A DNA stretch of 24,606 nt from positions 1 through 24,606 of IMG/VR virus record IMGVR_UViG_3300031965_000128. The stretch is one strand, 5' to 3'. Shown here one piece after another: positions 1 to 24,606 of the stretch. Made by a program: the position numbers and the translations under genes. The notes under the pieces are model-generated. The model ran no database searches. It was not told the DNA's origin and saw only the letters and a program-made list of their open reading frames with translations. Within the stretch, counting starts at the first letter, position 1. Each line of letters starts with the position of its first letter. This DNA is from a virus. Taxonomy: Duplodnaviria; Caudoviricetes.

Positions 1-360
1 ATAGAAGATAAGGACCTAGACTTCTGCTGTCCCGCTATCGCAAGCGCTGCATTTAAACTTGAAGCGCTGGACAAAAAATTCCTCCAAGCACAATCACTGT
101 TCGAAGAGATGTTCAAGCCTAAACAGGCGCAAGGGGAAGGTCCCTTCAAATATGATTACTCTTGGTTTGGCCCGAGTCACGAATTCATGAATCCGGAGTA
201 TAGACAGCAGCGTGTAGATGCGCTGCGATTTTGCGCCGAGGCTTGCCTTAAAGGACAACCGAGAGTTCACTACAGCAAAACCACATTCAAGGAAAACGGT
301 GATCCGATTCTGGTCAATGCAGACGGAACACGCTCAATTTTCTGTGACGTAGACGAATGA
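1..360 (+). CDS. Hypothetical phage protein, 5' truncated
   Basis: Frame is open from base 1 (IEDKDLDFCC...) through the listed ATG at 109 to TGA 360; ATGA overlap with the next gene. Confidence 0.7.
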   Translation: MEDKDLDFCCPAIASAAFKLEALDKKFLQAQSLFEEMFKPKQAQGEGPFKYDYSWFGPSHEFMNPEYRQQRVDALRFCAEACLKGQPRVHYSKTTFKENGDPILVNADGTRSIFCDVDE

Positions 361-554
361 GGAGAATAGAAATGACAACGGCATCTAAAAACGTTGGCGA
401 AGAAACCTATACAGTCACACTTTCGTACGATGAACTTAGAATACTAAAAGCTCTCTGCCACGTGGGTAAGGAGAATTTAGACTTGACTTTCAAGAATCCT
501 CGTGAGGTCGACCTCGTCGGCGAAGTATCAAGTAAGATAATTTACTCTAACTAA
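357..554 (+). CDS. Small hypothetical protein
   Basis: Coupled at both ends (ATGA, TAATG); alternative ATG at 372 follows GAGGAG. Confidence 0.7.
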   Translation: MRRIEMTTASKNVGEETYTVTLSYDELRILKALCHVGKENLDLTFKNPREVDLVGEVSSKIIYSN

Positions 555-949
555 TGGAAGGAATAGAAATGAATATTGAGAGGATGAACGAGCTCGTGAG
601 ATTCTTGGAGTCGCTGCCGGAGGATAGGCTGTTTGACATGTCTATATATGGATATTATAGTATCTATGAATCGGATCAAAGATTCTGCGGTTGCGCCATA
701 GGTTGGGCGACGTTGAACCCCTTCTTCAATGAACAGGGCTTCGTACATAAGAAAAGCTTGGATATAGGGGTTTACCCTGTATTTCGCCATCAAACTGACT
801 CGAACCGGTCGTTGGAAGGGTCGGCTGCCACAATGCATTTCTTCGAGTTGAATAGCGAAGATACGTTTGACTTGTTTGGGGGGCATGAAGATAAGACCCT
901 CAAAGAGGAGATTCGAATCATTAAGAACTTTATAACTGAGAGAAGGTGA
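554..949 (+). CDS. Hypothetical phage protein (FDMS...CGCAIGWA motif)
   Basis: 131-aa ORF coupled to both neighbours. Confidence 0.75.
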   Translation: MEGIEMNIERMNELVRFLESLPEDRLFDMSIYGYYSIYESDQRFCGCAIGWATLNPFFNEQGFVHKKSLDIGVYPVFRHQTDSNRSLEGSAATMHFFELNSEDTFDLFGGHEDKTLKEEIRIIKNFITERR

Positions 950-950
950 A

Positions 951-1157
951 ATGAGCGATTTATCGATTGAGTTAATTATGAAAGAGCTCCGCTTGTTACA
1001 TGCTGAGAAGGTAGTCGAGCGAGCTCGCATCATACGCACAATCTCTGAATTATCTAAAGCAAACAAGCTGGACAAAGTTGAGATACTACGCCCGGAGCTT
1101 GCAGCTATAGAGCGAGCAATTGAAGCTTTGCAACTTTCCATCCTAATGTGGTCATAA
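951..1157 (+). CDS. Small helical hypothetical protein
   Basis: AAGGTG upstream; tight operon packing. Confidence 0.65.
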   Translation: MSDLSIELIMKELRLLHAEKVVERARIIRTISELSKANKLDKVEILRPELAAIERAIEALQLSILMWS

Positions 1158-1357
1158 CCAAGGAGATCTTTATGAGAATTGGCAAATATTACGTTGGCGC
1201 AATGATAGGAGGGACAGCGTATGAAGTACAGATAGGAAAGTTCTATCTTCGTATTCTGAGACCAAAGATGTACTTTTGGCCGTACAGGTTGTATCCTCGA
1301 ACTAAACTCAAGTTCCCGCAAGTTATTTCAATCAGTTGGCTCAATAGGGGAGGTTGA
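1148..1357 (+). CDS. Small basic hypothetical protein
   Basis: AAGGAG precedes ATG 1172, the likely real start. Confidence 0.6.
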   Translation: MVITKEIFMRIGKYYVGAMIGGTAYEVQIGKFYLRILRPKMYFWPYRLYPRTKLKFPQVISISWLNRGG

Positions 1358-1360
1358 CCC

Positions 1361-1579
1361 ATGTTCAGTGTCGAATACAAAGGCTATCATATTCACGGTT
1401 ATGACGACCGCCCAAATTGCATGGTCAACTTTGGCGTGTCACATCATTATAAATCTTTACTTGCAGCTAAGCTCGCCATAAGCAAGCGGATTAAGCAATT
1501 GGAAGCAAATAAGCGCAAGCGTACTGTAGCATGTGTAAACCCTTACGCAACACAGGGCAAGCTGTTTGCCCGCAGTTAA
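1361..1579 (+). CDS. Small hypothetical protein
   Basis: GGAGG RBS; its 3' third lies in the first GA/TC-free island. Confidence 0.7.
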   Translation: MFSVEYKGYHIHGYDDRPNCMVNFGVSHHYKSLLAAKLAISKRIKQLEANKRKRTVACVNPYATQGKLFARS

Positions 1580-1671
1580 ACGCTTGCGCAATACCTAAAC
1601 ACCACTTACCCTACAAACACCGCGTAGCGCGTTTAAACCGTTGCATCCAACTAACCGATTAGGAGAATAAA

Positions 1672-1890
1672 ATGCCTTATCGTATTGCAATCGACGAGTA
1701 CCAACGCTTATTGATAATCAAGGCTTTAAAAGTTGGAGCAGAAAAGCTGAAACCTGAATTGCGACGTCAACCGGGGAACGAAATTCCCATTGGTGCCAAT
1801 GCTTATGATGAACTTATAGTTATCATTTCGATGGCCGAGGAACTACCTGTTGATAACAAACCCGGCATGCTTCACGAATTTTGTCTTTAA
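1672..1890 (+). CDS. Hypothetical protein
   Basis: AGGAG RBS upstream. Confidence 0.75.
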   Translation: MPYRIAIDEYQRLLIIKALKVGAEKLKPELRRQPGNEIPIGANAYDELIVIISMAEELPVDNKPGMLHEFCL

Positions 1891-1921
1891 TCGTTTTAAC
1901 ATCAACTCTTAGGAGAATGAA

Positions 1922-2263
1922 ATGAAAATTGAAACTCGGATCGCCATCGAAGAGAAGATCGTCAAGAAGACGATCGAAGTGTTGTTGGCAGCAGGTTACA
2001 CAATAACTGTTGACGACGGCGTGGAGAAAGTCTTGCAAAAGTCTAAAGATGCGGACGACATCTTCAATGCAATGATGTCGACAGATGAGGACCAGTTACA
2101 CGTTTACTCCAAATACACTAAGTTGAGAGTAGGTTGGATCTTCTTTGTCTACGGCAACGATGGTTACGATGTCATTTGTGACCACACAACAAATCTGTCC
2201 GAGGTGTTGGAGCCGGTGGATCAATTGGCATCTGAGCTTGAACAAGAGCATAGCACTCATTAA
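1922..2263 (+). CDS. Hypothetical phage protein (GWIFFVYGNDGYDVICDH motif)
   Basis: AGGAG RBS; motif recalled from phage early proteins. Confidence 0.8.
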   Translation: MKIETRIAIEEKIVKKTIEVLLAAGYTITVDDGVEKVLQKSKDADDIFNAMMSTDEDQLHVYSKYTKLRVGWIFFVYGNDGYDVICDHTTNLSEVLEPVDQLASELEQEHSTH

Positions 2264-2265
2264 TT

Positions 2266-2529
2266 ATGACAGCTACAGCCGCCGAACGACACGGTCTGCA
2301 ACAGGCTATTGCCAAAGCCCTTGAAAAAGAAGCTAAAGCAAACGGCTCGTTTGTAGACCCGAGCAAACCGAAGTATGTGGTTACTTACGTTGGGGTCTAT
2401 GTCATTGCTGGTAAGCATCACAAAATCAGCAACACCAACTTGGAGGCCTTCAAACTAGCGGTAGAAAAGATAAAGTCTGCTTTTCCAAAGCTTCCGGTTA
2501 CATTGTTTGAATTTACAGAGGAGAAATAA
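2266..2529 (+). CDS. Hypothetical protein
   Basis: Fills the operon gap; TAATG coupling to the next gene. Confidence 0.7.
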   Translation: MTATAAERHGLQQAIAKALEKEAKANGSFVDPSKPKYVVTYVGVYVIAGKHHKISNTNLEAFKLAVEKIKSAFPKLPVTLFEFTEEK

Positions 2530-2993
2530 TGACTGACATCACTCTTGAGGCGATTAAGGCCGAACAAAGTCGCTTAGCAGGAATGATTGCTGAACTCGAA
2601 CAGCAGAGCAAGAGTCGGCCCTGTTTTATCACTTTTCCAAAAGTTGAAATTGAGCTTAATAGAGGTGAGCGCTACGCTGGTATCGTGCTTGGTGGCGTCG
2701 CGCTAGATAGTTATCACCTGATCCTGCTGCCGGATGAAGCTGAGTCGATCGACTGGCCGGACGCCAAAGGCTGGGCGGCTGGCATCGGCGGCGCTCTACC
2801 AATCCGACGCGAGCAGGCGCTTCTGTTCGCCAACCTGAAGGGAGAGTTTAAGGAGAGTTGGTATTGGTCAGCTGAGCAGCACGCCTCTTACTCCGACTGT
2901 GCCTGGATTCAGTACTTTGAAAGCGGCCGCCAGGACCTCAGCAGCAAGAGGTATGATGGCCATGCCCGCGCCGTCCGCAGATTGCCCATTTAA
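2529..2993 (+). CDS. DUF1566 (Lcl C-terminal, C-type-lectin-like fold) protein
   Basis: GERYAGI, YHLILLP, LPxRREQALLFANLK, WYWS, AWxQxF, ARAVRR motifs; GAGGAG RBS. Confidence 0.8.
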   Translation: MTDITLEAIKAEQSRLAGMIAELEQQSKSRPCFITFPKVEIELNRGERYAGIVLGGVALDSYHLILLPDEAESIDWPDAKGWAAGIGGALPIRREQALLFANLKGEFKESWYWSAEQHASYSDCAWIQYFESGRQDLSSKRYDGHARAVRRLPI

Positions 2994-3013
2994 TTAAGCC
3001 ACGGGAGATTTAA

Positions 3014-3241
3014 ATGCAATTTGACAACATTGAAGAAGTTAAGAATCATGAGTTCAAAGGTAATGGTTTTAGTGATCAAGGCGTGTTTGACGCGATCCGC
3101 GCATTTGTATCTAACCCTCAAATCTGCCTTGCAGACAAAGCGGAAGCTCTGCGCATTATGAGCGATAAGGGAATGGGGTTAGGACGTGAATGTTATAAAG
3201 CCGATTGGGAAGTTGTGCTTGAATATATGAGGGCACTGTGA
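3014..3241 (+). CDS. Hypothetical protein
   Basis: GGGAG RBS. Confidence 0.7.
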   Translation: MQFDNIEEVKNHEFKGNGFSDQGVFDAIRAFVSNPQICLADKAEALRIMSDKGMGLGRECYKADWEVVLEYMRAL

Positions 3242-3242
3242 C

Positions 3243-3419
3243 ATGGCTAATAACAAATCTTTCAAAATCTATGCTTTTGTGAAAGAGCAAGACAAGCATG
3301 TGCACGTAGCCACGCTGAGCGAGAAAGAGCTCGACGACCTTGGTGACTATGGCGTGGAACAGCTCTGTAAAGAGCATTGCCAGAAGCATAAGCTCACATT
3401 TATCGACTACGCAACTTAA
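3243..3419 (+). CDS. 58-aa hypothetical protein (absent from the ORF track)
   Basis: Translated by hand: MANNKSFKIYAFVKEQDKHVHV...FIDYAT*; fills the gap between neighbours. Confidence 0.65.
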   Translation: MANNKSFKIYAFVKEQDKHVHVATLSEKELDDLGDYGVEQLCKEHCQKHKLTFIDYAT

Positions 3420-3433
3420 TTGGAGGAGTCAGC

Positions 3434-3736
3434 ATGAACCAATGGACCGCTGAATCTGCTGAAAGCTTTGCTGCGAAATTGAAAGAAAAAGCAAAGCTAG
3501 ACGCAGCCCAAGGAAAACGTGAAAGGCGTCAGCGCGAAGCGAGTTATCCAGGGTGCGCCTGCGGCAATATTGCTCGCATGGGTGAGCTCTGCTGTGGCGC
3601 TTGCATGGATAAAGCTCAGCGTCAACAAGACGAAATTGATCGTCAGAACTGTGCTTTGGAATACGTACAAGCGCTAACTCTCCAAGAACATATTGAACGT
3701 ATTGAAGCAGTCTTAATTGCGGAGGGTAAGCTATGA
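3434..3736 (+). CDS. Hypothetical protein with CxC...CCxxC metal-binding-like motif
   Basis: GGAGGAG RBS; CACG...CCGAC. Confidence 0.7.
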   Translation: MNQWTAESAESFAAKLKEKAKLDAAQGKRERRQREASYPGCACGNIARMGELCCGACMDKAQRQQDEIDRQNCALEYVQALTLQEHIERIEAVLIAEGKL

Positions 3737-4248
3737 CCCAATGGACGGCTAAGCACATCATTGCTCAGTTGAAGCAATTTAAAGATTTCTTAACCGCAAG
3801 AGGAGCAGAGGTTCATGAACCTACCAACGAATATGAATTGGTGAGATTCAGGAGCGGTAACGCAACGTCTATTGTATATACCAAGAAAAACGGTATAATA
3901 ACTTTTTTTGGTGAAGCTCATACCGCATGGATTGCCTTTAAGTCCAATGATAGTTGGAGAGCTAAGACTGTCGTGTACAAGCGTAAAACCTCATCTGTAA
4001 TAAACACCTTGCGAAAAAGGGACGGTGACAATTGCTTCTACTGTTTGCATGCAGTTTCAGGAGAGGATGAATCAGAAGAACATTTGGTGCCTATAACACA
4101 TGGAGGCCCAGACCATATCGCAAATAAAGTTCTAGCTCATAAGCTGTGCAACCAGTTAGCAGGGCATTTGAGCTTAGCGGAGAAGATTCAAATACATGTC
4201 AAGTCTCAATTAAAGAAGGTTGAACAAAATGAAAAGCAATCCGCTTGA
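3733..4248 (+). CDS. HNH endonuclease domain protein
   Basis: C-terminal RDGDNCFYC...EHLVPITHGG...N...AHKLCN. Confidence 0.85.
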   Translation: MTQWTAKHIIAQLKQFKDFLTARGAEVHEPTNEYELVRFRSGNATSIVYTKKNGIITFFGEAHTAWIAFKSNDSWRAKTVVYKRKTSSVINTLRKRDGDNCFYCLHAVSGEDESEEHLVPITHGGPDHIANKVLAHKLCNQLAGHLSLAEKIQIHVKSQLKKVEQNEKQSA

Positions 4249-4735
4249 TGTCGACGATTTACGTTTCGACACAATGGTAGCCATGAAATACCCTTCTGCC
4301 GAAGACGCTGTTATTAAGAGAGCTTTGGTGATTCTAAGCGGGCGACTTCGCGTCCCGGGTAGCTTGCTTGGGAACCCCTCAGACGTCACGCAATATTTAT
4401 CGTTGAAATTGGCAGCATTGGAGCACGAAATCTTCGGAATGCTACTCCTCGATGTCAAAAATAGACTCATTTGCGACATCCAGTTGTTCAGGGGCACTCT
4501 CACGCAAACAAGCGTATTCCCACGCGAAGTGATCAAGGAAGCCCTATCACTAAATGCCTCAAGTGTGGTTATATATCACAACCATCCAAGCGGAATGGCT
4601 GAACCTAGCCTCGTTGATAAAACTTTGACTACGGATTTGAAGAAGGCTTTGAAGTTTGTCGACATTACCATATTGGACCATATTATTATTGCCGGTATGG
4701 ATTATTACTCTTTTAGTGAGAAAGGTTTATTATGA
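4220..4735 (+). CDS. radC: RadC-like JAB/MPN domain protein
   Basis: EHEIFG, GTL, VFPREV, HNHPSG, PSxxD, ILDHIII motifs; ATG 4229 may be the real start. Confidence 0.9.
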   Translation: MNKMKSNPLDVDDLRFDTMVAMKYPSAEDAVIKRALVILSGRLRVPGSLLGNPSDVTQYLSLKLAALEHEIFGMLLLDVKNRLICDIQLFRGTLTQTSVFPREVIKEALSLNASSVVIYHNHPSGMAEPSLVDKTLTTDLKKALKFVDITILDHIIIAGMDYYSFSEKGLL

Positions 4736-4914
4736 ATACAGTTTACGTTTTAATACTAGTCTACAGCTTCGGGTACGGCCCTCGTACAAACATTTATACG
4801 CAGGAATTTACCTCTGCTGAGAATTGCGAATCCGCGCGTGTAATCGTAGGGGCAGGTTTCAAGGCAGCACGCGATGAAAATCATATCCAGCGACTTGTTT
4901 GCACAAAGAAATAG
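4732..4914 (+). CDS. Small protein with hydrophobic N-terminus (QEFxSxENC...CxKK)
   Basis: AAAGG RBS, ATGA overlap; two-Cys pattern. Confidence 0.7.
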   Translation: MNTVYVLILVYSFGYGPRTNIYTQEFTSAENCESARVIVGAGFKAARDENHIQRLVCTKK

Positions 4915-4923
4915 GAGATCATC

Positions 4924-5580
4924 ATGAATAACAGCAATGCCGACTGGCAGAGGCGGGAAGGGTTTGAAAAGTGGTACAGAGATACGCAGCAACTGCCGTT
5001 TGTGGAGGGCCACTGGAATCGCGTCCTAGAGCGCACAGGTGAGTATTTAATACAATCCGTTCAATGGAAATGGGAAGTATGGCAAGCCGCGCTCGATCAC
5101 AACGACGTTCCGACGGTTTTACAGACGATCATAGACTATCCAATCGCCGATCCTAAAAACATGGACGCCGCAAACATGAAGCTCATCGCTATCAACGCAA
5201 TGGTTCAGCCTACAGCACAACCTGCGCCGATGCCGGTAGCGCTCCAACATATGGCAGTGGCCGAAAACGGCATACTGCACTGGATGAGTGGACGCAAGAT
5301 CGATAATTGCGAACTTTACGCGATGCCAGATTTCGGACGTGCGCCATTCCTCTACACCTCTCCGCAACCACCAGCAGTGCAACCAGCCAGCGAATGGAAT
5401 GATGCGATTGAGGCGGCAGCTTTGCGTATCGAAAATGGATCATTCCTTCACGATCAAGCGCCAACTGCTCTATTTGCAAAAGAAGCTGCAAAAGCTATCC
5501 GCGCCCTCAAGCGCCAGCCATCCGAAGTAAATCTTTTGCCGCAAGCCCCACTCGATCCGATTTATCAATCTAAGGAATAG
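4924..5580 (+). CDS. Mosaic Ead/Ea22/Eaa-like accessory protein
   Basis: FEKWY...WEVWQAA, LYTSPQP and WNDAIEAAA modules joined by P/A/Q linkers; AGGAG RBS. Confidence 0.65.
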   Translation: MNNSNADWQRREGFEKWYRDTQQLPFVEGHWNRVLERTGEYLIQSVQWKWEVWQAALDHNDVPTVLQTIIDYPIADPKNMDAANMKLIAINAMVQPTAQPAPMPVALQHMAVAENGILHWMSGRKIDNCELYAMPDFGRAPFLYTSPQPPAVQPASEWNDAIEAAALRIENGSFLHDQAPTALFAKEAAKAIRALKRQPSEVNLLPQAPLDPIYQSKE

Positions 5581-5582
5581 CG

Positions 5583-6470
5583 ATGAGACCATCAAGTATT
5601 CAGGAATTTGCCGAATGGTTTGTAGGGCGCAATTTGGGGGCGACCGGAGATTGGCGGGCAGCGGCTGAAGACGCGCAGCATCGACTTGATGATCTGATTG
5701 CTGCCGACGGCTATCCGCAACCAGCGCAGGCATCCGAAAGCGTGCAAGCAGCAGAGCAGAAAGCTACTATTGGCGGTGACGGCTTTTTTGCAGGAATAGA
5801 GCTGGCTGTCGATCCGTCATTGCCGCCTGAAACCGTTGAAATGAGATCTGGCGCAAACCGCGTGAGGTTGAACACTAGTACAGGTGAGATGACCGCATTC
5901 CAGGCAGTAGAGGAGAGAGTGCAGCCGGTAGCCGGAGCGGCGGATGCGCGGGAGTCAGCACTGCAACTGATCCGGGAAGTCTGCAACTGGATTTGCGATA
6001 CGTTATCCGAATCAACAACTGGCGCAACCGTCAATGCGGTCAAGCTTGCTAGGGCATTTAAAAATCTATCCACGCTAAGTGAACCCAAGGAAAGCGAGCG
6101 GGACAAGGTGGATGAGCCAATATTGCCAGTGGTGGCATGGCTGATTGATAGCTATGACAGCAAGGATAAATTGCATCAAACCGTTGAATTGAGTCCGCTA
6201 ACTGATGATGTCGGGATGGACGAGTCATCAGAGGCATGGGCGCTTTGCACGGTTGAGAACGCAAAGAATGCCATTGACAAGTGCTGTGCCATCCTATCCA
6301 CGCTAAGTGAACCCAAGGAAAGCGAGCGGGACAAGGTGGATGCGCAGAGGTATCGGTTGGTCAAGACGATGAGCAAAGAAATGCTACTGTTTTGGCGCGG
6401 TGCGTATGGGTGCGCCGATGAACCAATTGACGCCCTGCGCGCCGATCAGGAGAAGAAAAATGCTGATTAG
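5583..6470 (+). CDS. Mosaic accessory protein with an internal 16-aa duplication
   Basis: PVVAW and DAQRYR modules; LSTLSEPKESERDKVD occurs twice. Confidence 0.75.
   Translation: MRPSSIQEFAEWFVGRNLGATGDWRAAAEDAQHRLDDLIAADGYPQPAQASESVQAAEQKATIGGDGFFAGIELAVDPSLPPETVEMRSGANRVRLNTSTGEMTAFQAVEERVQPVAGAADARESALQLIREVCNWICDTLSESTTGATVNAVKLARAFKNLSTLSEPKESERDKVDEPILPVVAWLIDSYDSKDKLHQTVELSPLTDDVGMDESSEAWALCTVENAKNAIDKCCAILSTLSEPKESERDKVDAQRYRLVKTMSKEMLLFWRGAYGCADEPIDALRADQEKKNAD
6066..6342 (+). repeat. Perfect 49-bp direct repeat (6066-6114 and 6294-6342)
   Basis: CTATCCACGCTAAGTGAACCCAAGGAAAGCGAGCGGGACAAGGTGGATG twice, offset 228 bp, in frame. Confidence 0.97.
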
Positions 6471-6690
6471 GACAATCGCTAGCCATACGGACCATGACTT
6501 TTATGGGAAGCCAGTCGAGGTCACGCGTGCCGAACTCTACTGCGGCCCAGAAATGACGCTGGGACAAATCGAAGCCGCAAAACGTCATCAGGAAAAACGT
6601 CTGCAGTCACACGAAAAAAGGATGCTGCATTGGGTGCATATCGCCCGCGCCGCTCATCAATCTCCACGGGCGGGAAAGGACAGCAAATGA
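6460..6690 (+). CDS. Hypothetical protein
   Basis: AGGAG precedes ATG 6460, in frame with the listed 6400 ORF. Confidence 0.6.
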   Translation: MLIRTIASHTDHDFYGKPVEVTRAELYCGPEMTLGQIEAAKRHQEKRLQSHEKRMLHWVHIARAAHQSPRAGKDSK

Positions 6691-6803
6691 AAATCTACTT
6701 CGGCACACCTGGATGGGGCTGGCGGCTGTACGGCATCGGCTATAAGTCCGCTTGGTTTCTCGGCTTCTCGATGCGGCTTGAGACGCAGGGAGGGAGGTCG
6801 TGA
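6687..6803 (+). CDS. 38-aa aromatic-rich peptide (absent from the ORF track)
   Basis: MKIYFGTPGWGWRLYGIGYKSAWFLGFSMRLETQGGRS*; AAGGA RBS; ATGA and GTGA overlaps. Confidence 0.55.
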   Translation: MKIYFGTPGWGWRLYGIGYKSAWFLGFSMRLETQGGRS

Positions 6804-7015
6804 ACCCGCACACCAACGCTGCTAAGCGCAGGCAAGCAGAGATAGTGTGCGACTTTCTCAACCAGCGTTTCGGCTATCGCTTGGGGTTGGAACTGTCACT
6901 TGCTGCGCTCGGCATTCAGAAAGACATGATCGACGTGATGAGCAAGCTGGCCCGCAATCGATGCATCGACGAATTCCAGGACTTGTTAAAAATTCATATG
7001 AAAGGTCAGCCATGA
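6800..7015 (+). CDS. Hypothetical protein
   Basis: GGAGG RBS, GTG start. Confidence 0.6.
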   Translation: MNPHTNAAKRRQAEIVCDFLNQRFGYRLGLELSLAALGIQKDMIDVMSKLARNRCIDEFQDLLKIHMKGQP

Positions 7016-7037
7016 ATAGGTCACAAGACGCTACGAT

Positions 7038-7283
7038 ATGCGGATCGTAACCCTAATTCCGCTAACAAAACGAGCCAAGCAGATCGTTAGGCAGCACGGT
7101 GATCGATGGGAAATCCTGCATATGTCGAATAAGGTCTTCTTCTGCAACAACGCAGGCCCGTGGATGCATGTAACGCCAATCACAGAGGAGCGAGTTCATA
7201 ACTCCGTGCGCGATACGCGAGAAGATACAGCGTCACGCTGGATACACGCACACTTCGACGATAACTTTAAAGTGATACCATGA
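7038..7283 (+). CDS. Hypothetical phage protein
   Basis: 81-aa ORF with ATGA overlap to the next gene. Confidence 0.65.
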   Translation: MRIVTLIPLTKRAKQIVRQHGDRWEILHMSNKVFFCNNAGPWMHVTPITEERVHNSVRDTREDTASRWIHAHFDDNFKVIP

Positions 7284-7552
7284 GCACACAAGATTCACAG
7301 CATTTGCTGGAACAAAAAGCGGCAGCTTTTGACGAATGGATAGCAAAGACAAATTGGGTGCAGGAGCAGATAAATACCTTTCCCGCCAAATCACTTGGAA
7401 AACATCGCGCCGATGTGCTGCGCGATGAAATTGAGCGGTTGAGAGCCATTTTATTCGTACAGGAGAAACATAATGTTTGCAATCGGACTTGTTCTTGCAG
7501 TAATTGGGTTTCTGGGTGCAAAAATGACAGACAACCGAACGCTTCCATGTGA
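7280..7552 (+). CDS. Hypothetical protein (EWIAKTNWVQ...LGKHRADVL motif)
   Basis: Motif recalled from prophage accessory proteins. Confidence 0.65.
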   Translation: MSTQDSQHLLEQKAAAFDEWIAKTNWVQEQINTFPAKSLGKHRADVLRDEIERLRAILFVQEKHNVCNRTCSCSNWVSGCKNDRQPNASM

Positions 7553-7655
7553 AGATGTGCCAAACTTGACAGCTTTATTTCTCACTGTCACAGCCATAGG
7601 TGGGACATTAATCCTTATTTCTTTGACAATATTAGCTTGGAGGTTCTTGCCATGA
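7473..7655 (+). CDS. Small two-helix membrane protein
   Basis: AGGAG RBS at 7461; two hydrophobic segments. Confidence 0.65.
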   Translation: MFAIGLVLAVIGFLGAKMTDNRTLPCEDVPNLTALFLTVTAIGGTLILISLTILAWRFLP

Positions 7656-7918
7656 ATACTTTATTTGGTCATGAGGTTGTTGTACTGCATCCTCAACCAA
7701 AGATGAGGCTCAGCAAAGCCGTCCCGGTAACAGACGAGTTCCGAGCAGAAATCGATGCTTGGATGTTAGAATTCTTTGGCATGCAGGAACCTTTGATTGC
7801 AAAAGATCGCATGCTTGTGGTTAAGGATCCTTTTACCGGACAAAAGACTATCTTCTGTTCAGAAGAGCAACTTCTGATGTTAAGGAAATTGGAACTGAGG
7901 GATACGAACTATTACTAA
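7652..7918 (+). CDS. Hypothetical phage protein
   Basis: GGAGG RBS; ATG 7652 is in frame with the listed 7637 ORF. Confidence 0.7.
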   Translation: MNTLFGHEVVVLHPQPKMRLSKAVPVTDEFRAEIDAWMLEFFGMQEPLIAKDRMLVVKDPFTGQKTIFCSEEQLLMLRKLELRDTNYY

Positions 7919-7944
7919 TTAACAGTTGAATAAAATATATTTTA

Positions 7945-7982
7945 CGCAAGCGTTGTGATTTTTAAACGCTTGCGGTTATACT
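7945..7982 (+). promoter_or_regulatory. Sigma70-like promoter overlapped by a 10-bp inverted repeat (putative operator)
   Basis: TTGTGA (7953) N18 TATACT (7977); CGCAAGCGTT-N10-AACGCTTGCG at 7945-7974. Confidence 0.55.
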
Positions 7983-8010
7983 TACCGTTTAGCAATGTTG
8001 CGCATTTATC

Positions 8011-8247
8011 ATGATGACCACACAAACGGGCGCTCAGCGGAGTTTCGACGAGAAATATATTACCGGTCCGGAGATTATGCGGGAGCTCAACCTGACGCGC
8101 CATGCTTTGCATTATGCACGCCACACCGGCAAACTACCTCACTCCATTGTCCTTAACGAAGGACGTCTTTTTATTTGGGAAAGATCTCAAATTCAACCGT
8201 ATCTCGATGCTTGGAAGATTGTTTTAGACGCTCGTCGAGGTGTCTAA
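8011..8247 (+). CDS. AlpA/excisionase-like winged-HTH DNA-binding protein
   Basis: YITGPEIMRELNLTRHAL...GKLP...FIWER pattern; directly upstream of the primase gene. Confidence 0.7.
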   Translation: MMTTQTGAQRSFDEKYITGPEIMRELNLTRHALHYARHTGKLPHSIVLNEGRLFIWERSQIQPYLDAWKIVLDARRGV

Positions 8248-8250
8248 GCG

Positions 8251-10746
8251 ATGCCGATCAATTACGAGCAGCTTCCAGAAGAGCTGAAGTGGGACCGCCA
8301 GTGGGCTCTAGCAGGTCCAGACGACCAAACCGGCAAATACCGGGCACCTTATAGTTACGGGCAAAGAGGTATCTTTAAGATCAGCCCGGTTGACAAAACG
8401 CACTGGAAAGATTTCGAAAGCATTGTTGACGCTACGCAGGTTCACAAACCTTGCGGACTTGGTTACATCCTTAGCAAAAATGACCCTTACGCATGTATCG
8501 ATCTGGATATTAAAAATGCCAATAACGAAACTGATCCCGCTAAGTGGACTTCACAAGAAAATATTGACCGATTCCATCGTATTATTGAAGCGTTTGGAAG
8601 TTACACCGAACGCAGTGCGTCCGGACAAGGGTTCCACATCTGGGTTCGTGGTGCAATTGGTGAAGGGGCTCGACGAGATGGGGTTGAAGTCTACTCACAA
8701 GAACGTTTCATTGTATGTACAGGAGACGTGTATCTCAACAAAGAGATAGAAAATCGGCAAGAACTGTTGAACCTATTGGTCCAGGAAATTAGACAAGCTT
8801 CCCCGGATACCAATAAGATTGAGCTGGTTGAAGTTGAACAAACCGAGTCCGACGAAGTCATTTTTGAACGAGCACGTACTGCGGACAATGCAGACAAATT
8901 TATAACTCTGTGTGAAGGTGACTGGACAGGTTATCCTTCGCAGTCTGAAGCAGACCTTGCGCTAATGTCTATTTTTGCGTTTTACACAAAGTCAAATGAA
9001 CAGTGCCGGCGTCTATTTCGCGCAACGAAGCTTGCTGATCGTACGCAAAACGAAAAGAACCGCCACAAGCATGATAGGAATAATTATCATCTTGACCGTA
9101 TTTTAAGCATCATCCGTGGTAGGCAACAAATAGAAGAGCAATTGGACGCGTACGGTGCGGCAAGTAGTGCGGCGCTGTTAGCTAGTATGCAGGGTAACGC
9201 ACACGTAGCAGCAACGGCAGCACCCCACAGCGCACCAGCTCACGCAGGTGGTAACCCTACCCTACCGCAGCAAGCAAACCCTGTACAAACCGCTATACTA
9301 AAAAGCAATCCCATACTATTTCCAGATGAAATTGCTGCAATGGAGCAGGGTGAGGAAGATGAAGATCGAGAACCCTCCAGTTTAGAATGGCCACCTGGCA
9401 TGATTGGGTGCCTTGCGCGACATATATTTGAAAACTCACCTCGCCCCGTTCGAGAAGTCTCGATTGTTGCTGCCCTAGGTTTGCTGGCCGGAGTGTGTGG
9501 TAAAGCATTTAACATCCCGCAGTCCGGGTTGAACCTCTACATTGTACTGGTTGCCCGTTCAGCTATCGGTAAAGAAGCTATGCATAGCGGTATCGCGAAT
9601 ATTATGAACTCTATAGGTTCCGCATCGCCTACTGTGATGTCATTTGTAGATTTTTCAGATTACGCTTCTGGTCCAGCTTTATCTAAAGCGGTTGCTGCCA
9701 ATTCTTCATTTGTCAACGTATCTGGCGAATGGGGGCGTAAATTAAAACGCCTTGGACAAGAAGATGGTAAAGAGGGCCCGATGCAGCAACTGCGCACTGT
9801 GATGACCAACTTATATCAGAAGTCTGGTTCTGGGTCAATTGTTGGCGGTATTGGTTATTCTGACAAGGATAAAAACATTGCAAGCGTTTCAGGTGCTGCA
9901 TATAGCATGATTGGTGAAAGCACCCCGAAAACTTTCTACGACTCATTGACTGAAACGATGATGGAAGACGGATTCCTGAGTCGTTTTATCGTGATTGAGT
10001 ACACAGGCAACAGACCTGCTGCAAATAGTAAATTTATCGATAAACCTGAACCTATCTTACTCAGCACCTTGACAGCGTTAATGGAGCACGCTGTTGCACT
10101 TAACGGTAGAGCTGCCGTGCAAGCGGTCACAACTACGGCAGATGCCAACGAGATATTGGTCGAATTCGATAAAGAATGTGACATACAAGTTAACGCTACT
10201 GACGACGAAGGATGGCGTCAGATGTGGAATCGTGCGCACTTGAAGACCTATCGTATTTCAGCCTTATTAGCAATAGCAGACAACCATATAAATCCTGTTA
10301 TTCGAAAGGACCACGTTGAGTGGGCATTGAACCTTATCCGTAAAGACATTCAAATTATGAGTCGCCGCATACGTTCAGGTGATGTCGGTACAGGAGACTC
10401 TACGCGGGAACGTAAGCTTCTCTCAATCCTGCATAAATATATGAGCGCGGCCGATATTGCACCAGGTTACGGTGTTCCGAAACAGATGCACGCAGATGGC
10501 ATTATTCCACGTAAGTACCTGCAGATAACCACACAGCGTTCGAGTGCTTTCACCAGTCACCGAGCTGGTCAGAACGCTATCTTGGACGCTACAATTAAGT
10601 CTCTCATTGATAGCGGTTATTTGCTTGAGTTGGGAAAGGACAAGGCGCTTAAAGATTATTCATTCCATGGAAGGGCTTTCAGGATTGTCAATTTACCACT
10701 CAATTCCAAAGAAGCTAAAGAAGTAAAAGTAGGTCTAAACAAATAA
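8251..10746 (+). CDS. Primase-polymerase (NrS-1-like) fused to a C-terminal helicase-like (DUF3987-like) domain
   Basis: CIDLD, YTERSASGQGFHIW, VEVYSQERF, SQSEADLAL motifs; later ARSAIGKE P-loop and DGFLSRF. Confidence 0.88.
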   Translation: MPINYEQLPEELKWDRQWALAGPDDQTGKYRAPYSYGQRGIFKISPVDKTHWKDFESIVDATQVHKPCGLGYILSKNDPYACIDLDIKNANNETDPAKWTSQENIDRFHRIIEAFGSYTERSASGQGFHIWVRGAIGEGARRDGVEVYSQERFIVCTGDVYLNKEIENRQELLNLLVQEIRQASPDTNKIELVEVEQTESDEVIFERARTADNADKFITLCEGDWTGYPSQSEADLALMSIFAFYTKSNEQCRRLFRATKLADRTQNEKNRHKHDRNNYHLDRILSIIRGRQQIEEQLDAYGAASSAALLASMQGNAHVAATAAPHSAPAHAGGNPTLPQQANPVQTAILKSNPILFPDEIAAMEQGEEDEDREPSSLEWPPGMIGCLARHIFENSPRPVREVSIVAALGLLAGVCGKAFNIPQSGLNLYIVLVARSAIGKEAMHSGIANIMNSIGSASPTVMSFVDFSDYASGPALSKAVAANSSFVNVSGEWGRKLKRLGQEDGKEGPMQQLRTVMTNLYQKSGSGSIVGGIGYSDKDKNIASVSGAAYSMIGESTPKTFYDSLTETMMEDGFLSRFIVIEYTGNRPAANSKFIDKPEPILLSTLTALMEHAVALNGRAAVQAVTTTADANEILVEFDKECDIQVNATDDEGWRQMWNRAHLKTYRISALLAIADNHINPVIRKDHVEWALNLIRKDIQIMSRRIRSGDVGTGDSTRERKLLSILHKYMSAADIAPGYGVPKQMHADGIIPRKYLQITTQRSSAFTSHRAGQNAILDATIKSLIDSGYLLELGKDKALKDYSFHGRAFRIVNLPLNSKEAKEVKVGLNK

Positions 10747-10804
10747 GTAGCTTTTATCGTGGAAGTTACGCTATAGTAACTCACGCAAACATAGGAGATT
10801 AAAG

Positions 10805-11353
10805 ATGTCAAAGTTCCAACAAGATATTATCAAGTTTAACGGGATGTACAAGCTACCGGTAGCAACCGAACCAAGTCTGGATCAGTTGGGTGTCGCGCCA
10901 ATTGCGCGGCTGAAAGCATTTAAAAGCATTCTTACCGAGGAACTTAACGAGATTGACGAAATTGTTGAAGTTCTCGAAAATTTCGATAAAGCAAGACTTC
11001 CTGTGACGGACGTCTTAACTTTGTTCGCAGACCTGCTGGGCGACATTCAGGTGTACTGTGCGTCTGAAATGGTCAAGTTCGGGCTGCCGTTGGATGAAGT
11101 GCTGGCCATCATCATGCAGTCGAACTTTTCCAAGCTCGGCGAAGACGGCAAGCCGATCTACGATGAGCGCGGCAAGGTGCAGAAGGGGCCTGGTTACTGG
11201 AAGCCTGAGCCTGCAATCAAGAAGTTGCTCACGACAATGTTAGCTGGTCCAGGGCACCTTGAAGCGCGAGCATTGCTCGATGGACATAATGCGAAGATTT
11301 CCGCAGGTAAAAATTACGGTGCATTCGATCCTTTGCCTATTAACCCCGAATAA
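10805..11353 (+). CDS. MazG-like nucleoside-triphosphate pyrophosphohydrolase
   Basis: EELNE, ADLLGD, SNFSKLGEDGKPIYDERGKVQKGPGYWKP. Confidence 0.85.
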   Translation: MSKFQQDIIKFNGMYKLPVATEPSLDQLGVAPIARLKAFKSILTEELNEIDEIVEVLENFDKARLPVTDVLTLFADLLGDIQVYCASEMVKFGLPLDEVLAIIMQSNFSKLGEDGKPIYDERGKVQKGPGYWKPEPAIKKLLTTMLAGPGHLEARALLDGHNAKISAGKNYGAFDPLPINPE

Positions 11354-11362
11354 GGTTATAAT
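11333..11362 (+). promoter_or_regulatory. Sigma70-like promoter
   Basis: TTGCCT N18 TATAAT, upstream of the small ORF and the structured RNA array. Confidence 0.5.
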
Positions 11363-11399
11363 AGCTATACAGCATTGCGAGACGGTATAAAGGATTTTA

Positions 11400-11549
11400 A
11401 TGTTAATTGTCTTATTAATCGGGTTGATGCTTTGTGATCCCAAGCCCGAACTTCGGATCACTAGAACGGCAAAAATGCCCGAATCAGTGCCCGAGATGGC
11501 ACCCAAGAAGTATCGATGTACCATCGAGGTTGCACTTAATTCGGGTTAA
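11400..11549 (+). CDS. Possible 49-aa peptide with hydrophobic N-terminus
   Basis: MLIVLLIGLMLCDPKPELR...ALNSG*; AAGGA RBS; hairpin at 11526-11558 spans its stop. Confidence 0.45.
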   Translation: MLIVLLIGLMLCDPKPELRITRTAKMPESVPEMAPKKYRCTIEVALNSG

Positions 11550-11578
11550 TGCAATCTCGCCAAAAAAATTAATTAAGG

Positions 11579-11907
11579 TTTGATGCTGCATTCAATGCAG
11601 CATCAAAGCACCCGGAAGGGTGCCAACACATGGGCCCATTGGTTTGAGGTACGCGACTCAGATTCCATACCAGTCGAGCGACGATATGCGAAAGCTTGCA
11701 ATGGGTCCATGTGTTGATAGCTCGAATAATCTTGTCTGGAGTCACGCGCCCGATTGCTTAGACGGGTTATCAACAACCAACATTGAAGCGCTTGCAAAAG
11801 CAAATGCGGACAAGGTTCATCAAACGGCAATGCCTACCTGAGTCTTAAATAAACGGTCAGCTACCGGCTCAGTCTGTGCAGCGAGTAGCGAGCGTTTCAA
11901 TGTTGGT
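11579..11907 (+). ncRNA. Array of unclassified stem-closed structured RNA domains
   Basis: Back-to-back stems: 11579-11607, 11608-11623 (GGAA loop), 11624-11717 (18 bp), 11716-11772 (10 bp), 11776-11907 (20 bp); deviations in the closing stems are G-U pairs on the + strand. Confidence 0.65.
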
Positions 11908-12022
11908 GAATGCGCAGGCTGATGTGCAACGAGGGATGTGAATGGGGTATCTAGTTCGTATCTGTGGTTCCGATCGATACCAGCCACAGAAATGCTGGGA
12001 GAAATCAGTACCAGCCACCAAC
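11902..12022 (+). ncRNA. tRNA-shaped small RNA resembling the skipping-rope motif (name from recall)
   Basis: GTTGGTG/CACCAAC closing stem; TGCGCA-GGCTGA-TGTGCA arm; GCTGG-GAGAAATCAGTA-CCAGC arm; GCTGAT is complementary to ATCAGT. Confidence 0.65.
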
Positions 12023-12048
12023 TTCAACTTACTGTGAAGGAGTGCATT

Positions 12049-12480
12049 ATGAACGCAGTTGCAATGCCTGTTGAAGTAGTCAGCCAAGAAGATTTAGAAA
12101 CTTGGTATAAGCTTCAAGAGCAACTTGAAAAAATCAAAGCCCAGGAAATGGAGTTGCGGAAGAAAATTTTTACCGCGTATTTCCCAAACCCTGTTGAGGG
12201 CACAAATAGCGCCCCTTTGACCGAAGGTTGGGTATTGAAAGCAGTTTACCCAATCCGGCGTGAACCTGAACAAGCCGCTCTCGAAGTTCTCAAAGAGGAA
12301 CTACGGGCTAAAGGAATTCCCGTGGATAACTTGATCAAATACAAACCTGAGTTGGTCACAGCCATGTATCGGCAGTTGACTGATGAGCAGCGCAACCTTT
12401 TCGACCAAGTCCTTGTCATTAAGCCTGGGTCTCCTCAAATGGAGGTCATGCTCCCAAAACGTAAAGCAAAGTCAAAGTAA
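12049..12480 (+). CDS. Conserved-looking phage protein of the replication module, function unknown
   Basis: AAGGAG RBS before ATG 12049; EGTN...L..GWVLK and IKPGSPQME motifs. Confidence 0.85.
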   Translation: MNAVAMPVEVVSQEDLETWYKLQEQLEKIKAQEMELRKKIFTAYFPNPVEGTNSAPLTEGWVLKAVYPIRREPEQAALEVLKEELRAKGIPVDNLIKYKPELVTAMYRQLTDEQRNLFDQVLVIKPGSPQMEVMLPKRKAKSK

Positions 12481-12493
12481 CAGGTAAAGAGTT

Positions 12494-12730
12494 ATGGCCA
12501 AACCTGACAACCCATATGGGTGCTATAACCGGATCTTTCCGAGACGCACACTTATGGTCCAAGACGGCTGGATAAAAACTCGTCGGGTTGGCGGTGTTGA
12601 CTCCCGTATGCCTAAAATGATTGTCATTGCGAATAGCAACTCAAGGGATTGCCGGTATACATTGGATTATCAAGATGCTCGTTGTGCCGGTTGTAAGCAT
12701 GAGAATACAAAATGGGGGACGAGGGAATGA
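12494..12730 (+). CDS. Small Cys-containing phage protein
   Basis: PYGCYNR...CRY...RCAGC. Confidence 0.7.
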   Translation: MAKPDNPYGCYNRIFPRRTLMVQDGWIKTRRVGGVDSRMPKMIVIANSNSRDCRYTLDYQDARCAGCKHENTKWGTRE

Positions 12731-12903
12731 GTTCAAAGCCCGAACCTTGTGGTGTTTGTCTTAAAAACCGTGAAAAGGCTTGTTCCCACACTTCTTGTCC
12801 GAACAGAAAGCCTATCACTGCACAGCCACCGGAAGGTGAAGATGTTCAAACCATACGCGGCCAATCTGGAAGTTGTATCCGCATAGCTAAGAGGTATGAG
12901 TAA
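12712..12903 (+). CDS. Small zinc-finger-like protein
   Basis: CGVC...CSHTSCP; ATG 12727 overlaps the previous stop and is the likely start. Confidence 0.6.
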   Translation: MGDEGMSSKPEPCGVCLKNREKACSHTSCPNRKPITAQPPEGEDVQTIRGQSGSCIRIAKRYE

Positions 12904-13243
12904 TATGAGCCAAGAAAAGAAGGGTGAGTTCACCGGTGGCAATGTCAACTATTATTTGGTTGACATTAAACAACCGAAACGGCTCGACCCATACAAAGCA
13001 GAAGCAGAAGACATTATTGAAGCGCTTGGTATGACATTTGCTGAGGGTTGCGCATTTAAAGCGATTTGGCGTAGCTGCGCAGCCCGTTCCCTCGGTGTGC
13101 TTAAAGCTGGGATGGACGCACATGGTGTTTATGACGCTGAAAAGGTCAAGTATTACAGCGAACGCATGCTTGCACAGCGTCAGAAGATTGCAGCAGAAGC
13201 AGCGTCTGACCTAGTGTCCCTTGTTGTCGAGGTTGCTAAATGA
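12896..13243 (+). CDS. DUF3310-related phage protein
   Basis: GGNVNYY...EAEDIIEALGMTFAEGCAFKAIWR...YDAEKVKYY. Confidence 0.7.
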   Translation: MSNMSQEKKGEFTGGNVNYYLVDIKQPKRLDPYKAEAEDIIEALGMTFAEGCAFKAIWRSCAARSLGVLKAGMDAHGVYDAEKVKYYSERMLAQRQKIAAEAASDLVSLVVEVAK

Positions 13244-13512
13244 ACCTCGAACAAGCCCAGGCGGTCGCAGATGAAATCCACAAAGCGCAACCGAATGACC
13301 TAAATGTGAAAGCCAGACAATGTCGTGGGGACCCTTCCGATGTCAGGCTTGAGATTGAGATCAAAGTGGGTGAAGGGTCCATATTGGTGGGTCATCTAGA
13401 CCCATCTAAAGCAGATTGGGATACCTATTACTTATTTGTCAAAGCAATAGAAAGTGCTCATCGTGTTGGAATCCGCCATGGTTTAAAACTAGCACGACAA
13501 TTTGATCATTAA
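13240..13512 (+). CDS. Hypothetical protein
   Basis: GAGG RBS, ATGA overlap. Confidence 0.65.
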   Translation: MNLEQAQAVADEIHKAQPNDLNVKARQCRGDPSDVRLEIEIKVGEGSILVGHLDPSKADWDTYYLFVKAIESAHRVGIRHGLKLARQFDH

Positions 13513-13527
13513 CGCTAGGGCTAGACA

Positions 13528-14475
13528 ATGTCAATCAAAGCAATGAGAGCGGGCAACTATGACCGCAAAAAGATCAAGTTCCCTGTTTGGGCACTTCCGA
13601 AAATTGACGGTGTACGTGGCTTGAACATGGGTGACGGGTTGACAGCTCGCACCATGAAGAAACACAAGAACTATCACGTCACCGCTCTGTTTAGCACACC
13701 TGAACATATTGGTTTTGATGGTGAGCTTGCAGCAGAGCGCGACACGCATCCGGACCTATGCCGCTTGACAAGCAGCGCAGTCGGAACTTACGAAGGCACG
13801 CCTTTCGTCTTGTGGCACGTCTTCGATTTTGTCACTCAAGAAACACGCCTGTGGCCCTACTCACAGCGCTATGGTTTTCTACAACGTCATCTCGAGCTAC
13901 AGCAAGCGCAAGGCTTGTGTGGTCATCTACGGCTCGTCCCCTACATTGTTTGTAATAATCTTGAAGAACTTGACGCTGCGCATCAGCACTACATGGAGCT
14001 GGGTTATGAGGGCACTTGCTTTTATGGGCCTGGTGTCAAACATAAAGAAGGCAAAAGCTCTCCGAGCCACAATGGTGTACTCCGCATCAAGGATTTTGTC
14101 GATACAGAAGCAGAAGTCCTTGAGATCCTTGAAGGGGATACTAACCTTAACGAAGCACAAATTAACGAACTGGGCCGTCAGTTCCGCAGTTCGCACAAGG
14201 AAAATAAAATCCCGAACGGTATGGTCGGATGTCTCATTTGCCGACAACTCACGGACGTCTTTGATCCAATGGATGAGACAAATCTGCTAATTGCCAAAGA
14301 CCAGATTATTAAAGTCTCCCCTGGCAAAATGCCGCACGAAGAGCGTTTACATTTCTACCAGAATCAGGAAAAGCTGCTTGGTCAAATCATTAAGCATAAG
14401 TTCTTCCCGCGCGGGATTAAAGACAAGCCGCGTTTCTCGAATTACCAGTGCATACGCAGTCCTGAAGACATGTAG
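13528..14475 (+). CDS. lig: ATP-dependent DNA ligase
   Basis: KIDGVR adenylation motif, FDGEL, VFD, GYEG, RIK, KPRF. Confidence 0.93.
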   Translation: MSIKAMRAGNYDRKKIKFPVWALPKIDGVRGLNMGDGLTARTMKKHKNYHVTALFSTPEHIGFDGELAAERDTHPDLCRLTSSAVGTYEGTPFVLWHVFDFVTQETRLWPYSQRYGFLQRHLELQQAQGLCGHLRLVPYIVCNNLEELDAAHQHYMELGYEGTCFYGPGVKHKEGKSSPSHNGVLRIKDFVDTEAEVLEILEGDTNLNEAQINELGRQFRSSHKENKIPNGMVGCLICRQLTDVFDPMDETNLLIAKDQIIKVSPGKMPHEERLHFYQNQEKLLGQIIKHKFFPRGIKDKPRFSNYQCIRSPEDM

Positions 14476-14496
14476 TATCTATCCTTAAAATTCCCC

Positions 14497-14525
14497 TTGC
14501 AAATGCGCAACTGAGCGCGCATAGT
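14497..14525 (+). promoter_or_regulatory. Possible sigma70-like promoter
   Basis: TTGCAA N17 CATAGT in an intergenic gap; two short hairpins follow in the leader. Confidence 0.4.
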
Positions 14526-14621
14526 AGCTAAACCCGCTACCCATGTAGTGGAGCCAATTTTAACCGCAAGCGTTCTAGGACGTTTGTGTCCTTTGCTATC
14601 TAAACACAACAGGAGTCACAA

Positions 14622-15464
14622 TTGGGCATCCTTGACCAAGTTTCACATTCGTCAGCTAAAACCGGCATCCGTGCGGTAATTAGCGGTGTCGAAAAAGTCG
14701 GCAAGACCACGCTGGCATGCAATGCGCCACGTCCTTTGCTCATCCCTCTGGAAACCGGCTATTCCGGTGTCAGTGTCAACAAAGTACCCATGATGGAAGA
14801 CCTCGCGAGCGTGACAGCTTTACTTGACGAGATTACCACACAATGCCAGCAAGGCCAATTCCCATACCAAACACTCGTTTTCGATAGCGCAACAGCACTG
14901 GAAAAGCTGATCCACTTAGCTGTCCTGGCAACAGACCCTCTGTATGTCAACGGTAACAAGAAGGGTCTGATTATGGACAACGCACTCGGGGGATATGGCA
15001 AAGCGTACAATCTCGCCAACGAACTGTTCGGTGCCTTCCTCAAGAAATGTGACGAGCTGGCTATCTACGGTGGGCTCAACATTGTCTTGACTTGCCACGT
15101 TTTTGCAGCAAAAGTCGTTGACCCTGCTTACGGCGAATACGACACTTGGGATCTGTTGCTGCATTCCCCCAAAAACCAGAAGACTTACGGCAAGCGCGAG
15201 ATGCTCACCCAATGGGCAGATGTCGTTGGTTTCTTACACGAGCCACTCTACGTCACCGAAGGCAAGAACATGAACAAGGGTATCAGTGCCAATCAAGGCC
15301 GGGTACTTGCGGTTTCTCGTGAGCCGAGCTTCGTTGCAGGGAACCGTTTTGGTGTGGTCAACAAGATCACGCTGCCCAAAGAAAATGGCTGGAACTGTCT
15401 TGCCCAAGAGATTTACCAGTCCTGCGGCTTTGACGTCTATAACCGTGATATCGCGCAAGCATGA
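14622..15464 (+). CDS. AAA-family ATPase (AAA_24/Sak4-like)
   Basis: GVEKVGKTT Walker A, LVFDS Walker B, GGYGKAY, QWADVVGF; AGGAG RBS before a TTG start. Confidence 0.88.
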   Translation: MGILDQVSHSSAKTGIRAVISGVEKVGKTTLACNAPRPLLIPLETGYSGVSVNKVPMMEDLASVTALLDEITTQCQQGQFPYQTLVFDSATALEKLIHLAVLATDPLYVNGNKKGLIMDNALGGYGKAYNLANELFGAFLKKCDELAIYGGLNIVLTCHVFAAKVVDPAYGEYDTWDLLLHSPKNQKTYGKREMLTQWADVVGFLHEPLYVTEGKNMNKGISANQGRVLAVSREPSFVAGNRFGVVNKITLPKENGWNCLAQEIYQSCGFDVYNRDIAQA

Positions 15465-15637
15465 ACAACACTAACAAAATCATAGGCTGGGTTGAACCGA
15501 AGCCTGTTAGTGGTCGCCATACGGGTTCCCACGTCTGGAAACAGGCGCGGCTCAGTGGCAACTTCCGACCGAAAATCTTGCAGCTTAGCATTTGGGCAAT
15601 GTTCAAGCACGGTCTGCCGGGTTCTTGGGGTAAGTAA
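15461..15637 (+). CDS. Possible 58-aa basic protein (absent from the ORF track)
   Basis: MNNTNKIIGWVEPK...GSWGK*; ATGA overlap with the ATPase stop; ends 5 nt before tRNA-Leu. Confidence 0.45.
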   Translation: MNNTNKIIGWVEPKPVSGRHTGSHVWKQARLSGNFRPKILQLSIWAMFKHGLPGSWGK

Positions 15638-15642
15638 CAAAC

Positions 15643-15728
15643 GCCCGGATGGCGAAACAGGTAGACGCACTGGATTTAAAATCCAACGATCTTTGATCAT
15701 GCCGGTTCGATCCCGGCTCCGGGCACCA
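15643..15728 (+). tRNA. tRNA-Leu(TAA)
   Basis: GCCCGGA/TCCGGGC acceptor stem, anticodon loop TT-TAA-AA, long variable arm, GCCGG-TTCGATC-CCGGC T arm, ACCA end. Confidence 0.93.
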
Positions 15729-15747
15729 ACTTAATTAAGGAGTAATC

Positions 15748-15963
15748 ATGGCAACCAAGAAAGCAGCACCTGTCAAAAAGGCATCTCCGCCAGCAAAGAA
15801 GATTGTGCAACAAAGTCCACCAATTGATCGCTGGCAAGCACGGGACGACTTGCGTACTGTTCAAGCTGCTGCGGAGATCCAATCTGATGCAAAGCGCATG
15901 AAAGCTGCACAAGCTGAAGCGCAAAGTCAAATTGCTGCTCTGTCCAAGGTCAGCAAGAAGTAA
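15748..15963 (+). CDS. Small Lys/Ala-rich protein
   Basis: AAGGAG RBS; lies between the two tRNA genes. Confidence 0.8.
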   Translation: MATKKAAPVKKASPPAKKIVQQSPPIDRWQARDDLRTVQAAAEIQSDAKRMKAAQAEAQSQIAALSKVSKK

Positions 15964-15968
15964 TTTTC

Positions 15969-16074
15969 GCTTTCGTAGCTCAGTTGGTAGAGCATGGAAT
16001 CCTGTCATGGTAGAACAACATATCCATGGCTTGGTACGTCCAGGTCGCAGGTTCGAGTCCTGTCGGAAGCACCA
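15969..16074 (+). tRNA. tRNA-Thr(GGT)-like gene interrupted by a 31-nt insertion in the anticodon stem
   Basis: GCTTTCG/CGGAAGC acceptor, GCTC-AGTTGGTA-GAGC D arm, GCAGG-TTCGAGT-CCTGT T arm, ACCA end; deleting 15999-16029 gives TGGAC-TTGGTAC-GTCCA. Confidence 0.8.
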
Positions 16075-16099
16075 ATTTAATCAACGTAAGGAGATTATT

Positions 16100-16330
16100 G
16101 TGAAAAATGCTCAATCTGGCAAAATCATAACCGTCAAAGCAAAATCTGTCGATCTTGGCGCAATGCAAACCGAAGTTGAGCTTTCAACTAAACAAATGAA
16201 GAAAGCTACGACAGATTTACAAAAGGCGAACATTGCTTACGCGGAAGCAGAAGAACGTTACAATCAAGCGAATAAGGCTTTGATCAATGGCATCAATGTT
16301 TTGCGTTCAAGCACAAAATTGGCCGTTTAG
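16100..16330 (+). CDS. Small coiled-coil protein
   Basis: AAGGAG RBS before GTG 16100, in frame with the listed 15932 ORF. Confidence 0.75.
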   Translation: MKNAQSGKIITVKAKSVDLGAMQTEVELSTKQMKKATTDLQKANIAYAEAEERYNQANKALINGINVLRSSTKLAV

Positions 16331-16392
16331 ATATTCTAACCGCTTTGCCGTCTGCGGATAAAGACGGCAATTCAAAAATTGAGGGACTTAAA

Positions 16393-17178
16393 ATGGCAGT
16401 GATAAATTTCGACGCAACAAAAGTAGCTCCGGACGAAGGTCGTGGCGATCCAATCCCGGCCGCATGGTATAACCTTGCACCGACAGAACTGAATCTGCAA
16501 CCGACCAAAGACGGTCAAGGGACAAAGATTAGCGCAGTCTTCCAAGTCCTGGATGGTATTTACAAAGGCCGCAAGGTTTACCACAATTTCAACATGAAGA
16601 ACCAGAGCGAAAAAGCTCAGGACATCGGTAACAAACAATTCAGCGCTCTGTGCCATGCTTGCCGCACGTTGCAAGTGGAACGGACCGAACAACTCTTGAA
16701 TATTCCGTTTAAAGGTCGGGTGAAAGTCGAAGCTGCAACAATGGGTCCGGATGGTATAACTGTTCAGTATGAAGCAAAGAATGTCATCACAGCTTTCAAA
16801 GACGTCAATGACGCCGCTGCTGGTACTCCTTCCGGTGCAACAGCGGCTCCGGTTGCTCGTCCTGCTGCCCCTCTGCCCGCTGCTGTTGTCTTCCCTGCTA
16901 CGCAAGGTTGGGCCCCTGCTACGCAAGGTCAGAATGCACCTCCAGTTCAGACGGCTGCTGTCCAGCCTCAAGCCGCTCCGCAATGGAACCCTCCGGCAGG
17001 TCAACAGCCGTGGCAACCGGCGCAAGACCCAAACGTCCAACCTACTGCCCCGTCTGCGGTGACATCGGGGGCGCCTGTGGGCCAGGTTCAGACTGTGCAA
17101 ATTGAAGCTGCTCCAGTTCAAGGTGCTGGAACGGCAGGGCAAGTAGTTCCGCCCTGGATGCAGCAACCGACAGCCTAA
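16393..17178 (+). CDS. DUF669-family ssDNA-binding-like protein with a P/A/Q-rich tail
   Basis: NFDATKV...PIPAAWY...YKGRKV..NFNM; tail ends VPPWMQQPTA; GAGG RBS before ATG 16393. Confidence 0.85.
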   Translation: MAVINFDATKVAPDEGRGDPIPAAWYNLAPTELNLQPTKDGQGTKISAVFQVLDGIYKGRKVYHNFNMKNQSEKAQDIGNKQFSALCHACRTLQVERTEQLLNIPFKGRVKVEAATMGPDGITVQYEAKNVITAFKDVNDAAAGTPSGATAAPVARPAAPLPAAVVFPATQGWAPATQGQNAPPVQTAAVQPQAAPQWNPPAGQQPWQPAQDPNVQPTAPSAVTSGAPVGQVQTVQIEAAPVQGAGTAGQVVPPWMQQPTA

Positions 17179-17195
17179 CTCTTTTTTTTTGTCTT

Positions 17196-17220
17196 ACCGG
17201 ACCTTCGGGTCCGGTTATTT
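17196..17220 (+). terminator. Stable UUCG hairpin, probable terminator or processing site
   Basis: ACCGGACC-TTCG-GGTCCGGT then TATTT. Confidence 0.65.
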
Positions 17221-17350
17221 AAATGACCGCTTTGCAGAAGTAAAGGTCGGACAGACATTTGGTTTCCGGGAAAAAGACCGGGCGAATAACCGGGTTACAA
17301 CATCCGACAATTTGAGCAAGTTACTGGTTCACCAGTGCGGTCACTTAAAT
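17217..17350 (+). ncRNA. Unclassified cloverleaf-like structured element
   Basis: ATTTAA-A-TGACCGC / GCGGTCA-C-TTAAAT closing stem enclosing four arms. Confidence 0.55.
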
Positions 17351-17360
17351 AAGGACGACC

Positions 17361-17555
17361 ATGAAACAGATTAAAGCTGGAGAATATCTAAAGACCAGAT
17401 GTAGCTTCTGTCCATTGAAAGCTACATGGAGAAGCTCAAAAGCATCAATGTATTCTTGCGATGGACATAGAGCAAAACTAAAAGAAGAAGAGCATAAAAG
17501 AAACGACGACGGTTACATGACCGAAGCAGATTACCAAACTTGGGCTAGACTCTAA
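17361..17555 (+). CDS. Small zinc-binding-like protein
   Basis: CSFC...CDGH; C-terminal MTEADYQTW; TAATG coupling. Confidence 0.7.
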   Translation: MKQIKAGEYLKTRCSFCPLKATWRSSKASMYSCDGHRAKLKEEEHKRNDDGYMTEADYQTWARL

Positions 17556-18520
17556 TGCCGATCCAATTAGCTGTAAATACAATGACTGCGATCGAAAACT
17601 GCATCGCAGGAGATCAAGGGGCTTCTTTTCGGCTGAACCTTGGCAAAGTTATCCCACACATAACTGATGCTTATCGGGGTGCAGACGAGGGATTCCGTTC
17701 GCACCTTGGAGCATCGCTGATCGGCAAGGAGTGCGCACGACAAATCTGGTATGGTTGGAGGTGGGCCCGTAAGTCTAAATTTTCCGGTCGCATGTTGCGG
17801 CTCTTTAACAGGGGGCATCTTGAAGAAGCGCGTTTCATTGCGATGTTGTTATCGATTGGTTGCCAGGTCTACCAACAAGACGCGAACGGAAATCAGTATC
17901 GCATTAGTGATCTTGGCGGCCACCTTGGCGGTTCTGGTGATGGGGTGGTCATTGGTGTCCCTGACATTCCTGCTGGTCAACCATGCTTAGCAGAATTTAA
18001 AACGCATGGTGAAAAATCTTTTGTAAAGTTGCAGAAAGATGGTGTACGTCTAGCTAAACCTGAACATTACGTCCAGATGCAGCTTTACATGCGCAAGATG
18101 GGCTTGATGTACGCTTTATATGGGGCTGTCAATAAGAACACTGACGAAATCCATATGGAGATTATTCTGCTGGATGCCCACACAGCGGACCAGTTTTTAG
18201 ACCGTGGCAGGCAAATCGTCATGATGCAGGTTGCTCCGGCCAAGTTAAATAATGCTTCCCCAGGCTTGTTTGCATGCCGTTTCTGTGATGAAAAAGACAT
18301 TTGCCACATGAACGCGCCAATGGAGCGGAATTGTCGCACTTGCTTCTTCGGAAAACCGCGTGAAGATGGGACATGGTGGTGCGAGTCCAAAGATCGCCAG
18401 GTTGCACTCTTATTCCAAAAGCCTGGAGCTCTAGACGAATATGCGGACGAACACGGCACATTTCAACTGACCAAAGAGCGCCAACTTAAAGGCTGTGCAA
18501 CCTTTTACAGCCCGATTTAA
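17555..18520 (+). CDS. Cas4-like PD-(D/E)XK exonuclease
   Basis: HLGASLIGKEC, GHLEE, GSGDG, EFKT, QMQLYM, C-terminal CRFC..C cluster. Confidence 0.9.
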   Translation: MPIQLAVNTMTAIENCIAGDQGASFRLNLGKVIPHITDAYRGADEGFRSHLGASLIGKECARQIWYGWRWARKSKFSGRMLRLFNRGHLEEARFIAMLLSIGCQVYQQDANGNQYRISDLGGHLGGSGDGVVIGVPDIPAGQPCLAEFKTHGEKSFVKLQKDGVRLAKPEHYVQMQLYMRKMGLMYALYGAVNKNTDEIHMEIILLDAHTADQFLDRGRQIVMMQVAPAKLNNASPGLFACRFCDEKDICHMNAPMERNCRTCFFGKPREDGTWWCESKDRQVALLFQKPGALDEYADEHGTFQLTKERQLKGCATFYSPI

Positions 18521-18526
18521 ATAATT

Positions 18527-19168
18527 GTGGCACATCAAAGAATACCTCCGTCTGAACAGTTTGCCAAATTGCCAGCTTCAAGGGCTGGCGCGAGGGCATT
18601 GAACGTTCAGTATTACTATACAGGCCTTCCTTGTAGCAATGGTCATACGGGGCTTCGTTATACCTCTAGCGGCAATTGTATGGAATGCAACGCGATCGGG
18701 CGTGAAAAAAGATTAGGGCATGTTCGTTCAGATAGGAGCGATATAAATCTCCAAAGGCCTATCGAGTCTATTGAATCTGGAAACACAACTTATGTCCCTG
18801 AGAAAGCTTGTAAACGCGGTCACTATTTAAGGTTCTCAGGTTCGAACAATTGTGTCGAATGTAACCGACTAGCAATGGAGAAACGTAAAGCCAGCGGCTA
18901 CAGCAAAGACAGATATTTTAAAACAACTTACAATCTTTCAAAAGAAGAATATGGGCAATTGGTTTACGATGCTTACTCATGTTGTGAATTGTGCAAGCGT
19001 ATGGATTTAGCCCTTCATGTAGACCATTGTCATGCAACAGGTAAAATTAGAGGCATTCTGTGCAGCAGTTGCAATCAAGCACTTGGTCTAGCCAAAGACG
19101 ACCCTGAGCTTCTACGTAAGATGGCAAATTATTTAGAGGAGCGTGTAGATGGCATTCCAGCTCCGTGA
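18527..19168 (+). CDS. Endonuclease VII-type (HNH-fold) putative homing endonuclease
   Basis: CELC...LHVDHCHATGKIRGILCSSCNQALG; two N-terminal CxxGH...NCxEC modules. Confidence 0.88.
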   Translation: MAHQRIPPSEQFAKLPASRAGARALNVQYYYTGLPCSNGHTGLRYTSSGNCMECNAIGREKRLGHVRSDRSDINLQRPIESIESGNTTYVPEKACKRGHYLRFSGSNNCVECNRLAMEKRKASGYSKDRYFKTTYNLSKEEYGQLVYDAYSCCELCKRMDLALHVDHCHATGKIRGILCSSCNQALGLAKDDPELLRKMANYLEERVDGIPAP

Positions 19169-20807
19169 CTATCAGACGCAAGCTGTTGCAAGCCTTTGGG
19201 AATACTTTAAAACACATCAGGAGGGTAATCCAGTTATTGCTATCCCGACAGGTGGCGGAAAAAGTTTAATTATTGCGGAATTTTTAAAAAGCGCTTTTCA
19301 AGCTTATGCTCGGCAAAAAGTCCTAATTGTCTCCCATGTCAAGGAATTGGTTTCGCAAGACTATTTGGAACTGCTTGAGCAATGGCCAACGGCCCCAGCT
19401 GGCGTGTACAGTGCAGGCCTTAATCGAAAAGATACAATTCAAAATATAATCTTCTGTGGAATTGCCTCGATAAATAAGAACATTGCTGCTTTCGGTCGAG
19501 TCGACCTAATGTTAATTGACGAGTGTCACTTGCTTAGTCAAAACGATGAGTCGATGTACTTAAAGGTCATTGCGGTCTTAAAAGCTGCAAATCCTTATTT
19601 GAAGGTTGTCGGGTTCACAGCCACACCTTGGCGTCAAGGTCAGGGTAAAATAACAGACGATGGTATTTTCACCGACATCTGTTATGATGCGACAACTATG
19701 CAGGCCTTCAACTGGTTCATTAAACAAGGGCACCTTGCACCTTTAGTTCCAAAGCGGACAGAAACAATCTTAGATGTTAGTGGTGTACATCTACGGGGCG
19801 GCGAGTTTGTTGAGAAGGAATTGCAGCTTGCTGTTGACAAAGACGAGATCACTTATGCTGCTTTACAAGAGACGATAGCTCAAGCACACGATCGCAATCA
19901 TTGGTTGGTGTTCGGTTCAGGTATCAAGCACGTAGAGAAAATTACAGATATGCTCAATTATTTGGGCATATCAACACGTTGCGTTCATAGTAAGATGTCG
20001 GACACTGAACGAGACACCAACGTCCGTGAGTGGAAAGAAGGTAAGTTCAAAGCGATTGTAAATAACGGCATCTTGACAACAGGGGTTAATTTCCGTGCAA
20101 TTGATCTGATTGTAATGTTGCGGCCAACGCATTCAACTGTACTATGGGTGCAGATGCTCGGTCGCGGGACACGGCCTTCGTTGGAAACAGGCAAAATAAA
20201 CTGCCTCGTCTTGGACTTTGCTGGTAACACCAAGCGTCTTGGACCCATCAACGATCCGGTATTACCCCGTAAGCGCGGCGAAAAGACCGGGGAAGTACCT
20301 ATCAAAATATGTGACGCTTGCGGTACATACAATCATATCAGTGCTCGCTATTGCGGCGGTGAGCCTTTTAAGACAAATGAGGGTTGCGGGTCCGCGTTTC
20401 AGTTCAAGGTTTTGATCAAGCAAGCAGCAAGCAGCCAAGAACTCATTAAAAATGACGAACCCATTGTCAGCACTTTCGAAGTCAAACAAATAACGTTCAA
20501 CTTGCATCAGAAAGTCGGGAAACCGGACAGTGTCAAGGTTACTTATTGGTGCAGCTTAAAGAAATTTAATGAGTTTGTCTTGTTTGAACACAAAGGTTTC
20601 GGTGAACGAAAAGCTCGATCTTGGTGGGCAGAACGATCTACAGACCCGTTCCCTGCTAGTACGGACGCAGCATTAAAACTAGTTGATACTTTATTGGTGC
20701 CCACACACATCAGGGTCTGGGTGAATAAGCCTTACCCTGAAATCCTGGCTGTAACTTTTACCGGCTCCTGGGAGCAGAAAATCGTTGGGCAAGAAGTTCC
20801 TTTTTAA
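19149..20807 (+). CDS. Superfamily 2 DEAD/DEAH-box helicase (RadD/YejH-like)
   Basis: LRDYQ, PTGGGKS, DECH, TATP, QMLGRGTR, zinc finger CDAC. Confidence 0.95.
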   Translation: MAFQLRDYQTQAVASLWEYFKTHQEGNPVIAIPTGGGKSLIIAEFLKSAFQAYARQKVLIVSHVKELVSQDYLELLEQWPTAPAGVYSAGLNRKDTIQNIIFCGIASINKNIAAFGRVDLMLIDECHLLSQNDESMYLKVIAVLKAANPYLKVVGFTATPWRQGQGKITDDGIFTDICYDATTMQAFNWFIKQGHLAPLVPKRTETILDVSGVHLRGGEFVEKELQLAVDKDEITYAALQETIAQAHDRNHWLVFGSGIKHVEKITDMLNYLGISTRCVHSKMSDTERDTNVREWKEGKFKAIVNNGILTTGVNFRAIDLIVMLRPTHSTVLWVQMLGRGTRPSLETGKINCLVLDFAGNTKRLGPINDPVLPRKRGEKTGEVPIKICDACGTYNHISARYCGGEPFKTNEGCGSAFQFKVLIKQAASSQELIKNDEPIVSTFEVKQITFNLHQKVGKPDSVKVTYWCSLKKFNEFVLFEHKGFGERKARSWWAERSTDPFPASTDAALKLVDTLLVPTHIRVWVNKPYPEILAVTFTGSWEQKIVGQEVPF

Positions 20808-20814
20808 AATTTAC

Positions 20815-20841
20815 TTGCACAATCGCAATGCGGTGTATAAT
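20815..20841 (+). promoter_or_regulatory. Possible sigma70-like promoter
   Basis: TTGCAC N15 TATAAT; perfect -10 but a short spacer. Confidence 0.45.
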
Positions 20842-20874
20842 GGTTGCACTAAATAAATTTAACAGGAGACATGG

Positions 20875-21048
20875 ATGGACCATGACTTGTACACAGATGC
20901 AGATAAGCATCGTCCAGAGCAAATTTGCGATAGGAACGGACAAGTAGTGTTGAGTCTTTGTAAACGTTGCGGAGCAGCGGAATATGAATTACCTATCACA
21001 GAATGCTTAACAAGAAAGGTCGATGAGAATGTTCATACTTATCGATAA
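20875..21048 (+). CDS. 57-aa protein (ICDRNGQVVLSLCKRCG motif; absent from the ORF track)
   Basis: AGGAG RBS at 20864; translated by hand MDHDLYTDADKHRPEQ...HTYR*. Confidence 0.7.
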   Translation: MDHDLYTDADKHRPEQICDRNGQVVLSLCKRCGAAEYELPITECLTRKVDENVHTYR

Positions 21049-21739
21049 AGAACAAATGTGCGTCCGCTATAAGCATCATACGCAAGCATGTCTCACAAAT
21101 CTAATGCACATTGAGCTATCGCATGTTGCGGCCAGTGTCATTGCATGTGACTGGCCTGGAGCTTTTGCAGGATTCACCGACATGGAGCTGAAGCTCCTGT
21201 ACCAGAACTTGTGTGGTCAAAAATACGCAAGTTATAGCCGTGAACTATTGGTGCAGAATGTTCAAGCTTTCTGCATGTCGATTGAAGAATCAAAACTTAA
21301 CGCGCTTGAACTCTCCTTGCAAGCCGGTTACCTATCCGAAGGCAACGATAATTTTTACAAACATAGGCCCGGACACAATCAACCGCAAGCGTTAAGTGAA
21401 GTTTACACCCCTGCCGCGCTTACAGCGGTCCCGGGCTGCGTACCTATAGTAACCCCCACCCCTACAGTTAACGCAGCGCCTGCAAGCTATACGCAAACGG
21501 CAAACGCACCCATAGCGCGCACCCGCCCCGTTAGCGACGGTCCTCCGGAGCAACCTAAAGCTGGCAGCAAGACTGGACGAGTATGGGAGATTGCTGAGAT
21601 GATTTGGCAAAAATCTGGTTGCGCTTCCAACATCAAAGCTATGCGTAAGGAGATTATTGAAGCTTGCGAAGGTGAAGGTATCAATAGTAGTACAGCTTCG
21701 GTCCAATTTGGGAAATGGAAATCGACGAAAGGCGCGTGA
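21023..21739 (+). CDS. Hypothetical protein with a putative C-terminal DNA-binding domain
   Basis: C-terminal domain resembles that of the next gene; central P/A/T linker. Confidence 0.8.
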   Translation: MRMFILIDKEQMCVRYKHHTQACLTNLMHIELSHVAASVIACDWPGAFAGFTDMELKLLYQNLCGQKYASYSRELLVQNVQAFCMSIEESKLNALELSLQAGYLSEGNDNFYKHRPGHNQPQALSEVYTPAALTAVPGCVPIVTPTPTVNAAPASYTQTANAPIARTRPVSDGPPEQPKAGSKTGRVWEIAEMIWQKSGCASNIKAMRKEIIEACEGEGINSSTASVQFGKWKSTKGA

Positions 21740-21788
21740 GTACCCACGAACAGATACGAAAATATTTGTAAGTATCTGAAAAAATCAC

Positions 21789-21817
21789 TTGCAAAGCATT
21801 AATAGATTTGTTATGCT
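21789..21817 (+). promoter_or_regulatory. Sigma70-like promoter with extended -10
   Basis: TTGCAA N17 TATGCT, with TGT directly before the -10. Confidence 0.55.
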
Positions 21818-21881
21818 TGTCACTCTGATGCGCGTAGTACAATTAAACCGTAGTTCCCGTTCAACCCGAAGGAGTCAACAA

Positions 21882-22439
21882 ATGTCCGAAACCAAAACAC
21901 AAGAACAAATCGCTGCTGAACCTACTGCTGCAAAGACTGCGGCGGCTGCTGCCAAAGCTGAAGCAAAGGCAAAAGCTGATGCTGCAAAAGCTGAAGCAAA
22001 AGCGATCGCTGACAAAGCCAAAGCGGAGGCAAAAGAAAAAGCTGAAGCTGCAAAAGCTGAAGCAAAGAAAGCTAAAGAAGAAGCTGCTGCAAAAGTGAAA
22101 GCTGAAAAAGAAGCAAAAGCAAAACTCGATGCGGAAGCTAAAGCTGCCGCTGCTGCAACCAAAGTCAAAGTCCAGCAACCGCAGAATAACGGTGTTACCC
22201 GACCGCGTCCCGATGGTGCTTGCGGCAAGGTCTGGGCAATTGCTGATACAATCTCTGCTCGCATTGGTCAGCCGGTCCCGATCTCCATGTTGCAAAAGGA
22301 AACTTCTGCTGCCGGCCTGAACGACGCCACCTGCCGCACGCAGTACGCTCGTTGGAAAACCTTCAACGGCGTGTTCGGCGCTGTTGCCAAGCCGGCAGAA
22401 GCTGTCGCTGCTGCACCGGCAGAAGGTCAAGCAGCTTAA
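21882..22439 (+). CDS. Ala/Lys/Glu-rich protein with a putative C-terminal DNA-binding domain
   Basis: AAGGAG RBS before ATG 21882; KAEAK repeats; NGVTRPR...GKVWAIAD...TQYARWK. Confidence 0.85.
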   Translation: MSETKTQEQIAAEPTAAKTAAAAAKAEAKAKADAAKAEAKAIADKAKAEAKEKAEAAKAEAKKAKEEAAAKVKAEKEAKAKLDAEAKAAAAATKVKVQQPQNNGVTRPRPDGACGKVWAIADTISARIGQPVPISMLQKETSAAGLNDATCRTQYARWKTFNGVFGAVAKPAEAVAAAPAEGQAA

Positions 22440-22476
22440 TCAATCCTGGTAGTACGTTCCGCAGTAAGACCCGTAC

Positions 22477-22508
22477 ACTAGACCCGCAATTGTGCGGGTC
22501 TAGTTCTT
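22477..22508 (+). terminator. Intrinsic terminator-like hairpin upstream of queE
   Basis: ACTAGACCCGCA-ATTG-TGCGGGTCTAGT then TCTT. Confidence 0.65.
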
Positions 22509-22520
22509 CTGAGGTTATCA

Positions 22521-23237
22521 ATGATTCCAATTAATACCCAACCAATTGAGAAACGTCAAGTTTCTAACGGTTCCATCCTCGACGTACATTCAGTCTTTTA
22601 CACAATTCAAGGGGAAGGTCCCTTCACCGGGCATCCTGCAGTCTTCGTCCGCCTTGCTGGTTGCAACCTTCGATGCCCCTCCTGCGACACCGATTACACA
22701 AGCGTCCGTGACCAATTGACAATCAAGGAAGTCTTGGTTGCTGTCAATATGCATTATACTGGCACGGGTCCAAATAAGCTTGTCGTCATTACCGGAGGTG
22801 AACCTTTCCGGCAAGACCTCGGTTTTCTAATCCAAGACCTCAACGGACAAGACTTCCACGTCCAAATCGAAACGAACGGGACGTTACCGGCGCCACTGCA
22901 TATCGATGACTACGATTGCACAATTGTCTGTAGCCCAAAAGCTGGCAAGATCCATCCGGAAATTGGCTACTATGCAGACGCTTTCAAATATGTGCTGAGC
23001 GCAGACAGTGTCGACCTGGAAGACGGTCTCCCGACTCTCGCTCTTAACCACACAGCATCGCCCCGCGTTGCTCGTCCGCCTGAAGAGTTTGACGGTCCAA
23101 TTTATTTGCAACCGATGGATCCGGGGCCTACCGAAACTGTCCAATACAGCAGGAACGTTCAAGCTTGCATCGAGTCTTGCATGAAGCACGGCTACATCCT
23201 TCAACTTCAGACGCATAAAATTATAGGGGTTGACTAA
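22521..23237 (+). CDS. queE: 7-carboxy-7-deazaguanine synthase (radical SAM)
   Basis: FYTIQGEG, FVRLAGCNLRCPSCDT, VVITGGEP, IETNGT, SPK, QTHK. Confidence 0.95.
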   Translation: MIPINTQPIEKRQVSNGSILDVHSVFYTIQGEGPFTGHPAVFVRLAGCNLRCPSCDTDYTSVRDQLTIKEVLVAVNMHYTGTGPNKLVVITGGEPFRQDLGFLIQDLNGQDFHVQIETNGTLPAPLHIDDYDCTIVCSPKAGKIHPEIGYYADAFKYVLSADSVDLEDGLPTLALNHTASPRVARPPEEFDGPIYLQPMDPGPTETVQYSRNVQACIESCMKHGYILQLQTHKIIGVD

Positions 23238-23437
23238 TGGACCTCGGAGGGTGGGAGTTATCTGAGAAGGACGACCGGGGTGACATTCATTGCGTACCGA
23301 TAAACGACACCAAAGAGCACATAGCTGAACACTGTGAATGTTGTCCGGTGCGTGACCCTGAACTGCCCATGCTTTGGGTGCACAATAGCTTCGACGGAAG
23401 AGAAGCCTTTGAAGAAGGTCGACGTAAGTTATCTTAA
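23237..23437 (+). CDS. Small His/Cys-rich protein inside the que cluster
   Basis: HCVPIND..EH...CECCP...VHNSFDGRE; TAATG coupling. Confidence 0.75.
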   Translation: MDLGGWELSEKDDRGDIHCVPINDTKEHIAEHCECCPVRDPELPMLWVHNSFDGREAFEEGRRKLS

Positions 23438-23446
23438 GGAGTTAAA

Positions 23447-24262
23447 ATGACTAATAAACAAAAAGCGCTCGTTGTCCTATCAGGTGGGCAAGACAGCACA
23501 ACTTGTCTCGCTTGGGCGATCGCTCAAGGATACGACGTCCATACGGTAACGTTCGATTACGGTCAGAAGCACGCTGTCGAGATTGAGTCCGCTTTCATTG
23601 TGGGCAAAATGCTTGGTCTGACGCCTAGCCACATGGAGTTGGCCATCCTAGGCGAAGGTGTGCTCAAAGGTACATCGCCACTGGTCAACCGGAACGAAAC
23701 TCTGGAACAGTATGCAGACCCTCAATCTTTACCAGGCGGATTGGAGAAAACGTTTGTCCCGATGCGCAATCAATTGTTTCTCACTCTTGCTGCGAATCGT
23801 GCTTACGTGGTCGGTGCAAGCATTTTAATTACAGGTGTTTGTCAAGAAGACTTTGGCGGTTATCCAGATTGTCGTCGGGTGTTCATTGACGCTTTGCAAG
23901 ATGCGTGCAACTATGGCACTTTTACAGGTGAAGCTGGAACACTCACACCCTTGAAGATCCTTACGCCTCTCATGAATCTAACCAAATCAGAATCGGTCAA
24001 GCTTGCAATGACTCTGCCAGGTTGCATGGAAGCGCTAGCTTATAGCCACACATCTTATGACGGACAGTATCCTCCTATCGGGAAAGACCATGCGACCTTG
24101 CTCCGGGCGAAAGGTTTCGAAGAAGCTGGTGTGCCGGATCCTCTAGTCATGCGTGCAGTTAAAGACGGTCTAATGTTCCTTCCTGATACCCACAATTATG
24201 ACAGGTTTCGCTGGCCGTTCCACTTGATACAACAATCCGGCACACCGGGCCAGGAATATTAA
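23447..24262 (+). CDS. queC: 7-cyano-7-deazaguanine (preQ0) synthase
   Basis: LSGGQDS, FDYGQKH..E, TFVPMRN, GYPDCR, TPL. Confidence 0.95.
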   Translation: MTNKQKALVVLSGGQDSTTCLAWAIAQGYDVHTVTFDYGQKHAVEIESAFIVGKMLGLTPSHMELAILGEGVLKGTSPLVNRNETLEQYADPQSLPGGLEKTFVPMRNQLFLTLAANRAYVVGASILITGVCQEDFGGYPDCRRVFIDALQDACNYGTFTGEAGTLTPLKILTPLMNLTKSESVKLAMTLPGCMEALAYSHTSYDGQYPPIGKDHATLLRAKGFEEAGVPDPLVMRAVKDGLMFLPDTHNYDRFRWPFHLIQQSGTPGQEY

Positions 24263-24606
24263 TGGCTTATTTATCCACTAAAACTTACGGTCACGAGGTG
24301 GGCTTGTCCGTAGCTTTTCGTCAACACAGGGCTGAAAGCCATTGCCGCTTCATCCACGGCTACGCACTGTCCGTTAAATTCACATTCGCAGCTGAAGTTT
24401 TGGATGAGAACGGTTGGGTTATGGACTTTGGTGGCTTAAAGGACATCAAAAGTTATCTGCAAGACTTACTCGACCATAGGTTGTTAGTTGCCGAAGATGA
24501 CCCAATGAAAGATGAGCTATGTGCTTTGGCCGGGCTTGGTGTTGCGGACGTTATCGTTGTGCCGGCAACAGGATGCGAAGCGTTTGCAAAAGCGATCTTC
24601 ACTTGG
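24262..24606 (+). CDS. queD: 6-carboxytetrahydropterin synthase, 3' truncated (absent from the ORF track)
   Basis: Translated by hand: MAYLSTKTYGH...SHCRFIHGY...GWVMDFGGLK...LDHR; TAATG coupling to queC. Confidence 0.92.
   Translation, partial: MAYLSTKTYGHEVGLSVAFRQHRAESHCRFIHGYALSVKFTFAAEVLDENGWVMDFGGLKDIKSYLQDLLDHRLLVAEDDPMKDELCALAGLGVADVIVVPATGCEAFAKAIFTW

Follow-up and report, generated by a model that had tools for sequence, protein, structure and literature searches.

Phage DNA that is hypermodified is commonly assumed to carry its mark uniformly, at every occurrence of the target motif. Short control-region patches that stay free of a prevailing modification are familiar from vertebrate CpG islands, which have a high content of the target dinucleotide and escape modification because proteins bind them, and a cis-acting site in the interdomain linker of a replication gene is familiar from phage lambda, whose origin lies inside the linker-coding part of gene O. 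The described systems closest to the DNA analysed here are deazaguanine phages. According to the available parts of the respective sources, the DpdA of Pseudomonas phage iggy places dPreQ0 at GA only and at 97% of sites (PMC10484667), and that of Escherichia phage CAjan places it at GA and GGC, an experimental result (PMC7544227) that agrees with what an earlier note on the present DNA had stated. Avoidance of a short word has been described in the Autographiviridae, in which, according to the available part of PMC12455610, an early-injected region lacks Type I sites; the word is locally absent from both strands through selection against a DNA-reading enzyme, and since the avoided word is the target of a host enzyme, its absence protects from cleavage. 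A literature search, together with word searches inside the available parts of PMC7544227 and PMC10484667, found no published description of GA-free islands; the latter source reports the GA motif and its saturation, and the word searches found no GA-free regions in that part of it.

Gene content and relatives of the window

The window, that is, the whole stretch of DNA that was analysed, is an entire soil-metagenome contig of 24,606 bases in which every gene runs rightward. A single public sequencing run was found to contain it; this run is stored in contig form and is probably where the window came from. Pfam and phrog matches revealed that the small ORFs of an early region precede a replication module with the order small DNA-binding-type ORF, primase, MazG-like protein, ligase, Sak4, DUF669 SSB-like protein, Cas4-type exonuclease, endonuclease VII and helicase. 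Downstream of the module lie two uncharacterised proteins (phrog_7864 and phrog_18634), then QueE, QueC and the beginning of QueD (Table 1). The assignment of the last three, already made in the earlier note, was confirmed by matches of QueE to Pfam Radical_SAM (7e-8) and the QueE-like phrog_2076 (9e-58), of QueC to PF06508 (1.7e-51) and of QueD to PTPS PF01242 (1.5e-15) and phrog_2389. FolE and DpdA have no match in the window, and the 24.6-kb contig ends inside QueD. In iggy, NP1, CAjan, Vid5, Bhz54 and those of the closest IMG/VR loci that reach that far, QueD is followed by FolE and DpdA, and from this synteny we infer that the window's phage carries dpdA beyond the end of the contig.

Comparison with the annotated records of iggy, NP1, CAjan and Vid5 showed that the window has a Queuovirinae-like replication-module synteny. 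The primase is 49% identical to that of NP1-type phages, 45% to that of iggy and ~40% to that of Seuratvirus, and a megablast search of the whole window against the phage collection gave no match. Closer relatives are found only among uncultured IMG/VR contigs, six of which (L014, L015, L044, L016, L017 and L018) have helicase identities of 74–63%. Iggy resembles the window in its succession of primase to helicase, ORF 21023-type protein, activator-like gene, QueE, QueC and QueD (then FolE and DpdA) and differs from it in being GA-poor genome-wide; the DpdA and the motif of iggy are described, whereas those of the window's phage are predicted. CAjan shares the modification pathway and module order of the window and has GA as a target (PMC7544227, available part), but its primase is only ~40% identical and it has no GA/TC-free island.

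Table 1 Features of the window, with positions counted from its first letter.
Feature	Position	Strand	Remarks
Small ORF, 72 aa	1361–1579	+	GGGGAGG Shine-Dalgarno-like sequence upstream; last 25 codons within island 1
Island 1	1503–1646	.	144 nt, no GA and no TC (no GA on either strand)
Inverted pair GCGCAAGCGT / ACGCTTGCGC in island 1	1513–1589	.	Arms 1513–1522 and 1580–1589, 10 bp; both with GCAAGCG
Candidate promoter TTGCGC, 17 nt, TACCCT (weak)	1583–1611	+	Picked by eye; inferred by analogy to L001 6966–7066
First ORF downstream of island 1, 72 aa, unknown function	1672–1890	+	ORF call
Operator-like inverted pair of CGCAAGCGT	7945–7974	.	CGCAAGCGT at 7945–7953, complement at 7966–7974
Primase / primase-helicase gene	8251–10746	+	phrog_3022; DUF3987; NrS-1 polymerase HBD
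Island 2	9146–9309	.	164 nt, single TC (9240–9241); codes for Ala/Pro/Gln-rich primase linker
Two-domain protein, function unknown	21023–21739	+	phrog_7864; between helicase and que genes
Island 3	21399–21536	.	138 nt, single TC (21429–21430); codes for disordered linker of the ORF 21023–21739 protein
preQ0 synthesis genes QueE, QueC, QueD	22521–24606	+	QueE 22521–23237, QueC 23447–24262, QueD 24262–end (cut by contig end)

GA/TC-free islands in the window and in its relatives

GA and TC together occupy 2970 of the 24,605 dinucleotide steps of the window (0.1207), which gives an expectation of ~17 per 144 nt. The longest runs free of both are 144 nt (1503–1646), 107 nt (21430–21536), 95 nt (9146–9240) and 69 nt (9241–9309), the 107-nt run being preceded by a free 31 nt at 21399–21429 with one TC between, and the next longest run in the window is 52 nt. 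In 500 dinucleotide-preserving shuffles, the longest run had a mean of 57 nt (sd 8, maximum 101) and no third-longest run was above 68 nt; regions with at most one GA/TC per 130 nt, of which the window has three separate ones, occurred in none of 300 such shuffles. The earlier note had described a stretch of 144 nt without GA or TC covering the end of ORF 1361–1579 and the following gap, with similar islands at 9146–9309 and 21399–21536, and had proposed comparing run lengths with shuffled controls. The first island stands as described, extending over the last 25 codons of the ORF and 67 nt beyond, and the run lengths lie far outside shuffled expectation; the other two islands are where that note placed them, although each holds a single TC and is thus not wholly free.

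The depletion is specific and strand-symmetric. On the basis of local composition, islands 1, 2 and 3 contain 0, 0 and 0 GA against 8.8, 12.0 and 7.0 expected, and 0, 1 and 1 TC against 8.5, 7.3 and 8.4 expected, while the remaining dinucleotides are near expectation, with GC, GT and TA making up the difference. None of the other nine dinucleotide classes gives a free run at a geometric E<0.01 in the window. GGC/GCC is present within the islands in 2, 3 and 5 copies, respectively, in line with the suggestion of the earlier note that the avoided motif would be GA only and with the strict GA motif of iggy. Chance is excluded as the cause of the islands. A further stretch, 7958–8366, has suggestive run lengths and normal counts (GA 28 vs 26 expected, TC 21 vs 25) and was not retained as a depleted region.

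The same places are free of GA and TC in the closest relatives. The linker of the ORF 21023-type protein is GA/TC-free for 126–168 nt in all seven closest loci, namely the window and the six contigs named above; these free linkers begin at the same codon, and their peptides have diverged widely. Over 28 orthologous linkers, 73 GA/TC were observed against 240 expected (O/E 0.30), compared with O/E values of 0.75–1.49 for the nine other classes, and the N-terminal domains of the same genes have GA/TC at expectation. The primase linker is free in three loci, the window, L044 and L017 (154 nt in each of the latter two), and six relatives have a non-coding free stretch of 79–138 nt with conserved hairpins directly upstream of dpdA. 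The avoidance is thus kept in position while the sequence diverges. Five islands with E<0.01 occur in a 71-kb relative (G001). The two linkers account for two of them, and the other three are the dpdA leader, a small ORF and a 149-nt stretch at the meeting point of the two gene arms. As a further likeness to the window, iggy has four free runs of 152–171 nt, at 27694–27854, 39300–39456, 42700–42870 and 60074–60225. Linkers account for two of the iggy runs, and the others lie in a small gene where the arms turn and in a divergent intergenic region; NP1 has two GA/TC-free runs.

No island was found in CAjan, in which the longest free run is 81 nt (E 0.6) or, with GGC/GCC added to GA/TC, 79 nt (E 0.2), in the 49.4 of 61.4 kb of Vid5 that were examined, or in Bhz54 and eight loci with a Bhz54-type DpdA; in addition, the ORF 21023-type linkers are ordinary in eight dpdA-bearing loci (L030, L034, L049, L054, L038, L039, L074 and L093). 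Because CAjan, the part of Vid5 examined and the Bhz54-type loci are without them, the islands are a lineage trait that does not extend to deazaguanine phages in general. GC-free and CG-free runs in the Bhz54-type loci were considered as a sign of another motif and set aside; they are AT-rich repeat spacers full of GA/TC and are therefore uninformative on the motif. GA/TC-poor spacers 5′ of the primase in L002 and L003 are ordinary AT-rich intergenic DNA and were not counted.

The association of islands with que/dpdA genes was assessed in 107 loci, obtained by two helicase-profile scans (141 loci before overlap removal). Fifty-six of these loci (824 kb) carry que/dpdA genes (que+), and 26 (384 kb) were classed as que−, with polymerase genes following the helicase and no que genes between; que− status was judged on a ~20-kb locus, except for the complete genomes Loki and Halfdan. 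At E<0.01, the 56 que+ loci have 36 GA/TC-free runs, spread over 26 loci, and the 26 que− loci have four, each in a different locus. All four que− runs are extreme Q/P/A/G/N-rich SSB-type linkers, a type that also accounts for 18 of the 36 que+ runs. The remaining, non-SSB islands amount to 18 in 16 of the 56 que+ loci and none in the 26 que− loci (Fisher p 0.0018), and grouping by helicase cluster (85% identity) gives 15 of 45 against 0 of 21 (Fisher p 0.0015). Loki and Halfdan, the complete Lokivirus genomes, have the same replication module, no que/dpdA and no island. SSB linkers aside, islands are therefore confined to que/dpdA-bearing relatives among the loci sampled, an association that is confounded with phylogeny because the que− loci all belong to one, Lokivirus-like lineage. 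The earlier note had called for this comparison of relatives with and without the modification genes and held that equal islands in relatives lacking them would speak against its idea; only SSB-type linkers were found there, and these show that composition alone can give such runs in extreme cases, since Q/P-rich SSB linkers are free in que− phages.

A quick DpdA tree with SH-aLRT placed the DpdAs of the window's closest relatives in a clade next to those of iggy and CAjan (SH-aLRT 97). All 16 island-bearing rows fall in the large clade of iggy, CAjan and NP1, and none of the eight Bhz54-type rows bears an island; per length, the clade holding the iggy and CAjan DpdAs has 13 islands in 175 kb and the Bhz54-type clade has 0 in 151 kb. 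Clustering of the island label on this quick tree is modest, with 9 changes against 12.8 in shuffles and 7–9 of 500 shuffles as low.

Coding constraint and possible readings of the islands

Acid-free linkers avoid GAN codons by necessity, and for this reason the encoded peptides were held fixed and synonymous codons were redrawn from the window's usage. In 300 recodings of the whole window, the longest GA/TC-free run had a mean of 58 nt and a maximum of 100 nt. Synonymous recoding predicts 5.4, 12.0 and 11.0 GA/TC in islands 1, 2 and 3, where 0, 1 and 1 are observed. For the coding part of island 1 (1505–1576), the count of 0 against 5.4 has P=0.001, and the non-coding part (1580–1646) likewise has 0 GA/TC where its own composition predicts 7.7; for islands 2 and 3, none of 5000 recodings was as low as the actual sequence, and the lowest still held three. 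The codon choice in islands 2 and 3 is consistent with these counts, as all seven Ser codons are AGY and all three Ile codons are the rare ATA. The avoidance acts on DNA, independent of the encoded amino acids. It is also local because codon junctions in the window's genes show the expected amount of GA (O/E 1.01; TC 0.92); moreover, intergenic gaps are mostly normal (121 GA/TC in 1268 nt, with only the gaps at 1580, 7919 and 20808 clearly low), and, of the seven D/E-free segments of at least 35 aa, the five others are at GA/TC expectation. Selection against GA at the codon level, confined to a few short stretches, is thus highly probable.

We consider that the islands are kept GA-free by this local, DNA-level selection and would likely stay unmodified under the predicted GA-acting DpdA, a reading to which we assign a probability of roughly 0.55. 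A tie between the islands and a DpdA acting at GA in the window's phage is itself probable by analogy with iggy and CAjan. The DpdA of the phage would replace guanines outside the islands, and if it targets GA as predicted, the islands would therefore stay canonical DNA. What this would serve is a more tentative matter: the likeliest purpose is that the islands keep cis-acting DNA readable, although we hold even this to be somewhat less probable than not. They would then be control regions and sites lodged in the disordered linkers of two replication-module proteins, two of them sitting in linkers because only there, presumably, can coding DNA bear a GA-free constraint, and proteins would have to read their DNA alike, whether in the modified genome that is injected or in the unmodified copies that replication has just made. 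The proposal in the earlier note of dispersed modification-free patches for a DNA-reading protein fares well with regard to upkeep at the DNA level, GA specificity and recurrence in relatives, and poorly with regard to CAjan, which carries the modification and has no islands.

In its broadest and most speculative form, which we would sooner doubt than accept, the idea is that the epigenetic mark of these phages has a negative image in their own genomes, where a few cis sites are spelled without the DpdA target. Such sites would comprise control regions, the turn of the arms, the dpdA leader and probable origins in replication-gene linkers, and they would stay canonical both in new copies and in the modified chromosome that is injected. 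The likeness to the Autographiviridae would lie in selection for the local absence of a short word, except that here the phage would avoid the word that its own protective modification targets, and would do so in short dispersed patches. Vertebrate CpG islands differ in that the window's islands are simply without the target dinucleotide. By analogy with lambda, islands 2 and 3 could be cis sites in replication-gene linkers. If phages do keep mark-free patches, modification would carry a cost for DNA-reading proteins, and the genome would be shaped to avoid that cost; the target motif of uncharacterised DpdA enzymes could be predicted from the word that islands omit, and the islands would indicate where origins, operators and promoters lie in phages with no mapped sites of these kinds, making a map of phage cis-elements readable from sequence alone. 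The idea is directly testable in cultured relatives of the iggy and NP1 types.

Alternatively, the islands may be dense cis-acting arrays of operators, promoters or an origin that happen to exclude GA, with modification uninvolved. A recurrent word gives this explanation some substance. The window has 16 copies of GCAAGCG/CGCTTGC, with 3.0 expected, and seven exact copies of the 9-mer CGCAAGCGT, whose 17 one-mismatch matches were never reached in 100 shuffles. Inverted pairs occur in island 1 and at 7945–7974, the latter overlapping a predicted promoter, TTGTGA-18-TATACT (7953–7982), upstream of ORF 8011 and the primase, in a gap (7919–8010) with 3 GA/TC against 9.9 expected. In 12 coding island segments (1509 nt) from the window and its six closest relatives, GCAAGCG is the top 7-mer relative to recodings that were themselves kept free of GA/TC (13 vs 2.2, z 7.1), an enrichment that comes mainly from the relatives because islands 2 and 3 of the window have no exact copy. 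In G001, eight of the 37 copies fall within the 1.2% of the genome that is island, and the non-coding islands of relatives hold conserved hairpins and shared words. On the reading preferred above, these distributions hint that GCAAGCG is a candidate binding site for an island-reading protein. Against an array without a part for modification, the words fill a small part of each island, yet the whole 100–170 nt is free; linker sequences diverge freely between relatives and stay GA/TC-free; and Dpd-less relatives with the same replication module are without such islands. An array that excludes GA by coincidence is accordingly unlikely.

We also regard as improbable that GA is avoided on account of some other reader of GA, for example a phage or host nuclease that cuts unmodified GA, in which case DNA that cannot be modified in time would be written without the site, or a defence system that senses modified GA. 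The strand symmetry of the avoidance fits a reader of double-stranded DNA, the association with que/dpdA fits any partner of the system, and the window encodes an HNH endonuclease as well as the endonuclease VII homolog. On the other hand, no GA-cutting nuclease was identified in the window, and we know of no nuclease of this kind; a two-base target would be extreme for a nuclease, and such a reader gives no reason for the particular places, linkers and control regions, in which the islands lie.

An origin of the islands as a by-product of low-complexity linkers, which are Ala/Pro/Thr/Gln-rich and acid-free and would use codons lacking GA/TC, and whose slippage-built DNA would have few dinucleotide types, has in its favour that islands 2 and 3 code for disordered D/E-free linkers, that Q/P/A-rich SSB linkers make up all four que− runs and half of the que+ runs (18 of 36), and that other dinucleotide classes occasionally give long free runs in low-complexity genes. 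Against this, the peptides and codon usage of islands 2 and 3 predict 12.0 and 11.0 GA/TC where one each is found, and fixed-peptide recoding never fell below three in 5000 attempts. The depletion across the 28 orthologous linkers is limited to GA/TC, most D/E-free segments of the window are ordinary, half of island 1 is non-coding, and the islands of relatives 5′ of dpdA and at the meeting point of the arms are non-coding as well. For the window this explanation is largely refuted, and we consider it quite improbable overall. Least probable is mutational decay, in which base exchange at GA would be mutagenic and GA would erode under weak selection in linkers and spacers; the islands do sit in the least constrained DNA, iggy is GA-poor overall (rate 0.097 vs 0.13 in NP1 and Bhz54) and 10 of 51 iggy D/E-free segments are depleted (naive ORF calls), but the normal codon junctions, intergenic gaps and D/E-free segments of the window described above exclude a general mutational loss of GA in it.

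The ORF 21023–21739 protein and the surroundings of island 1

The AlphaFold model of the ORF 21023–21739 protein has a pLDDT of 87.9, with the linker modelled as disordered (pLDDT <50, residues 150–171). Foldseek against the PDB returned nothing below E=2, Pfam returned nothing over 25 orthologs, and a related-locus search with this protein alone found none among viral contigs. A wide VIA-align search gave a best Z of 5.9 on the C-terminal three-helix bundle, which is below a meaningful level; the matches to this bundle fell among small helical and winged-helix domains.

The ORFs around island 1 have few counterparts. ORF 1361–1579 has no family match and no homolog in any locus examined, a metagenome scan with ORF 1672–1890 matched only the window's own contig, and tblastn of the ORFs flanking island 1 against the loci of all relatives gave ORF 2266 in a single related locus (L001) as the sole match. 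No ortholog of island 1 was found among the loci examined or by the ORF 1672 scan; because that scan matched only the window's own contig, there is no ortholog for comparison. As RNA, the inverted pair in island 1 closes a branched fold (1495–1675, −49.5 kcal/mol, z −2.64). At the gathering score, Rfam gave no match near the islands, its only matches in the window being two tRNAs, and a scan for consensus promoters and terminators found none inside 1503–1646.

The nearest analogue of island 1 is a free spacer of 101 nt in L001 (6966–7066), directly upstream of the homolog of window ORF 2266, which holds a good promoter-like site, TTGCAC-16-TAAAAT, and by analogy with which the weak candidate promoter in island 1 was picked out. 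The pattern CTTGC-N18-20-TANNNT is not enriched in the window (4 matches vs 3.2 expected), and only the match at 1583–1611 lies in an island. The L001 spacer and island 1 share the words TTTAA(A/G)CGCTTGC and ACCCTAC. All three copies of ACCCTAC in the window, two of them overlapping, lie in islands 1 and 2, and three copies are reached in 8 of 100 shuffles.

A GA/TC-free element upstream of dpdA

Six relatives share a conserved non-coding element, free of GA and TC, that lies immediately 5′ of dpdA and off the window. Within it, TTTTAA comes after a hairpin, and there is a further inverted repeat around TTGCCG...GCAAGCGGCAA; the element is a candidate for the control of dpdA itself. In iggy, whose DpdA modifies GA, the whole genome is GA-poor, with GA+TC at 0.097 per step versus 0.13 in NP1 and Bhz54, which also carry dpdA, and 10 of 51 D/E-free segments (from naive ORF calls) are depleted in GA/TC. 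GA avoidance is therefore wider in the iggy lineage than in the window.

Coordinates of the features described here
Feature	Position	Remark
dpdA-upstream element	L014 14213-14329	relative
dpdA-upstream element	L018 11800-11930	relative
dpdA-upstream element	L044 17906-18043	relative
dpdA-upstream element	L046 14917-15045	relative
dpdA-upstream element	L017 15317-15424	relative
dpdA-upstream element	L016 16831-16909	relative
SSB-like linker	NP1 39698-39841	GA/TC-free
SSB-like linker	L025 8071-8265	GA/TC-free
SSB-like linker	L121 5821-5934	GA/TC-free
HNH endonuclease ORF	window 3733-4248	early region
RadC-like JAB-domain ORF	window 4220-4735	early region; PF04002, 2.5e-41
9-mer CGCAAGCGT, inverted pair	window 7945-7974	
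9-mer CGCAAGCGT, other copies	window 1514, 1580, 14565, 20314, 21384	
tRNA-Leu(TAA)	window 15643-15728	ARAGORN and Rfam
Second tRNA match	window 15969-16071	103 nt, 48.8 bits; Rfam only, not ARAGORN
Activator-like gene	window 21882-22439	phrog_18634; Ala/Lys/Glu-rich repeat region at 21924-22133

Other dinucleotide-free runs

The Q/P/A-rich C-terminal linkers of the SSB-like DUF669 protein are GA/TC-free over 100-200 nt at many loci, in phages with and without que genes alike. They are a composition effect and are to be excluded from any survey of GA/TC-free islands. The repeat region of the activator-like gene lacks AC/GT, TA, AT, CG and CC/GG, over 100-160 nt each. AC/GT-free runs with a geometric chance expectation (E) below 0.01 number 13 in loci with que/dpdA genes versus 0 in those without them, a distribution for which low complexity would be the sole account at hand. 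The activator-like gene probably starts at the ATG at 21882, which is preceded by AAGGAG, rather than at the TTG at 21789.

An AT-rich spacer 3′ of the Bhz54 primase gene (38264-38513) runs for 250 nt without GC. It contains two long direct repeats and could serve as an origin or in regulation; it has no relation to GA avoidance.

A repeated 9-mer and other features of the window

The 9-mer CGCAAGCGT occurs in seven exact copies. One inverted pair overlaps TTGTGA-18-TATACT, a predicted promoter that precedes the primase gene and ORF 8011, a short conserved reading frame. The pair looks like an operator for a putative phage regulator. The second tRNA match overlaps a mechanically called ORF (15932-16330) and could be either a degenerate tRNA copy or a tRNA that carries a long insertion. 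The HNH endonuclease ORF overlaps the start of the RadC-like ORF by 29 nt.
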